Positions 1 through 64,000 of a stretch of 64,000 nt of DNA are shown here, one piece after another. The notes under the pieces were generated by a model. That model made no database searches. It saw nothing but the letters and a program-made list of their open reading frames with translations, and was not told the origin of the DNA. The first letter of the stretch is position 1; the number at the start of each line of letters is the position of its first letter. Source of the stretch: a virus (taxonomy: Duplodnaviria > Caudoviricetes); the IMG/VR virus record IMGVR_UViG_3300021387_001565, positions 83,320 through 147,319 of that record; one strand, 5' to 3'. The position numbers and the translations under genes are program-made.

Positions 1-261
1 GGTATCTGCAAGAGAACGGAGTTTCTTCAAAAAGCCGCCGAACTTAACCTTTACCTCATAGGTATCAGTCTCACCTCTTACGACAATAGATACGGTCAAG
101 ATGTCATCCTTAAACAACTCATTCATATTGATGTTATTTATTTCTCTGGTCGAGTTCAGTACCGTTGACCGCTTACGTCTATTATATCGTTCTCTACCCT
201 TTTTAGACGCTCTGCTTTTAGCAAGCAGTGCCTGTCTGTTGGCTTCTAACAACATCCGCAT
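1..261 (-). CDS. Hypothetical phage protein, 5' part (runs off window start)
   Basis: Hand translation MRMLLEANRQALLAKSRASKKGRERYNRR... with GGAGAG RBS; open to base 1; not in ORF track. Confidence 0.75.
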   Translation of the reverse strand, partial: MRMLLEANRQALLAKSRASKKGRERYNRRKRSTVLNSTREINNINMNELFKDDILTVSIVVRGETDTYEVKVKFGGFLKKLRSLADT

Positions 262-338
262 GAACATCTCTCCTGTCTTGCATAATCCTACACTACATAC
301 TATATTATACATTTTTTATTACAAAAATGCAAAAGAAA

Positions 339-371
339 CTGCCGACGTAGGAACTTCCCACATCGGCAGTA
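339..371 (-). terminator. Intrinsic terminator after tail tube gene
   Basis: ACTGCCGA...TCGGCAGT inverted repeat with T-rich tail on minus strand. Confidence 0.7.
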
Positions 372-388
372 GTGTCTAACAAAACGAT

Positions 389-988
389 TTAGTTGTTGTC
401 AATCTCCGCCCAATCGTAATGAACCTTAGCGGTGATTTCCTGCTTATCATTATCATCAGCACTGTACTCACCCTCAGTTAATTCACCAATCCAACAACCA
501 TGCATCTTCCACTTGCGTACAAGTTGATAGTCGGGGGTGTATTCGCAGAGGAAAGCGTCCTTCTTATAGTCCTCTACAAGACCAACCTTCTGAGTCTTGG
601 TATTATAACTCTTGGACTGCCAAGCCATAAGAACATCTTTAGCGGATGCACCGATGAAGTCTCTGAATGTAAATGAGGTATCCGAGAACTCGGGAACACC
701 TGCATACTTAATAGTGTTGTTACCGCGCTTTAACGCAATTGCCTCTTGTGCAAAATGAGGAACAGCGGCGGAAGAAACGGACACACGGAGAACTTCCTGC
801 GCATTAGGTATACTTGCACCCCCGGGGAGTGCGATACCATCAATATCTGTGACAATCCACTCAAAGTTATTCTTACGCTGTATCTCGTAGAGGTTGGGAT
901 TGTCTGCCAAATGATAGGTACTCATCGGCTTAGAGGTCTTTTCATCAAGAGTAGAGTTTCTGTCTACCCCGCCAATTCTAATCGACAT
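389..988 (-). CDS. Tail tube protein (T4 gp19-like)
   Basis: IKYAG-PEF, LMAWQ, YKKDAFL, WKMHGCWI, HYDW motifs; directly after sheath gene. Confidence 0.85.
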   Translation of the reverse strand: MSIRIGGVDRNSTLDEKTSKPMSTYHLADNPNLYEIQRKNNFEWIVTDIDGIALPGGASIPNAQEVLRVSVSSAAVPHFAQEAIALKRGNNTIKYAGVPEFSDTSFTFRDFIGASAKDVLMAWQSKSYNTKTQKVGLVEDYKKDAFLCEYTPDYQLVRKWKMHGCWIGELTEGEYSADDNDKQEITAKVHYDWAEIDNN

Positions 989-1007
989 AATTTTTATCTC
1001 CTTCTAA

Positions 1008-2315
1008 TCAAGATACTGTAACTTCCTCGTTGGTAATAGTAATACCAATCTCGAAATCTTCCACAGGGTAAATAGGAACTACATTAACCGTAGCAGACAA
1101 CTTGGTCTTATCCGAAGTAGGATTGTACTTAATGCTCCAATCGGTCAATGCTCCACCGCTAACCATTTGGTCAAGTGTAGGAGCGATAGCCGCATTAAAG
1201 TTCATCTTAAGCACATCACTGTTAGGCTCGAACATCAGACGAAGAGCACTTACATAAATGACCTTCTTAATGTCGCTGAGCATGTTACGGACGTTCAAGA
1301 AATTCTTGGCTACTGTACCTGCAAGTCCTACAGTCATCAGTGTTCTGTTACCCCAAATGGTGTAGCCGTAAGGCTTAACATTGGCGATAGCATTTATACA
1401 AATGCCCGACTTAGGCTGATAACTGTCCGCAATAGACATGGTGAGTGGAGTATATGTCTGAGGAAGAACTACATTCGGAACAACACCACGATTTACACCT
1501 GCAACAGCAAGGAAGTTTGCGTTTCCATCTCTCATCGACTTGGCAAGTGACATAAGGTACAGGTATGACCCGGGCATGTCAAGTGCTCTGCCTGCACTAG
1601 GCTGAGTACATGAGAACCAAGGAGTAAACATGGAAGCGTACTCACTATCAATCTTGTACGGGCTTTCCGTGTTAGTGATAGAGTAATATACCGAGGTGTT
1701 TGCCGAAGCCACCATACTACGCTCTGAATTGTTGGTATGGTCGATGAGAGCACACGCGTCACCGCGAGCGTTCGCAAGGTCAATCATCTTTGCCGCGATG
1801 GTAGACCCAGGGGTTGACACATCAGCGGAATACTCAAAGTTCGGGTAACCACCTGTCGTGATGTACTTGAACTGATATTCCGACTTGTCCTTCAACTTCT
1901 CCCACATGTTACCGCAAAGCTCATTATAAATGAACAGAACCGTAACAGTAGTAGCCGCATCATTCAGTCGCTCATAGAGCACAGGGAGACCTGCGTTTAT
2001 AAGTTCTCTTGCGTATACATAGGCAGGGTCGGGTGCTCCCTCTTCGTACATCGAACCGCTTGTAGGTGTAGCCGCAATAGCAAAGCCATCGGGATAATCC
2101 TGTGCGGCAGTGAAAAGATAAGGTTCAGTGCCACAAGCCGCCTCAAACTCTTCAATCGTTGTCAGCAGTATAGGTGTGTGCTGACTAATCACGGTGTCGG
2201 GGGAAAATTTACCCGCTACGTTAGTTACCAACCCGGGCACGTACACTATGTCGGAATCGCTTAACACGGGATTTCCTGCCGACAAATCGATTTCGTTGAT
2301 TACAATACTAGGCAT
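1008..2315 (-). CDS. Contractile tail sheath protein (gp18-like, compact)
   Basis: N-terminal PSIVINEIDLS; C-terminal AVAGVNRG, INAI, IWGNRT, LNVRNML, FEPNS. Confidence 0.92.
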   Translation of the reverse strand: MPSIVINEIDLSAGNPVLSDSDIVYVPGLVTNVAGKFSPDTVISQHTPILLTTIEEFEAACGTEPYLFTAAQDYPDGFAIAATPTSGSMYEEGAPDPAYVYARELINAGLPVLYERLNDAATTVTVLFIYNELCGNMWEKLKDKSEYQFKYITTGGYPNFEYSADVSTPGSTIAAKMIDLANARGDACALIDHTNNSERSMVASANTSVYYSITNTESPYKIDSEYASMFTPWFSCTQPSAGRALDMPGSYLYLMSLAKSMRDGNANFLAVAGVNRGVVPNVVLPQTYTPLTMSIADSYQPKSGICINAIANVKPYGYTIWGNRTLMTVGLAGTVAKNFLNVRNMLSDIKKVIYVSALRLMFEPNSDVLKMNFNAAIAPTLDQMVSGGALTDWSIKYNPTSDKTKLSATVNVVPIYPVEDFEIGITITNEEVTVS

Positions 2316-2317
2316 CT

Positions 2318-2965
2318 TTATTCTCCTTTGTCAATTTTGAATGCTAACTCAGTGTCACTATCCTGTGGCTTAACATATATGGAATCAAGAGATTTATTCG
2401 TCCTACTCTTAACATCCCACAAATATGCGTCGTCAACATAGATGTGCAACGTAAACCGAGTAAATTGCCCAACCATCAGTCGTTCGGGAATATCAGAATT
2501 ATCCTCAACGTCCGTACTTATTCGTAATGTGGCATTATGAACAAAGTTTAGGTCATTGTAAGGTACTTCAACCTTGAACGACGGACTGTTTATAACATTA
2601 AATACAATTTCTCGTGCGTATTCGTCAGCCTCTTCCTTAAACTTGGAATAAATATCTAACTGATACTCAATGTTTATGGGAATTGCATTTAATCTCAAAG
2701 TACGTTTAGTCGATTTATCCGCTGTTATAGCGTCAAACGACAGAACGGTCTTATTGGGGTTGATAATCTCATACCCACCCACTCGACGAAGACACAATAT
2801 TGGTAAGGTAATCGGATGGTCTCTCTTTTCCTCAGCCACTACCTCAAACAGTCTACGGGTATCATCCTGCCCGTACACATGCATGTTTGTGTCATTCGTC
2901 CAATTCTTTAGTTTATCCAACAGAGCGTTGTCATAAAAAGCTACAGACATGTCTGCTCCTTCCAC
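2318..2965 (-). CDS. Putative tail completion/terminator protein (gp15-like)
   Basis: ITLPILCL and IPINIEYQLDIYSK...DE pattern; position upstream of sheath. Confidence 0.6.
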   Translation of the reverse strand: MEGADMSVAFYDNALLDKLKNWTNDTNMHVYGQDDTRRLFEVVAEEKRDHPITLPILCLRRVGGYEIINPNKTVLSFDAITADKSTKRTLRLNAIPINIEYQLDIYSKFKEEADEYAREIVFNVINSPSFKVEVPYNDLNFVHNATLRISTDVEDNSDIPERLMVGQFTRFTLHIYVDDAYLWDVKSRTNKSLDSIYVKPQDSDTELAFKIDKGE

Positions 2966-3339
2966 GTGTAATACAGACCATCAAGAGTATCAATAAGAGT
3001 CTGTGCAGTCTGGGTAAATATTGGATAACCTTTTATATCGATGTTACCATCGTTGATTAACTTACACAAAGTAATAAGTTTATATTTACCTACTTTCACA
3101 TTAGGGTCAACTGTAATCTTCAAGATACTTGAAAACGACTCTATAACGAGATTAGTTGAAGCCTGTCTTATAATGAGTCGACAATCAACGTCGCCAGTGG
3201 GAAAAATCTTATCCGAAAGATACCTGTCGATAGACTGCAAGTGAGAATCAGTGGAAGCCACCTGCAAGTGTTGTGCCCAAAGTCGTTTTAAGTGGAGCAC
3301 GAACGGGTATTCGTAACCCTCAAAACCGATTGAGGTCAT
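2941..3339 (-). CDS. Hypothetical virion-module protein
   Basis: 132 aa, tightly coupled within structural operon. Confidence 0.6.
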   Translation of the reverse strand: MTSIGFEGYEYPFVLHLKRLWAQHLQVASTDSHLQSIDRYLSDKIFPTGDVDCRLIIRQASTNLVIESFSSILKITVDPNVKVGKYKLITLCKLINDGNIDIKGYPIFTQTAQTLIDTLDGLYYTWKEQTCL

Positions 3340-3341
3340 AA

Positions 3342-4025
3342 TTACTTCCTCTTACCTTTCGAACGAGTGTTCTGCTCGTCATCGTCGACAGCCTTATTAA
3401 ACACTCTTGAATAGAAAGCATCATAAAATTTACCATTGGTAAATACTGAATCATGCGCTCGCTTTAACAAAGCCTTGTCATAAGGCTCTTGTGCGTTGAG
3501 CAAGTCGGCTACATTGGGGAGCAATTCATCCATTTGACGGGTATCAAAGTAAGAGCGAATCGCTTTTTGAGCTTCACTAGACGAGTTTTTGAACTTGGAT
3601 GCAACCTGTTCAATAACCTCATCATCAGACAATTTACTAACCCGTTGGTCAACCCCGCCGTCGTTATCTCCGCTGTCCCGTTGGTCATACAAATTATCCA
3701 CTTGATACCAAATAGATGTCGTATCATTGTGGTTAGTCAGACCGCTCGGACGCAGATTGCCCAAATCATCATAAAACACGTTGTTCAATGATATATCGTC
3801 AAGAACATACCCTAGTTCATTTATCTGATTGGTAGGGTCAGACAAAAGTATTGCAAGGGTGAGTACGTAATAATACTCTTTAAACGGCAAGTTAGCGCAA
3901 TCGTTGATGAGATGGCTCAACCCATAGATATTATCCACCCTGCTCAACTCTGTTTCGTGTTCTTCCACGAAATCTAACTTATCCTCATCATGGCGAGGAT
4001 AAGCGTATCTTTCCTGCAACTGCAT
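3342..4025 (-). CDS. Hypothetical protein, possible head-internal protein
   Basis: 227 aa in operon; N-terminal MQLQE. Confidence 0.6.
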   Translation of the reverse strand: MQLQERYAYPRHDEDKLDFVEEHETELSRVDNIYGLSHLINDCANLPFKEYYYVLTLAILLSDPTNQINELGYVLDDISLNNVFYDDLGNLRPSGLTNHNDTTSIWYQVDNLYDQRDSGDNDGGVDQRVSKLSDDEVIEQVASKFKNSSSEAQKAIRSYFDTRQMDELLPNVADLLNAQEPYDKALLKRAHDSVFTNGKFYDAFYSRVFNKAVDDDEQNTRSKGKRK

Positions 4026-4027
4026 AG

Positions 4028-4582
4028 TTAGTAGTCATCCTCTTCTGAGTTCAACAGATTGTAGCTGTCGGACTTATAATTCTCTTTAGGGTTACTGTAA
4101 GTGTCCTCGAACTCGGGGACAATAGCACAAGTGATGGACGCAGGATAAAGCATGATATTGCTCATCTGAGCCACTTTGAACAACCTACCCTGTGCCTTGT
4201 CAATGCCGCTTGGAATAATAAACAGAGCACCAACCTGCAAATCGTGTAGGTCATAAGGAACTTGTATCAAACAGGCGTTCTCAGTCAGTTCCGAAACCCA
4301 ACCGAGTTTCTTCATGGTGTACTGATTAGGATGTTCTTCGAAAATACATCCAATAGGTTCACCTGCTTGATAATTCTTATCTATCTCAGCGTATGTAGTC
4401 CACGACTTACCTGCCTTTGGAGCACGATACACAACCTCAATTCCGATTAATTGGAGCATCTGGTTAAAGTAAGTCCTATTAAGTTTTATGTTCTGTTCGT
4501 TTAATAAAACTCCGTAGTCCATACTGTCTCCAATCATGCTTCGTGCCAATCGCGCCTTAAGGGATGTTCCGTACCGTCCCAC
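4028..4582 (-). CDS. Putative neck/head-closure protein (gp14-like); true start probably MDYGV
   Basis: GIEVVYR, MKKLGW, GALFIIP...LFKV pattern and position. Confidence 0.55.
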   Translation of the reverse strand: MGRYGTSLKARLARSMIGDSMDYGVLLNEQNIKLNRTYFNQMLQLIGIEVVYRAPKAGKSWTTYAEIDKNYQAGEPIGCIFEEHPNQYTMKKLGWVSELTENACLIQVPYDLHDLQVGALFIIPSGIDKAQGRLFKVAQMSNIMLYPASITCAIVPEFEDTYSNPKENYKSDSYNLLNSEEDDY

Positions 4583-4839
4583 AGATATGTAAGATGTCCA
4601 TCGGGATACAGACTAACAAACGCTCCCGTTACAGGGTTGTCATTCTCTTTCGAGCGATAATAGCAACCACCGTTCTCATGCTCATAATCCTTTGTGTATA
4701 CATATCCCTTGTGGGTACTAGGAAACAACTCGATGAAAATCCTGTCGGGAAAAGACGTTAGTGTGTCATTATCCTCAGTCTCTATGAGAGTGTGAGTACG
4801 GGGGTCTTTCTTGCGCTCCAAATCGCTTTCGAGCCTCAT
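4534..4839 (-). CDS. Hypothetical protein
   Basis: 101 aa with RBS; begins MRLES. Confidence 0.6.
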   Translation of the reverse strand: MRLESDLERKKDPRTHTLIETEDNDTLTSFPDRIFIELFPSTHKGYVYTKDYEHENGGCYYRSKENDNPVTGAFVSLYPDGHLTYLWDGTEHPLRRDWHEA

Positions 4840-4853
4840 GCACGAACACCCCC

Positions 4854-5888
4854 TTATCTACGACTGATGGGCTTATGGATAGTCTTACGTCTGCGTAAGT
4901 TCTCATTGATACACTTGGACTTGCGGATAGGGGATTTCTGCTTAAGTGACTCTTTGAGCACTGTACCCTTTACCATGCCGTGTCCGTTCTTTCCGATAAC
5001 CACATACCTGTAAGACAGTGACTCGCATACGAGTTTCTTGCCATCAACTGCACCAACAAGTACAAAAGGCTTCTTGCAACGGGTGATAGATAAGTTCTCT
5101 CCAAGAAGAGTGACCTTTCCATCGGGAGTGATAGTATCGGGAGTAAACTTAAAGGTGGTATTTACTCTCTTACCGTTAGTGTAGGTGATTACACCCTCAA
5201 GCATAATGCAGTCGGGTTTCTTAATGGCTTTACGTGTCTTGTAAGACTTAACATCGCCGTAAGACTCACGAAGATATGACTCAACCATATCATCCATGTC
5301 ATCGTCAACCTCATCGAGGTCTACATCGCGCTCTTCGTCTTTGTCCTTGTCGGTATCACCCTTTTCGTCACCTTCGTCGGTATCAGATTCGGTCTTGATA
5401 GTGGACTCTTCTTCGCTATCAAGGGGCTTAATAATCTCATCGCTATCGGAAGTCTCTACGGTTACTTCCTCAGTCTCAGTGGTGTCTTCAACAGGTGTCT
5501 CGCCCTCGACCGTGACATCCTCTGTGGTCTCTTCCGAGAACGGAGCAATCTTACCAAGAATGTTGAAGCCACCCGACATAAAGCAGTAAGGACATTCCTC
5601 ATCAGCGTTAGCCAATCCTGTCTCTTCGTCTACACGAATAGCATCCATAGGCTTAAAAATCTTGGACTTGCATACGGGGCACTCAAGCACACCCTGTCCC
5701 ACATAAGAAACCTGCAAATCATCTACTGAGGTAACTTCGGGGTCAATAACGTCAACCAACTCCGCAGGAACATCGTCGATAGCGTCCTTAAGCCCTGCAA
5801 GACCTTCGGGGGTTGTGTCGAACTGAGTGGCAATGCCCTCGTTATCGACATCATCCAAACTAACAAATGCTTCTGTCAAATAATTCAT
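4854..5888 (-). CDS. Acidic Zn-ribbon protein, probable head-internal protein
   Basis: CPVC...CPYC, acidic linker, many LxE motifs (LTEA, LRES, LKES, INEN). Confidence 0.7.
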   Translation of the reverse strand: MNYLTEAFVSLDDVDNEGIATQFDTTPEGLAGLKDAIDDVPAELVDVIDPEVTSVDDLQVSYVGQGVLECPVCKSKIFKPMDAIRVDEETGLANADEECPYCFMSGGFNILGKIAPFSEETTEDVTVEGETPVEDTTETEEVTVETSDSDEIIKPLDSEEESTIKTESDTDEGDEKGDTDKDKDEERDVDLDEVDDDMDDMVESYLRESYGDVKSYKTRKAIKKPDCIMLEGVITYTNGKRVNTTFKFTPDTITPDGKVTLLGENLSITRCKKPFVLVGAVDGKKLVCESLSYRYVVIGKNGHGMVKGTVLKESLKQKSPIRKSKCINENLRRRKTIHKPISRR

Positions 5889-5948
5889 TGTTTAAGTCTC
5901 CTTTACAATAATGCATGTACATCTACAATCTAATACAATCTAACCATC

Positions 5949-6656
5949 TTAATCTATAGCAATATTAAGATAGGAGTTAGCCTGTAATGATGTTCGCAAG
6001 TCGGCAAGTTCTTGATTGCCCTCGTTCAGCATGGTATCACCATCCTGTTCCCACAACGCATTGGGTTGTTTAAAACGGCTACGCACCCTGCCTAATACTA
6101 TCTTCACATGGGCAATGGACAGACGCAAAAGAATGTCCTGCCAATATTCGGATGTAACCTGTTCAACGTTCATGAGAACGGGAACAAAGATTATAGTAAC
6201 AGACGCAGGGGTATTAGAACTAACGTTAATATATAACTTCTGCGAGTCCTTGTCAAAGAATTTTGACATATCTGTAGACGTTGTATTGCGGATTTGTAAC
6301 AGCGTGTTCCATGCTCCATAATTCGAGGCAAAATCTCGAAACTGATTCATGTTACCGTATCCCGACAATAACTGCCACTGTGTAGCAAGCAACGGGTCAA
6401 ACGTTCGTCCGCCTTGAATATCGGTAGAGATAGCCTGTGCCCGCAATACTCGCAACACGGAATTTACCTTATATGCAGATAAATCAATGCAAGACGAGTA
6501 TGGCACAGTAATTGTCTTGAAACTATCATAATATCTATTCAATTCTCGCAAAGACCTGTAGATGAGTTTATCTACCGTTTCATCGGGTATCTCTAGGGTA
6601 AGGATACTTCCGTCAACCTCGGTTTTTACATCATCTCTGAGTTGAGTCAAATCCAT
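5949..6656 (-). CDS. Neck protein (gp13-like head-tail adaptor)
   Basis: LEIPDE..I...L; KIVLGRVRSRFK and DGDTMLNEGNQEL motif. Confidence 0.75.
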   Translation of the reverse strand: MDLTQLRDDVKTEVDGSILTLEIPDETVDKLIYRSLRELNRYYDSFKTITVPYSSCIDLSAYKVNSVLRVLRAQAISTDIQGGRTFDPLLATQWQLLSGYGNMNQFRDFASNYGAWNTLLQIRNTTSTDMSKFFDKDSQKLYINVSSNTPASVTIIFVPVLMNVEQVTSEYWQDILLRLSIAHVKIVLGRVRSRFKQPNALWEQDGDTMLNEGNQELADLRTSLQANSYLNIAID

Positions 6657-6735
6657 AGAATCACCTCAATGTGAACATACGATACTTACATTATGATTAT
6701 ACAATGTTCTGCGACAAAAAACAATAAATACAGTA

Positions 6736-6762
6736 AGAGGACTTGCAAAAAGCAAGTCCTCT
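6736..6762 (-). terminator. Hairpin after major capsid gene
   Basis: AGAGGACTTGC-AAAAA-GCAAGTCCTCT perfect inverted repeat. Confidence 0.7.
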
Positions 6763-6803
6763 ATATACCGTTTAATGGTTATGCAACCACCCGAACACCA
6801 TCA

Positions 6804-8255
6804 TCAGTCGGTAACTGCACCCGAGATAAGCAGGTCTTTGTTAAGCATCTTGCAATCATACAGGGTACTGAAACCTTCGGAAGTCATGCCGTCAGCGAAC
6901 TGAATCAACTGAGTAGGGATAACAGGCAGGTAAGGTGCATATACAGCGGCAGAAGACATCATATCAGCACCATTTACACCGATGACAAACTTGCCAGGGG
7001 TAATGTTGGGTGTTACGAATACCTTCAATCCGTTGAGTGAGCCTGCGTAGTACGGACCGTTCATCTGTCCAACAGTAGCGGCTTGGAAGCCCGGAACGAA
7101 CGCAAGTACGGGAAGAATATCAGATGCAATAAGCATGTAGTTAGGTGCAAACCTCTTGGTTGCATCGTAAATCTTCTGCTTACCAATCTCAATCTTCTCA
7201 GCGAAGAATGCGTAGTGCTCCTGCTTAGAAGCGTAAACACCCTGCGGAACAGCCTTGCTGAATGTAAGGTCGCTATCAACAACAGCGTTATCGATAAGCA
7301 TCTGAGTAATCTCAGTATCAATCTCGTATGCTAACTGTCCAAGTGCCTGCTCGGAAAGGTTCTTGTTCAAATCCTGTCCATACTCACTCTTGAACTGGAA
7401 CTCAGCAAGCTGTGAGTAGTAGATAGCAATTCTACGTGCCTTTGCGAACAGAGGAATGCTCTCGATGTGTGCGTTGATGGTAGGAAGTTCGTTCTGAGGA
7501 ACGGTTACGTTATCGTAAACATAGTTTACGGTTACAGCCGTCGCAGTAATAGCGGCATCGATTGCAGTGCCATCACCGAGAACGATTGCACCTGTAGCAT
7601 AATCGATAGTACCAACTTCTGTACCTGTACCTGTGTAGGTAATGTTGGTTACGTTGCCGTTTGAATCTGTCTTAGGAGTGTAGTCTGCGGTAAGACCCTT
7701 GTAGAGTTTACCATCACCCTTATCAACGATTACGAGAGAGCCGTTGATAATCTGAACATACCCGGGAACTACAGCCTTCCAAGAAAGTGTACGCTCAACT
7801 CTCTTAGCGGTAATTTCGGAAGCCTCGATAGCCGCCTTTGCCTCTACAACCTTCTGTGAGGTGTAGTTAACATCAACGTTACCCAACTTGAAAGGATTGT
7901 TAACAAGGTCACCCTGTGTAGACGCACCCTTGGTAGTACCCTTGGTGTAGTTGATATAACTTACGAAACCGCTCATGCTCGACATGGGATGAACGATAAC
8001 AAGTTCATGTGCGATAAGGTTGGGAACTGCAAGAGTTACAAGGTCAAGACAGAACTTCTTGAAAGCACCGATATCAGACCTCTGAACTGCTGACGAAGAA
8101 GCAAATGCTTCGTTTAAGTATTTAGCCGTATTGTCAAGGCACTTTGCAACAGCCAACTTACGGTTGGTGTCCATTGCTGTACCAATCTTGTTAGCCTTTT
8201 TGTAAAAAGCCTCAGACACGGCAATTCTCTTCGAATACTGCTCTAAAAGATTCAT
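6804..8255 (-). CDS. Major capsid protein (T4 gp23-like)
   Basis: PNLIAHELVIVHPMS, AKARRI, LAYEIDTEI, AVYAPYLP; candidate maturation site YLNE/A. Confidence 0.95.
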   Translation of the reverse strand: MNLLEQYSKRIAVSEAFYKKANKIGTAMDTNRKLAVAKCLDNTAKYLNEAFASSSAVQRSDIGAFKKFCLDLVTLAVPNLIAHELVIVHPMSSMSGFVSYINYTKGTTKGASTQGDLVNNPFKLGNVDVNYTSQKVVEAKAAIEASEITAKRVERTLSWKAVVPGYVQIINGSLVIVDKGDGKLYKGLTADYTPKTDSNGNVTNITYTGTGTEVGTIDYATGAIVLGDGTAIDAAITATAVTVNYVYDNVTVPQNELPTINAHIESIPLFAKARRIAIYYSQLAEFQFKSEYGQDLNKNLSEQALGQLAYEIDTEITQMLIDNAVVDSDLTFSKAVPQGVYASKQEHYAFFAEKIEIGKQKIYDATKRFAPNYMLIASDILPVLAFVPGFQAATVGQMNGPYYAGSLNGLKVFVTPNITPGKFVIGVNGADMMSSAAVYAPYLPVIPTQLIQFADGMTSEGFSTLYDCKMLNKDLLISGAVTD

Positions 8256-8317
8256 TGTGTTGTGTCTCCTTATGGTTTTATGTTACTATATGTATATACA
8301 ACGTTTTTTACAAATTA

Positions 8318-9880
8318 TTAACCAAGGTTATTCACCAATGTCAATAACGAATCAATACTGTCATCTGCATTGTCTCCCGTAGGCAGACTCTGCGGATTAG
8401 AGATACTGATTTTGGGAACAGACGTTTCACCCACAGTAAATGGAAGTTTACTCATAGACGTTCTGTAGTCCCGCAAATCTTCGCAAATGCGCTCAATATC
8501 GTCAAAGGAATAATTAGACGGAAGTTTCTCTATAATTGACTGCTTGGAGCATCCAAGCATACGAGCCTGTGACTCAATGAAGTGCGATACGGCATTGTTA
8601 GCAATTCGCTTATACTTCTCCACGAGTTTGTTAGACTCTGACAACTTCGAGGTGTATTCCTTTTGCTTTAACTCTGAGTTCTTCTCAAGACTCTTTACGT
8701 TGTCATCGTACTTAGTCTTAAGGCTTTCAACGGTCTGCTTGTACTGTGCGTTCTCTGTGAGCAAGGTCTTAACCTTCTCATTAGCCGTACTTAAATCCGT
8801 CTCTGTCTTTGTGAGTTTTTCCTGTAATGCGGTCTTTTTCATTGAAAACTGACGTACTTTACCCTGTAGCTCAGCCAACTGTGTTTCATAACCAGAGTTA
8901 GAACGCTCTTTGTTGGCAAGGCTTTCCTTCAACTTCTGTTCATGCTGTTGACTCGTAGTAGCACTTGCCTGTAATCTCTTTACTTCTTCCGTCAATTTTA
9001 CGATTGACGCTTTCTGTTGTGCGAGGTTCTCATTAAGGCTGACTTCCTTTGCATAGCAAGCAGATAGTTTCTCCTGTAACTGAGTAACCTGCTCTACAAG
9101 TTTTTTATTCTCTTGTAGTGTCTTTTTGAGTTCATCCACAAAGTCATCTTCTCTATTAGGGACTGATTTCTTCTGTCTGTTCTCATTTATGGTTAAATTA
9201 TCCTTCGATAAAGAATAATCGTCCAAATCTACTTCATTGTTACCTAAAAATTCAAGCATAACTCTACGAGAGTCTTCACCTGCTTCGGCAACAACCTTTT
9301 TAAGAGCTTCCGTAAGGGGAACGTTCTTATGCAACGACTCGGTTACAAACGTAGGACGTGCACTCTTAACTGCGGGAAGCAATACTGCATCCCAACCCTC
9401 ACAGGAATAAGAATCAGCGTCAACTTCTTCTATTCCATCGTCGTTAATGAACACATCACCCGAGCCACGGCTTGATACACCAACCTTTGTTCCGTAGTCA
9501 CACATAGTCTTTAATATGCGTCCCAACGGGGTATCAAGAATATCAAATACTCCGTACAACTTTCCGTCTGCACCCTTCTTAGGCTTCTCCGCAAGACAGA
9601 TTGCAATACGCTCAGAATCGGTTTCCTCACGGTCAGCGGGATGGTCTAATTCACCAAAGCAAGATTTAGTCTCAATCTTCTCTTCCATAATCGGGTCGGT
9701 GAATACCTTCTCCCATAACCTTTCGCCATATAGTCTACCATTTCTTGTCGGTTTTGTAAAGTCTGCAATTACACCAACAAGTCTACCGAGAATGCCACGA
9801 GATTTTTGCTCTTCCTCGGTCAACTTTTTATATGTAAATTGAGTAGCGATTGACTGTAACATAATTGTCTCTCCTGTCAC
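8318..9880 (-). CDS. Prohead protease (gp21-like) fused to coiled-coil scaffold
   Basis: TRNGRLY, GELDHP, ILDTPLG, GVSSRGSG, WDAVLLPA, then about 300 aa of predicted coiled coil. Confidence 0.93.
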   Translation of the reverse strand: MTGETIMLQSIATQFTYKKLTEEEQKSRGILGRLVGVIADFTKPTRNGRLYGERLWEKVFTDPIMEEKIETKSCFGELDHPADREETDSERIAICLAEKPKKGADGKLYGVFDILDTPLGRILKTMCDYGTKVGVSSRGSGDVFINDDGIEEVDADSYSCEGWDAVLLPAVKSARPTFVTESLHKNVPLTEALKKVVAEAGEDSRRVMLEFLGNNEVDLDDYSLSKDNLTINENRQKKSVPNREDDFVDELKKTLQENKKLVEQVTQLQEKLSACYAKEVSLNENLAQQKASIVKLTEEVKRLQASATTSQQHEQKLKESLANKERSNSGYETQLAELQGKVRQFSMKKTALQEKLTKTETDLSTANEKVKTLLTENAQYKQTVESLKTKYDDNVKSLEKNSELKQKEYTSKLSESNKLVEKYKRIANNAVSHFIESQARMLGCSKQSIIEKLPSNYSFDDIERICEDLRDYRTSMSKLPFTVGETSVPKISISNPQSLPTGDNADDSIDSLLTLVNNLG

Positions 9881-10326
9881 ATCTTGTTAATGTGTTCAAA
9901 AAACTTACAATCTGCTTTTACCAAATGCAAAATCTTAATGCACGGGATTAAATCCGCAGTCTTGCTATAATTATATATACAATAACTTATTTCATCTAAT
10001 CGAGCATGTCGTAAAAAACTGTTACGGTCTGTAACTGTTTTGACGAAAAGCAAAATCTGCAACTGTAGCGAAGCAAGAGTAGTAAGCACCGTATCGGGGT
10101 CGTCCTTCTCTTTTACGATGTTCCCATACAACTGACTCTTCTTGGCGTTGTAGGATTTTCTCAACTTGATATAAAAACTATTGATATCAAGCGGCTTGCG
10201 GTCAGATATGAACTTAACGATGTCGGGAGTTATACCGTTCTTAAGTAAGTTCTCAATCTGTTGTCTGTCATCGAGTTCCGTGAGAATTGTTAAACAATCA
10301 GTTTTAGTAAACATTGAGTTTATCAT
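9877..10326 (-). CDS. Hypothetical protein
   Basis: 149 aa, overlaps start of protease gene. Confidence 0.7.
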   Translation of the reverse strand: MINSMFTKTDCLTILTELDDRQQIENLLKNGITPDIVKFISDRKPLDINSFYIKLRKSYNAKKSQLYGNIVKEKDDPDTVLTTLASLQLQILLFVKTVTDRNSFLRHARLDEISYCIYNYSKTADLIPCIKILHLVKADCKFFEHINKM

Positions 10327-10354
10327 CCTTTCCTTTGGTTATTACCAACTGGCA

Positions 10355-12289
10355 TCAAGTTTCTTCGTAACTTGTAAAATCTATTCCTAAGTCATCTGCT
10401 GAGGGGAGTTCATCCCCGCCTGCATACTCTTCACCACCCTCTTCGGATGTCTCGGTTTCAACGTCAAAATCAGAATCACCTGCATCCAAATCGGACTTAT
10501 CCATCATATCTGAACTAGAGTCATTGAACGAATGGCTCATAGAACCCCCACCGAAGTCAGACCCAAAACCTTCATCGTTGGTGTCCTCGCCACCGCCCTG
10601 TTGTTCGTCCTCGGTCATCTGTGCAATCTGCTCATCAAGAATATCAAAAATCTCTTGGTCTGACAGAATGGGTCGAAGCAGGATAGAAAGGATACGCAAA
10701 CGCTCCTTCGGTTCGGGTATGTCTTGAAGCATGTTCATAATGTCGCTGACAAGCTGTACCTTTTGAGCAGTATTATCACGACGGTCAATCTCTTCCTGTG
10801 TGGTAGGAGACTGCATCTTAATAACAAACTTATTGATATAGCTTTCAAGCCCCTTATCCAACAGCATAAGATTAATTCCGTCAGTCACGCCCTGTACGAG
10901 ACAAGACTGAACACGCTTAACTGCCTTAGCATAACGGGATGAGATAATGGAGAGCGACTGTCCACCACTAAATCCTGCGGCATCATCCACGATACCAAAA
11001 TACTGTTTGGGAGCACGGAATGCACCGAACAATTTATCTTGATAATAATCTATATCAGTAATTCCCTTAACATCAATATCTCCGCCTATCTGCTGTGTCG
11101 AGATAGCACCAATACCCTGTCTAGTAGGAACATACACGTTATTCTCAACAGGTCCGGGGTTTGTATACTCTTCCATACTTGCCCCTGTGTTAAGTGCGGT
11201 CTTCTGCTCAACGAGATTTTTGATGCTCTGTAAATGCGGTCCGACATTTTCCTTGGGCATGTCGCCAACCTCAACGTTAATCATTCTTACGATTGAGGAT
11301 TTAGTCAGTCGGTTCAACAGCATCGAATTTTCAAGCAGGGTAAGTTCACGCCACAGCCTGTATACAGGGTAGAGCAGGGACTGTCCACGCTTAACTGTAT
11401 ATGTGTACTTGGGGTCATCGTCTGACGGAGTGCTCGATATATTAACTGTCTCGGGGTATCTGCTCGTACTATCATCAAGCGAGATATGAACAAACTCCGT
11501 TGCCTCATACACATTAACATCCTTTCGGTTGAATGTGTATGAATTGTTTATGCCTGTATAATAGTAGTTATCAGATGTAGCAGTAGCCTCTCTTGATTGT
11601 GCTACGTCAGCACGGATATATCCCACGGTCTTACCGAACTTGGTCAACTCATACATTTCGGCGGGATTAGGAACGGCTTCCATGTAGTGAGTATAGTGGT
11701 CGTTCTTATTGAACTTGTTCAATTTGATATCTTCTGTGAGGGCTTTGCGTCCTGCCACAATATCCTTAACCGCGTCTAATTTATCAATCTCAGCAGAGTT
11801 GAACAAATCATCCTGCATTTCAGACTGACGGTACAGACGCAAGTACACATCTCCATAGATTATAAGGGAACGTGCCCATTTATAGACGAACTTATCAACA
11901 TTTGATACATCGAGCAGATATGTAACAAACTTGGCAATATTAGGGTCAGTAGACTCACACCAAACAATACGCCCCTCTTCGTTTGCCTCTGTTGCGTCTT
12001 CCGCGTAAGTCTCAATAACAGCATTAACCGTAGAGTCCTCAGCCATGGCATCAAGCATGGTGTACAACATATCACGCCTATCGGATATACGTGAAAAGTT
12101 GTTAATATCCGACATGTTGATTGTGCTACCATTTGTACCTGCTGAACTTGCAAGAATGTCGTTGAGCAATGTACTCTTGGTGTCAATGCCAATATTCGTC
12201 TCAGCTTTCGGAACAGCCTTTATCGGCTTATCATACGCGTCTTGACTGACTTCCTGCTCATTTGTTTTATCGTTAATATCTTCTCTCAT
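10355..12289 (-). CDS. Portal protein (gp20-like)
   Basis: LIIYGDVY, LLENSMLLNRL, VEVGDMP, DIDYYQDKLFGAFRAPK. Confidence 0.93.
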   Translation of the reverse strand: MREDINDKTNEQEVSQDAYDKPIKAVPKAETNIGIDTKSTLLNDILASSAGTNGSTINMSDINNFSRISDRRDMLYTMLDAMAEDSTVNAVIETYAEDATEANEEGRIVWCESTDPNIAKFVTYLLDVSNVDKFVYKWARSLIIYGDVYLRLYRQSEMQDDLFNSAEIDKLDAVKDIVAGRKALTEDIKLNKFNKNDHYTHYMEAVPNPAEMYELTKFGKTVGYIRADVAQSREATATSDNYYYTGINNSYTFNRKDVNVYEATEFVHISLDDSTSRYPETVNISSTPSDDDPKYTYTVKRGQSLLYPVYRLWRELTLLENSMLLNRLTKSSIVRMINVEVGDMPKENVGPHLQSIKNLVEQKTALNTGASMEEYTNPGPVENNVYVPTRQGIGAISTQQIGGDIDVKGITDIDYYQDKLFGAFRAPKQYFGIVDDAAGFSGGQSLSIISSRYAKAVKRVQSCLVQGVTDGINLMLLDKGLESYINKFVIKMQSPTTQEEIDRRDNTAQKVQLVSDIMNMLQDIPEPKERLRILSILLRPILSDQEIFDILDEQIAQMTEDEQQGGGEDTNDEGFGSDFGGGSMSHSFNDSSSDMMDKSDLDAGDSDFDVETETSEEGGEEYAGGDELPSADDLGIDFTSYEET

Positions 12290-12300
12290 AAATTTAATCC

Positions 12301-13155
12301 TTATTTAACAAAGAAATCTGATATATCTCCAAGGTCACTGAGGTCAATATCATCTAAGTCTATGGCATCCATATCAGCATCGTCTTCATCGTCTTCCTGC
12401 ACAAGTTCAATACGTTCGTGAGGAAACTGCATTCCGTTTACATTAAAAATGATATTATCATTATCTAAAGTAAAATCAATGGACGATTTTGCCTTCTCCA
12501 AATCCTCGTCAGACATGTACCGCTGTGCTCGGTCAAGGTCAAACTGAATCTGGTCAATGAGGTACTCTCGGCACTTACGCTCATCCGTAGGATACCTGTA
12601 GGATAGAGCATTGGTGATAGCCGTATCGATTTCATGCATCATGCGGTTACGGTACTTCTCATCTACTTGACGCTTGTGTAAATCTTCATCCGCCCAACGG
12701 ATAACAAGTACGGGGAACTTCTCATCATCCCAACCAAACATGTTCGCCGCCATAAGCATACGATGAAGACCTTCCTGTTGCCCCTCAGCATAGTTAATGT
12801 ACGGCATGAACAGCTTAGTGTGGTACTTGGTCACGATATCGGAAAGCTCGTCTATTATCCGCTTGTCCCGTCCGCGTTGTTGTGTGAGGTCATCCATCGT
12901 GACGGCATGGTCAGAATGTTCCGTGAACACCTTTGCACATTCCTCAAAATATTGTCGAGGTGTCATATACTCGACTGTGCCTACCATATTCTCCTTCTCC
13001 AACATATAGTCTTTGTTGGTGAAAAGTTGGTCGTAAAAGGAAGTTCCTGTAGTGTCTGCAAAAATATCTGTACCCGAGGCTTTGCCCGTGCCCCAATCAA
13101 CAATATCCCTGTCTTTGTCAAGATAGGCAAGTGCTTCAACAAGCCTAAACCTCAT
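12301..13155 (-). CDS. Protein with ParB/Srx-like motif, candidate head cargo
   Basis: EYMTP..YF and QEGLHRM...FPVLVI; N-terminal MRFRLVEA. Confidence 0.55.
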   Translation of the reverse strand: MRFRLVEALAYLDKDRDIVDWGTGKASGTDIFADTTGTSFYDQLFTNKDYMLEKENMVGTVEYMTPRQYFEECAKVFTEHSDHAVTMDDLTQQRGRDKRIIDELSDIVTKYHTKLFMPYINYAEGQQEGLHRMLMAANMFGWDDEKFPVLVIRWADEDLHKRQVDEKYRNRMMHEIDTAITNALSYRYPTDERKCREYLIDQIQFDLDRAQRYMSDEDLEKAKSSIDFTLDNDNIIFNVNGMQFPHERIELVQEDDEDDADMDAIDLDDIDLSDLGDISDFFVK

Positions 13156-13185
13156 AGTCTATCACCTCAATTAGTACATACAATG

Positions 13186-15615
13186 TCAGAACACAATTAT
13201 TCCTTGACTTATATAAGGGTTAAACCCATTAGTAGACATCGTTGCGCTCTTTGGTACAGCATTGGCGTGAGCGGCTTTAAGTTCCTCTTCAAAGTCCATG
13301 ATTATCTGCTGTCTGATTGACTCTCCTGTCGGGTCGGTGTTCATCTTAACAGCTTCCTGCATATCTTCACCATAATCAAATGCGAACTCAGCGGCATGAA
13401 GTGAAGCATTGTACAAAGCACCACACACCGCATCCGAAGAGTCCTTTGAGTTAATACCCGAAGGGCTGTGGTCAATCTTACCATTGCTATCACGAACAAG
13501 ACCGATAATCTCATCCGTGAGCAGTTTAGATGCATATGTCTCTATACGTTCTTCGTATATGGCGTTCTTAAAGGTGAGGTACGGTATACATATCCTATCC
13601 TGCAACCTATCCACGGAAATCGTGGAACAGTTAAAATTATGCGCTGATAAGGTCTGTGCTAAATCCGCACTTTGGTAAGTATCGTAGGACACTCCCCTTA
13701 CATTAAATCCATTCTCACGAAGCCAATAGAGGAATTGTCGGTTCTTCTCAAAGGAAACTTGATGACCCTTCGGGGCTTTTACCGACACGTGAAAGGCAAG
13801 ACCGTAATATAGTTCCTTGGAATCGGGTACTCCCTCTTGATGTGGTTTCTTGCCCAAAATCCACACACCGCCAATACCTGTCTTATCACCACTTAGTGAC
13901 ATATCAAGATGCACGTATAGTGGTTTGTACTTCATGTTCGGGTCAACCCTGTCTAAGTCGAAAAAGTCTTTATACTGAACTAAATCGTCGGGAGCATTTC
14001 CAACTACGATAACCTCTTTGGTAAACGGATTTACTCTGCCCTCTTTGCGGCATCTTGCCCAACGGACACCATTGATATAGTTCATGCTGTTCGTGGTTGA
14101 GATACCTGCAATATCAGTCAGTGCAATATCAAGGTCATCAACGAACTGCTCATAATATCCCATAGGGACATCGAGAATCATATATCCCTTGTCTCGGTAT
14201 ATCTGAATCTCTTCTTCGCTTACGTCAAGCGGTAAAACCTCACTGTCAAGGAATTTGTTACCTACAGCAACCTTAAACTTCCTCGGGCTGTCCTTATCAT
14301 TACGGATTACCCACTGAGGTTCATCTATGATTAAAGTCGTTTTGGACTCGTTCTGTTTCTTTTTATCTATATAAGTTTCAAGGAATGACTGCTCGGTACG
14401 TTTGGATGAAGCAAGGATATGAAGCGTAGGCAGGAACTCGCCCTTCATAAAACGTGACTGCATACGAGCATCAACCGAACTGATTAGGGCTTTTGCCTTT
14501 TCCTTCTGCTTCTCAATGTCTTGATTTAATTGGAAACTGACCTCATCGTCGAAATCACAGTTATGAGATACAACATAGCCATCCTTACATCTGATAAAAA
14601 AATTATGTGCGGGAGCGGCTTCCACTACGTCATAAAATTGCTTTGGCTCTCCCAACTTGTTTATGGTTATCTTATGTATGTGCTGAGTACGTAAAGTCAT
14701 TCCAAAATTACGTGCTACGAGAACATCCGATGAGGTAAGATGCTGTGCTTCCTTGTACCGCCCCGTAGTTAGCAAGAACCTGTGGTTAACCGTACACCTA
14801 ATCTCTGTCCCATCTGTTAACTCAACCACGCACTCTGTGTCTGTCTTAACAGTAGGCACAACGGTGCAATCATCGCTCACAGCCAACTGACCCAAACTGC
14901 TCTCCGAGTACACTTTAATGGACTTTCCAACGAGCGACTTTATAGTAAACTCACCTTTTGTGGTAAGTATCTTCGTATCTCCGTCTAAACAAAATACAGC
15001 ACGTCCGATTATATGTCTAGGCTGTGAACCGTATATTAACTCTATTCCGCCGTTTGGTTGCCAAACAGGTTCGTCTGCTTTGTTCAACGTACCATGTGAC
15101 ATAAACCACGGGCTGGACTGAACTAACTGTTGGCACTTATTCCATGCAACACCCTGTGCCGCATCTTTGGTGATATTGATGAAACTGAACGTGATTAAGT
15201 CAATAGGCTGTAACCCGTAATGCTTATATGGGTCTTTAAGACACAGCATACGATACATCATATACAGAAGGGCTATTACCGCAATAAAGGATTTACCAAG
15301 ACCGATAGCACCCGTCAAGACCAATGTGTTATATGCAGTATCTACATTTGTAGGAAAGAGTTTGTGAAGCATTTCTTCCCAATAAGGGAACACAGTAAAC
15401 CTGCCCTCATCGTCTGTAAGACCATTTCCGAGGTAAATCGGGTTATGCAAGAAAGTCTCTATATCTACAGGTATTTCAGCATAGTCATCATATATCAGTG
15501 TGTCATAAGACTGTGATTGACCGCAGGAAGCATACTCTGAAAGTATCTTTAGTACCTCAGAGCGTTCTTCCTCGGTCAATCCTTCTAACTCTTCATCAAT
15601 TAGTAAATTCTGCAT
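13186..15615 (-). CDS. terL: Terminase large subunit with mini-intein
   Basis: Walker A GAIGLGKS, Walker B FDDE after intein removal, nuclease HLDMS..GD, SYDTYQS, KIDH...SKDSSDAVCG. Confidence 0.95.
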   Translation of the reverse strand: MQNLLIDEELEGLTEEERSEVLKILSEYASCGQSQSYDTLIYDDYAEIPVDIETFLHNPIYLGNGLTDDEGRFTVFPYWEEMLHKLFPTNVDTAYNTLVLTGAIGLGKSFIAVIALLYMMYRMLCLKDPYKHYGLQPIDLITFSFINITKDAAQGVAWNKCQQLVQSSPWFMSHGTLNKADEPVWQPNGGIELIYGSQPRHIIGRAVFCLDGDTKILTTKGEFTIKSLVGKSIKVYSESSLGQLAVSDDCTVVPTVKTDTECVVELTDGTEIRCTVNHRFLLTTGRYKEAQHLTSSDVLVARNFGMTLRTQHIHKITINKLGEPKQFYDVVEAAPAHNFFIRCKDGYVVSHNCDFDDEVSFQLNQDIEKQKEKAKALISSVDARMQSRFMKGEFLPTLHILASSKRTEQSFLETYIDKKKQNESKTTLIIDEPQWVIRNDKDSPRKFKVAVGNKFLDSEVLPLDVSEEEIQIYRDKGYMILDVPMGYYEQFVDDLDIALTDIAGISTTNSMNYINGVRWARCRKEGRVNPFTKEVIVVGNAPDDLVQYKDFFDLDRVDPNMKYKPLYVHLDMSLSGDKTGIGGVWILGKKPHQEGVPDSKELYYGLAFHVSVKAPKGHQVSFEKNRQFLYWLRENGFNVRGVSYDTYQSADLAQTLSAHNFNCSTISVDRLQDRICIPYLTFKNAIYEERIETYASKLLTDEIIGLVRDSNGKIDHSPSGINSKDSSDAVCGALYNASLHAAEFAFDYGEDMQEAVKMNTDPTGESIRQQIIMDFEEELKAAHANAVPKSATMSTNGFNPYISQGIIVF
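14560..14991 (-). other. Mini-intein (144 aa, no endonuclease) in TerL
   Basis: Starts CLDGDTKI, block B CTVNHRF, ends VVSHN before +1 Cys. Confidence 0.92.
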
Positions 15616-15650
15616 TTAACTTTTGTCCTCTTAATCAAAATCCCTCGTCA

Positions 15651-16001
15651 TCAAGAGCCTTTTTCTTCATCTCCATGTTTATTGCCGAGTTTAAGGACAT
15701 TAGCCTCACCCTTACCTGTAGTAACTAATTGTCCACCGTTTACTTTTTCTTCAATAAACTTATCAAGAGCCTCATCTACCGCTGTTTGTTCTGCTGTACG
15801 GTATTTATAAGCATCCTTGTGCTTATAATCTCCATACTTCTTAAAAGCCGTCTCAAAATCGGGATAGCCCTTTCTCTTATTATTATCTATGATATTGAGA
15901 GTATTACGGTCAACGATAACATATCGTTCCTGCCCTCTCATCTCACCACGTTCACCATAACATCTTGTACTCTTAACAATTAAAACATTACGACACTGCA
16001 T
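15651..16001 (-). CDS. Hypothetical protein upstream of terL
   Basis: ORF with late-promoter motif upstream; start codon uncertain. Confidence 0.55.
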   Translation of the reverse strand: MQCRNVLIVKSTRCYGERGEMRGQERYVIVDRNTLNIIDNNKRKGYPDFETAFKKYGDYKHKDAYKYRTAEQTAVDEALDKFIEEKVNGGQLVTTGKGEANVLKLGNKHGDEEKGS

Positions 16002-16761
16002 ATAAAAATCCTCTCAATTAGTCTAATCTTAAAACCTATGGTTACAATATGATTATACAATGAGCACATGTAAAAATGGGCATAATTATGCTTAAAGGGA
16101 TAAATTGATTGAGAAGTAAAGAGATTAAAGAATTACACCTATCGGTGTACTAAAATCTTACGAACTAAAATCCTGTTCGTAAGATTTTAGATTTTTAAGG
16201 CGTTACGCCTATAAGACAATATCTACAGAAGCAGGAATACTTAGGAACATTCTTGAAGACAGACTTTTCCCTGTAAATCATCAAATTTCATGTGAAGTAT
16301 TCACGAAATCTGATTACAGGAGAAAAGTCGGTGTCTGCCGTCTACAGTGAGCGAGGTTACCCTTGAGGTTACTTCCGTCAGACTCTTCTTGACTTGATAG
16401 GCATTTCAGCATATCTAGTAATCTTGATACTCGTTCGTCCGTATCTTCAAGCGCATTCCTAACGATTACTATTCCCTTACCCGAACGACCATTCCCTACC
16501 GAATTTTATTTATTTGGATTGTGCGTAGTCCATATTCCAATGTCGAGCAAGTTGCATTTAGAAGAGTTAATGCAATGTCCGAGGATATTTACTATTTAGG
16601 CTTCCCACACCACGACCGAGGTTTTTTACTGAGCCTGTCTCACGTTGTCTAGTTGCTCACTCTAGTATTTAGTTGAAAAAATGCGAATGGCGTAGCCCCC
16701 CATTTACCTACAGGTGAATGAGCTCTACGCCAATATATTCTTATCAATGTGCTTTAGTGCT

Positions 16762-16890
16762 GTGAACTACTCGGCAACAAGTTACCGAGCTTCTTGCTTC
16801 AACCACAACTGCTAGGCTAAAACCAAAGGTCTAGGCTAGTCTTACACAGTGTCCACAAGCGTATAGGTTCGGGCAGTTCCTGCCCTACTA
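16762..16890 (-). ncRNA. Orphan IS605 right end / TnpB omegaRNA scaffold
   Basis: Co-linear with tnpB 3' region 55410-55540 (GTGAACTAC, GCTTCAACCAC, TCCACA.GCGT, AGTTCCT.CCCTA); no tnpB beside it. Confidence 0.8.
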
Positions 16891-17024
16891 TAAGTATTTA
16901 CTGAAGGATTTAGGCTACCTCTAGTAGTAACCGAGAATTCCCGCCCGAATCCTTAAATCAATTTTCATAATAAGGCATGTTATACAATCTGTCAATAAGG
17001 ATTTTGAAAATTTTTGAACTTTTT

Positions 17025-17061
17025 AAATCTGTTGATTTTCTTACTCAAGGTAGTTTATAAT
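17025..17061 (+). promoter_or_regulatory. Early-type promoter AAATCTG-TTGATT-N18-TATAAT
   Basis: Same motif at about 10 other intergenic sites on minus strand. Confidence 0.85.
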
Positions 17062-17108
17062 TATCTTGTAAGTTAAATCCAAGACAGACAAGCAAGGGGG
17101 TACGCAAC

Positions 17109-17360
17109 ATGGCATTACATCTTAACGATTGGGCACTGTTTTGTGAAGAGGGTTTTCGCTTAGTAGCCGAATACGAGGTGTTTGAAAAAGATAAGAGAAA
17201 ACTCAATATCCGTTGCTACTCTAACGGTACGCAGTATCTTGTAAGACATTGGTTTACAGGCAGAATAGCGTGGGATGACATCTACACAGATAAATTACTT
17301 GCCAACAAGAAAGTGTTCGACCTGCTCCACACATACAAGTACCACAAAAGACTTGCCTAA
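17109..17360 (+). CDS. Hypothetical early protein
   Basis: AGGGGGTACG RBS, first gene after promoter. Confidence 0.75.
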   Translation: MALHLNDWALFCEEGFRLVAEYEVFEKDKRKLNIRCYSNGTQYLVRHWFTGRIAWDDIYTDKLLANKKVFDLLHTYKYHKRLA

Positions 17361-17380
17361 CACAGAAAGGAAAAACTCAT

Positions 17381-17700
17381 ATGAGCATAGCAGATAGTTA
17401 CGAAATTAACGTAGCAAAAATAAACCGCACTACAGGAAGAGCCGAACATTACTGCAAAATACAGTTGTCTGAGACTCTTGAGCAGGAGGCAAAAAAGAAG
17501 TTCGAAGAGGTGAAGACACCATTGAGCAGGTTAGACAGTTCATTGATGAGGCTAATGCTCAAGCAGAATCAAAGGGCTATAAATCGGAACGGTTCTGTAT
17601 CGTAAGAACTGAGTTCCATAGTTTCTTTGATATGGACGGCAACTTCCTCAGAAGAGAGATAACTACCAACAGAGTTGAGATTTATCCTGCAACACTTTAA
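17381..17700 (+). CDS. Hypothetical protein; frame 0 stops at 17605, -1 frame continues to 17700
   Basis: In-phase A_AAA_AAG at 17491-17497; -1 frame ends at next gene RBS. Confidence 0.55.
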
Positions 17701-17711
17701 GGGGGACAACA

Positions 17712-17990
17712 ATGGTTAAGGGAATCGTTAATGCTAGTGACGCTCATGCGCGTTCTTATGCGAACAGTAAATGCGGTCAAATAGTGCTTACACTGCTTGG
17801 CACGGTAGAGGAAAAAATCGAAGAAGCCTGTAACGAGGGTAAATTTGGTTGTATGGTTAAATTTACCAAAAAGAAATTTCCCTACATCGATTCGACATAC
17901 GTACAGGACAAACTCTGCGAAGAACTTAAAGAACTTGGGTATGACGTTTTGTATTCTCCTAAATACAGGAGTTTAAATATTTCGTGGTGA
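17712..17990 (+). CDS. Hypothetical early protein
   Basis: GGGGGA RBS, coupled to next gene. Confidence 0.75.
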   Translation: MVKGIVNASDAHARSYANSKCGQIVLTLLGTVEEKIEEACNEGKFGCMVKFTKKKFPYIDSTYVQDKLCEELKELGYDVLYSPKYRSLNISW

Positions 17991-17991
17991 G

Positions 17992-18405
17992 GTGAACATG
18001 AGTAAACGATATACATATTTTCAGCCGAACAAAAAAGACATCAAAGACCAAGTAGGTGATTGTCAGATACGAGCATTCTGCAAGGTGCTTGACATCGATT
18101 GGCTTGCCGCATTCGATATGACCATACCGATTTGCAGAGAGTTGCAGACGTACACGATTTTCGACTGTGACCTAAAGAAGACCAAAGCGGCAATGGAAAC
18201 CCTCGGGTTTACCTATACAGGTATCTCCAACAAGAAGGGCAGTAAGCGCCCTACTGTAGACAGCTTTGCAAAAGACCATCCGACAGGACGCTACATTGTA
18301 TCAGTTTCTCACCATGTGGTAGCCGTCGTGGACGGAAAATATTATGACACATGGGACAGTGGCGGAAAGTCGCTGTACGGGTATTACACAAAGAACGCTC
18401 AATAA
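17992..18405 (+). CDS. Phage protein with Cys-His-Asp pattern (putative papain-fold hydrolase)
   Basis: GDCQIRA ... HHVVAVVDGKYYDTWDSG. Confidence 0.7.
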   Translation: MNMSKRYTYFQPNKKDIKDQVGDCQIRAFCKVLDIDWLAAFDMTIPICRELQTYTIFDCDLKKTKAAMETLGFTYTGISNKKGSKRPTVDSFAKDHPTGRYIVSVSHHVVAVVDGKYYDTWDSGGKSLYGYYTKNAQ

Positions 18406-18407
18406 AG

Positions 18408-18433
18408 AAAACCCCCGCAAGAACGCGGGGGTT
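18408..18433. terminator. Bidirectional terminator between convergent genes
   Basis: AACCCCCGC-AAGAAC-GCGGGGGTT. Confidence 0.85.
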
Positions 18434-18444
18434 CATTTCGTATA

Positions 18445-19098
18445 TCAATTAATTCTGAATGCCATCCATCCACCATCGAGGTCAATCTGCTTACCGTCAT
18501 AACGGGCAAGTTCATTAGCATATCCGTCTTGGTCAATCACTTCGTCAGCGATAGCTTCAATATCGAGGTTAGCGTAGTCACGGGCGGCTTTGCCAAATTC
18601 CTCTTTTCCAAAGTTATCCTTAAACCACTCAAGCGGATTTCCTGCTTGGTCAACGAGATAATCAGCGTATTCTTCCTTAAGGTCTTTCTCGCCTGTATAG
18701 TCAAGACCATCATCTGTCTCGGTCAAATCTTCCTCGGAGATAATTCCTGCTTCTACACATTCCTCAACAAGTCGATTAGCGTAATTACCACTTCCGCTCT
18801 CACTCTCAATGTCGTAGGCATAACTTTCCTCACTCTCACGGAGTGCTTCATCAAACCACTCAGAGTTACCTGCGGCGTTATCAAGAATCCACTCTTGAAA
18901 CTCGGGAGTGAAAGCGTTAATACCTAAATCATCGATAAGGCTCTCGACATCTCTGATAACTTCCTCTCTTGCTTCGTCCTCGTTAACGACAAGATATTCC
19001 TCTCCATCATCAGTCTCAAATACCGTATCGTTGTAACCATCAATAAGGTCTTCCACATTAATGCCAAGATATTCTGCTAATGCCTGTGCTCTATCCAT
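18445..19098 (-). CDS. Highly acidic protein, DNA-mimic candidate
   Basis: Very D/E-rich; EEYLV..EDEA and DG..NELARYDG. Confidence 0.7.
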   Translation of the reverse strand: MDRAQALAEYLGINVEDLIDGYNDTVFETDDGEEYLVVNEDEAREEVIRDVESLIDDLGINAFTPEFQEWILDNAAGNSEWFDEALRESEESYAYDIESESGSGNYANRLVEECVEAGIISEEDLTETDDGLDYTGEKDLKEEYADYLVDQAGNPLEWFKDNFGKEEFGKAARDYANLDIEAIADEVIDQDGYANELARYDGKQIDLDGGWMAFRIN

Positions 19099-19100
19099 TA

Positions 19101-19667
19101 TTAATTCCTCTCTTTAAGCTCACGTGCCATGTTTATAGTCGGTAATGTATCCAAACAAGTTTTCACCTTATCCTGTAATCCGTGGTTTCCACCACATCTC
19201 GTATAAGCTTCGGTTAATCGCTTGAACGCTTCCTTTTCATCGCTTGGAATACCATGCACGGAATACATGTAATACTTACACTTACGGTTTATCGTATCGT
19301 ACAGGTCTTCCATTGTAGCGTTTTCAAGTGCGCCAAATTTACCGTCGAGTTTATCAAGTTTCGTCTCAATCTTCGTGTCACTCTCTTTTAACATATTAAT
19401 CTGTTCTGTAAGTTCAGAAAGACTATCGGTTAACGTTTTTGTAGTTGTTGCAAGAGTAGTGACTGTGTTTTTAAATTCCGCTGACTCTCTTTTTCTTTTG
19501 TTCTCGATACCAAATCTAGTACAGAAAGCATCTACACCTTTGGTAACGAGGTTTACCCCTTCGATAATCGCAAACACCCAAATTACAAAGGTGAAGAAAT
19601 CTACTTCTGTTAAGATTGCTTTTAAAGTGCTCATAACTCTTGTGCTCCTTATAAAATTGTTAGACAA
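19101..19667 (-). CDS. Membrane-anchored coiled-coil lysis-module protein
   Basis: N-terminal TM, coiled coil, YTRCGGNH motif common in holin-region genes. Confidence 0.65.
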   Translation of the reverse strand: MSNNFIRSTRVMSTLKAILTEVDFFTFVIWVFAIIEGVNLVTKGVDAFCTRFGIENKRKRESAEFKNTVTTLATTTKTLTDSLSELTEQINMLKESDTKIETKLDKLDGKFGALENATMEDLYDTINRKCKYYMYSVHGIPSDEKEAFKRLTEAYTRCGGNHGLQDKVKTCLDTLPTINMARELKERN

Positions 19668-19851
19668 TCAACTATCAGTAAATTTCTTTTAAATGCGCCC
19701 ACAAGCCCCGTAGAGCCGTTTTATTATCGTAGGTGATAATTTTATCGGGCAAACAATTAAAATCCAAATACGCCCGTTCTGTGGCTTCGTAGAGGGTTGA
19801 TACGCGAATATCAACCCTCTGTATCAAGCCTATAATGTTTTATACAATGTT

Positions 19852-20226
19852 TCACTCGATAATCTTGTGCACCTCTTCGAGCGCTTCATCGATAACTCGG
19901 TCAATCCAAGCGAGAAGTTCCTCTTGGTCAACGACCTCACGCAGAATAGGGTACTGTGCATAAATAGCATCGATAACCTGACTGCGCTTAATCGACCCTG
20001 ACTTCTTATACTCGCTCCAATCTAACTCTGCCTTGGATACAAGACTAAGCATGATATCCCTAATCTGCTCTTTAGCGAGAGCGACCTTTTCCTCGTTACT
20101 GAGCTTAAGATAATTCTTAATCTTCATGTAGAGCGAGATAATGAGACCGATGATAATGATAATCATTGTCCAATTATCATTGATGAACTTAAGGAAGTTC
20201 ATAATACCATTAAGAATGTTGTTCAA
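19852..20226 (-). CDS. Holin (LL-H-like)
   Basis: One N-terminal TM; AE...SGSIKR..V...ID..IDEA pattern. Confidence 0.7.
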   Translation of the reverse strand: MNNILNGIMNFLKFINDNWTMIIIIIGLIISLYMKIKNYLKLSNEEKVALAKEQIRDIMLSLVSKAELDWSEYKKSGSIKRSQVIDAIYAQYPILREVVDQEELLAWIDRVIDEALEEVHKIIE

Positions 20227-20540
20227 GGTTTTTCATCTCCTTCCTCAGTGGGTATTTCTTCCTCTTCCGTTTCCTGTGCGTCTGTGATATGCCTTACCTT
20301 TGTTATCTTGATACCTGCAAGGGAGAATATCTCTGCTGTCCAAAATGTGAACCAACAGGTAATCAGAGTAGAGCTAACTTCGGTTGATGTGCCATACTGT
20401 ACATACAAACAAGAAGCAGTAAATAAAATAATTGCTATAATCGCTACGAGTAATACTACTCGGGAAGCGGTCATCCGTTTTTTCTTTGGAGTTTTAGAGC
20501 AGTTAGTCTTTTTCTTCGAACGCTTTTTCTTTGTGCTCAT
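20223..20540 (-). CDS. Two-TM membrane protein (holin/antiholin-like)
   Basis: Basic N-terminus, two hydrophobic segments, adjacent to holin. Confidence 0.65.
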   Translation of the reverse strand: MSTKKKRSKKKTNCSKTPKKKRMTASRVVLLVAIIAIILFTASCLYVQYGTSTEVSSTLITCWFTFWTAEIFSLAGIKITKVRHITDAQETEEEEIPTEEGDEKP

Positions 20541-23500
20541 TAATCATATACTCCTTATATATACCCTGTGCGGCGAAGCCATCTCTGACCTGCTCCCACG
20601 TTTCGGGCATAAATACGACATTAGGTAAGGACTTGAGCATATCAAGTTCCTCTTTGGGTATAATCTTTAACGACCATTCATCGGGCATACGCAGTACAAA
20701 CTTCTTATTGGGTTCATACTTCGCATAAAACATAGCCCAATAATAGGCGTTAACAAGACACCTAGCCTTGTGCATTTCGCAGATATAAGTTGCTCTGTGA
20801 TATACTGTACCGCTGTCTTGATAATTGTAAGCCGCACAATCAGCACAACCACCTGCGATGGGACAGAAGAAGCATTCATCTGTATTATAAGTTCGGCGGG
20901 TTACTCCGCAAATCTCACACAAAGTGCACTTCTCTTCTTCACACTGACATATTCCTGTATCAACGTGTCCGATACGGATAGGCGGTCTCTCATCACCGAG
21001 CGAACTCTCCATATACCTAATACAAGGATAAAGGTATCCGTCGGGGTCGCAAGAAAGCATGTCACCCAACCCCCCACAATTTCCAGACACCACACTTCCT
21101 GCAAAATACGAGTGGTCATCAGCAACAGTGATATTATACACCTCTTGAGGCTCGACATCCCTTGTCGTGAACCGAGACGTAAATAACATATCTCCGTCAG
21201 TAGAGTAATATCTGCTTACGTACTTTTCTGCGGGGATGTTTGCAAACCACCTGTCACCATGTCGGGTAACCTCTCTACCGAGTAGTATTTCTTTCTTCCC
21301 GTCTACTCTTAAGGGTTTATCACAAACAGGGCGATAACCTACTGTTCTTGCGATGAGCATTAACTCGTTAATTAAGGTCATTGACTGAGTAGATATATTA
21401 TAATAGTCTGCCCCAACCTTTTGCTTTAAATACCCATCGGCAGAGATAAAGCCCATCAGTAATGCTTCAAGTGATTCGTTATCCCAAGACCAACACTCAG
21501 CGGGGATATGCTTGTTATGGGCTAAATGTCCTATATCTTTAGCAAGTCTTACATAAGTATCGTAATTGGGATTACCAACGTTCTGTGTCTTTATGGGACG
21601 GAAGTTGTAAGTGGACGCTCCCTCGGAACATCCGTATACTATCCCTGCGTCGTCGTAACACTTCTTCAAATTATCGAGGTCGTGTTTGCCACAGCACAGA
21701 CGAGGCTCGGCGTTTTTGTCATCCCAACATCCGTCGCCTATTGTTCTTCCGAGCAGATAAGCAACACTCGCATCTACTGATACCGTTCTATTAGAGGGTA
21801 ATACTGCAACCCTTACTCTACTCTTTGTGGGATGCTTCACATTGTGTATTTCCTGCACTTCGTATTTCCCATAAGGTTTGAAGTGGTCGGTATTCTTCCA
21901 ACCTCTGTAGTCATAAGGCTCAGCAAATAAATGATGGTCTTTTGTGCATACCATAGGCTGAACGCCGCTTGCCCGTATCTCTACACAGTTATCGGCAAAA
22001 TGATGCATAGTGTTTATTACAGGCTTTATATTGCCTTGTTCGGTGTAGACCACATCACCAATTTTGATTTCTTCAATCGGTTTATACCCTTTATCGGTGA
22101 GAATCGGTGTACCCTTACCCCAACACCACGTCTGGGTATCACTGGGTAACTTGGGAGTGAAGAACGAATCCTCAAGGATAGATACGAAGATATCTTTTTC
22201 AAGATTATTGTCAAGTAAGTATTGGCATGCATCCTTTAATTGATAATACAATTTGGTGGAATGTTCCTGCGTCCAACCCTTCTCATAAACACAGTTACAG
22301 TTGATTTCCTTGTAGCCCATTTCCACCATGTGCTTAATGGCGTGTGATACATGGTCTATATTGCCCGGGGCTATGGTAATCTTACTGCCCATGTAGTATC
22401 CCTTGGACATCCAATCTTTCGCGGCGGCTACTGCTAAATCATACGAACCACTTCCATCGGGGAATACTCGGCAACTGTCGTGCAGTTCTTTATCACCATC
22501 TATAGTGACAGAGAATGAAAGGTTGTTCTTCCACTTCTTTAAGAACTTCTGTACCTTGGGTTCAAAATAGAGAGTTCCGTTTGAGCAGATACTGAACATA
22601 AATCTTTTTGCCCATGGATGATGAAGTTCAATTGCTCTATCGTAGAAGTAAGTGCAAACGTAGTCAATGAGGTCAACGTTAGTGAACGGCTCACCGCCAA
22701 TGAACTCAATGATAATTGCAGGGCTGAAACTAGGGTCAACATAGTCTTTGAAGCCCTTGTCACCCGATAACAACAGGTCTACGAACTTACGTGCGGTTTC
22801 CTGTGACATCATACGGGTTTTTTTGTTGATTTGGTAACAGTACGAACAGTTATGCACAAGAAAGTCGTTAGCTATATACACATGGCTTTCCGTTTCCATG
22901 TTATACACCGTAACTTCCTCGGCATCGATAAGTTCATTATCAAGTACGCTAACCCGACTAAAAATGCTCTTTCCGAGTAGACCATTAAGACTCTTTCGAG
23001 GAATTGCAGGACGAATGGTTGATAACAGGGCTAAAAGCTCTCCGTGCAGAGTAACTATCCACTTGTGGTCATAATTGGGTGTTGTTCCTGTGTCTGCTTT
23101 TGCCCATTCGATATTGAGTAAATCGGCACAGCGGGTCACTTCGTTAATAATGCGGTCGCTAGTGTTGGTAATACGGATAACACCCCCGACGTTGCCCTCA
23201 GTGTCGATTAACCCTGCAAGAAATCCTTTGGCATATGCGGTTGAGGTATTCGTTGCCAAATTGGATTCAATAAGGTTACGAAGCTGTTCCGTTGCCACTG
23301 CCCCTTGCGCGAATATTGCAGGGTAGGACACTTCCCCAAAAGCAAACGGCTTAACCGTAATGTCTATGCCGATGGAGCGCATGAACTGCTCAAGTTGGTT
23401 GGTACACTCGATATCCTTAACCACAAAGCGGTTCTGATAATTGGGTGTAGGAGCGTCTTTCAACTCGCCGTTCTTGTAGTATGCCATTGTCCCGTCACCA

Positions 23501-24048
23501 AGCCATACTCCTACCACATAACCTGCTCTATAATCTACATTGTCAATGTCGGGTATGTCATGCTCGACAATACCGTTAAACACCATCAGTTTAGTTTTAG
23601 GAGTAATGGTTTCGGCGCGTCGCCAATTCTTCCTATCGTCAAGAAACGGATGCTCATCTGTAGTATAGATGGTTGCTCCCTGAGCGGTAGTAATCTTCCG
23701 CACCTTGTCATGCCTGTGGAAGATATACTTTACTTTTGTCTTTGACAGGGTTATTTGCTTGCCCTTAGATGCTTTGGTGTCAAAGGACATTACTTCGTCA
23801 CCTACAGTAACATCCTCAATGTTCTTGTAGGTAAAATCCGTCATAAGGATTTTAGTCCCCGCAGGAAAGCATTTAAGATTACAGTAGTCAGTCACCTGAA
23901 AAGTGACCGTTCGTGATAATACGTGGTCTTTACCGTGCTTCTGTGGGCTACTACCATCATCCTCAGAACGTTGATTTAACTCGGGGTACAGGCGAGCAAT
24001 CATGTCTTGGTATTGCTCAAAGTGTAATCTGTCAGTTTTAACGCCCAT
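20503..24048 (-). CDS. Radical SAM/SPASM peptide maturase (CXXX-repeat target type) with two inteins
   Basis: After splicing: VTFQVTDYCNLKCSYCYQ (CxxxCxxC), EFIGGEP, SVTIDG.KELHDSCR, WCGG...YPCIRY, CFFCPIAGGCADC; about 491 aa mature. Confidence 0.93.
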   Translation of the reverse strand: MGVKTDRLHFEQYQDMIARLYPELNQRSEDDGSSPQKHGKDHVLSRTVTFQVTDYCNLKCFPAGTKILMTDFTYKNIEDVTVGDEVMSFDTKASKGKQITLSKTKVKYIFHRHDKVRKITTAQGATIYTTDEHPFLDDRKNWRRAETITPKTKLMVFNGIVEHDIPDIDNVDYRAGYVVGVWLGDGTMAYYKNGELKDAPTPNYQNRFVVKDIECTNQLEQFMRSIGIDITVKPFAFGEVSYPAIFAQGAVATEQLRNLIESNLATNTSTAYAKGFLAGLIDTEGNVGGVIRITNTSDRIINEVTRCADLLNIEWAKADTGTTPNYDHKWIVTLHGELLALLSTIRPAIPRKSLNGLLGKSIFSRVSVLDNELIDAEEVTVYNMETESHVYIANDFLVHNCSYCYQINKKTRMMSQETARKFVDLLLSGDKGFKDYVDPSFSPAIIIEFIGGEPFTNVDLIDYVCTYFYDRAIELHHPWAKRFMFSICSNGTLYFEPKVQKFLKKWKNNLSFSVTIDGDKELHDSCRVFPDGSGSYDLAVAAAKDWMSKGYYMGSKITIAPGNIDHVSHAIKHMVEMGYKEINCNCVYEKGWTQEHSTKLYYQLKDACQYLLDNNLEKDIFVSILEDSFFTPKLPSDTQTWCWGKGTPILTDKGYKPIEEIKIGDVVYTEQGNIKPVINTMHHFADNCVEIRASGVQPMVCTKDHHLFAEPYDYRGWKNTDHFKPYGKYEVQEIHNVKHPTKSRVRVAVLPSNRTVSVDASVAYLLGRTIGDGCWDDKNAEPRLCCGKHDLDNLKKCYDDAGIVYGCSEGASTYNFRPIKTQNVGNPNYDTYVRLAKDIGHLAHNKHIPAECWSWDNESLEALLMGFISADGYLKQKVGADYYNISTQSMTLINELMLIARTVGYRPVCDKPLRVDGKKEILLGREVTRHGDRWFANIPAEKYVSRYYSTDGDMLFTSRFTTRDVEPQEVYNITVADDHSYFAGSVVSGNCGGLGDMLSCDPDGYLYPCIRYMESSLGDERPPIRIGHVDTGICQCEEEKCTLCEICGVTRRTYNTDECFFCPIAGGCADCAAYNYQDSGTVYHRATYICEMHKARCLVNAYYWAMFYAKYEPNKKFVLRMPDEWSLKIIPKEELDMLKSLPNVVFMPETWEQVRDGFAAQGIYKEYMINEHKEKAFEEKD
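21079..22125 (-). mobile_element. Intein 2 (349 aa) with LAGLIDADG homing endonuclease
   Basis: CWGKGTPI...CTKDHHL...RTIGDG...GFISADG...VVSGN before +1 Cys (penultimate Gly). Confidence 0.92.
22849..23871 (-). mobile_element. Intein 1 (341 aa) with LAGLIDADG homing endonuclease
   Basis: CFPAGTKI...TTDEHPF...VWLGDG...FLAGLIDTEG...FLVHN before +1 Cys. Confidence 0.93.
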
Positions 24049-24068
24049 TAAATATCCTCTCAGTCTAT

Positions 24069-24098
24069 AAAAGGGAACGACAATAGCCGCTCCCTTTT
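24069..24098 (-). terminator. Terminator-like hairpin between accessory gene and radical SAM gene
   Basis: AAAAGGGA...TCCCTTTT. Confidence 0.55.
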
Positions 24099-24115
24099 AC
24101 ACATTTGGTTGATTA

Positions 24116-24457
24116 TTACTTAAAGAGAGCCTTGAACTCTTCCTCGGTAAACTTGTTACCCTTGTAGGTAATAGTTACCATCTGAGTAGCAAAATCCAAA
24201 TTCCAAGTGGTGTTTGCTCCGTCCTCGGTCAGAATCTTCTCGGGGATAGTGAACGTCTGAAACTCAGTCTTTGCCTTGTCGAACTCGGCAAATGTTTCCT
24301 CATATTCCTTCTTGTAGTCCTTGAATGAGTCAGTGTTGATGGGCTTGTCGTTCTCAAGCATAAAAGCAATGATTGACTTTCCGCTCTCAACTTCCCTTGA
24401 TAACCTCTCAATTCTCGTGGCAAAGGCAGGGTCTGCCTTAATGGTGATACTAAACAT
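24116..24457 (-). CDS. CXXX-repeat modification system accessory protein (TIGR04116-like)
   Basis: Helical hairpin then WNLDFATQMVTI; between Cys-rich gene and radical SAM; RBS AAGGAGAGG favours MFSIT start. Confidence 0.7.
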   Translation of the reverse strand: MFSITIKADPAFATRIERLSREVESGKSIIAFMLENDKPINTDSFKDYKKEYEETFAEFDKAKTEFQTFTIPEKILTEDGANTTWNLDFATQMVTITYKGNKFTEEEFKALFK

Positions 24458-24558
24458 AGTCCTCTCCTTCATAAGTAGTTAGTCTAAAAACTATTACTGA
24501 CACGTAGATTGCCCGTGTCAGTAATATCATACAATATAACGTTTTAAAAATCAACAGA

Positions 24559-26322
24559 TTACCAGTATATTGGAGCAAGCACATGTCCTGTCGCTGTTCC
24601 GAAACAACCCGAGGTACAATTAGACGAGCAACCTGTTGAGCAGGCGGTCTTACAGCCCGAAGAGCATCCTGCGGAGCAACCACTGCATCCCGAGCCACAT
24701 CCTGTACATGAGGATGAGCACGAAGTGCTACATCCTGTACAGCCTGCACTACAGTCAAGACTACATGAAGCAGTACAGTTAGAGGAGCAGGAATTTGAGC
24801 AACCTGTACATCCTGTACAGCCACTACAATCACATCCTGTGCCTGTATTACTTCCCGAGCCTGTGCATCCGCCACAGCCCGTACAGCCCGAACAACTGCA
24901 TGTTGATGAACCACCCGACTGTGATGTTCCTGTTGCACTTGTGTAACAGCCCGAGCAACCCGAACAACCGCCACTACAGCCTGTGCTACATCCCGAACAA
25001 CCACTACTACAGCCACCTGTACAACCACTGCCACACCCACTACATCCTGTACAGCCACTTTTGCATGCACTGCCACAACCCGTACAGTTGGAGCATCCCG
25101 AGCCACATGAGCCACCACAGGAAGACGTACAGCTTGAGCATCCCGAACAGCTTGACCAACACTTTGAACTACAGTTACCCAAACATCCTGTACAAGCACT
25201 GCATCCACTACCACATGATGACGAACAACCCGCACAGCCTGTACAGCCGTCACCACAGGATAGTTTACACGTAGAGGAACAACTTGACGTGCAGGAAGAG
25301 GCACAAACATCCGAACAACCACTTGTGCAGTCACCTTTACAGGTGTTGTTGCATGTTCCTGTACATCCGCCACCGCATTTGCCCGAACAACCGCTACCAC
25401 ATCCCGAACAACCACTGCATCCCGAGCAATTTGAACTACACGACTCACAACCACTTGAGCATGATGTACAGCCACTTTTGCAACCATTAGCGCAAGCCGC
25501 ACCACAACTTGAAGTACAGTTTCCACCACAATCTCCACAGCCATCAGCGGTGTTCTTACATCCACCACCACAGGAACTGTCACACCCGCTACAGGTTGAT
25601 TTGCAGGTATTGCCACAACTGCCACTACAGCCGCCGCTACAGCCGCTACCACAACCACTACACGAGGTACATCCACCCGAACAGTATCCGCTACAGTCGC
25701 CACGGCATCCGCCCGAGCACCCCTCACAGCCCGAACCACAGCCCGAGCCGCAACCGCTACATGCACCCCAACAGCCCGAGCCGCAACCGTCACAACCCGT
25801 ACAGCCGCTCTTACACCCGCTTGAACAGTTATCTTTGCAGTTGGCAGTACAGGTGCTTGAACAACCCGAACAAGAACTTGAACAGCCCGAACAAGTGCCC
25901 GAACAGCTTGAGGAACAGCCCAAACAAGTTCCACCACAGCCATTGCAGGATGACGCACAAGAAGAATGGCACAAGCCCGTACAGTTACCACGGCATCCAC
26001 TTGCCGCGAGGGTATTTGCTTCTTGGATACTTGCGTCCTCTAACTGAGTGAGCCATGTTGAAATAGTATCATAATCAAAATCATCGGGAATAGGTTGGTC
26101 TGAACTTACGTTCGTCAAATCTCCCAAGTCGTTGATTTTCAAAAGTAAGTCAATCGTCTTCTGCCCGTGTTCAGCATTTATAATAGAACCTGCGGTAGGA
26201 TTCGTTGAAAAGTCGTAAGAAGCATCGCTGTACTCACTTACTGACCCCGAATATCGTCTACGGGCAAGTTCTGCCTTTATTCTCGCTTTCAGCGTAACGA
26301 GTTGACTTGCTGTCATTCCCAT
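24559..26322 (-). CDS. Very long Cys-rich CxxC/CxxxC repeat protein (putative radical SAM substrate)
   Basis: About 108-aa Cys-free N-domain then about 122 Cys (hand count) spaced by S/G/T. Confidence 0.92.
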
Positions 26323-26329
26323 CTATCAA

Positions 26330-27394
26330 TCACCCCCAAACACTTCTAGGTGTCATCCATCTTTCAGTGGTACTGTCATATACCTTCTGAATATATCCGT
26401 TCGCTGTGTCGACCCAAATCATCTTCTTGTTTGTCGGAGCGGTCGGACCGAACCATGTGCTGTCAGCAAGTGCTCCGTATACAGTCTGAGAAGTGACCGT
26501 GCCGCTATCTGTGGTTATTGTTACGGATGCGTCAGAATTAAACACAAGTGACTTAATGGTATTAGCCTTTTTAGAGTACGTCGCTTTGATGTTATTTCCA
26601 TCTTCATCTTGAAGTGCTCTTGTCGCAGTACCCGCTGATGTAGCTGTTGTTGCGGTATCTGCACTTACAGCATGGGTCGCAGTCCCTACTGTAATATCGC
26701 TTGCGTTTGCCCAAACAGGAGCACTTGTTCCGCCCGAAGATTTCAAAATCTGTCCTGCTGTACCCGCTCCTGTCGGTGCGTAGAAGTTTGAACTGCTTGT
26801 GTATGCGTGCGAGTTATTTATGCTTGGTGTACCGTTATATACCGTACGTTCGGTCACAAGATTCGTTCCCGAACTAGTCAACGCAGTAGCCGATGAATTA
26901 TCCTTGATTGCCTTTGTTGCCGCTCCGCCAAGACCAAGAGCAACGCGTGCCGCAGAAGCATTGGAACTACCTGTACCGCCATGCTCGACAGGAAGAACGC
27001 CCGTCATTTGAGACAAGTCAGTAGTATCCGTGAATTTAGCGTCGGAAGGAACTGACTTATTTAATTCATAAGTACACGGATTGACTGCACCATTATTTAA
27101 GTAAACAGGTCTAGTCGCGCTACCGCCTGTCAAAGTAGACTTTCTTGCGTAACTATTGTAGATGTTATTGCCTTTATCGTCTGCTACTGCTCGCATAGCC
27201 GTGAACACAAAATTCTCATCAATCATGCTACGGAGCAGGTTGTACTCATCGGGAGTAAACGGAGCACCATTGTAGGCATTGGCAAGATTTACAATACCCG
27301 ACTCAATATTGTTCATATTGGTCTGATTCAACGGTGTTTGATTGTTTTTCCATTCGGTACGATTATAATTAACTGCCATTTTATTGCACCTCAC
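26330..27394 (-). CDS. Tail fibre-like protein
   Basis: YNRTEWKN..TPLN..NMNNIESGI, GVLPVEHGGTG..ARVALGL, ATxA repeats, GPTAP...IWVDT. Confidence 0.8.
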   Translation of the reverse strand: MRCNKMAVNYNRTEWKNNQTPLNQTNMNNIESGIVNLANAYNGAPFTPDEYNLLRSMIDENFVFTAMRAVADDKGNNIYNSYARKSTLTGGSATRPVYLNNGAVNPCTYELNKSVPSDAKFTDTTDLSQMTGVLPVEHGGTGSSNASAARVALGLGGAATKAIKDNSSATALTSSGTNLVTERTVYNGTPSINNSHAYTSSSNFYAPTGAGTAGQILKSSGGTSAPVWANASDITVGTATHAVSADTATTATSAGTATRALQDEDGNNIKATYSKKANTIKSLVFNSDASVTITTDSGTVTSQTVYGALADSTWFGPTAPTNKKMIWVDTANGYIQKVYDSTTERWMTPRSVWG

Positions 27395-27750
27395 TCAAGC
27401 CAAAACAATTTCTCGTTAATCAGTGTAGTAACCGTGAGTTCATTCTGATTGACTGTATTCCCTATCTTTATAGTGTAATAATACTTGCCCGGGTACAGGA
27501 ACTCTGTATCCGAGGTAGATAAATGAAATACCAAATCATTGTCTACAATATCTTCAAACTTAACCATCTTTTTGATGATAGCGTCTTCAAATAGTTGGTT
27601 AGGTTCAGCGATGCCCAAATAGAAAGTATCTGCTTCGGTGCATCCCTTAACGACATCCTTTGCGTTGTCAAGCAGACTTGTAAGGTGTATATCTGCTGTA
27701 TCTCCGCGAGTAAGACGAATAATTTTGTTGAAAGATATATGCATGGTCAC
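27391..27750 (-). CDS. Baseplate-associated Ig-like protein
   Basis: IRLTRGDT...L.TSDT..L.PGKYYY pattern. Confidence 0.6.
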   Translation of the reverse strand: MTMHISFNKIIRLTRGDTADIHLTSLLDNAKDVVKGCTEADTFYLGIAEPNQLFEDAIIKKMVKFEDIVDNDLVFHLSTSDTEFLYPGKYYYTIKIGNTVNQNELTVTTLINEKLFWLE

Positions 27751-28391
27751 ACCACCCTAAACTTGATAGTCTCTTCGGTCAAATAGTAATCATCGGATAC
27801 AATAGCAACAGTACAGGTGTATAGCCCACGGATGAATAAGTCTTTTGATACATCATCGGTGATACACACCACTGCGCTGTTTGCTCCTTCAAATATACGA
27901 GTAAAGACAGTCTCACGTCGCCAATCTGTAAACGTGATAACAAGCATCTTATCGGTCATGTTTGGAGTGAGAGTAACTTCTTTCGGGTCATTCTCATCGT
28001 AAACAAGTCCATCATCAACTACCCAAATATAGGATGTCTCTACTCCGTTCTGAGTTCTGCCTGTTCTTATCTCTGTACACGTCCACGACCTAATATCAGT
28101 GACATTATAGCACTTCTGACCAATCTTACCTACTGTTGTTGCCCTCGGCTCTCGTCCGACCTCATCATACAGTAAGGCATCTTCGGGAACATGTATCACT
28201 CTGTTTACAGTAAAGTAAAAATTGTTAGAGTTTCCATAATCCCATTTGTAGTCAATTAACTTACCCGTCTCGTCATGCTCTTCCGCAAGAGAAGAATACT
28301 TCATAACTATCTCTGAATCAGCAAGCCTGTCGTGCATATTATCGGGTATATAATTTGTATCTTGGTTTATATAATTATCAAACATTCCCAT
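27747..28391 (-). CDS. Probable baseplate/fibre-associated protein
   Basis: Beta-rich, first gene of the fibre operon. Confidence 0.6.
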   Translation of the reverse strand: MGMFDNYINQDTNYIPDNMHDRLADSEIVMKYSSLAEEHDETGKLIDYKWDYGNSNNFYFTVNRVIHVPEDALLYDEVGREPRATTVGKIGQKCYNVTDIRSWTCTEIRTGRTQNGVETSYIWVVDDGLVYDENDPKEVTLTPNMTDKMLVITFTDWRRETVFTRIFEGANSAVVCITDDVSKDLFIRGLYTCTVAIVSDDYYLTEETIKFRVV

Positions 28392-28406
28392 ATAATTGTC
28401 CTCTAC

Positions 28407-28502
28407 GTGAACTACTCCAACTTAATACTTCGAGTCGGAGATTCCTGCCTCATCCACTACCGCGCTTCGTTTAGCGGGGGGGGGATTTTCTTGCTGTTTT
28501 AA
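28407..28502 (-). mobile_element. About 96-bp non-autonomous IS605 derivative (left and right ends joined)
   Basis: One half matches 55410-55450, the other matches 56674-56726. Confidence 0.8.
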
Positions 28503-28536
28503 AAGCCACAAGAGCATTTAAGTTCTTGTGGCTTTT
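28501..28536 (-). terminator. Intrinsic terminator
   Basis: AAAAGCCACAAGA...TCTTGTGGCTTTT. Confidence 0.75.
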
Positions 28537-28570
28537 CATATACTCAACAATATATAATACAATTTTTCGA

Positions 28571-29584
28571 TTATCTTCTGCCTACAGGGAGTTTTCTCCA
28601 TTCGCCAACAGAGATAGGGTTAAGACCGCATAAGCGTCTGAAATCATTGATGTGCTTCATGGTCGTAGCACTCTCGCCGTCCCAAAGTCGAACAAACTTT
28701 CCGTTGGGGTCAACATAGCATACGAGGGTGTCATACGACTGTAAGTATGTTCTTCCGTTGTCATCCTCAATGACATTAGCCTTACCATAGTAAGACTTCT
28801 GACGTGTGGGGTTAAGTCCCACTGTCCTGCTCTCGTTCAGATGATATCTGCGGAGTGCCTCTTTCATGTATCTGCGGTGAGCGTTTTCAATCATGCGTCT
28901 GTGTGCGGGATTTCTGTAACTCTCACTCAGAACAATCTCAACGTCACCATTTTTGAGATTCCTGCGGATAGCATGGAACTGCTGTACGAGTTTATCAATG
29001 AAAGCGTCACGCTCGGGGGTCATATCAACCGTAGGGAGAGATGCTTGGATGACAAGAGCATTGTCATGATAAGGTGAGCCAACAACATCATCAGCAGTAA
29101 ATCTGCTTGACTTATCTGCACTTGCGCCTGCTTTGTTCCGTGCGCCTGTTAAGATGTCATAAAGGTTTGACCAAGCATCCTTGAATATCTTTTTGTCTTC
29201 CTTGGACAACTTCTCGGGGTCTTGTGTTCCCGACCAATCCATGTCGTGTGACCAATCAACAGCCTCTTTTAATGCTTTGGGCTGACTGAACGCGAGTACC
29301 CAACACATCTCTTCGTCAGAAGAACGGCGACCGTCAGAAATCTCTACGTTCTTGTAGTGGTCACGGAGTACCTTTCTTGCGTCATCCTTCTCTTCTTTGT
29401 AGTATGTGCGGATAGTTCCGCTATCCTTGGTGAAGTCTTTAGTATATGTCTTAATAAAATCTTCCGTCTCAGACATGGTGTAAGCGGTGTCCTCGGCACT
29501 CTCACGAAGATGCCGAGCAGGACTTATAGCAAGTCTACGTGTGGACTCTTGTACAGAACGTCCATATAAAGGTCTTTTACGCAT
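28571..29584 (-). CDS. Multi-module head cargo candidate with C-terminal QKSYYGKA domain
   Basis: Modules separated by basic linkers ending VQES/LRES/LKEA/LSES/LNES; last module homologous to 59336-59686. Confidence 0.8.
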   Translation of the reverse strand: MRKRPLYGRSVQESTRRLAISPARHLRESAEDTAYTMSETEDFIKTYTKDFTKDSGTIRTYYKEEKDDARKVLRDHYKNVEISDGRRSSDEEMCWVLAFSQPKALKEAVDWSHDMDWSGTQDPEKLSKEDKKIFKDAWSNLYDILTGARNKAGASADKSSRFTADDVVGSPYHDNALVIQASLPTVDMTPERDAFIDKLVQQFHAIRRNLKNGDVEIVLSESYRNPAHRRMIENAHRRYMKEALRRYHLNESRTVGLNPTRQKSYYGKANVIEDDNGRTYLQSYDTLVCYVDPNGKFVRLWDGESATTMKHINDFRRLCGLNPISVGEWRKLPVGRR

Positions 29585-29595
29585 AGGGGGTCTCC

Positions 29596-29991
29596 TTATT
29601 CCTCAGTTTCGTTGTCCTCTGTGTACTCTTCCTCGTCTTCGTCCTCGTCGGTATTATCGTGCTCTTCGGTATATTCGTCGAGCATTTCCTCAAAGATACC
29701 CGAAGCTACAGAGTAGCAGTCATCCCACAATGCCATATAAGCATCGTTAAAGTTTGCATTCTGCGGGGTGCAGTAATGCTTAAGAACTTCCCACTGGTCA
29801 TCGGTGTAAATAAGTTCATCATCGATAGCATCTGTAAGTGCCTCATTTAAGTAATCGTCTGCGTGGTAAGGAATATCATACGCCTGTTCTACCACATCAT
29901 CAAAATCGATACGGTCAATAATGCCCTCTACGATACCGAGGAAATCCGATGTGCCGTTTAACTTACGGCTAATCACGCTATAATAATCCAT
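29596..29991 (-). CDS. Ocr-like acidic DNA-mimic candidate
   Basis: EALTDAIDDELIYTDDQWEV and LWDD...EEMLDEYTEE acidic tail; start MDYYS after AGGAG. Confidence 0.6.
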   Translation of the reverse strand: MDYYSVISRKLNGTSDFLGIVEGIIDRIDFDDVVEQAYDIPYHADDYLNEALTDAIDDELIYTDDQWEVLKHYCTPQNANFNDAYMALWDDCYSVASGIFEEMLDEYTEEHDNTDEDEDEEEYTEDNETEE

Positions 29992-30072
29992 AATTATCTC
30001 CTTCTGTATAATAAGTGTGCCGTTATCTGCCAACACACTTATTATACATGATTGTTAGGTTAAAATCAACGG

Positions 30073-31776
30073 TTAACGGAATAATTTATTTGCATCGACG
30101 GGAGTAAGCCAACCCTGTTCAATCCAATGCTTTACAGAAGCAAAATCATCACTGCCATAATATACCCCGTCACCATCTTCATCATTGTCCGCCGCATCGT
30201 ATGCTTGTCTATCCTTAAAGGAATACAGTGTCATAGAAGTACCACCCATAGGAGCGTCATGGTTTGACTCACCAAATACAACAGCACCGTCCTCATTTAC
30301 CAACCATGAATGACTGTCGTAGTTAGGGTAGCAAACATCTACAAGACCTTTTTCAGCGTCATCATAGTAACCCATAGCCTCACGACCGCCATCCCAACGC
30401 TGATAGTTACCAATTAACCATAAATGACCGCCATAGCACTGTTTAGCAATCTCAGGGGCAACGTTATTAACCAAATCCTCGTAATCTTGGTCGGCATCAA
30501 AAAGCCTATCGCTAAGGTCATAATCACTGAGGTCATCAAGTTCTTCGGGGTCATAACCCATGTCTTCAAGTTCGGCTCTCTTCTCTTCCTCGGAAAGACT
30601 GTCGATATAATCCCGAGTAGCCCACGAATCCCAAATGATGTTCTCGTCCTGTCGTGACTCTTTGAGTGAACGCTTGTGTGCCTTACGTTTCTTATTCTCT
30701 GACATCAAATGCTTCTTACCCGACTTCTTCTGCTTCTTTTCGCCGCAACTCTCGTCAAGTTCATTGCGTGACTTATAATCGGCATACCACCTCTCGGCTT
30801 CATCCTCATTCTTAAAGTACAGCCATGTGTTGCCGATAACATCTTCACCAAGTACAGCACCGTTGTCAGCCCTGTAGAGGTCTTTCTTGCCGTCGATGTA
30901 CTGTTTGTCGTCAAACCAAATATCTCCCGACGATACTACAACGATTGCCATGTCCCGCTCATTTGTACGAAGTGCCCGCTGTGCCTTATTGAGTACCTTG
31001 AGGGTAGAATCAATAGTAGCGTCATCAGCGTTGTCCTGCATACCTTCCATGACTTCATCTACATGATAAACAACTACATTAGGGGAATCCGATAAACCCT
31101 CGTCGATAAGGTCATAGTCAGTCTCAACTACTTCTTTGTACCACGGATTACGCATACGATGAAGTCTGCCGTCACCTGTAAAATTCTTGACATCATCCTT
31201 CTGAATTACCTTCGGGTAATCGTCTCCGAAATCAAGCTCCTCGCCCTTTTTCCACTGTATGTACTGTCTTGCCGACTTATGACCATAGCCGTCATTGTGG
31301 ACTTCCATGTACTTGTGGGGATTTCTCTTGTTTCTGTGGGTGGTCACGGTGGTAGCCTCATTTACTCTTCTGCGTCTTGTAGGTCTACTACCCATGTAAG
31401 ACTCTTCAAGGCTCGGCTTGTTTGACTTTTTGATACTCTCTCTTTTATACCTGTCACGCCACGACTTGCTTCCGTCTTCAAAGTATCCACATGCAATAAC
31501 ATCGTCAAGATATGCAGGGGCGTTCTCACACACGTAAGCATCGAACTCTTTTTCTACAGCAGGGTCTCCCGATTCATTGTCGGAATGTCCTGTATCCTCA
31601 AGGAACATATCCCAAAGAGCATTTTCGATGTCCCAATAATTAAATGTGTATCCATCATACACAAGGTCGGGGTCAGCCCAATCATTATGATATACCATAA
31701 CGATGTCGGGGCAACCACGCCAATTACCTCTTTTAGCCATTGCGTTAAATCTCCTTTGTATTAAGTTCTGTGCCAT
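30073..31776 (-). CDS. Multi-module head cargo candidate
   Basis: Acidic modules separated by K/R-rich linkers with LEES, VNEA, LDES, MSEN, LKES. Confidence 0.8.
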   Translation of the reverse strand: MAQNLIQRRFNAMAKRGNWRGCPDIVMVYHNDWADPDLVYDGYTFNYWDIENALWDMFLEDTGHSDNESGDPAVEKEFDAYVCENAPAYLDDVIACGYFEDGSKSWRDRYKRESIKKSNKPSLEESYMGSRPTRRRRVNEATTVTTHRNKRNPHKYMEVHNDGYGHKSARQYIQWKKGEELDFGDDYPKVIQKDDVKNFTGDGRLHRMRNPWYKEVVETDYDLIDEGLSDSPNVVVYHVDEVMEGMQDNADDATIDSTLKVLNKAQRALRTNERDMAIVVVSSGDIWFDDKQYIDGKKDLYRADNGAVLGEDVIGNTWLYFKNEDEAERWYADYKSRNELDESCGEKKQKKSGKKHLMSENKKRKAHKRSLKESRQDENIIWDSWATRDYIDSLSEEEKRAELEDMGYDPEELDDLSDYDLSDRLFDADQDYEDLVNNVAPEIAKQCYGGHLWLIGNYQRWDGGREAMGYYDDAEKGLVDVCYPNYDSHSWLVNEDGAVVFGESNHDAPMGGTSMTLYSFKDRQAYDAADNDEDGDGVYYGSDDFASVKHWIEQGWLTPVDANKLFR

Positions 31777-32438
31777 TTAAGGTCATCACCGAAACGGTCT
31801 GTACAACCGTTAAGTCTTATCTCATCTATACAGGGAAGCAATCTTCCGTTTCGGTCAATCTTATAAGTCGTTCCGCTCTTTCCCTGTACGAGAAGCGCAT
31901 TGCCTTTGTGGGCAGTTCCTGTTACTATGCCTTTAAAGCGATTGTTGTTATCGTAGAACTCTATTTCGTCTCCGACCTCAACACTATCATAACGGTTACC
32001 CACATAACTTTCCCTCACTCTGCCTCTGCCGTTCCATCCTTCGGGCGGAAGAAGCATTTTACCCAACTTCTTTTGCAGAGCACCGATGTTAGTATCAAAT
32101 AAGTCATCATTAACTAATCTGATATTCTCGAATCCGTAGCCATACTTGGAGCGACGGTCTTTTTTAGTAGCCTTTTCTTCTGCAACACCTGTGATAAGGA
32201 TTCCGAGTGTTGAGTATGGTTTAATCCCGTCTTTGAGCATTTCTCTTGTAATGCCCTTTGTAGCCGCTCTGTACGTTTTTTCACTATACCTGTTAACAAT
32301 TTCATCGACTGTAACAGGAATAGTTTCGAGAACGTCAAAGTTCTCAAACTCCTCATCTTTAAACTCAACAAGGTCTACAGCGAAGTCAGTCTGCCCATTA
32401 TAACTCTCGGTCAGACTCTTTTCGATGATAAGTTTCAT
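31761..32438 (-). CDS. Head cargo candidate, two modules
   Basis: MKLIIEKSLTES N-terminus; RGRVRES linker. Confidence 0.75.
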   Translation of the reverse strand: MKLIIEKSLTESYNGQTDFAVDLVEFKDEEFENFDVLETIPVTVDEIVNRYSEKTYRAATKGITREMLKDGIKPYSTLGILITGVAEEKATKKDRRSKYGYGFENIRLVNDDLFDTNIGALQKKLGKMLLPPEGWNGRGRVRESYVGNRYDSVEVGDEIEFYDNNNRFKGIVTGTAHKGNALLVQGKSGTTYKIDRNGRLLPCIDEIRLNGCTDRFGDDLKWHRT

Positions 32439-32547
32439 ACTTTGTACCTCACTTAGGTTGTTAGCAACTTTGTTAAATTATACAATCTGTCCGTGCAAAA
32501 AGCAACAGACCCGACCACCATATTATACAATGTGAAAACTTGCTAAC

Positions 32548-33168
32548 TTAATTGTTGGCAAGTTTTGTTAATTGCTTATTGTACTTGACGAGTTTCTTAC
32601 GGGCAATGGCTTTCTGTTTATCGGACAGATAGCCATGCTTCTTTAAGAACTCTGCGAAAGAAGAGAGAATAGGGCTGTCAACACCGTTGAAACCATAACC
32701 GTTATTTTCAGTGGTAGCACCAACACTCTGCTCTTCTGCTGTCTGACACTCATAGAGTTTGAGAAGACCGCCATAGAGTACCTTGTCGTTGGACTGAATG
32801 AGCGTCTTAACCTCTTCCTCAGTCCAAATTCTCTTGGGCTTTTCTTCCTTTGCAGGAGCAACTACTGTAGGCTGTGTAGTGGCAGTAACATCTACCCAAC
32901 CGAATGAATCACAGTAAAAATACTTGAGTTCCCCGTTGTTCTCAGTGGCTACGATGTCACTGACGCTGAGGGAATGTCCCTTAAAATCAGCAGGGTGGTT
33001 GCAGTTGAACTCTTCAAACATCTCGTCGAGTCCTGTGTAGTTTCTTTCTGCCACATATACCTGCTCATAGTCAGCAAGATTAAAACCGTGCTCTTTTGCA
33101 AAGTCCCATCTCATAAAACCGTAAGCAGTGTCTCTCATGTCTCTTAACTGATAGAGGAAGAATTTCAT
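32548..33168 (-). CDS. YodL-like domain fused to a helical phage domain
   Basis: YQLR, FEEFN..HPADFKGHSLSVSDIV, YCDSFGW; C-domain QTAEEQ...NGYGFNGVD. Confidence 0.85.
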   Translation of the reverse strand: MKFFLYQLRDMRDTAYGFMRWDFAKEHGFNLADYEQVYVAERNYTGLDEMFEEFNCNHPADFKGHSLSVSDIVATENNGELKYFYCDSFGWVDVTATTQPTVVAPAKEEKPKRIWTEEEVKTLIQSNDKVLYGGLLKLYECQTAEEQSVGATTENNGYGFNGVDSPILSSFAEFLKKHGYLSDKQKAIARKKLVKYNKQLTKLANN

Positions 33169-33213
33169 AGTTCGTACCCCCTGTGTTTTGTGCTCAACAA
33201 CGATTACAAGTTA

Positions 33214-33250
33214 ATTATAAACTATGGTAAGAACAAAAATCAACAGATTT
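33214..33250 (-). promoter_or_regulatory. Early-type promoter
   Basis: AAATCTG-TTGATT-N18-TATAAT. Confidence 0.85.
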
Positions 33251-33260
33251 GGAAATACAA

Positions 33261-33294
33261 AAAAATCCCCCGAGCATTAGCTTGAGGGATTTTT
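33261..33294 (-). terminator. Terminator closing the ncRNA operon
   Basis: AAAAATCCC...GGGATTTTT with T-tract on minus strand. Confidence 0.85.
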
Positions 33295-33668
33295 ACAGGT
33301 AGTGTCTCACAGGGCATCTTTAACCTGTTTGGATTTGGAAGAACTAGATATGCAGGACGACTACCACATTGAAGGCTCATAGGACTTACTGCATACCCAC
33401 GGGACAGGCTCTTTCGGATTTAAAGTCGCTATGCATGTATCTGTCTATATTCCGTCCGTGTTTGTTCTTATTACCTATATTATCTATCCAAATCCGTTCC
33501 ATTATCACACTTGGAGAGCGGTTGGTTACTGTTCCACCAACAAGTCACGTGAATCTTGTTACGGCAAAGTTACGCTATACTCTCACACCTATCGCGTCAT
33601 AACCCGCGAGTTTTGACTGAGGGATTTCTACCCCCGTGCTCAAACAACATCCTAGCTTGTTGATTGGG

Positions 33669-33847
33669 TGTCTCGGGTGAGGATTTGCACCTCACATGTA
33701 AGAGTCTTATAAGCCTACGATTTTAAATCGTGCTCTTACGCCACGCCCACGGCAATGCGTTTACTAACTCCCCCATCCGAGTGAAGCAACTAAGTAGGTC
33801 ATCGCGGTCTATGCCTCTCGCTACTTATCTATTCCGCCACCGAGACA
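33669..33847 (-). ncRNA. tRNA-like RNA J (paralogous family; about 65-nt D-loop insertion)
   Basis: GTCTCGG/CCGAGAC acceptor; GTGAGG-TGCAAAT-CCTCAC T-arm. Confidence 0.8.
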
Positions 33848-33957
33848 AATGAGTCAATCAATTTTCGATGCTAGCCTCTACTCACTGACTTATGCCTTAA
33901 AGACTCTGACACTCTTCGACCGTGAGAATACTCTCCGCTGTGCCGCCGACACACCGC

Positions 33958-34072
33958 TATCTCGGGTAAGGATTTTCACCTTACATAGGGCTTTCCATTC
34001 TTTATTTATCCCGTCTTCAAGCCCCTCAATGCACGGTCACGAACTGCGTCTACTTATTCCGCCACCGAGATA
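33958..34072 (-). ncRNA. tRNA-like RNA I (paralogous family)
   Basis: ATCTCGG/CCGAGAT acceptor; GCGGAATAAGTAGACGC D-arm; GTAAGG-TGAAAAT-CCTTAC. Confidence 0.85.
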
Positions 34073-34281
34073 CGCTGATTTATATCGTTATGTGCGTGTC
34101 AGCCACGCCCACTATGGTTGCACTTTAAATCAGCAAACTTTCCCACGTGCCACAGTCATTATCTCGGTCACTCTGTGTACACACTGACTCGACCGCCTAT
34201 CCGTTTATCGGTTCGTAGGGAGAACCGCCGCTTTCTGTTGGGTTTAGGGACATCTGTGAAAGCAGTAAGAATGTGTCCTCG

Positions 34282-34364
34282 TGGGAACATTGGGATTCGA
34301 ACCCAAACTCGGCTCTCCTTGTTTGATGTGTGCACGCCACTCTGCCAATTAAGATATGTTCCCA
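34282..34364 (-). ncRNA. tRNA-like RNA H (anticodon loop expanded to about 22 nt)
   Basis: GGGAACA/TGTTCCC; D-loop AATTGGC; TTGGG-TTCGAAT-CCCAA. Confidence 0.85.
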
Positions 34365-34487
34365 TATCCTACTCCTATCGCAGGCGGCGCGTTCGTCGTT
34401 GTGCCTGTCTTTGTTTCGTGAGTACATACTTTAAGTACGCTTTACCTCACTCACACCCATTTCGTTTCGGACAAATCCCTTTCGGGA

Positions 34488-34577
34488 TGTCTCGGGTAAG
34501 GATTTGCACCTAACATATTCCGTGTACTTTGGAACTCGCCAAGGCTATAAGCGTCTACCTATTCCGCCACCGAGACA
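34488..34577 (-). ncRNA. tRNA-like RNA G (paralogous family)
   Basis: GTCTCGG/CCGAGAC; GCGGAATAGGTAGACGC; GTTAGG-TGCAAAT-CCTTAC. Confidence 0.85.
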
Positions 34578-34580
34578 AAC

Positions 34581-34667
34581 GAGCACATTCAGAATCGAAC
34601 TGAAACCTCGGCACTGACCGCGCCGCGAACTGTTAACTTAAATCGACTTCCATTATTCTATGTGCCC
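34581..34667 (-). ncRNA. tRNA-like RNA F
   Basis: GGGCACA/TGTGCTC; TTCAG-TTCGATT-CTGAA; non-canonical centre. Confidence 0.75.
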
Positions 34668-34785
34668 AATGTGACCGACTTCATGCACCTTGATGGCATC
34701 TCAGTAACAATCTCACATCTTTCAAAGGGCTTTGATGGCTAATCTCCACTTATCTTCGGCTGATGTGTTTACACCTGTCGGTCTA

Positions 34786-34897
34786 TGTCGCAGGCGAGGA
34801 GTTGAACCTCACATGATTGGATTTTTTAAAAGGACAATTAGGTGTGCACCCCTATCCAATCTAGTCCCTATAACGTCTATCTTTCGCCACTGCGACA
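34786..34897 (-). ncRNA. tRNA-like RNA E (divergent family member)
   Basis: GTCGCAG/CTGCGAC; GTGAGG-TTCAACT-CCTCGC; GATTGGAT/ATCCAATC arm. Confidence 0.82.
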
Positions 34898-34898
34898 A

Positions 34899-34969
34899 TG
34901 GAAGTGGTGCAGTCGAAACACCCTCAGTGCCTACACTTTTCGTCAGCCTTATGAGTCCGTTTACTTCCA
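34899..34969 (-). ncRNA. tRNA-like RNA D (acceptor plus T-arm, no D-arm recognised)
   Basis: TGGAAGT/ACTTCCA; GGTGT-TTCGACT-GCACC. Confidence 0.7.
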
Positions 34970-35136
34970 ACCTATCGTCTTTCCGATATGTCAACCGCTC
35001 TCTTAACGTACTGCTTGCTCATTTACGCGGTCAAATCGAGCACTGTACACCGTGTACGCTTGGAGTAGGTTTAGCGTGTACATGCATCCCCTCGGTCTTC
35101 TCAAACAGTTTATCAACTGCGGCACATCTCGACTAC

Positions 35137-35252
35137 TATCTCGGGTAAGGATTTGCACCTTACATGGATGTATCTTTCCTTGGCTACATACTCCGTCGAC
35201 TGAGTTGATGTATTTTAAACCTAGCGTCTACCACTATTCCACCACCGAGATA
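35137..35252 (-). ncRNA. tRNA-like RNA C (paralogous family)
   Basis: ATCTCGG/CCGAGAT; GTGGAATAGTGGTAGACGC; GTAAGG-TGCAAAT-CCTTAC. Confidence 0.85.
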
Positions 35253-35282
35253 CACAAATCATAGTATGGGCTAAAGCCCAAC

Positions 35283-35359
35283 AGAGTTGACAGGATTCGA
35301 ACCTGCGTAGGCGGTCGCCGTTAATCGTCCGCTGTGACTACCATTTGTCCTACAACTCT
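35283..35359 (-). ncRNA. tRNA-like RNA B (irregular anticodon arm)
   Basis: AGAGTTG/CAACTCT; GAC-AAATGGTA-GTC; GCAGG-TTCGAAT-CCTGT. Confidence 0.82.
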
Positions 35360-35425
35360 AAATTAGGCACTTTCGTAGTTCCCACGACGGACATTATCCG
35401 TTGTTACTCGGCTCTTTGTCCGAGG

Positions 35426-35491
35426 ATACCTTGAGGTGGGATTTGAACCCACATAGTCGTCACTGTTTTATCATTAAACTACTCAAGGTAT
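35426..35491 (-). ncRNA. tRNA-like RNA A (no anticodon arm)
   Basis: 10-bp ATACCTTGAG/CTCAAGGTAT stem; GTTT..AAAC D-arm; GTGGG-TTCAAAT-CCCAC; only AGT-GACG-ACT between. Confidence 0.85.
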
Positions 35492-35656
35492 TTGCGGTCA
35501 CTCGGTGTGCCGCCGACCCTGTGGTTTTTCACATGGGGGTAGGACACCAACAGAGAAACTACCACGCTCATGTGGTGAACGAGTATCCAACTGACGAAAA
35601 CCGAACCTTACAGGCTGTTTGTCCGTAGCAATTGTTTACTTGCCGCTCACAAGTAC

Positions 35657-35693
35657 ATCATAACACAGGTCAAAAGCAAAAATCAACAGATTT
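35657..35693 (-). promoter_or_regulatory. Early-type promoter driving ncRNA operon
   Basis: AAATCTG-TTGATT-N18-TATGAT. Confidence 0.85.
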
Positions 35694-35697
35694 GAAA

Positions 35698-36594
35698 TTA
35701 TGCTTTTACAATTCCTTTGAGAACCCCTAAATTCTCATATCCTTCAAGTCGAATATCCTTAAGTTCCTTCGATGTGTCAAAGTCGAAGAAGTCCTTAATC
35801 TCGGGGTTAATCCAAAGAGTAGGGGCAGGCATCTTGATTGCTTCATCTCTGCGTTTGAGCATTTCTTCTACAGTATCCCAATGTTCCTCATACAAGTGAA
35901 CGTCACACATGTTGTAGTGCATTTCTCCTGCCTCAAGTCCACATGTATGTGCAATCATGTAATGTTGCATAGCGTACTGTGTGATGTTGAACGGAACGCC
36001 AAGGAAAGTATCACATGACCTCTGCTCTACAAAGGAATACAGTTTACCGTCCATTACAACGTACTGAACCTTGTACACACACGGGGGAAGAACAGCATCC
36101 TTAAAGAACGGCGGTTGCCACATGGTAATGATGATACGGCGGTCATTTGGAGTGTTCTTGATTTTGTTGATAGCTACACGAACTTGGTCAATGTCCGCAA
36201 CCTCACTTCCATGCTTAATGATATAAGCATAGGACTTTCCAATAGTGTGAGCAAATTCTTCTCCGATAAATTTTTCTTCTCCTGTGTCGGGGTTGCGATA
36301 GATACCGTCCTCAGATGTCTCGAACTTATCCCAAATGTGGATATTACGTTCCTGCAACCACCTTACATCGATTGACTGTACAAGATAAATCCACATCATC
36401 TCAAGTGTGGCAGTCTTCCAACCGACCTTCTTACAGTTTAAGATTGGGAACTCTCCACCGTATTTGGGATTGAGATTAAACACCCAATGTGCCCCGGGGA
36501 TACGTTTAGTAATTCCGTTTCGACCTTCGGCAACAACACCTTTACGTAATATCTTCTCACAGGTGTCGAGATACAACTTGTCAAAGTTAGCCAT
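35698..36594 (-). CDS. thyA: Thymidylate synthase
   Basis: PNDRRII, LPPC, QRSCDTFLGVPFNITQY, DVHLYEEH. Confidence 0.97.
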   Translation of the reverse strand: MANFDKLYLDTCEKILRKGVVAEGRNGITKRIPGAHWVFNLNPKYGGEFPILNCKKVGWKTATLEMMWIYLVQSIDVRWLQERNIHIWDKFETSEDGIYRNPDTGEEKFIGEEFAHTIGKSYAYIIKHGSEVADIDQVRVAINKIKNTPNDRRIIITMWQPPFFKDAVLPPCVYKVQYVVMDGKLYSFVEQRSCDTFLGVPFNITQYAMQHYMIAHTCGLEAGEMHYNMCDVHLYEEHWDTVEEMLKRRDEAIKMPAPTLWINPEIKDFFDFDTSKELKDIRLEGYENLGVLKGIVKA

Positions 36595-36613
36595 AAGTTA
36601 ATGTCCTTTCTAT

Positions 36614-36868
36614 TTATTTTTCATTTAACCACATAAGAGCATCAACACAATGCTGATGAACAGCGTGTGTTCCCGCCCACAAGTCATCCACTGTAGGGGT
36701 GTACAAAGGGCTAGGCTTACCTTTCGCTTCTTGTTCCTGTGCATAAAGATAATTACGAACTTGTTTAACAAAATCTTTTGCTTCGCGTAGTGTCTGCTCA
36801 ATAAATTCGTCTCTCGTCATAGTCAATGTCCTTTCATGATAGATATCTATAGTCACTATACCATACAA
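36614..36868 (-). CDS. Hypothetical protein (probable start MTRDEF)
   Basis: GAAAGGA RBS before MTRD; promoter-like TTGATT upstream. Confidence 0.55.
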   Translation of the reverse strand: MYGIVTIDIYHERTLTMTRDEFIEQTLREAKDFVKQVRNYLYAQEQEAKGKPSPLYTPTVDDLWAGTHAVHQHCVDALMWLNEK

Positions 36869-36894
36869 CAGTCAAGAAAATCAACAAAAGCAAG

Positions 36895-36927
36895 AAAAAG
36901 CCCGCACCAAATTAGTGCGGGATTTTT
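36895..36927 (-). terminator. Intrinsic terminator
   Basis: CCCGCAC-CAAATTA-GTGCGGG flanked by A/T tracts. Confidence 0.8.
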
Positions 36928-36958
36928 CTTCAAAAAATTAGAAAGGGATAATAAGTCA

Positions 36959-38269
36959 TTAATCGGCAAGATAATCGTCTATGTCGTATGCTTCGTCGCC
37001 CCACTCTACCTTATCGGGAGCGTATCTATGTTTCTGTCCGTCAATACCGTCGGCTTCGACATATGCACCGTTCTGAACTTTTTCCCAAATCCAGTCACGA
37101 AGTTCTTCATAGTCGTTGGTCTCAATATCGTCCTCTAAACCTCTGAACCTGCTGTCATAGTAAGAACGTCCTACGAATACATCATCGCCCATATCTTCAT
37201 CAAGATACCGAGCAATATCCTGTCTTACTTTGTACTTCGGTCCTTCAAACGACTTGAAATCCTTCTCACCGTCCTTGCCTTTCCAAACTCTGCCCCAAGT
37301 CTTAGATGCTACTCTAGGCTGTTTGTCAAGTTTACGACCCATGTGCATATTGCCCCACTTGTCCTTACGGGTGTCAAACGCTGTTGTACGTTCCTCTCTG
37401 TCTTGGAACTGAACACGAGTGTCACCTTCGGTTGCTTCCCAAGCATCAGACTCTTCGTTGTAATCAAGGTCGCCTTTACGGATACGGTCGGAAAGGACTG
37501 ATTCCTTTATCAGTTTTTTCCAATCTCCGCTCATAGTCTCGTTAACGAGTTTAAGAGGGGCTTTGCCATATTTCTTGGTAAGAGCCTCAATTACTGCATG
37601 ACGGATGTTTGCCTGTGACTTATTCATGCTCTCGGTCAGTTTATCAATATTATCAATAGCGTCAGCAAGAGCAGGAGTGTTGGGTATCTTTGTCCCACGG
37701 AGCTTTGTCCTGTAATACCACATGGTAATGTCCTCAGTAAGACGCTTTGCATCATACTGTAACCGCTGTAACACAAATGTTAAGTAGAAAGTCCACTTAC
37801 CATTACGTGCATCGGGAGCATCAGAAGGTAACCATGCATCGTTTATTACAAAACTATCGGGGCGGATATTCGTAACAAAGCACTTTCCACCATACTCCGC
37901 AAAAATACCCTTGATATTGTCGATAAGGTCAGCATTACTGCCCTCAAGGATACGGTCATAGATGTCTCTCTGAAACCGCATGCAGTCAAAGATAACATCC
38001 TCGCTCTCTCCATAGGCGTTTGCTTTCTGCTCTTCATCGTCCTCAAAAAAGTTTTCACGAACAATGTGTCTTGCCTCACGGAACTTGCGGTTTTCCTCAA
38101 GTGGCTTCATACCTGCTTTGCGGGCGTTGTCCTTGATGGTCTTTTGAGCATCCTTTGCCCGTTTAGTCAACTTCTCATCATCTTCGACAGCACCTGCTGA
38201 CGAAGGGGTTAAAGCGCGTACATCTTTGTCTGTACGCTTTAAGTTCTTGTTATAATCGTCAAGTTTCAT
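36959..38269 (-). CDS. Multi-module head cargo candidate
   Basis: LEEN, FREA, VREN, LTES, VNET, IKES, LDED motifs between modules. Confidence 0.75.
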   Translation of the reverse strand: MKLDDYNKNLKRTDKDVRALTPSSAGAVEDDEKLTKRAKDAQKTIKDNARKAGMKPLEENRKFREARHIVRENFFEDDEEQKANAYGESEDVIFDCMRFQRDIYDRILEGSNADLIDNIKGIFAEYGGKCFVTNIRPDSFVINDAWLPSDAPDARNGKWTFYLTFVLQRLQYDAKRLTEDITMWYYRTKLRGTKIPNTPALADAIDNIDKLTESMNKSQANIRHAVIEALTKKYGKAPLKLVNETMSGDWKKLIKESVLSDRIRKGDLDYNEESDAWEATEGDTRVQFQDREERTTAFDTRKDKWGNMHMGRKLDKQPRVASKTWGRVWKGKDGEKDFKSFEGPKYKVRQDIARYLDEDMGDDVFVGRSYYDSRFRGLEDDIETNDYEELRDWIWEKVQNGAYVEADGIDGQKHRYAPDKVEWGDEAYDIDDYLAD

Positions 38270-38280
38270 AATCGTTCACC

Positions 38281-39090
38281 TCAAACGTCAAGCGTGTCAA
38301 AATTCTCAGCAATATCGAGATAAGAGTTCATGTCCTCTTCACTCATATCGTCATCGTCGAATACAGCAGGTGTTTCGTCAAGGCTCGAAGCCGCAATACC
38401 TGCCTCGGCAACCTCATTTGATACAGCCTCAATTCCCTCGTAGGCGGCTTGGGCAGGAACGTCGAATGCGAGTAATAAGCCCTGCAACTCGCCAAGAGTT
38501 CTGTTCTCATTACCGATAATGCTATTCAGCACCTTTTCAACGGTCTCCTCAGCATTATAGGCTTTAACGTCAACCATAAGCTGATTAAGGGCTGATATGT
38601 TGTCTGTGATTGATGACATAACAGTTCTGATTTCCTCGGCTATGCCTGTGCCTGCATTTGCAGGCGCAGTATCAATGTCCGCATCGTCAAGTCCGTCAAG
38701 GTCAACATCGGCTACCTCTTCTTCCTCTGTAGGCTCTGTATCATCCATAAGGAAATCAAGGTCGCTTTCGTCTACGTCTGTGTCGAGCATTGCTTCATCA
38801 CCGATTTCCACGGAAGCCTCAGTGTCCTCTTCGTCCCCGTCGATGTGCTTGTCATCCGCTTCTGTGAGTTGCTTATTATCTAATTCTTCATCAATCAACT
38901 CAACATCCTTATGCACATCAGCAATATCAGATTTGTTGGTGACAGCACTTGTAGCAGGAGTAGCCGCGCTCTCACCTGCAACGGGGGCTATCTCTTCGGA
39001 CAGTTTAGCCTGTCTGTTTGTGTTCCTGTCAACATCCTCATGGAGTGGTGTCGGCACGTATGTTTCCTGTAATCTAAATTTCATTTCCAT
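38281..39090 (-). CDS. Acidic prohead-core/internal protein candidate
   Basis: MKFRLQET, LHED, LTEA; very acidic. Confidence 0.7.
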   Translation of the reverse strand: MEMKFRLQETYVPTPLHEDVDRNTNRQAKLSEEIAPVAGESAATPATSAVTNKSDIADVHKDVELIDEELDNKQLTEADDKHIDGDEEDTEASVEIGDEAMLDTDVDESDLDFLMDDTEPTEEEEVADVDLDGLDDADIDTAPANAGTGIAEEIRTVMSSITDNISALNQLMVDVKAYNAEETVEKVLNSIIGNENRTLGELQGLLLAFDVPAQAAYEGIEAVSNEVAEAGIAASSLDETPAVFDDDDMSEEDMNSYLDIAENFDTLDV

Positions 39091-39095
39091 TCACC

Positions 39096-39845
39096 TCACG
39101 CATAAACCATACCAAGAGTGATGGCGGTATCGTGTCCAACTATGCCGTCAACGGTAAGTTTGTTTTTATTCTGAAAATCCTTTACTGCCGCTTCGGTCTT
39201 ATGACCAAATTCACCGTCAACCACAAGACCGCTGTTGAGAAGTTCATTTAATCTTGCCTGTAAAGCCTTGACATCTGCTGTACGTCCTTTAGCGTTGGAA
39301 CGCTTCAAGATACTCTGTAACCAATAGATAGTATTGATTACCGTAGCAGTGTGATGTCCTTCACGAAGCAGGATATCACCTCTTACTAACTTATCATACT
39401 TTTTTGTGTATGCGGCGGAAGAGTATATCTTAAAGCCCTTTGTAGCAGTATAACGGGATTTCATGTTACCTGTGTACGTATCCTTGGGGATAGCATATCC
39501 TGCATAATTAGACGCGATAGACACTAACTGCGAGCAATCACAATTGGCATCCTTGTCAAGCAGAGACAGGTCAAAACATTTCTTGCACACAATATCCCAA
39601 GCGGAATATCTGTCGGGCTGTGAGTAACCTAAGTGCGGGTTTCTTGCGCCGTACTCAGCATCTGTAGCAATAAGATTACGATTAACTTCATTCTTCGCTC
39701 TCAGTACATAGTCCCAACCATCACCGCTGAGATACCAAGACTGCAACCTCACCTCTTTTCCTGTTTGGTCACCACGCTTACCATCGGTAGTTCCGTTCTC
39801 ACTACCTACTGCATGGGCAAGTGTAACTCTGTAATTAGGGTTCAT
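39096..39845 (-). CDS. Endolysin: Cys/His peptidase (NlpC/P60-CHAP-like) plus peptidoglycan-binding domain
   Basis: GYSQ..R, NCDCSQLV, GDILLREGHHTA; VDGEFG..TEAAVKDFQ...LTVDGIVG. Confidence 0.9.
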   Translation of the reverse strand: MNPNYRVTLAHAVGSENGTTDGKRGDQTGKEVRLQSWYLSGDGWDYVLRAKNEVNRNLIATDAEYGARNPHLGYSQPDRYSAWDIVCKKCFDLSLLDKDANCDCSQLVSIASNYAGYAIPKDTYTGNMKSRYTATKGFKIYSSAAYTKKYDKLVRGDILLREGHHTATVINTIYWLQSILKRSNAKGRTADVKALQARLNELLNSGLVVDGEFGHKTEAAVKDFQNKNKLTVDGIVGHDTAITLGMVYA

Positions 39846-39852
39846 GTGTCGT

Positions 39853-40854
39853 TCACCTCTTTCTCATCTGTCGCATAATCTGTTCATTCAAGTTCGGCTT
39901 ATGTGATGCCTTGTCCTTATTTTCCTGCAATCCTACAGGACGTGTAAGTGACTTCATGCGTCGATGTGTAAAGGACTCATAACCATTGTAGCTTGCGACC
40001 GCTTTGAGGTAAGTTTTATCTGTCTCAATGCGGATGTACTGACCATCACCCACATACTTACCTGTCCACTCATAGGCATCTTCATCTACCTTGTGCCAAT
40101 TCTCAGTGTCAGACGTTATATAGTCTTCCAAATCAGCCTTGGCATCTTCATAGGTTGAGTAGCCGTCAGAGTAAGCAGGATACTGCACCTCTACGTAGTA
40201 ACCACCCTCAGCAGGCTCATACACAGCCGATTTATCGTAGAGGGTTACATAGTAAGGATATTGTTCCTTTTCAACGTTCTTGCCGTAATCATCGAACTTA
40301 AACTGAGGAAGCAGTTCCTTCATTTTCTGTTCAAACTTGTCGACCGCACCACGCTCCGTAGTAGAACTGTTCTTCAAGATATTTACGAGGTCGTCAATCT
40401 CCTGCTTCTTTGCACTGAACTCTTTGTCGTACTGCTTGTACTGCTTCTTGGCTTCCTTTCTCCAATAAGGATTGAGGTTGTCCTCGGTCAGAACACGTGC
40501 ATTCTTGGCAGTCGATTTATTCTCTGTAAGGGCTTTGTCGTTTGCCTTTTTCTTGAGCACATAAGTATGGTCAGCCACATACCAATCAGACCCGTCTTCT
40601 TCTACGGTATCCTCTTCGATATCAGTGAGCCGCCAAGCATCATTATCGGCAAAGTAATTACGGATAAGATAATCAGCACGTAAATGGTCGTGCTTCCAAT
40701 CGCCTCGGATACGAAGTGTAAAGGAACTGCTACCGACACCTGCCTCAACATCTTCAAGACCCTCAACATTAACACTACGGTCAATAAGATTGACTATCTG
40801 ATTTGCAAGGTCATACAGTTCTTGTCTACTTGAAATATCACTCATAAGCATCAC
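39853..40854 (-). CDS. Multi-module head cargo candidate
   Basis: ALTEN, VLTED, LQEN, LNEQ with basic linkers. Confidence 0.75.
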   Translation of the reverse strand: MMLMSDISSRQELYDLANQIVNLIDRSVNVEGLEDVEAGVGSSSFTLRIRGDWKHDHLRADYLIRNYFADNDAWRLTDIEEDTVEEDGSDWYVADHTYVLKKKANDKALTENKSTAKNARVLTEDNLNPYWRKEAKKQYKQYDKEFSAKKQEIDDLVNILKNSSTTERGAVDKFEQKMKELLPQFKFDDYGKNVEKEQYPYYVTLYDKSAVYEPAEGGYYVEVQYPAYSDGYSTYEDAKADLEDYITSDTENWHKVDEDAYEWTGKYVGDGQYIRIETDKTYLKAVASYNGYESFTHRRMKSLTRPVGLQENKDKASHKPNLNEQIMRQMRKR

Positions 40855-41372
40855 TCCTTGTAGGCAGAGACTACAATGTAATTACCTTCGGGGTTATCCG
40901 AATTGTAATTGTCATCTGCAAACATGACATTGATGTCATCATCATAAGCCGAGCCTGCAAGTATCTTATAAATCTCTCGCTGTATTTTTATCTTGTTCGG
41001 CTTAGAGTAAATACAGAAGCTCAACTCGACATGGTTGTCATCGTTGGAGATTACTTTGTAATCATCTACATCATCATCAAATAAAGAGGTCAAGGCGGTC
41101 TTTATCTGAGCAAGTTCCTGTGCGGATAAATCCTCGACCAACATGGACTGTTCTGAATAATCAAGTCCGTTAAAACTCTCAGTAAGTTTCTTATTGAGAT
41201 ACTGACGGGTAGCCCTGTAATCGGGATTTCCATTAAGAAACTGCTCGAATGCGAGGCTCTCTTCGGTCGTCCAATTCTGTACGGTGTACAGGTCATTCAA
41301 ACTCTCAACGAACCTATTCTTAACTACTGCATCCCTATCCATAGCAGTCAGCGTTTCGTTTATCTTACTCAT
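40851..41372 (-). CDS. Head cargo candidate
   Basis: MSKINET, FVES, LTES, LVED. Confidence 0.7.
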   Translation of the reverse strand: MSKINETLTAMDRDAVVKNRFVESLNDLYTVQNWTTEESLAFEQFLNGNPDYRATRQYLNKKLTESFNGLDYSEQSMLVEDLSAQELAQIKTALTSLFDDDVDDYKVISNDDNHVELSFCIYSKPNKIKIQREIYKILAGSAYDDDINVMFADDNYNSDNPEGNYIVVSAYKE

Positions 41373-41748
41373 TTGTAGTATCCTCGGTTGATGTTGACTT
41401 CTTGCGTCGCTTCGGTGTAACAGATACCTCTTCTACGCTCTCTACAGGCTCAGAAACGGCTTCTACAGGAGCAGGGGTAGTATCTTCCGTCTGTGTAGCG
41501 TTAAAGTGGTTTACAACGTCCTGTACGTTCTTAAATCGGGTAGGAGCAACCTTATCCCATACTTTATGGATAGCACTCTTATTGATTGCCGTTCCATTGC
41601 CAAACTGCTTGTTAAGTCTGAGGACAAAATCCTCATACGCCCCATCGACACCTGTAGCCGCTGTATAGATAGGGTCAACAAGCAGTTTGATTATTTTACC
41701 GTATTGGTAAATCGGTCCTTGATAACTGTATTTTGATATTTCACCCAT
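41365..41748 (-). CDS. Hypothetical protein
   Basis: AGGAGAG RBS, coupled genes. Confidence 0.7.
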   Translation of the reverse strand: MGEISKYSYQGPIYQYGKIIKLLVDPIYTAATGVDGAYEDFVLRLNKQFGNGTAINKSAIHKVWDKVAPTRFKNVQDVVNHFNATQTEDTTPAPVEAVSEPVESVEEVSVTPKRRKKSTSTEDTTNE

Positions 41749-41759
41749 AGTGTCTCTCC

Positions 41760-41972
41760 TTATCTAAACAGGTACTGACCGTGGATGTAGTCTACCTCAT
41801 CCTTAACTACCTTCTTGGAAGCAGGGGTGGAGACTGTCTTCTTCTCGACTACCTCTTCCTTAACTTCCACGGGAGTCTCTACAGTCTCTGTGTCCTTAAA
41901 CTCAACAGGGGTCTCTACTACTTCTTTAACCTCAGCCTCAACAGCCTTTGTTGTAGTCTTCTTATTAGCCAT
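41760..41972 (-). CDS. Small K/E/V/T-rich protein
   Basis: AAGGAGAG RBS; VETPVE repeat; late motif upstream. Confidence 0.65.
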   Translation of the reverse strand: MANKKTTTKAVEAEVKEVVETPVEFKDTETVETPVEVKEEVVEKKTVSTPASKKVVKDEVDYIHGQYLFR

Positions 41973-42037
41973 ATCTTAATCTCTCCTTAAAAAAGAATTG
42001 TTGGTCGACAGTAACACTATTATATACAATTTCCGTG

Positions 42038-42247
42038 CTACAGTTCGCCTCTTGACCGTTTTCGCTTATACATCTTGGTGATGCACTCTTGTCGGTAAAG
42101 TTCATAGGGGTATTGTTTGTTAAATGCTTCAATGCGCTTTTGCTTTTCTGCTTGACGCTCATTTGTCCAATCAGTGTATTTCTGACAGTCCCCATGGCAA
42201 CCTGCGTGTCTTTCAGTACAACCTTTACACGGAGCTTGTATACTCAT
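42038..42247 (-). CDS. Small Zn-finger-like protein
   Basis: PCKGCTERHAGCHGDC motif. Confidence 0.7.
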   Translation of the reverse strand: MSIQAPCKGCTERHAGCHGDCQKYTDWTNERQAEKQKRIEAFNKQYPYELYRQECITKMYKRKRSRGEL

Positions 42248-42349
42248 AGTGTTTACTATACCTCATTGCTACGTATTGGTGAATACACACCTCTACTATT
42301 ATAATACACTACTAGCGCAAGGATTGTAACAGATTCGGCATAAAACCGC

Positions 42350-42380
42350 AGAAAACCCTCACTTTGCGCGAGGGTTTTCT
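42350..42380 (-). terminator. Terminator after tRNA-like RNA K
   Basis: AGAAAACCCTC...GAGGGTTTTCT. Confidence 0.8.
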
Positions 42381-42410
42381 TACGGGGAGTATACATGAAA
42401 TGACAATCGA

Positions 42411-42535
42411 TGAGTTGAATGGGAATCGAACCCATATCTGTTCGCGGCAGGCAAATATATAGTAATTCGGAGGTCTATAAGTGAGTAACAGTGCCCAACT
42501 AGCCGCAAACTGTTTTGCCATTAAACTATCATCTC
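42411..42535 (-). ncRNA. tRNA-like RNA K (9-bp anticodon stem closing a 53-nt insert)
   Basis: GAGATGA/TCAACTC; GTTT-AATGGCA-AAAC; GTTTGCGGC/GCCGCGAAC; ATGGG-TTCGATT-CCCAT. Confidence 0.85.
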
Positions 42536-42604
42536 GGGGGTAGGGCAGGAGCACAACAACGTCATGCCCCTGCCGATATAGGAGAAAATTCCATGGACAA
42601 GATG

Positions 42605-44509
42605 TTAATCAAATAATGAATCAATCGTGTCTGAAATGGCTTTTGCCAAATCGGATACGCTGTCAACGAACTCACACCCGAAAAGGCATCTTGTCGGAGT
42701 TCCGTACTTCTTGGTGTACTCTTTAAGAAGATTGGTGTAGTCTGTCTCCGCTTTCTTAATCTTCTCTACGAGTTCGTCACGGTCTTTCTGCTTAGACTCT
42801 TCTGCAAGCAGTGCCTGCTCATGTGCAGTAGCCTTAGTCTCATCATTAAACTTCATTCCGTCCTTACAAACGTACCATGTTTCCTTGGTCATCAATTAGT
42901 CCTTCCTTTCAATTGTAGGTTTGATTTTGGTCGTTCATCTCAACCATACTATCTGCCCATGCGATAATCGCAGACGGCATCTCGTCGAAAGATTTGTCAA
43001 ATGGATAGTTGTCAAGCGGCAGGCAGTCATTGAATACGTCTTCCTTAAAATCATAATTCGCAGAAACGTCTTCAACGATGCGGTCAACCTCGGAAAGCAG
43101 GTTTGCGACTTGATACATTCTATCGGCAACTTTCTTACGAGCGTTACGCACATCAGTTGCGAACAACGGACTTGTGTTTTTTGCCATATCAATACCTCAC
43201 TTATTCGGTGTAATCTCAGCATAGCATACTGTAGGAGAAAAATCAACAGATTTAAAAATCTCTTATTTTATTTATACACGAATTTTGTCACGCTTGTTCT
43301 GAGTCGTCAAAATGTTCCCAAGAGTCTAATCCCCATTTAAGATAAGTGTCAAAATCTTTCATGAGGTCTTTGTGCTCAATCCTACGCCATGTATCGTATT
43401 CCCCGACTTTAACCACATCGTATCGGTCTTCTATAAGGGTAAGGAACTCATCCATCATCAAAATAAGATAATCATTATTATGTTGAGCGATGTTTCCGAG
43501 TCTTCGTGCCTGTTCTCTAATACTGTCGATAACAAGCGGGTGACCTTCTTTGGGGATTACACTTTCAAGGTCATGGTTGATACCCCGAACATATTCGTCT
43601 ATATGGTTCATGTTGTTATGTCCTTTCGGCTTTTGCTTCCTGCTCCTTCTTGTACTGAGCATATACGGGATTGATGAGTGCAAGTAACTTCTTAGCCAAT
43701 TCGGGTGTTAACAGGGATGCTTTCCGCAGTTTGTCAAACCTAGTGCCACAGACACGCACAGTAGTAATATCGTCCCACTCTTTTTGGATTTCCTCAGTGT
43801 AGTGTGTGATATAGTGGATGTACCATACCCCACCCTTTGACCGTCCGTTAGACTTAAAAGTGTCTTTGTACTCACTTCCATCCCACTCGATTACCACATC
43901 ACCTCGTTTAGGAGTGATTTTAACTACTGTGGCAATTCGACCAACAGACTCTCGAACGCATACTCTGTCGCCTACTGCGAATGTCTCATTATGAACCATA
44001 ATATTCCCCCTTGTTGATTGTCTTGTTAGCACCTATCGCATCAAAGATTTGCCCCATCCCTGTTCGTTCACCGATGTACGCTAGGGTTTCTCGTTCTATG
44101 CGTACCGTATTACGCTTGCAGGGGTTAGAGCAGTAATCTTTTCTGCGGCACTCTCGACATATCCCGTCAAGTAACCACTGCTCATTGTGCTCGGGTTTAT
44201 ACATAGTCGGTCACCTCATTTAATCGTCATAATCAATCTGTTGCGAAGATAGGCTTTATGACCTTTAAAATATCCTGCACCCCTATAGTTATAACAAGCA
44301 GGTTTAGTGGTGTACTCAAAATCGCCTGTACTAAAAGTTACGACAAATCCCTCGTTTACGAAGTAATTACCTAAGTAACCATCTTCAAGCATGTCCTCTT
44401 GCGTTATACCTTTAGGGCACGCAATGAGTACACTACCCTCATTAACTGCATACTTTAAGGGCTTAATCATATTACCGTACTTAGCAATAAACTTATCAGT
44501 GTTTGTCAT
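42605..44509 (-). other. Six small hypothetical early CDSs (42605, 42909, 43288, 43616, 43989, 44216)
   Basis: Head-to-tail ORFs with RBS; early-type promoters near 43218-43253 and 44547-44583. Confidence 0.7.
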
Positions 44510-44601
44510 GTTGTCGTCCTCTCATATTTATTTGCCTTACATTGATAGTATAACTCATGACAAAAAGAAAAATCAACAGATTTTGTTTTCACTATTTTCT
44601 G

Positions 44602-47600
44602 TCACTCAATTGGTACTCCACAATACGGGCAAAACTCCCAGTCTTCACTAGAAAGATATTCTTTGCAGTTTGGGCAAACAGGATACATTTCTGCCCTATC
44701 ATCATAGTCACTATCTACAAATTCTACAGGCTGTCTTGTTGTTATATGCATAACTGCCTTTTCTTCTGTTTCCGTAAGTGGATATAAACTCGGTAAGGCT
44801 TGCACAATTTCTAATTCCTTAGTCATTAATTTATCATCACGTTTGGCTTCGTACCGTGCGTCCCACCAATCTTTAAAGACACGCATATCCCCATCGCCTG
44901 CAATGCTTGCAAACGTGCAATATCCTAATTCCTCAATAGCCTTTACAAGAAACAATGCTTTTATCACATCACCGTTTGTTGCATTATCGGGAATCAATCT
45001 GAGCACTTTGATTGCCTCATCAAGTGCAGTCTGTACCGTAGTGTTCCATCCAAAATCGTTCTGCATTTCCTGCTTATGCTTAACTAACTCGTTAATTATG
45101 TCTTTCTTTGTCATTCATCTACCTCTTCTTTCGCACTTTCTGCCTTACTTAAGTGTGTTCCACGCACATATATCACAAGCGTGGGGACGTACGCCACCAA
45201 ATACAGCTCTCTCGCACATTTTTCTTTTAGCCTCATCACTGTTTTCTTTTGCTTTTTTCTTATTTGTAAAGAGAGATTTAAACCAAGCAACAATCTTTTC
45301 AAATATATTTAACTCTCTCCTTCTGATTCCTCACTTTCCGTTATGTATATGCCACCAATAGCCTTTAATATATTGATTGCCCTATCTGTTGACATCTTTA
45401 GCAATATTTCTGCCATCCTGCACTTTGCTTTCGCTTCGCTCGGACTTTCCCCCAAGCATATAATGTCTATCATGTATCTGTTCCCCCGCGCTTCTTCGGT
45501 CTTACAAGTGATAAATCAAAGCCACTGTGAATAAATTCGAGTGTCAGTGCATGATTTACTGCGTTACCGAATTGACAAGAACCTTAATGAGTTCCTTTGC
45601 ACAATTCTTTTCCGCACACCCTACAGTTACCACGGGTTATTACTTTAACTTCATAATCCTTGTCTGCTTCGATGATTGGCTCTAATCCACATATTCTGCT
45701 ACCAATTATTTTATAATTGCCGTTCACAATATCTCGTTCATCAAACAATCTGCCGTATCCTTTTGGGAGTGGAGTACCACTAATAATACTGTTATGTATC
45801 TTCGCGAACATAAATATATCAGGCGGATAATTCTTTGCATGTTCTACAAGGTTGTAATAATCTTCTTCATCGATGTTAATCAGTAACTGCATTGTTATCT
45901 CCTTCCTCACTTTCTGCCTTATAAAGCACTTACTCTAATCGCTATTACATCTTCCCACGGGATTGCCTTTGCCTTTTCGTAAAGCATTACTTCTCCCCAC
46001 TCTTCTGCATCATATCCGTAGTAGTTAAGGCAATCCTCGTATTCGTCACCTTCTTTGGTAATATATGCGTTATCATAATTGACTGCGATTGTTTCAATCG
46101 TAGGCTCATATAGATTGCCAACCATATAACCATAATCATCATTTATTCCATCTGTATCTATCATTGCCACTACTCTTAAATCGGGATTGTTTAAAATGAG
46201 TGCTGATAACTTTTCAGCGTACTCTTTATTCTTTTTATTTTCCGTCTTCATTTTGCATCCTCGCTTTCTGCCTTGTAATGCACACAAGGACACCCTGCCC
46301 ACTCTTCACAACCATCTTCATAATTGATACATGGTTTATGCGAACATTCCTGTGGCTCAATATCGCACGCTTCTTCGTAATGTATGCAAGCAATACCTAT
46401 ATCTTTTTGTACTTCACACTCCGCTTGACAATTCAGAAAATCTGTTCCTCTATCGTTATTATTTGCACACTTCGGGCAATGAGTACCCAACCACGCATTG
46501 ATAAGCCTTTCTCTTTCTGCTGTCATTCCTCGTCCTCACTCTCTGCTCTAGCCGCTCTCCACTCTTCAAATGTTGGGTATTGCCTTACTGTTTTGTATTT
46601 TGCGTATACATATTGACCATTTTTTCCCTTACATATTTTTCGTAGCGCAGACCCTAAGCCTGTTTCTATTTCGTATAATGTGTATTCATAAGTATCTTCG
46701 TCTTGTTCCATTAGTTCGATATATTGACCACACGCACTTATAATTCTTTGTATTTCAATGTCTGTTAAAGATATTGTCATTCTTTATTTCTCTCCTTCCT
46801 TCTTTCGTTGCGGATATCCATTTCTCATATCTCGCTACGCATTTCCTCTCCATAAAGAGGATACAATCACCTGTGTCATTTCTAGGCTGTCCGCAAGTCG
46901 CACAACTCTTTTCTTCCATTGTGGAAAGTGGCGTGCCGTTCAAAATCGCATTTCCAATCGAATCGCTTAAATGATATGGCACTCCTTTGTTTATCGATAT
47001 TGCCCGATATTCTTCTTCGTCTATATCAATTACTATTTGCATTTTCTACCTCACTTTCTGCTTTGGAGGGTGAATTCAATTTTCTTGGTGTTGGAATTCT
47101 TCTCACGTATTCCGTACACTCTAATGTAACCTTTACGTATGGATGTGTAGTTTTTATTTCGGTTTCAACAAAACATTCCTTGACTGCGCATACTCTATTA
47201 TGAGCGCAACTATCACAGGGTATTTCGTGTACAAATTCGTTCAGCATCATTTCATTTTTCTTTATACTTGTCGATAATATCAAGTAGGTCATATCTACTT
47301 ACATATTCATCGTATCCATCAGAACCATCCTCTATACTCAGATACTCAAATTTTTCTATCTCTGTCTTTATCTCGTCAAGCACCGAATCAAGTGTAGTAC
47401 CTTTGATAATACTGCTCTGTGCATTGGTGAACATATCAATTGGGTACTGTTTCGATTTCTCTATAAGGTCATAATAATCCTCATCATCTATATCAATCAC
47501 AATTTTCATTCCTTAACCTCACTTTCTGCCTTATTCTCTTTTAACGGACATTTTGGATTCACTTCTTTTCGCCAAGGTTGCACTCCACGTACTGCCTTCG

Positions 47601-48452
47601 GTAGAATTTTGCACCATGAACGAGAAGATACATAGCCAACTGAGACAGTTTTACAATGTTTACAATCACGACACAGTATCATTTATTCTTATCCTCGCTT
47701 TCTGCCTTTGCTACTATGTAACTTGTAGCGAAAGTCGTGTCTGTGACCATTACGAGTATAAACCCTGCGTCTTCAAGTGCTTTCACAACCTCGTTGTTAT
47801 AGTCCACACTCTTTTTTACTAATAAGTCAGCATACTTTGTGTTCATACTTCCTCACTTTCTCTCTTATAAGGTGCATCCCACCACTCTACCGAAAATGAA
47901 ATATCCATGTTGTCCTCGAAGATACGACGAACTGTACTGTCGTATCTCCATTTGGCATTAGGGTATAGGGTCATCATTACAGCCCCATTGGTATCTCCCC
48001 TCTGAATACCAACAAGTCCGATGGCATCATCGGGAATCCTAAACTTAATCGGGCATTTTTCATCCCGTTCTCCCTCGGGAACATTCCAAACTTCTCGGTA
48101 GTTCAAATGGCAATAACTCGTTAGTTCATCGCAACCATCACAGGTTAGATGACAGGTATTGCAACTAACAGGCATTCGTATATCTGCAACGACCATTTAT
48201 TTCACCTCACTCACGAATTTTTGTGTAATTTAGTTCACTATTAACTAAATATACTAACTTTGAGGCTTCTACAAAATGCAGGAGTCCGTCTCGCGGGTCT
48301 ACCGAATTATATGTCGTAGTGTGTCCTGCTTGGTTTGTATTTATAGTCTTGATGTACAGGTTGCCCTCATCTTCAAACGCATCACCCCTAGAAAGTTCCA
48401 TAAACTGTACCTTCTGATACTCAACAACTTTAGTTTTATCTACTACTGTCAT
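44602..48452 (-). other. Dense array of about 14 small hypothetical CDSs with shared junction repeat
   Basis: Overlapping stop/start codons, internal paralogues, repeated AAGGCAGAAAGYGAGG at 3' ends. Confidence 0.75.
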
Positions 48453-49849
48453 GTCAACTACCTAAGACCTAAAGGTCATAGGCTTGTAACTATCCAGTAG
48501 TACTAACGATTTACAAAATCTCCTACCTTTATAACTTATCATAGATAAGTTGATGTTACATCATGGGCGAGTTGACAATCACCCTCGTTTAGAAATATAT
48601 TCCTAAACGACTGTACAAGGTACTGAAGTATTAAGATACTCAATTCCCTTACGATACAGATTCATTGCTCCTACACGGTCATCATTTGATTTATAACCGC
48701 AATTTTTACAAGTAAACAAATGCATTCTCTTATTGCGATTAGATTTCTCAGTATGACCACAGACAGGACAACATTGACTTGTATGCCTCGGATTAACGGT
48801 TATAGTCATGGAATTATGTTTTAAAGATTTATATTCAATTTTCTTTCTTAAATCATAAAATGACCAAGATACCATGACATAACGATTGCGTTTAACAACC
48901 TTTTCCGTGGCATTACGAACACCTGTTAAATCTTCTAAAACAAACAACGAATGCTCAGGATTATTCATAACGAGTGCCTTTGATAAACAATGATTAACAT
49001 CATTCATCCAACGGTTTTCTCGTTGACCTATTGATTTAAGCCTTCGTCTTGAAGAAGATGTTTTGACCTGTTGCAACTGTTTTCTCAAATCCTTATAATG
49101 AGAGTGTTTTTGCTTAATCTTTCTTCCAGAATAAAAAACAGTTTTATGACTTGAGTTATAACTCGTTACAAGAAAATTAACGCCAAGGTCAACACCTACA
49201 ACATTTCTGACTTGAGATGATTTGCATTCATCGATATCACAAGTAACAGGAATGTGTAAGAAAAATTTATCATGTTTATAGACAAGTTTAGCAGTTCCAA
49301 AGCTATAAACAGATTTATCAAAATACTTATCCATTTGATTATCATAATAATCAAATTTCAAACGACCTTGCAACGTATTCACAGAGAATTGCTTAGAAAC
49401 CAAAGAATAATCACGATTCCAAACCAAATCATACGATTGCTTTCTAAAAACAGGTTGAATCCATTCGGATGTAGTTTCGGTAATTGCTCGATAACGAGCA
49501 AGAACCGTCTTAATAACTGATTGTGACATTTGAGATTTCAAACCAAAAGTATCACGTAAATCGTAATATAATACTTTATTTATGGAAAACTGTTGCAAAT
49601 CATGAGTTCTAAAGATATATTGAGAAACATAATTACAAGCATCTGTGTATACTTTCATAACAGATAGCAATGCTTGCTTATATTCAGCAGGAACTATTAT
49701 TTGAATTTTTGCAGTAACAGTATATTCCATAAAGATTACCTTCTTTCACTATTTATTATATCATAGCAAATAGTGAAAGTCAACAACTGATTAATCCTTT
49801 TTCCTCCAATCACCTAAAGGAAATTGGTTTCCAAAAACAGGAGAAAATT
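48453..49849 (-). mobile_element. IS200/IS605-family tnpB-only element, inferred TAM TTCAT
   Basis: Left end after TTCAT (49850-54) with GGAAACC hairpin; right end hairpin then GGTAGTTGAC; AT-rich. Confidence 0.85.
48603..49730 (-). CDS. tnpB: RNA-guided endonuclease TnpB
   Basis: RuvC VGVDLG / VLEDL / DDRVGAMNL; TSQCCPVCG..CKNCG Zn finger. Confidence 0.95.
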   Translation of the reverse strand: MEYTVTAKIQIIVPAEYKQALLSVMKVYTDACNYVSQYIFRTHDLQQFSINKVLYYDLRDTFGLKSQMSQSVIKTVLARYRAITETTSEWIQPVFRKQSYDLVWNRDYSLVSKQFSVNTLQGRLKFDYYDNQMDKYFDKSVYSFGTAKLVYKHDKFFLHIPVTCDIDECKSSQVRNVVGVDLGVNFLVTSYNSSHKTVFYSGRKIKQKHSHYKDLRKQLQQVKTSSSRRRLKSIGQRENRWMNDVNHCLSKALVMNNPEHSLFVLEDLTGVRNATEKVVKRNRYVMVSWSFYDLRKKIEYKSLKHNSMTITVNPRHTSQCCPVCGHTEKSNRNKRMHLFTCKNCGYKSNDDRVGAMNLYRKGIEYLNTSVPCTVV

Positions 49850-52800
49850 ATGAATCCCCTTTATTTATCCCAATTACTCTGTCGCCATGCCTCTGCTCCA
49901 TGCACAGGCTCTACTACTTTAATTGTTCCGTATATGTTGTATCCACCGTACCTTATATCGCGTTCAGATTCTACAGACATGTTAGGGGCAATACTTTTCG
50001 CAAGTTCATGTGCGATTGAATCCACAGCCCAACGGGACAATGAATCCATATCACCATTAAATGCCCGCATATCATATTCGGAGATAGACACTCTTGCCGT
50101 ATAGGTATTAACGGGATTTTGGAATGTTTCAAGCCTTATAGGTTTCGCCCAATAATCATCATTGCGCTTGTACTTTGTACCACAATACTCACAGGTCATT
50201 GTACGCGGGTCTATCGCACCACCACAACAATCACAGATGTATTTTTCCATTAGTAATCACCTCTTAGTCTTCATCTTCGTAATCAGCAGTAAGTTCGTCG
50301 AACTCTTTTTCAATCTTACTACGATACTCGCTCAGAGCGCTCATAAGGGCGTTCACAAGCCCGATAGGAACATCCTTACCGAGAATGCGTCCGCCAAGAT
50401 GATAGTTACCTATGTAGGTGGTATCATCGCTATACTTGTCTGCGGTGACCTCTACGTTATTATAACTGGCAACATCCTCGTGACTCATGTAGCATAAAAC
50501 CATCTTATCCCGCTTTACGTGGTCGTCATGTGCCTTGTATTCTTCCAACCCCGACAGTGTGGAGTTGTTGATGATATCCGCCATCTTATTGATAGCGTCA
50601 AGTTCGTTGTTAAGTTCCTGTGCCTTGTAAAATGCATTTCTTGTCATTATTTATTTACCCCCTGTAATATTTTCTCACAGTTCATATGTGCTATTAGTAC
50701 ATAAACCAAACAGTCGTCTGAAAGTTTTGGATACGAATAACCCGTCCGTAAATCTACGACTCCGTAGACGACATCCCCGTCAACCCGTGTTACTGTAACA
50801 GGTTGTATTTTCATTAGTACCTCATTCATGTACTCGAACACATCACCGTAGGATAATGTGCCAAATTCACAGACTTGAAACTGAGGCTTGACATCAACAT
50901 TCGTAATCTGCATCATTTCTTACCCCCTAGTTCTATTGTTACCTCACTCTCAGCAATACGAATCTTGCGGTCAATGCTGTTTGCCGCGTCCTCAGTGAGT
51001 TTCATTAAGTGAACAAGTTCCTGCGGTGTAAAGGTAATACTCACATTCTCACCCTCGCAGTTCTGAAAAGCATCCCACACCTTACGATGGATGTCTCTGT
51101 ACTGTACTGCTATGTTTTTGTGCGCTGTCTTAGCCCAATCAGTCATGTTATCCCCCCCCTTAATTAATAATAACCTATCACGGATACGTCATGGATAGTA
51201 ATCATACGACCATCCTTATAGCCATGCTTCTTACCGAGTTTCTTCTTAGCACTCTTAAGGTCTCTAGCGTCTACACTAGCGTCGAGCCATCTGTCCTGCT
51301 CGTTGCCACGTACTGTGTACTTCACGTAATATGCTACCATAATTCGTACCCCCTTGATATATTGTTGACTTACAATAACAGTATAACTTATGAAGAAAAG
51401 AAAAATCAACAGAATTACTTTGCTTCCGCTTCTTCCTCTTCTCGGTCGATTTCACGAAGAAGCACAAACGCCTCATGGACATTCCTGTTGTACTCATCGA
51501 TAACTTCCTGTGGTACTTCTCGGTAGGATATAGCGGGTTTGCCGTGGATTCGCCCATCGACCGTACCCTCATGGGTTTCTTCGTGTAACTTATACCCTGC
51601 GTTGATTATGGTGTCCTTTATCTCTTCAAGGGGCATCGGTTCTCGAAACGTCGGTTTAGTGCCCTCTAAATAAGTTAACATGCTATTCTCAAATAAAGTC
51701 ACCCTTATGGTCGGTTTATTAGGGTGTGTCCCGATTAACTCAGTGTACATATTACCCCCTTACTGACCTTACTGTGATTGTCGCATCTACAGGAGATACA
51801 GAGACACGTGCCCCGATAGGCATCTGAAACCCCGTTGTAAGGTCAACCGCGAGCACATCCTTCTTAGTATCGGATTCATGTATCTCCGTCTTAATATAGA
51901 AACCCCCGCTCATTTCAAAAATTGTCCCTATCGCAATGTCTCCATAGGGCACGTCTAAAACATATCGCTCATCAATAATCTGTGTTGTACTCATTTTCTT
52001 ACCTCACTCTCTTAACAATAAACTTATTCCGTCTAAAATACTTGGTAATGTGTAACCACAGGTATAGTGTAGCATACAGGAAAATGGAAAATCAACAGAT
52101 TTGAAAACAAAAAGAGCAACCCGAAACAGGTTGCTCATTATGTTAAAACCTTACACCTTCTTTAAGCCTTTTATTATAGGCTTCACTTTTATTATAGGCT
52201 TCAATATCCTCGGGAACTATTCCCCTATCGTAAAACATCATGTTATCACATATGACCCCGAAGTGATTATGGTGATAAAGTAATATAGCATTACTTTTAC
52301 TGCAAGGAGCATCTTTAGCCTTAGAACATCTTTCATTATTGATTTTCAGTACCTTCATATTACCGTACTCAAGAGTGTGCATAAGTGGTGCGTCTTTGAA
52401 GCGTACCTTTGTCGGTACTGAATAATGCTTTGTAGTTGTGGATTCTACCGTTGACTTTGATTCTGTATCTGTCTTAACTGAACGGAACGGAGTAGTCCAC
52501 CACGACTGGTCAAACGTCTGTTCATGTCTACCGTCAAATGATACAGTGATGTTACATTTGCTCGGGTCGTGGGAAAGTGTACGACCTCTGATGATTGTCT
52601 TGGGGAATGCATTGAGTAGAAATTCTCCACGGGTTTCGGTCGTATTAAGACTGTCACTCTGCTGACTGCATTCAAGAACAACGGATGATTCAGTGCCCAC
52701 CCCATCCATCACCTGCTGAATGAGTTCATAGATATTCTTTTCTGCCCACCCCTTTTTACTGAGTTGGGTCATTATTGCATATTCAATATGGAATTTTTCC

Positions 52801-53031
52801 TGTGGTGTCATTTTGTCAACTCCTTTACTTTTGGACACTCGGGACTACCCCCAAGGTAGCAGTCCGCACAAGTGTTACATTTACTATAGTTACAATCAGA
52901 GCACGGGATTTTATGTAACCCCATGTCGTCCGCGATACCATATCCCCATCTATCGTCTGCAAGTTCCGACAGGATATTCGGGCAGTCCTCACAACAACAG
53001 TGATAGTTGGTAAACATTTCGCATTTGCTCA

Positions 53032-53412
53032 TTATTTTGTTTCCTTTCCAAGCATCCACCTTTCGCATACACATCCGTGGGTAGGTCGAAATTCCGTTAC
53101 CTTTTGTGTTTCGTCCGTATAGCCAATGCCTGCGAGAGAGATTACAACAGAATCATGCTGTACCATCTGTGCCACCATCTTACCCAACCAAGAATCACTT
53201 AAGGTTATAACCATCTTATTTTTGTTGGCATCATAATCTCGCACGAATCCTGCGGACATACAATCATCGTCTTCACTGCCTGCGAGCTTTACAGGAATGT
53301 GATTAGCCACAGCGTCATGTAATGCTTTGTCAAGCACCTCGTAAGGATAGACTCTTCCACTTGCAGTGACAACCTCAGCTTTGGGAAAGAAATCAATCTC
53401 AACGTTCGTCAT
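53032..53412 (-). CDS. Short protein resembling prohead-protease N-terminus
   Basis: SGRVYPYEVL..A, SWLGKMV, SLAGIG echo gp21-family motifs without catalytic H/S context. Confidence 0.4.
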   Translation of the reverse strand: MTNVEIDFFPKAEVVTASGRVYPYEVLDKALHDAVANHIPVKLAGSEDDDCMSAGFVRDYDANKNKMVITLSDSWLGKMVAQMVQHDSVVISLAGIGYTDETQKVTEFRPTHGCVCERWMLGKETK

Positions 53413-53697
53413 TTTCTACAGTATCCTTTCTGAAATAGTTTTGGTAGGGAAATGGCTTTTCCACAGACATGTCAGAATCCTGCCACAGACTTAATTTTCG
53501 TCTGTCCATAAACACCACCGTATCGGGGTCAACATAGTCAGTTGCAACAACAAGCACACGACTGTCACTCAAGACGGTGCGTATCTCTTCTTCTTTGCTC
53601 GGATGACAGGCAAGTAAGTATGGGTGGACTTTTAAGTCCGCCTGCCGTAGCCATGCCTCTATTCTGTGCTCACTCTCTGTGTGGTCCATAGATAACC

Positions 53698-54009
53698 TCA
53701 CTTATTATGGTCTTCTTCGTTGTGGTCTTCCCCATTATAGAGATAGTCCTCAAACACATATCTCTGCTTTGCATCAGGATACTTCTCATGGTCAACTTCC
53801 CCAAAAAACATATCTACAGGGCGTGCCCACCACTCACCGTCGTTCTCAATAGACCTGTAAACTACAAGTTGTTCACCTGTCTCTGTGTGGGTAACGAACC
53901 CCTCAATCGTATAAAGATACTTTGTTCTTCGGGATTCCTTTGGAAGCATTGTGCGCTTGAAGTGCTGTACCAAGTCCCCACGGAAAAAGGTTCTACCATT
54001 ACGTGTCAT
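53698..54009 (-). CDS. DUF1653-family protein
   Basis: QHFK, HTETGEQLVVYRS, WARPVDMFF.EVD..KYP..KQRY.F. Confidence 0.85.
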   Translation of the reverse strand: MTRNGRTFFRGDLVQHFKRTMLPKESRRTKYLYTIEGFVTHTETGEQLVVYRSIENDGEWWARPVDMFFGEVDHEKYPDAKQRYVFEDYLYNGEDHNEEDHNK

Positions 54010-55409
54010 GTCTCTCAGTCCCCCTTATCATAAACTTCAACAATGCGCTTTGCCTTTTCAAGTCTTGCCTGCTTGTATTCGTTTGAGCGTCCGTACAGCG
54101 GGTCAGACTTACGCTTGTCGTTGATAAATTTGGCTGAGCGGGAATTGAGTTTCACACGCGCCGATTCAAGTTCGCTCAGTGCCGATAGAGCATCCAAATA
54201 GATTGCCTGCTGAGACCTTGCTAAAGGCAACTGTCCAAGCAGTCCTACAGCCGCACTAAGGCGGTTAATTTGGTCGTTCTTAATGTTCATACGGTCTCAC
54301 CCCCTCTCATATCCTTAAACTTGCGTATAGCCTTTAAAAGGGCTTTAGCACCTGCAAGGTCATCGTTGTCTAAGCACTCGTCCGATAAATCACGAAGAGT
54401 GTCAATGACAATGTTTTCAGCCGTATTCGACTTCTCAGTCTGTTTCACAGGCTGTTCAGAGGCTTTAACGAATTCTTCAAGAGTACCCTTCTGCTGTTTA
54501 ATAGTAACTATGTCTTCAAGGGCTTCCTTGGCAGGAGATAAAGGATTGTCGAACTTTTCCTTAACTTCCTTCGCTTTTCTCGGCTTACGCTTGGTAGGCT
54601 CATCTGCAACATCGCCAACCTTACAACTTGCGTCGATGTAGTACATGTGAGTTTTTACATCGTCGCACTTTAACTTGAACATACCTTGGAATCTTGTTAA
54701 CTCCGCAAGGTACTCGGGCTTGGAGAACTGAATAGTGTCTTTGTCCCCGAGCAACATTCCCTGTGACGGAGTGCTCGTATATAAGTAGAGCCTGTCTGAT
54801 TTTCGCCAAAACTTGATGTACGGACCGAGATTGAAGTGCGGAAGTGCTTCTTTATAGAACTTAATAATTCCCTTATTAAGGTCTTTGTAAATCTTGATTC
54901 TTACATCTGCCTCTACGGTTGACTTACCTGCCACGGTTAGTTACCCCCTTCTTAATATTGAGAATGGCTTCTGCCCACTCTTTACATTCTTCGTATACTG
55001 CCTTGATTGTGCGAAGACCTGCTTCCCATCTACAGCCATCTGCGGTGTAGAGGTCGTACAGTTTCACATAGTTACCTCTCATGTTAAAGTAGCCGTTCTC
55101 TACGATGGCTACACCGTATTTATTTTCAATCTGTGCCTTGCTCATAACCGTTCCCCCTTTCAGTCTTCTGTGTACGCTTCACGGACTTCAATGTTTCTGC
55201 CCATGCAGTCCATGCACTCTTTGATAGCCGCTCTCTTGCTCGAAGCGGAACATCTGAAACGATTAAAGAAACAATCACCTTTTACTCGATAAACTACACA
55301 CCAACATCTCATCATGCTTCGTACCCCCTGTGGTTTTGTATTAAATTCAACTTACAAGGTTATTATAAACCATGACAAAGATAAAAATCAACAGATTTAG
55401 AAAGTCGGA

Positions 55410-56726
55410 GTGAACTACCCCGACTTATAGAAGTCGGAGCTTCCTGCTTCAACCACTACTGCGCTCCTAACAAGTTACCTTGTCGGCTCGTCTTATACAA
55501 TATCCACAGGCGTAAATTCGGATAGTTCCTACCCTATTGTTTTTAGTTACGCTGACTCTAAGATTCTCAATCCTTCTACCTTGATGTTGATAGCGGCGTT
55601 CCAATCCCTATCTATTCCTTTATGACCACAATGAGGGCAATCCCATTTACGGATTCTAAGGTCTTTGAGATTTTCACTTCTATATCCACACCAATGACAG
55701 AGTTGTGAACTCGGAAACCATTTGTCTACCTTTATCAGATAACCACCTCGGTCTTTTAGTTTGTATTCCAAGAAGTTTACAAACATTCCGTAGCCGTTAT
55801 CCAAAGTAGCTTTACCATTTCCGAAGCCTTTATTTGCCATAGACCTCATATTCAGATTTTCTACGCATACACAAGTGTACTGATTGGCTATCTCAGTTGA
55901 CTTCTTGTGCAGAAAATCTTTTCTTTGATTAGCTATGTGCCTATGTATCTTGGATATCTTCTTTTGTTGTCTACGATAGTTATTGCTTCCAATAGTCTTA
56001 TGTTTCAGCTTACGTTGTGACTTTGCCAACTTACTTTGTGACAATCTGTAGTAATGTGGCATATTACAACCATTACCATTGCTGTCTACATACAGCCCAT
56101 CTGACTTGTAATCCAGACCTAATGTACTCTTTAATGTAACAGGAGCGTACAATTCTTTAGCTTCATACTCAAACAGAATGGAAATACAGTATGTACCATC
56201 ACTTTCTTGTGATACTGTAGCCGATTTAATTACCCAATCATCTTTGGGTTGCCTATGTATCTTAGCTTTGACAATTCCTATCTTTGGAAGTTTAATCCCA
56301 TTTTCTACAATAGCCACAGTTCCTTTTTGATTATTGGTCGTATATGACTTACGACTATGCTTGGCTGATTTGAATTTGGGAAATCCTGTCTTTTTATCCC
56401 TAAAGAAGTTTTTATAAGCGGTCTGCAAGTTTATTTGAACATTTGCAAGTGCTAATGAATCTACTTCTTTTAGATAGGGATAATCCTTTTTGTACTGAGC
56501 AGGTGTAGTCTGTAATGTCTTTTGATGTTCTTGATAATAAGCAATCTTATCTGCAAGCATCAAATTGTAGACCTTTCTACAACACCCAAAGGTTTTAGCA
56601 AATAATATACATTGTTCAGTTGTCGGATATACTCTATATTTTATTGCTCTATTCATTGACTACCTCACGCAATTCATCCCACCACCTACGCTTCGCTTAG
56701 AGGTGGGGGATTTCTTGCTGTTTTAA
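55410..56726 (-). mobile_element. IS200/IS605-family tnpB-only element
   Basis: Left-end hairpin CCCCCACCT...AGGTGGTGGG; right end GGGTAGTTCAC; exact left boundary uncertain. Confidence 0.85.
55547..56656 (-). CDS. tnpB: RNA-guided endonuclease TnpB
   Basis: KYRVYPT HTH, LGLD / VENL / DRDWNAAINI, SSQLCHWCG..CPHCG. Confidence 0.96.
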   Translation of the reverse strand: MNRAIKYRVYPTTEQCILFAKTFGCCRKVYNLMLADKIAYYQEHQKTLQTTPAQYKKDYPYLKEVDSLALANVQINLQTAYKNFFRDKKTGFPKFKSAKHSRKSYTTNNQKGTVAIVENGIKLPKIGIVKAKIHRQPKDDWVIKSATVSQESDGTYCISILFEYEAKELYAPVTLKSTLGLDYKSDGLYVDSNGNGCNMPHYYRLSQSKLAKSQRKLKHKTIGSNNYRRQQKKISKIHRHIANQRKDFLHKKSTEIANQYTCVCVENLNMRSMANKGFGNGKATLDNGYGMFVNFLEYKLKDRGGYLIKVDKWFPSSQLCHWCGYRSENLKDLRIRKWDCPHCGHKGIDRDWNAAINIKVEGLRILESA

Positions 56727-57143
56727 GTTAAAGAATGGTGCAGGGTCAGACGATACATTAATCTCCACAACTTTGATACCTGCTCTGTGTGCTTTGTTAA
56801 TGGTATCCCGTGTACCGACAGAATTAACGGTAACAAAAGCAATTACGATAGGAGTAGCAGTTGATTGCTGTAGATACTCTATCATCTGAGAATTGCGTCT
56901 CGGTCCTGCTGACCGTCCGAATCGTTCCCAATCAGCAGGAAACCTAACACAGGGAATGTTATGAATGAGCGCATATCTCTCACCCAAACTATCAGCCCCT
57001 TGTGCCGCGCCGCTTACAATCTCTACAGATTCATAGGATAGATTATGATTACGTAATACTGTATCCGTTACCTGTGCAAGTAACGGATAGTCTGTGAAAT
57101 GTCTGCTTCCGCAGATAAGAATAGGAACTTTTTCGTTGTTCAT
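56697..57143 (-). CDS. DUF2493/YspA-like SLOG protein; stop codon lies in the IS left end
   Basis: ICGSRHF, IVSGAAQGAD, ADW..GRSAGPRRN, GTRDTI. Confidence 0.88.
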   Translation of the reverse strand: MNNEKVPILICGSRHFTDYPLLAQVTDTVLRNHNLSYESVEIVSGAAQGADSLGERYALIHNIPCVRFPADWERFGRSAGPRRNSQMIEYLQQSTATPIVIAFVTVNSVGTRDTINKAHRAGIKVVEINVSSDPAPFFNLKQQEIPHL

Positions 57144-57149
57144 AGCACC

Positions 57150-58574
57150 TCACACAAATAAGGAAACAAAGTCAGATTTCGGTACAGACTTCTTTACTGC
57201 GGACGGTATTTCATCATAAAGTAATTCAGAAGTATCTCCGATAGCATAATCAATCCTAGCCCTAGAGATATTCAGATACTCATCTGATAAATCAATGCCG
57301 ATATATTTGTACCCTGCGTTACGGTCATTGTTTTCATACATAGTAGCCTTGCCTGTGCTTCCGCTACCGTTAAACGGGTCAAGCACTGTTCCCCCTCTAG
57401 GGGTAACAAGACGAACAAGGTACTGCATAAGAGCAGTAGGCTTTACTGTCGGGTGGGTATTCTTTCCTTCGGTAATAAAACGCTTTTCAACATCTTTCAT
57501 ATTTTGTGAACTTGTATTAGATTGTCCATTAAATACTTTTGTCGATGTCTTAAAACTATCTAATCCTTCATTTCTATCTCTTTTACTTGCTTTTGCACAA
57601 TAGAAATAACGAGCGGCTGAACCCTCGTCGTCATACGCTTCAAAAGGCTTAACTCCATTATACTTACCATACACAGTATTGGTACTTTCATAAGGTTTGC
57701 CAACAGTACCATTTTTACCGCCTACAGGAAAGCCGCCACAAACCTCTTGTTCGTCTGTTTCATCGTAGGTAAGAATTACGTTTGCAGGAAATCTGCCATT
57801 ATGTATGTTATTTAATGAATCATTACTTTTAGAATAATTACCATATATTTCGGGATTTGATAAACCACCTTTACCATTTGTAACAATTACTTCATCGCCT
57901 ACTCTGCACTCGTCAATATTTATCCCGCCTACTCCGTATGTGAGAACGTTATCCGTTGTACTTCCTTCACAAGGTTTTCTTGCTACTATAATAGGCTCGT
58001 AGGCAGGTTTGAGACACGTACCCCAACCATCCCACTGTTTGCCCTCTGTGGTCTGATAGTTAACCTCAACTGTGCGTAAATGCCCGTCTAAATCATAGTT
58101 GGTCGGTCTAAATCCCTGTTCCTCAACGTTGGTATTTATACCCCAACCACCAGCCTTAACTTTCGTTCCGTCAAGGTTTTTAAACTCAGTCTTATTGCCA
58201 CTCCCTGTGAGAAGTTTAGCCTCAACCGACTTACCTATATTCATTGATTTGGGAAACCCACTACCATACAGCCACATAATAGTATCACGAATCTCGAATC
58301 CTGCGTCCTCTATAGCACATGCTATACGATGGAAAGTACGACTGCCGCCAAAAGCCAAAAGATACCCACCAGGCTTTAACACATCAAAACACTTTTTCCA
58401 TGTCTCTACTTGGAAAGCAATCCCGCTATTATCCCAACCCTTACCCATAAAGTTCAACTCATAGGGCGGGTCCGTTACAATACTGTCGATGCTCTCTCTC
58501 TCCACAAATTCGTCCATTTCTAGCATACTGCCCATAAGCAGTTTATACTGATTGGACTCGCAAAACAACTGCAT
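57150..58574 (-). CDS. DNA amino-methyltransferase (beta class, DPPY)
   Basis: IVTDPPY, HPTVKP, VLDPFNGSGST. Confidence 0.93.
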   Translation of the reverse strand: MQLFCESNQYKLLMGSMLEMDEFVERESIDSIVTDPPYELNFMGKGWDNSGIAFQVETWKKCFDVLKPGGYLLAFGGSRTFHRIACAIEDAGFEIRDTIMWLYGSGFPKSMNIGKSVEAKLLTGSGNKTEFKNLDGTKVKAGGWGINTNVEEQGFRPTNYDLDGHLRTVEVNYQTTEGKQWDGWGTCLKPAYEPIIVARKPCEGSTTDNVLTYGVGGINIDECRVGDEVIVTNGKGGLSNPEIYGNYSKSNDSLNNIHNGRFPANVILTYDETDEQEVCGGFPVGGKNGTVGKPYESTNTVYGKYNGVKPFEAYDDEGSAARYFYCAKASKRDRNEGLDSFKTSTKVFNGQSNTSSQNMKDVEKRFITEGKNTHPTVKPTALMQYLVRLVTPRGGTVLDPFNGSGSTGKATMYENNDRNAGYKYIGIDLSDEYLNISRARIDYAIGDTSELLYDEIPSAVKKSVPKSDFVSLFV

Positions 58575-58673
58575 CTGTAAGTGTCCTCTCTTTCTTCTAG
58601 GGTATAAAAATCCCTACACCATACTACTATTATAATATGATGTAGGTGAGAAAATCAACGGATTGTAAAATAT

Positions 58674-59339
58674 TCATTTTGAATAAACGTGCTCACCATC
58701 AAAGAAACCATAGGTTAAGTGCAATCTCTGCCACGAAATATACTCACCGTTCTCATCCTTCTTATCATAGCTTTTCTGTGTACAGAAGAACGTGTAGTCG
58801 TGTGTAAGACCTTCGGTAAGTGTTAACCATACTGCTTCATAGGTAGAAGCAGATATGGTTTCCGTGGCTGTCCAATACCTCTTGTCGCCTATCGGGGAGA
58901 ACTGATAACAACCCCCACTATATTCAAATACAACAGCTATGATTGAATTTGGAAAGTCTTTGGACATTACTCTTGTAAGTACACAGGATGCTACGTTGCG
59001 CTTCTGCTCTACCGTACCGTCCGTTACCTCTGCTTCAACAATCTTTAAAAGGCACTCGTATTCTTCTTCGGTAAGGCAGGTGTTAGGGTACATAACCTTT
59101 GGCTGATACTTACTATACTCGGCAAGTTCTGAGCCGTCGTGGTCTTTATAATAATCATCAAGTATCTTGCTCACGCCTGCAAGAGACTCATCACCTGCAA
59201 GGAAGTAAGTACGTTTAGCACACTGCTTAGGAACTTCGGCAAATCCTGCATTGACCATCTCAGCAGGATTTGCGATAACAATGAAAACAACAAATAAGAT
59301 GATAACAAACTTCTTCATTTCCGCACCCTCGCTTCTCAA
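58674..59339 (-). CDS. SleB-like cell-wall hydrolase with signal peptide
   Basis: LLKIVEAE, VASCVLTRV...FPNSI..VVF...QFSP. Confidence 0.85.
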   Translation of the reverse strand: MRSEGAEMKKFVIILFVVFIVIANPAEMVNAGFAEVPKQCAKRTYFLAGDESLAGVSKILDDYYKDHDGSELAEYSKYQPKVMYPNTCLTEEEYECLLKIVEAEVTDGTVEQKRNVASCVLTRVMSKDFPNSIIAVVFEYSGGCYQFSPIGDKRYWTATETISASTYEAVWLTLTEGLTHDYTFFCTQKSYDKKDENGEYISWQRLHLTYGFFDGEHVYSK

Positions 59340-59686
59340 TGTTTTTCTACTTCTAATTTACGCCACTCAGCAACACCCATGCCACAACGATAGCCAAGGA
59401 ACTCTCTTACGAAAGAATCTACATGGTTCATAGTTGTACGGCTCTCGCCATCCCACAGTCTATGCAGTTTCTTCTCTGAATCGATGTAGCAAACGATGGT
59501 GGCGTAGGACTGTAAGTAGATGTTACCGTCATCGCCCTGTAAAACCTTTGCCTTGCCGTAGAAGGACTTCTGACTACGAGCAGGAATCAAGTCCGTTACG
59601 GATGTAACATTGATGCCGTAGAAATGGCTGTTGAACTGCGGGTAACCATAATAGTTCTGAGAAATCTTACACTCTGCTGTATACAT
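59336..59686 (-). CDS. Early protein, QKSFYGKA domain
   Basis: First gene after promoter 59733-59769; paralogue of the C-terminal module of 28571-29584. Confidence 0.8.
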   Translation of the reverse strand: MYTAECKISQNYYGYPQFNSHFYGINVTSVTDLIPARSQKSFYGKAKVLQGDDGNIYLQSYATIVCYIDSEKKLHRLWDGESRTTMNHVDSFVREFLGYRCGMGVAEWRKLEVEKH

Positions 59687-59825
59687 TCAATCTTCCCCCT
59701 TGTTAATGTACTTGATTAACTGTTACAAGTTCATTATAACATAGTGATAAAATTAAAATCAACAGATTTGGTTTTTAATTACAAAAAAGGTGAGATAAAA
59801 ATCTCACCCCTTTGCCTCTTTAAGT

Positions 59826-60635
59826 TTATGCCCTAAACAAAGCAGGCACGTCAACTTGGTCAATCTCTCGTTTGGCGATGTCAAAGTATTTAGGAACTAT
59901 CTCAAATCCTATGAAGTTTCGACCTTCACACACGCTTGCAACTCCTGTCGTGCCACTTCCCATAAAAGGGTCAAGCACCATGTCCTCGGGGTCGGTGAGC
60001 AGGTCAATAAAGAATCTCGGAAGTCCTAAAGGGAACGTAGCAGGATGTTCGTGGTTTGTACTGTCAATCGGTAAGGATAGCACATTAGACGGTCTGACCA
60101 TTTCGGCTGAATATCTTACACTCATGTTCATTCCCGAACCATTAGTAGTATTGTGCTCGCCCTTATTGTTCCTTCGCTGTTCGCTCTCCAACCATTTGCT
60201 CGTGCTCTCTACAAGCACGTTGTTAGGATTAAACTTGTACTCGGGAGATTTTACAAATAGATAACAATATTCAAATCCATCCTTAAGCCGTTTGCTGTTC
60301 CCTGTAGGAAATGGATTAGTCTTATTCCATATGTAGGTATCATTCCATAAGAATAACTCTGACAGGGCAAGTACGGTCTTTAGCGCATAAGGGTCACGCG
60401 CTCCATTGCTAACATGCTCCTTGATGTTTAACACAAACGACCCGCTTGGTTTTAACACCCGATAAATCTCTCTTCCGATACTCAACATGTATTCGGGATA
60501 ATCCTCGGAGCGTATACCGCCATAGGTATCAATCCTCTGTTCTGCATACGGTGGGCTTGTCACCACTAAATCAACAGACTCCGAAGTAACTCCCTTTAGT
60601 AGTTCCATGCAGTCACCAAGTTCTAGCCTGTACAT
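59826..60635 (-). CDS. DNA methyltransferase (beta class, SPPY; likely N4-cytosine)
   Basis: VVTSPPY, HPATFP, VLDPFMGSGTT. Confidence 0.93.
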   Translation of the reverse strand: MYRLELGDCMELLKGVTSESVDLVVTSPPYAEQRIDTYGGIRSEDYPEYMLSIGREIYRVLKPSGSFVLNIKEHVSNGARDPYALKTVLALSELFLWNDTYIWNKTNPFPTGNSKRLKDGFEYCYLFVKSPEYKFNPNNVLVESTSKWLESEQRRNNKGEHNTTNGSGMNMSVRYSAEMVRPSNVLSLPIDSTNHEHPATFPLGLPRFFIDLLTDPEDMVLDPFMGSGTTGVASVCEGRNFIGFEIVPKYFDIAKREIDQVDVPALFRA

Positions 60636-60956
60636 CGTTCAGTTTTATTCCTTTCGGCATCAGTCAGTCATACTCCCTTCAATATACTGCTTACCGCCTC
60701 ATTTGAGCGTCGGTAAAATGTCCACTGTACCATACACGAAATAGAATCCTACGTAATCCCAAAGGCAACGAACACATAGGGCGTTCTTTAGGCTTGCCTG
60801 TACGGGATATGATGCACTCGACTTCCATGTTTTTCGGATAATTGAACGGACAGCAAGCACACCTGTCGTTCGGTCCAAGTGCAATTGGACAGTAATTCGC
60901 GTAAGGGAATAGGTAGCGTTTTCGTTTCCGAGCCAAAAGGCAAACCCCCTTTCACT

Positions 60957-61370
60957 TCACATCATTTCCAACTTCTTAATAAGCAACTTATATTCTTTAC
61001 GGGAGACACAAATGGCTTTCAAAAATGCATAGAAGACACCTTTAATCTCATTGAAGGTATCATCCTCAGCACATTTTACTCGCGATACTGTGCCGTCCAC
61101 AAAGACTACCTCTGTGTACGGGTGATTAAAATTCACAGCCGCAATAGCGTCTGCGGTAAGTCTTGGTGTAGAGTTGGATATGATTGCCTCATACTGAGCA
61201 ATCAACCCAAGCAAAGCCAAGTTCTCATTTAAACGTGCTATATCCGCAATACCGCAATCCTGCCCCCGCACTGCTGACAGAGGACAGGAACTACAGTCTG
61301 TCATTTTGCAAAAGTTTTCAAGTAATCTCAGTTTTAATGAAATCTCTGTCACAGGTGTAACATTTTTCAT
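60957..61370 (-). CDS. Hypothetical protein
   Basis: AAGGAG RBS; FN.PYT.VVF.DGT...VKC..DD.F. Confidence 0.75.
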   Translation of the reverse strand: MKNVTPVTEISLKLRLLENFCKMTDCSSCPLSAVRGQDCGIADIARLNENLALLGLIAQYEAIISNSTPRLTADAIAAVNFNHPYTEVVFVDGTVSRVKCAEDDTFNEIKGVFYAFLKAICVSRKEYKLLIKKLEMM

Positions 61371-61445
61371 CTGTTAGTCCACTCCTTATGTTATATTATA
61401 CAACAAAAAGGGGATGGGCGTTACCCCACCCCCTTTATCAATACC

Positions 61446-62384
61446 TTACGCGGTAAGGATTTTCTTAAGGACTGCCTGCCCCTTAACAACATCGTTGGTG
61501 TTTGTGATAACAGCGTCCATACGGCGGTCAGCAAGAGTAGCGGTGTTACGCTTTGCATCTCTGTGCTGAGTGAAGTCTGTAAGTGCCATGAGTACGCCCC
61601 ATGCACTGCCATCGAACTTCTTGATGTCATCACGCTGTACATAGCCCTTGAACTCATCCTGTAAGGACAACTGAGTTCTCTTCTGACGCTCTGACATCTT
61701 CTCGTCGATAGTCCACATCTCGTTGACGAACTTATTCAACTGAATGCTGTTGACCGAAGTATTAGCCATCTCGTCGCCGTACTCAGCAAGAGCATTGTTG
61801 AACTTCTCAGCAAGTTCAAGAGTAAGAGCGGCATCCTGTAACTTACCTTCAAGAGTACCTGTGTGACGGGTTGACCAAATGCGCTCAGCATTCTTAAGAG
61901 CAAGGTTAAGGGTGTTGTTACATACAACTCTTACATTGGTCATTGCAACCTGTACAGCACTCTTACCATCATGAGAGTTGCTGATTACACAATAACTCTC
62001 TACCTTATCGCCGTTGATGGAGAACTCGGGCATACGTGCGAGCATCCATACCTTACGACCATCGAAAAGGCTACCTGCGGTCTCATACTTAACGTCACCG
62101 CCAAGCAGGTTATCAACGAATGCAAATGCATCCTTGTTCTGTACGACTTGATACTTATCAGTAACCATGCCGTAAACCTTCTTATCGGTGCTACGTGTTG
62201 TGGCGAAGAACCCTGGGATTTCAATACCTGTCTCGGAGAAAACCCTTTCCTTACGAACTTCCCAATCGAGACCTGCTACCTTAATAGCCTCTTCTGAATT
62301 AGGTGCTTCTTCAATACTAACACCAAGACCGTGCCAAGGTGTCTGTCTTCCTACGTACATCATGTTTTCCACTTCTGCGCTCAT
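61446..62384 (-). CDS. DUF932 family protein
   Basis: TPWHGLG, AGLDWEV, YQVVQN.DAF, YETAGSL, NSHDG, RVVCNNTL. Confidence 0.93.
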   Translation of the reverse strand: MSAEVENMMYVGRQTPWHGLGVSIEEAPNSEEAIKVAGLDWEVRKERVFSETGIEIPGFFATTRSTDKKVYGMVTDKYQVVQNKDAFAFVDNLLGGDVKYETAGSLFDGRKVWMLARMPEFSINGDKVESYCVISNSHDGKSAVQVAMTNVRVVCNNTLNLALKNAERIWSTRHTGTLEGKLQDAALTLELAEKFNNALAEYGDEMANTSVNSIQLNKFVNEMWTIDEKMSERQKRTQLSLQDEFKGYVQRDDIKKFDGSAWGVLMALTDFTQHRDAKRNTATLADRRMDAVITNTNDVVKGQAVLKKILTA

Positions 62385-62442
62385 ATTGCCTACCCTTCTG
62401 CCGAACTCTGTCGGCTATGTGATTGATTTATCTTACAAGTTC

Positions 62443-62479
62443 ATTATAACCTATCATCAAACCAAAAATCAACAGATTT
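62443..62479 (-). promoter_or_regulatory. Early-type promoter
   Basis: AAATCTG-TTGATT-N18-TATAAT. Confidence 0.85.
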
Positions 62480-62627
62480 GAGATTAAGTTAGAAATTAAC
62501 TTGTCTCGACTACTCAACTTTGAGCAGTCAACTGACTTACAAGTTCATAAATAAAATCCTTTAGGTTGTCGTGGGCGGAAACCCACTGCCCTTGGACGGT
62601 GGGATGAGCCTTGTAAATTCGTAGCCA

Positions 62628-63038
62628 TTAACCTTGGCTTTCGATGTACTTTTGTATAGTAGCTGATGATGTCTCACCAATGCTACAGGCAAAGTATCCG
62701 TCTAACCAAAATATCTTATGTTTCCAATAACACTTAGATAAGAAATTTGGATATCTTTGCCACAGATAAAATGTTGTCTGCTGTTTAATCAATTTTACAA
62801 TGTCACATACTCTGTCCGTGGTATCGTAGCTTATCAGAAAATGTATATGGTCTTTATCGGTTTCCATTGCAATAATGTCATAACCTTTAGAATTGCAGAT
62901 ATCGTATATCTTTTGCTTTACATCATCAGCAATAGAGCCTTTAAGAATCTGTTTGCGGTACTTAGTGACAAGAACGATGTGTACTTTTAGGCTGTATTTA
63001 CGCCTGTTACGGTGATTGTATCTATCATCCATTAGCAC
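62628..63038 (-). CDS. tnpA: IS200/IS605 Y1 transposase
   Basis: HIVLVTKYRK, DHIH (HUH), FW..GYF..SIG, IQKYIESQ. Confidence 0.96.
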   Translation of the reverse strand: MLMDDRYNHRNRRKYSLKVHIVLVTKYRKQILKGSIADDVKQKIYDICNSKGYDIIAMETDKDHIHFLISYDTTDRVCDIVKLIKQQTTFYLWQRYPNFLSKCYWKHKIFWLDGYFACSIGETSSATIQKYIESQG

Positions 63039-63213
63039 TTGTGCGTCCTTTATATCTGATACTATATGTTGCAGAACCGCTCATGCAGATAGACGGACAT
63101 TTTACACCACATACCTTTTCAAGTACGGTGATTTCTTCTTCTGACAGTTGCCCTGTATAGAAAATACTTACAGGATATTTGTTTTTTGCTTTCTCTATAA
63201 GTTCTTGTACCAT
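63025..63213 (-). CDS. Small ORF inside IS, upstream of tnpA
   Basis: AAGGAG RBS, overlaps tnpA start. Confidence 0.5.
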   Translation of the reverse strand: MVQELIEKAKNKYPVSIFYTGQLSEEEITVLEKVCGVKCPSICMSGSATYSIRYKGRTSANG

Positions 63214-63296
63214 ACGTTGACTCCTTGAATTAACCGCTTGACTTTCACTAATAATTATTATATTATATATTTAGTGAAATATCAACGAGGTACATT

Positions 63297-64000
63297 ATGG
63301 AACAGATGACAGTTACAGCTAAAGTTCAGATATCTGTTAATGCAGACAGTAAGGTTTTACTTGATGAAACCATGTCTGTTTATTCTGATGCATGCAATTA
63401 TGTATCTGACTATGTGTTTCGTACTCACGACTTAAAGCAGTTTTCACTTAACAAGGTTTTGTATTCCACGCTCCGAGAGAAGTTCGGGCTTAAATCACAG
63501 ATGGCTCAGTCTGTATTTAAGACTGTTATTGCAAGATATAAGACCATTCTCGAAAATCAGAACGAATGGATTCAGCCATCTTTCAAGAAGCCTCAGTATG
63601 ACCTTGTTTGGAACAGGGATTATTCTATTACTCAAAACTGTTTTTCAGTAAATACTCTGAACGGTCGTGTTAAACTGCCATATTTCTCCGAAGGTATGTC
63701 TAAATACTTTGACCATACAATCTATAAGTTTGGAACTGCCAAGCTCGTAAATAAGCATTGTAAGTATTTTTTACATATCCCTGTTACCTATGATGTCGAA
63801 GAAAGTAATATCTCCGATATCTGTAATGTTGTCGGTATCGACAGAGGCATTAACTTTGTCGTTACTACTTATGACAGCAAGCACAAGTCTGGATTTGTAA
63901 GCGGTAAAGCTATCAAACAGAAACGTGCAAGCTATTCAAAACTTCGTAAAGAACTCCAAATGCGTCAGACCCCATCATCAAGACGTAGGCTTAAAGCTAT
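63297..64000 (+). CDS. tnpB: TnpB, 5' part
   Basis: Hand translation MEQMTVTAKVQI...VVGIDRG...; close relative of 48603-49730. Confidence 0.93.
   Translation, partial: MEQMTVTAKVQISVNADSKVLLDETMSVYSDACNYVSDYVFRTHDLKQFSLNKVLYSTLREKFGLKSQMAQSVFKTVIARYKTILENQNEWIQPSFKKPQYDLVWNRDYSITQNCFSVNTLNGRVKLPYFSEGMSKYFDHTIYKFGTAKLVNKHCKYFLHIPVTYDVEESNISDICNVVGIDRGINFVVTTYDSKHKSGFVSGKAIKQKRASYSKLRKELQMRQTPSSRRRLKA

Follow-up and report, generated by a model that had tools for sequence, protein, structure and literature searches.

A set of three genes in the genome of a large tailed gut phage, encoding a Cys-rich protein, a small accessory protein, and a radical SAM/SPASM maturase, appears on balance to be a module of a late operon whose product is a fiber-associated protein modified by an enzyme. 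The genes were found in a stretch of 64,000 nucleotides (the window) from virus record IMGVR_UViG_3300021387_001565. As judged from gene context only, the kit probably carries out chemical modification of a virus-particle appendage. The Cys-rich region of the protein (the Cys ladder) may carry thioether bonds or bound metal and may be rigid and protease resistant. Disulfides are unstable in reducing, anoxic habitats. A more specific proposal, offered tentatively, is that in phages of anaerobic gut Clostridia part of the host-recognition fiber is a protein-sized Cys ladder stapled covalently by a dedicated radical SAM enzyme and its helper, with thioethers in place of disulfides and its N-terminal domain docked on a C-terminal module (the VWG module) of the fiber-like protein.

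All genes from position 28391 down to 18445 were on the minus strand, in agreement with the co-oriented run described in an earlier note on this DNA. As that note had also stated, the Cys-protein gene started 7 nt past the stop codon of the 354-amino-acid gene (26330 to 27394), the radical SAM open reading frame (ORF; 20503 to 24048) overlapped the next ORF (20223 to 20540), by 38 nt, and no family of proteases, transporters, or immunity proteins turned up among the neighbors in searches of Pfam, NCBIfam, and PHROGs. The genes around the cassette and the end of the transcription unit were as follows:

27747 to 28391, minus strand: 214-amino-acid ORF, the first gene past a 180-nt gap; no family match
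27391 to 27750, minus strand: 119-amino-acid ORF; no family match
26330 to 27394, minus strand: 354-amino-acid fiber-like protein; weak PHROG and PDB tail-fiber matches
20223 to 20540, minus strand: 105-amino-acid protein with two hydrophobic segments, a holin-like candidate; weak membrane-protein matches
19852 to 20226, minus strand: 124-amino-acid protein; weak holin_LLH match (TIGR01673, 22.3 bits)
18409 to 18434, no strand assigned: strong two-way terminator with an 11-bp G+C-rich stem, closing the transcription unit

Other parts of the earlier description required revision. The two ORFs that had been called baseplate genes (214 and 119 amino acids; 27391 to 28391) gave no family match: nothing matched the former in Pfam, NCBIfam, PHROGs, or PDB sequences, and the latter had no match in the profile families searched (Pfam, NCBIfam, and PHROGs). 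The 214-amino-acid ORF was absent from the closest relative (locus L024). The cassette had been placed at a tail-fiber locus, in one run with baseplate genes; in this genome it lay outside the main baseplate and tail block. The sheath, tape-measure, and baseplate genes were at 57.9 to 85.6 kb of the genome, following those for the terminase and head, and this main tail module was more than 18 kb from the cassette, past the terminase. The cassette was upstream of the terminase and adjoined putative lysis genes. The name holins for these was too firm, the best score (holin_LLH on the 124-amino-acid ORF) falling below the cut-off of 34.75 bits. A homologue of the 105-amino-acid protein comes after the enzyme in L024.

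The tail-fiber label for the 354-amino-acid protein is tentative. Matches to fibers were present, and they were weak, both in PHROGs (phrog_10316, tail fiber; E = 6e-4) and among PDB sequences (7z47, tail fiber, E = 0.0015; R2 pyocin fiber, E = 0.026), where they covered residues 98 to 163; the protein is referred to here as fiber-like. It was 27.5% identical over its full length to the product of the corresponding upstream gene in L024. One part alone was kept across loci:

26333 to 26458, minus strand: C-terminal module, residues 313 to 354 of the fiber-like protein

This VWG module, which closes the protein with the motif ...APxxxxx-W-[IV]-D...KxY...W...VWG, occurred a single time in the genome of the phage and was the only fiber part conserved among the upstream genes of other loci. 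In about ten lineages or locus types, it formed the end of the gene immediately preceding the Cys gene, and in many lineages the two genes were 3 to 30 nt apart. Upstream genes with the same module at two other loci (L012 and L022) matched a tail-fiber family (phrog_26419; E = 8e-12 and 6e-18). By analogy with T4 gp34 to gp37 and metal-stabilized fiber tips, the products of the adjacent genes might be linked end to end, following the order of the genes, and the short gaps would suit translational coupling; no homology to T4 fiber proteins was detected.

A synteny survey indicated that the position of the cassette is not random. The enzyme was present in 45 of 45 related viral loci with sufficient flank (at least 4.5 kb downstream), which comprised 18 enzyme lineages at 90% identity, and all three parts were detectable by BLAST in 38 of them. 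The Cys protein-accessory-enzyme unit recurred in 18 phage lineages, usually adjoining fiber, tail, or baseplate genes. Among ten diverse loci, six upstream neighbors matched tail-fiber, tail, or baseplate-wedge families (that of L016 weakly); the other four matched a head or virion protein (one), a minor-head protein weakly (one), and families of unknown function (two). The cassette was flanked by fiber-like genes in a phage scaffold from human feces. Fused forms in other phages were 1582 to 1803 amino acids long, had no signal peptide, and carried the ladder as their C-terminal ∼600 amino acids; one came from a contig of 114 kb that also encoded a T4-type portal and had a radical SAM gene containing an intein. 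Relatives in bacterial genomes were almost all from anaerobic Clostridia, strict anaerobes, in keeping with a structure that does without disulfides. In one fecal scaffold, a bacterial-type Cys-ladder homologue had a Tat-like signal replacing the N-terminal domain.

The Cys protein (587 amino acids; 24559 to 26322, minus strand), for which about 122 Cys had been estimated, contained exactly 122 by direct count. It had three parts:

25996 to 26322, minus strand: N-terminal domain, residues 1 to 109; kept in 20 aligned homologues (alignment A2)
24604 to 25995, minus strand: Cys ladder, residues 110 to 573 (464 residues); 122 Cys at a spacing of 3 to 4
24559 to 24603, minus strand: C-terminal cap C-F-G-T-A-T-G... 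and stop codon; similar cap in relatives

AlphaFold2 modeled the N-terminal domain as four helices (pLDDT, 75 to 88), for which structure comparison gave no known fold; the domain may serve for attachment, for recognition by the enzyme, or for both purposes. The first Cys was residue 110 and the last was residue 573, and 77 of the Cys-Cys gaps had a spacing of 4 and 39 a spacing of 3, a mixed pattern that departs from a strict CXXX repeat. The ladder opened with a junction, C-R-G-x-C-T-G-L-C, that was invariant in alignments A1 and A2, and AlphaFold2 gave no confident fold for it (pLDDT, 35 to 49). Ser (130), Cys (122), Gly (120), and Thr (54) dominated the composition of the protein. The ladder was ∼26% Cys, with Gly and Ser between, and acidic residues were scarce (11 Asp and 2 Glu versus 122 Cys). 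The cap, C-[YF]-G-x-[AS]-T-G, was found in homologues and in fused forms.

Membership of the ladder in the CXXX-repeat target family (TIGR04114/PF27846) was not supported: the best score in a six-frame search was 13.9 bits, below the cut-off of 20, and hmmscan against NCBIfam and Pfam gave no target-family match for the 587-amino-acid protein. The descriptive features of TIGR04114, tandem short-spaced Cys with a maturase nearby, were present, the enzyme gene lying ∼500 nt downstream of the Cys-gene stop, two genes on. The homologue at L003 exceeded the TIGR04114 cut-off (21.3 bits), and PF27846 was assigned to 19 to 40% of the members of the nearest Atlas clusters. RiPPs are defined by a short precursor, a cleaved leader, and a product that is usually exported, whereas this protein has 587 amino acids and a predicted folded N-terminal domain and is encoded in a unit with no detected protease or transporter family. 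Its maturation may resemble the RiPP type, but the product is not a peptide natural product under that definition.

A modified Cys-ladder protein might instead function outside the particle, being made late and either freed at lysis or kept in the cell. It could bind metal or sulfur, bind a matrix or surface, or be directed at competitors, and the N-terminal domain would then be no more than an uncut handle for the maturase system, resembling a RiPP leader. In bacteria, canonical TIGR04115 systems modify small exported peptides encoded beside ABC transporters, which gives a nonstructural product a precedent. The transcription unit that the cassette shares with putative lysis genes, far from the baseplate block, is consistent with such a role, as are the N-terminal domain that always travels with accessory protein and enzyme while the upstream gene varies, and the Tat-like signal on the fecal-scaffold protein that lacks this domain. 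However, the VWG-ended gene that immediately precedes the Cys gene, at 3- to 30-nt spacing, in many lineages, the cassettes embedded among baseplate and fiber genes in other phages, the ladders that terminate phage proteins of 1600 to 1800 amino acids without signal peptide, and the failure to find exporter, protease, or immunity genes at this locus all argue against a nonvirion role, which we consider unlikely.

The small accessory protein reported after the Cys gene was confirmed (ORF, 24116 to 24472), with its start at an internal ATG that follows a ribosome-binding site (RBS), GGAGAGG, at a distance of 5 nt. Hairpins were located on either side of the gene:

24492 to 24526, minus strand: 13-bp hairpin and U-run just past the Cys gene, a candidate attenuator; fold of -19.9 kcal/mol, z of -3.0
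24116 to 24457, minus strand: accessory protein, 113 amino acids from the RBS-supported ATG at 24457; homologues in the same position in 38 loci
24066 to 24101, minus strand: 16-bp hairpin between the accessory and enzyme genes; fold of -26.1 kcal/mol, z of -5.8

The AlphaFold2 model of the accessory protein (pLDDT, 95.5) consisted of a helical hairpin lying against a sheet of three strands. A PqqD-like winged helix, as in a RiPP recognition element (RRE), was considered for it; Foldseek returned no PDB structure at an E value of ≤0.001, and the best VIA Z score (7.2) was to generic helical hairpins. Assignment to TIGR04116 (cut-off, 50 bits) failed, with no match even at an E value of 10; there was none at an E value of 1 for five accessory homologues and none above the cut-off in five host genomes searched. 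Profile-profile comparison with canonical TIGR04116 members gave a probability of 12%, with only the C-terminal W-x-[IL]-D-F-x-T aligned.

The enzyme was a TIGR04115-type maturase, as proposed earlier; its score of 404.3 bits exceeded the cut-off of 350 (E = 6e-121), with the match in two stretches, one on either side of the second of two inteins. The next-best families were PapB (NF047865; E = 5e-42), QhpD (TIGR03906; E = 2e-20), and SCIFF maturases, the PapB and SCIFF scores being far under those families' cut-offs. Anaerobic sulfatase maturases also matched (E = 3.5e-10), and the nearest solved structure to the radical SAM core was CteB (5wgg; E = 1e-12). The ORF is 1181 amino acids long because it carries two LAGLIDADG inteins (residues 60 to 400 and 642 to 990), which the earlier note had overlooked:

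20503 to 24048, minus strand: maturase precursor ORF, 1181 amino acids
23872 to 24048, minus strand: N-extein, residues 1 to 59, ending C-N-L-K; from alignment with intein-free homologues
22849 to 23871, minus strand: intein 1, 341 amino acids, LAGLIDADG endonuclease; Hom_end_hint, Intein_splicing, LAGLIDADG_3, and Hint matches
22126 to 22848, minus strand: middle extein, residues 401 to 641, radical SAM core; TIGR04115 positions 13 to 256
21079 to 22125, minus strand: intein 2, 349 amino acids, homing endonuclease; Hint_2 and Hom_end matches
20506 to 21078, minus strand: C-extein, residues 991 to 1181, SPASM-type Cys-rich domain and tail; TIGR04115 positions 251 to 359, E = 1e-32

Splicing in silico gave an enzyme of 491 amino acids. 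The CX3CX2C motif was present only in this product (C-N-L-K-C-S-Y-C at residues 56 to 63), which also had 14 Cys between residues 301 and 407 in a SPASM-type C-terminal domain.

For a fiber-associated product, the following route can be proposed. The spliced enzyme would be too short to include a recognition domain at its N terminus, and the accessory protein is probably used to bind the substrate, through either the N-terminal domain or the invariant junction. The enzyme would then travel along the ladder, most likely forming bridges from Cys sulfur to carbon, by analogy with its nearest characterized relatives, PapB, CteB, and QhpD. The finished protein would join the particle, probably by docking of its N-terminal domain on the VWG module, as a redox-proof distal part of the fiber in the anoxic gut. 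The hairpins after the substrate and accessory genes may hold the level of enzyme below that of substrate.

PapB (a ranthipeptide maturase) and CteB (a SCIFF maturase) likewise combine a radical SAM core with a SPASM domain, and they form Cys thioether bridges in repeated Cys motifs. However, their substrates are peptides of 40 to 50 residues with a leader, and PapB requires Asp or Glu acceptors, in both of which the phage ladder is poor. QhpD, also a SPASM enzyme, introduces internal Cys thioether bridges into QhpC, the gamma subunit of quinohemoprotein amine dehydrogenase, and its substrate is similarly a protein subunit that stays in a larger assembly rather than a free peptide. QhpC differs in being bacterial and exported to the periplasm and in having three bridges in about 80 to 110 residues, whereas the phage ladder offers up to 122 candidate sites. 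Because Asp and Glu are scarce, the chemistry must differ from that of PapB and QhpD if every Cys is bridged.

The ladder might instead be mainly a metal or iron-sulfur array, or the enzyme might perform other chemistry, such as the oxidation of Cys to formylglycine by which anaerobic sulfatase maturases act. This alternative concerns chemistry rather than location and is compatible with a role in the virion. The high Cys content with Gly and Ser between, like that of metal-binding Cys-rich proteins, points in this direction, as do the scarcity of acceptors and the match to sulfatase maturases. Tat export is linked to cofactor-loaded proteins, and such a cargo would agree with the Tat-like signal found in one homologue of bacterial type. 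Nevertheless, the best-scoring characterized relatives (PapB, QhpD, SCIFF, and CteB) are all thioether-forming maturases, and a dedicated enzyme and accessory protein, neither of which plain metal binding would need, are conserved alongside every ladder protein. This alternative seems improbable.

Among the closest described counterparts is the NCBIfam CXXX-repeat system. The phage enzyme exceeds the TIGR04115 cut-off, the target has regular, short-spaced Cys, and both systems include a helical accessory protein of ∼100 amino acids that ends in W-x-[IL]-D-F-x-T. However, canonical members, from Clostridia, have a peptide of ∼57 amino acids, a 728-amino-acid enzyme, and ABC transporters, whereas the phage system is viral and without exporter, its 587-amino-acid substrate has a predicted folded N-terminal domain of its own and a spacing of 3 or 4, its target and accessory proteins fall under the HMM thresholds, and two inteins interrupt its enzyme.

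The known substrates of radical SAM/SPASM maturases are small antimicrobial or signaling peptides and a single enzyme subunit, QhpC. If the fiber-associated reading is correct, such chemistry would be applied to a 587-residue viral protein tied to tail-fiber genes, possibly with more than 100 enzymatic cross-links in one natural protein, and would represent a new way of building virus particles. The protein would be the first virion structural protein cross-linked enzymatically by RiPP-type chemistry, and its cross-linking would require that the enzyme first undergo protein splicing at two sites. A literature search found no paper on a phage Cys-ladder kit, and covalent modification of a fiber part by a radical SAM enzyme was not described in the papers searched. 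If confirmed, the system would bear on how receptor-binding parts of gut phages remain stable without disulfides, on the annotation of widespread "hypothetical" phage genes (Atlas clusters with hundreds of members), and on the enzyme as a possible tool for stapling long repeat proteins.

As predicted from sequence, the enzyme can only become active after both inteins splice, restoring CX3CX2C and the first SPASM motif. Intein 1, bounded by Cys1 and ...H-N|C, splits CX3CX2C, and its +1 Cys is the second Cys of the motif. Intein 2 interrupts the enzyme ahead of the first SPASM Cys (W|C...G-N|C-G-G) and has Gly as penultimate residue, the usual His being missing. Both retain Cys1, a block B T-x-x-H, a terminal Asn, a +1 Cys, and two LAGLIDADG motifs, and intein-free homologues align straight across both insertion sites. 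Inactivation of the maturase gene by selfish elements, leaving a cassette that no longer works in this phage, might be suspected from the two homing-endonuclease inteins in one gene, the G-N end of intein 2, and a genome rich in such elements (its terminase probably bears an intein too), but this is very unlikely given the open 1181-codon frame, the intact splicing residues, exteins still above the TIGR04115 cut-off, and a Lys at the penultimate position of the L024 intein that shares the site of intein 2, which indicates that the lineage tolerates the missing His. Inteins without a penultimate His are known to splice. L024 and L025 carry inteins at the same site as intein 2, and inteins across the phage enzyme family occupy three sites, each immediately preceding a conserved, catalytically important Cys, as if inteins were aimed at the most conserved sites of the enzyme. 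An intein within a radical SAM gene also occurs in NF038136 (the Rv2578c family), to which the phage ORF had a weak match through its intein part (E = 2.5e-11); that family is a different radical SAM family, whereas the phage enzyme has two inteins, one of them inside CX3CX2C.

The window covers the final 64 kb of a linear IMG/VR virus contig of 147,319 bp (estimated completeness, 88%), and its virus is a contractile-tailed phage. The cassette and its surroundings in the window were as follows.

1008-2315, minus strand: sheath
13186-15615, minus strand: terminase, then portal, protease and major head protein on the same strand
18409-18434: strong two-way terminator
20503-24048, minus strand: radical SAM/SPASM enzyme ORF
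24116-24457, minus strand: accessory gene
24559-26322, minus strand: ladder gene (Cys-rich putative substrate)
26330-27394, minus strand: fibre-like gene of 354 aa
32548-33168, minus strand: YodL-like protein (Pfam, E 1e-22), upstream of the cassette
35698-36594, minus strand: thymidylate synthase (PHROG, E 8e-71), upstream of the cassette

All credible genes between 28391 and the terminator were on the minus strand, in agreement with the co-oriented run described in an earlier note on this DNA. Because the YodL-like protein and thymidylate synthase are encoded upstream of the cassette, the region above 28.5 kb is not a virion module. A tape-measure-sized ORF, baseplate-sized ORFs and several ORFs of 700 to 1100 aa were located outside the window, further downstream (genome 57.9-83.6 kb). 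With the tail block thus beyond the terminase and head genes, the cassette lies upstream of the terminase, and 18 kb or more separate it from the main tail block. The two ORFs that the earlier note had called baseplate genes (214 and 119 aa) had no family matches and were both absent from the closest relative, locus L024, and the matches for its holins were found but weak. A scan for sigma-70-type promoters gave no more matches than shuffled sequence. Among the sequencing runs surveyed, the stretch was present only in an animal gut metagenome from 2013, the probable source sample; two metatranscriptome runs of the same sample had no reads matching it, and no RNA run containing it was found.

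The ladder gene encodes 587 aa with exactly 122 Cys, as had been estimated before, all of them within residues 110 to 573. Successive Cys residues were spaced by 4 (77 times) or 3 (39 times), with five exceptions, in a ladder composed mostly of Ser, Cys, Gly and Thr. A search for DNA-level tandem repeats found nothing beyond tiny arrays, so a recent expansion at the DNA level does not account for the ladder. AlphaFold2 predicted four helices for the N-domain (pLDDT, 75 to 88); the ladder had a pLDDT of 35 to 49, with no confident structure in its first 90 residues. The fold search with the N-domain returned generic helical matches (best Z, 5.6) and no known fold, a viral structure library yielded uncharacterised homologues and nothing else, and a word-based homologue search gave no match at near lengths. 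The previously reported gap of 7 nt between the stop of the 354-aa gene and the start of the ladder gene was confirmed. The conserved terminal Trp-Gly codons and stop of the fibre-like gene (26331-26345, minus strand) read TGGGGGTGA, which resembles a ribosome-binding site for the ladder gene, whose start is 8 nt further on.

The enzyme ORF shares 38 nt with the ORF that follows, in line with the overlap in the first reading. It is 1181 aa long because it contains two inteins, which had been missed. Pfam detected Hint, intein-splicing and homing-endonuclease domains, and alignment to intein-free homologues of 435 to 467 aa assigned aa 60-400 to intein 1 and aa 642-990 to intein 2. Intein 1 interrupts the cluster-binding motif (C-N-L-K / Cys...His-Asn / C-S-Y-C), so that its +1 nucleophile is the second Cys of CX3CX2C, and intein 2 directly precedes the first SPASM Cys (W / Cys...Gly-Asn / C-G-G). 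Cys1, a T-x-x-H block, the terminal Asn and a pair of LAGLIDADG motifs are preserved in both inteins, and the usual penultimate His is absent from intein 2. In-silico splicing gave an enzyme of 491 aa in which CX3CX2C occupies residues 56-63 and the C-terminal domain has 14 Cys. Three insertion sites were found among relatives, each directly before a conserved Cys: one in the window and locus L065, a second in the window, L024 and L025, and a third in L026; locus L086 has a further intein-bearing enzyme copy. The 809-aa terminase large subunit (13186-15615, minus strand) had a Pfam Intein_splicing match at aa 225-508 (E 4e-6, below the gathering score), with its terminase-family matches split to either side. 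Judged from this arrangement, it is probably also intein-bearing.

The accessory gene has a GGAGAGG ribosome-binding site before an ATG at 24457, and the model of its 113-aa product (pLDDT, 95.5) consists of a strand, then two long helices and one short helix, and finally a beta hairpin. No PDB relative was found in the fold search, which gave generic helical matches (best Z, 7.2), and the nearest Atlas clusters, whose members number in the hundreds, consisted of viral hypothetical proteins. Two stable hairpins were predicted, one just after the ladder gene (z, -3.0, with a U-run) and one just after the accessory gene (z, -5.8). It is possible that both reduce the amount of enzyme relative to substrate.

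The earlier note had likened the cassette to the CXXX-repeat system, and the three HMM checks divided. The enzyme passed TIGR04115 (404 bits against a cut-off of 350), the ladder protein remained below the threshold of TIGR04114 (13.9 bits against 20), and the accessory had no match to TIGR04116 at any threshold. Thus, the cassette resembles the CXXX-repeat system in working, and the enzyme alone is a formal member. The next-best family matches of the enzyme were the PapB, QhpD and SCIFF maturases, and the closest solved structure was CteB. The ladder protein had no match in Pfam or NCBIfam, and a shorter homologue passed TIGR04114. Canonical TIGR04116 systems, retrieved from 4 of 399 clostridial genomes, differ in having a CxxxC peptide of ∼57 aa clustered with an enzyme of 728 aa, an accessory of 88 aa and ABC transporters. 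The profile-profile probability between phage and canonical accessories was 12%, which is not significant. The two are alike in size and in their helical body, and both carry W-x-[IL]-D-F-x-T at the C-terminus. Twenty relatives were found in bacterial genomes, almost all in Clostridia (Lachnospiraceae, Oscillospiraceae, Eubacterium pyruvativorans, Emergencia and Agathobacter). A related cassette is present in E. pyruvativorans i6 (L074), a prophage-bearing isolate. In the related locus L004 (MT837480.1), a 174-aa Cys-ladder protein (2222-2746) adjoins a related radical SAM enzyme and has a twin-arginine-like signal (S-R-R-E-F-F-K) in place of the phage N-domain, a sequence feature that suggests an exported bacterial-type variant.

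Scans of viral contigs yielded 7 loci with the enzyme core as the query and 54 with the N-domain alignment. The synteny survey that the earlier note had proposed found the enzyme in each of the 45 viral loci whose downstream flank was 4.5 kb or longer. In 38 loci, BLAST detected all three of the N-domain protein, the accessory and the enzyme, and the enzymes formed 18 clusters at 90% identity. Ladder proteins in these loci had 168 to 522 aa, which makes that of the window the longest with this type of N-domain. Common to all were a Lys/Arg-rich N-terminal helix, the junction C-R-G-x-C-T-G-L-C, which is invariant, and, at the C-terminus, the cap C-[YF]-G-x-[AS]-T-G. When upstream neighbours in ten diverse loci were checked against PHROG, they matched tail fibre (L012, L022 and L028), tail protein (L026), baseplate wedge (L034; 7e-41), head or virion protein (L019) and, weakly, tail families (L016). 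The only match in L015 was a weak one to minor head protein, and L013 and L018 matched only families of unknown function. Downstream neighbours were chiefly large proteins in unknown PHROGs, with one tail fibre. In MT835573, a human-faecal phage scaffold, the cassette is flanked by fibre-like genes. Cultured-phage records gave no match to the cassette by megablast or to the N-domain and accessory by tblastn.

In other loci, only the last ∼40 residues of the fibre-like protein are conserved. This VWG module (aa 313-354), with invariant Pro, Trp, Asp and Trp and a terminal Val-Trp-Gly, occurs once in the phage's own genome, and in about ten locus types it forms the end of the upstream gene, which stops 3 to 30 nt short of the ladder gene. 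In other lineages the C-terminus of the upstream protein is of a second type. Complex prediction with three copies each of the fibre C-terminal 100 aa and the N-domain (aa 1-125) scored 0.06 and 0.02 and gave no answer in either direction. Six fused forms (1582 to 1803 aa) consist of ∼1000 Cys-free residues, some with Flg_new repeats, followed by a strict CXXX ladder of ∼600 residues that has a similar C-terminal cap, and have no signal peptide. The contig of one of them (114 kb) also has a T4-type portal and a radical SAM gene that bears an intein. Since the fused forms carry the ladder as their C-terminal ∼600 residues, their sequences support a role of the ladder as the distal end of a large phage surface protein.

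A mechanism can be proposed in which both inteins would splice to give the 491-aa enzyme, and the accessory would present the substrate to it. Recognition is assigned to the accessory because the N-extein provides only about 45 residues ahead of the core, which is too short for a built-in recognition domain. The enzyme would then form thioether bridges in the ladder, and the modified product would dock on the VWG module and become part of the particle. With 13 Asp and Glu for 122 Cys, the ladder has too few of them to supply an acceptor of the PapB or QhpD type to each site; other acceptor residues would be used, or only part of the Cys would be bridged. Literature searches returned no relevant paper on TIGR04114-04116, PF27846 or the CXXX repeat, nothing relevant on thioether or radical SAM chemistry combined with tail fibres, and no paper on a phage ladder-accessory-maturase system. 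New in the cassette of the window are the double-intein enzyme, the longest substrate of the N-domain type, the adjacency to the VWG module and the position outside the main tail block.

Other arrangements were also seen. In Salmonella phage SPN3US (L099; NC_027402.1), two Cys-ladder ORFs of ∼130 aa (11414-11818 and 11829-12221, minus strand) have a virion structural gene on one side and a pair of radical SAM genes on the other, and the RefSeq annotation has one other-frame ORF covering the first. The radical SAM protein of SPN3US-like jumbo phages is a distant one (28% identity), and no paper was found tying such Cys-ladder ORFs to virions. Two in-frame stop codons interrupt each N-domain frame in loci L031 and L028 (10001-10600 in both), which could reflect stop-codon recoding or broken genes. 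One 230-kb phage contig (IMGVR_UViG_3300029305_001599; loci L013 and L006) has a tandem pair of N-domain ladder genes. Another radical SAM gene, of a more distant type, lies ∼5 kb downstream of this cassette, and next to it, further downstream, is the gene for a protein of 364 aa whose 81 Cys are arranged in a different pattern, rich in Asp/Asn.
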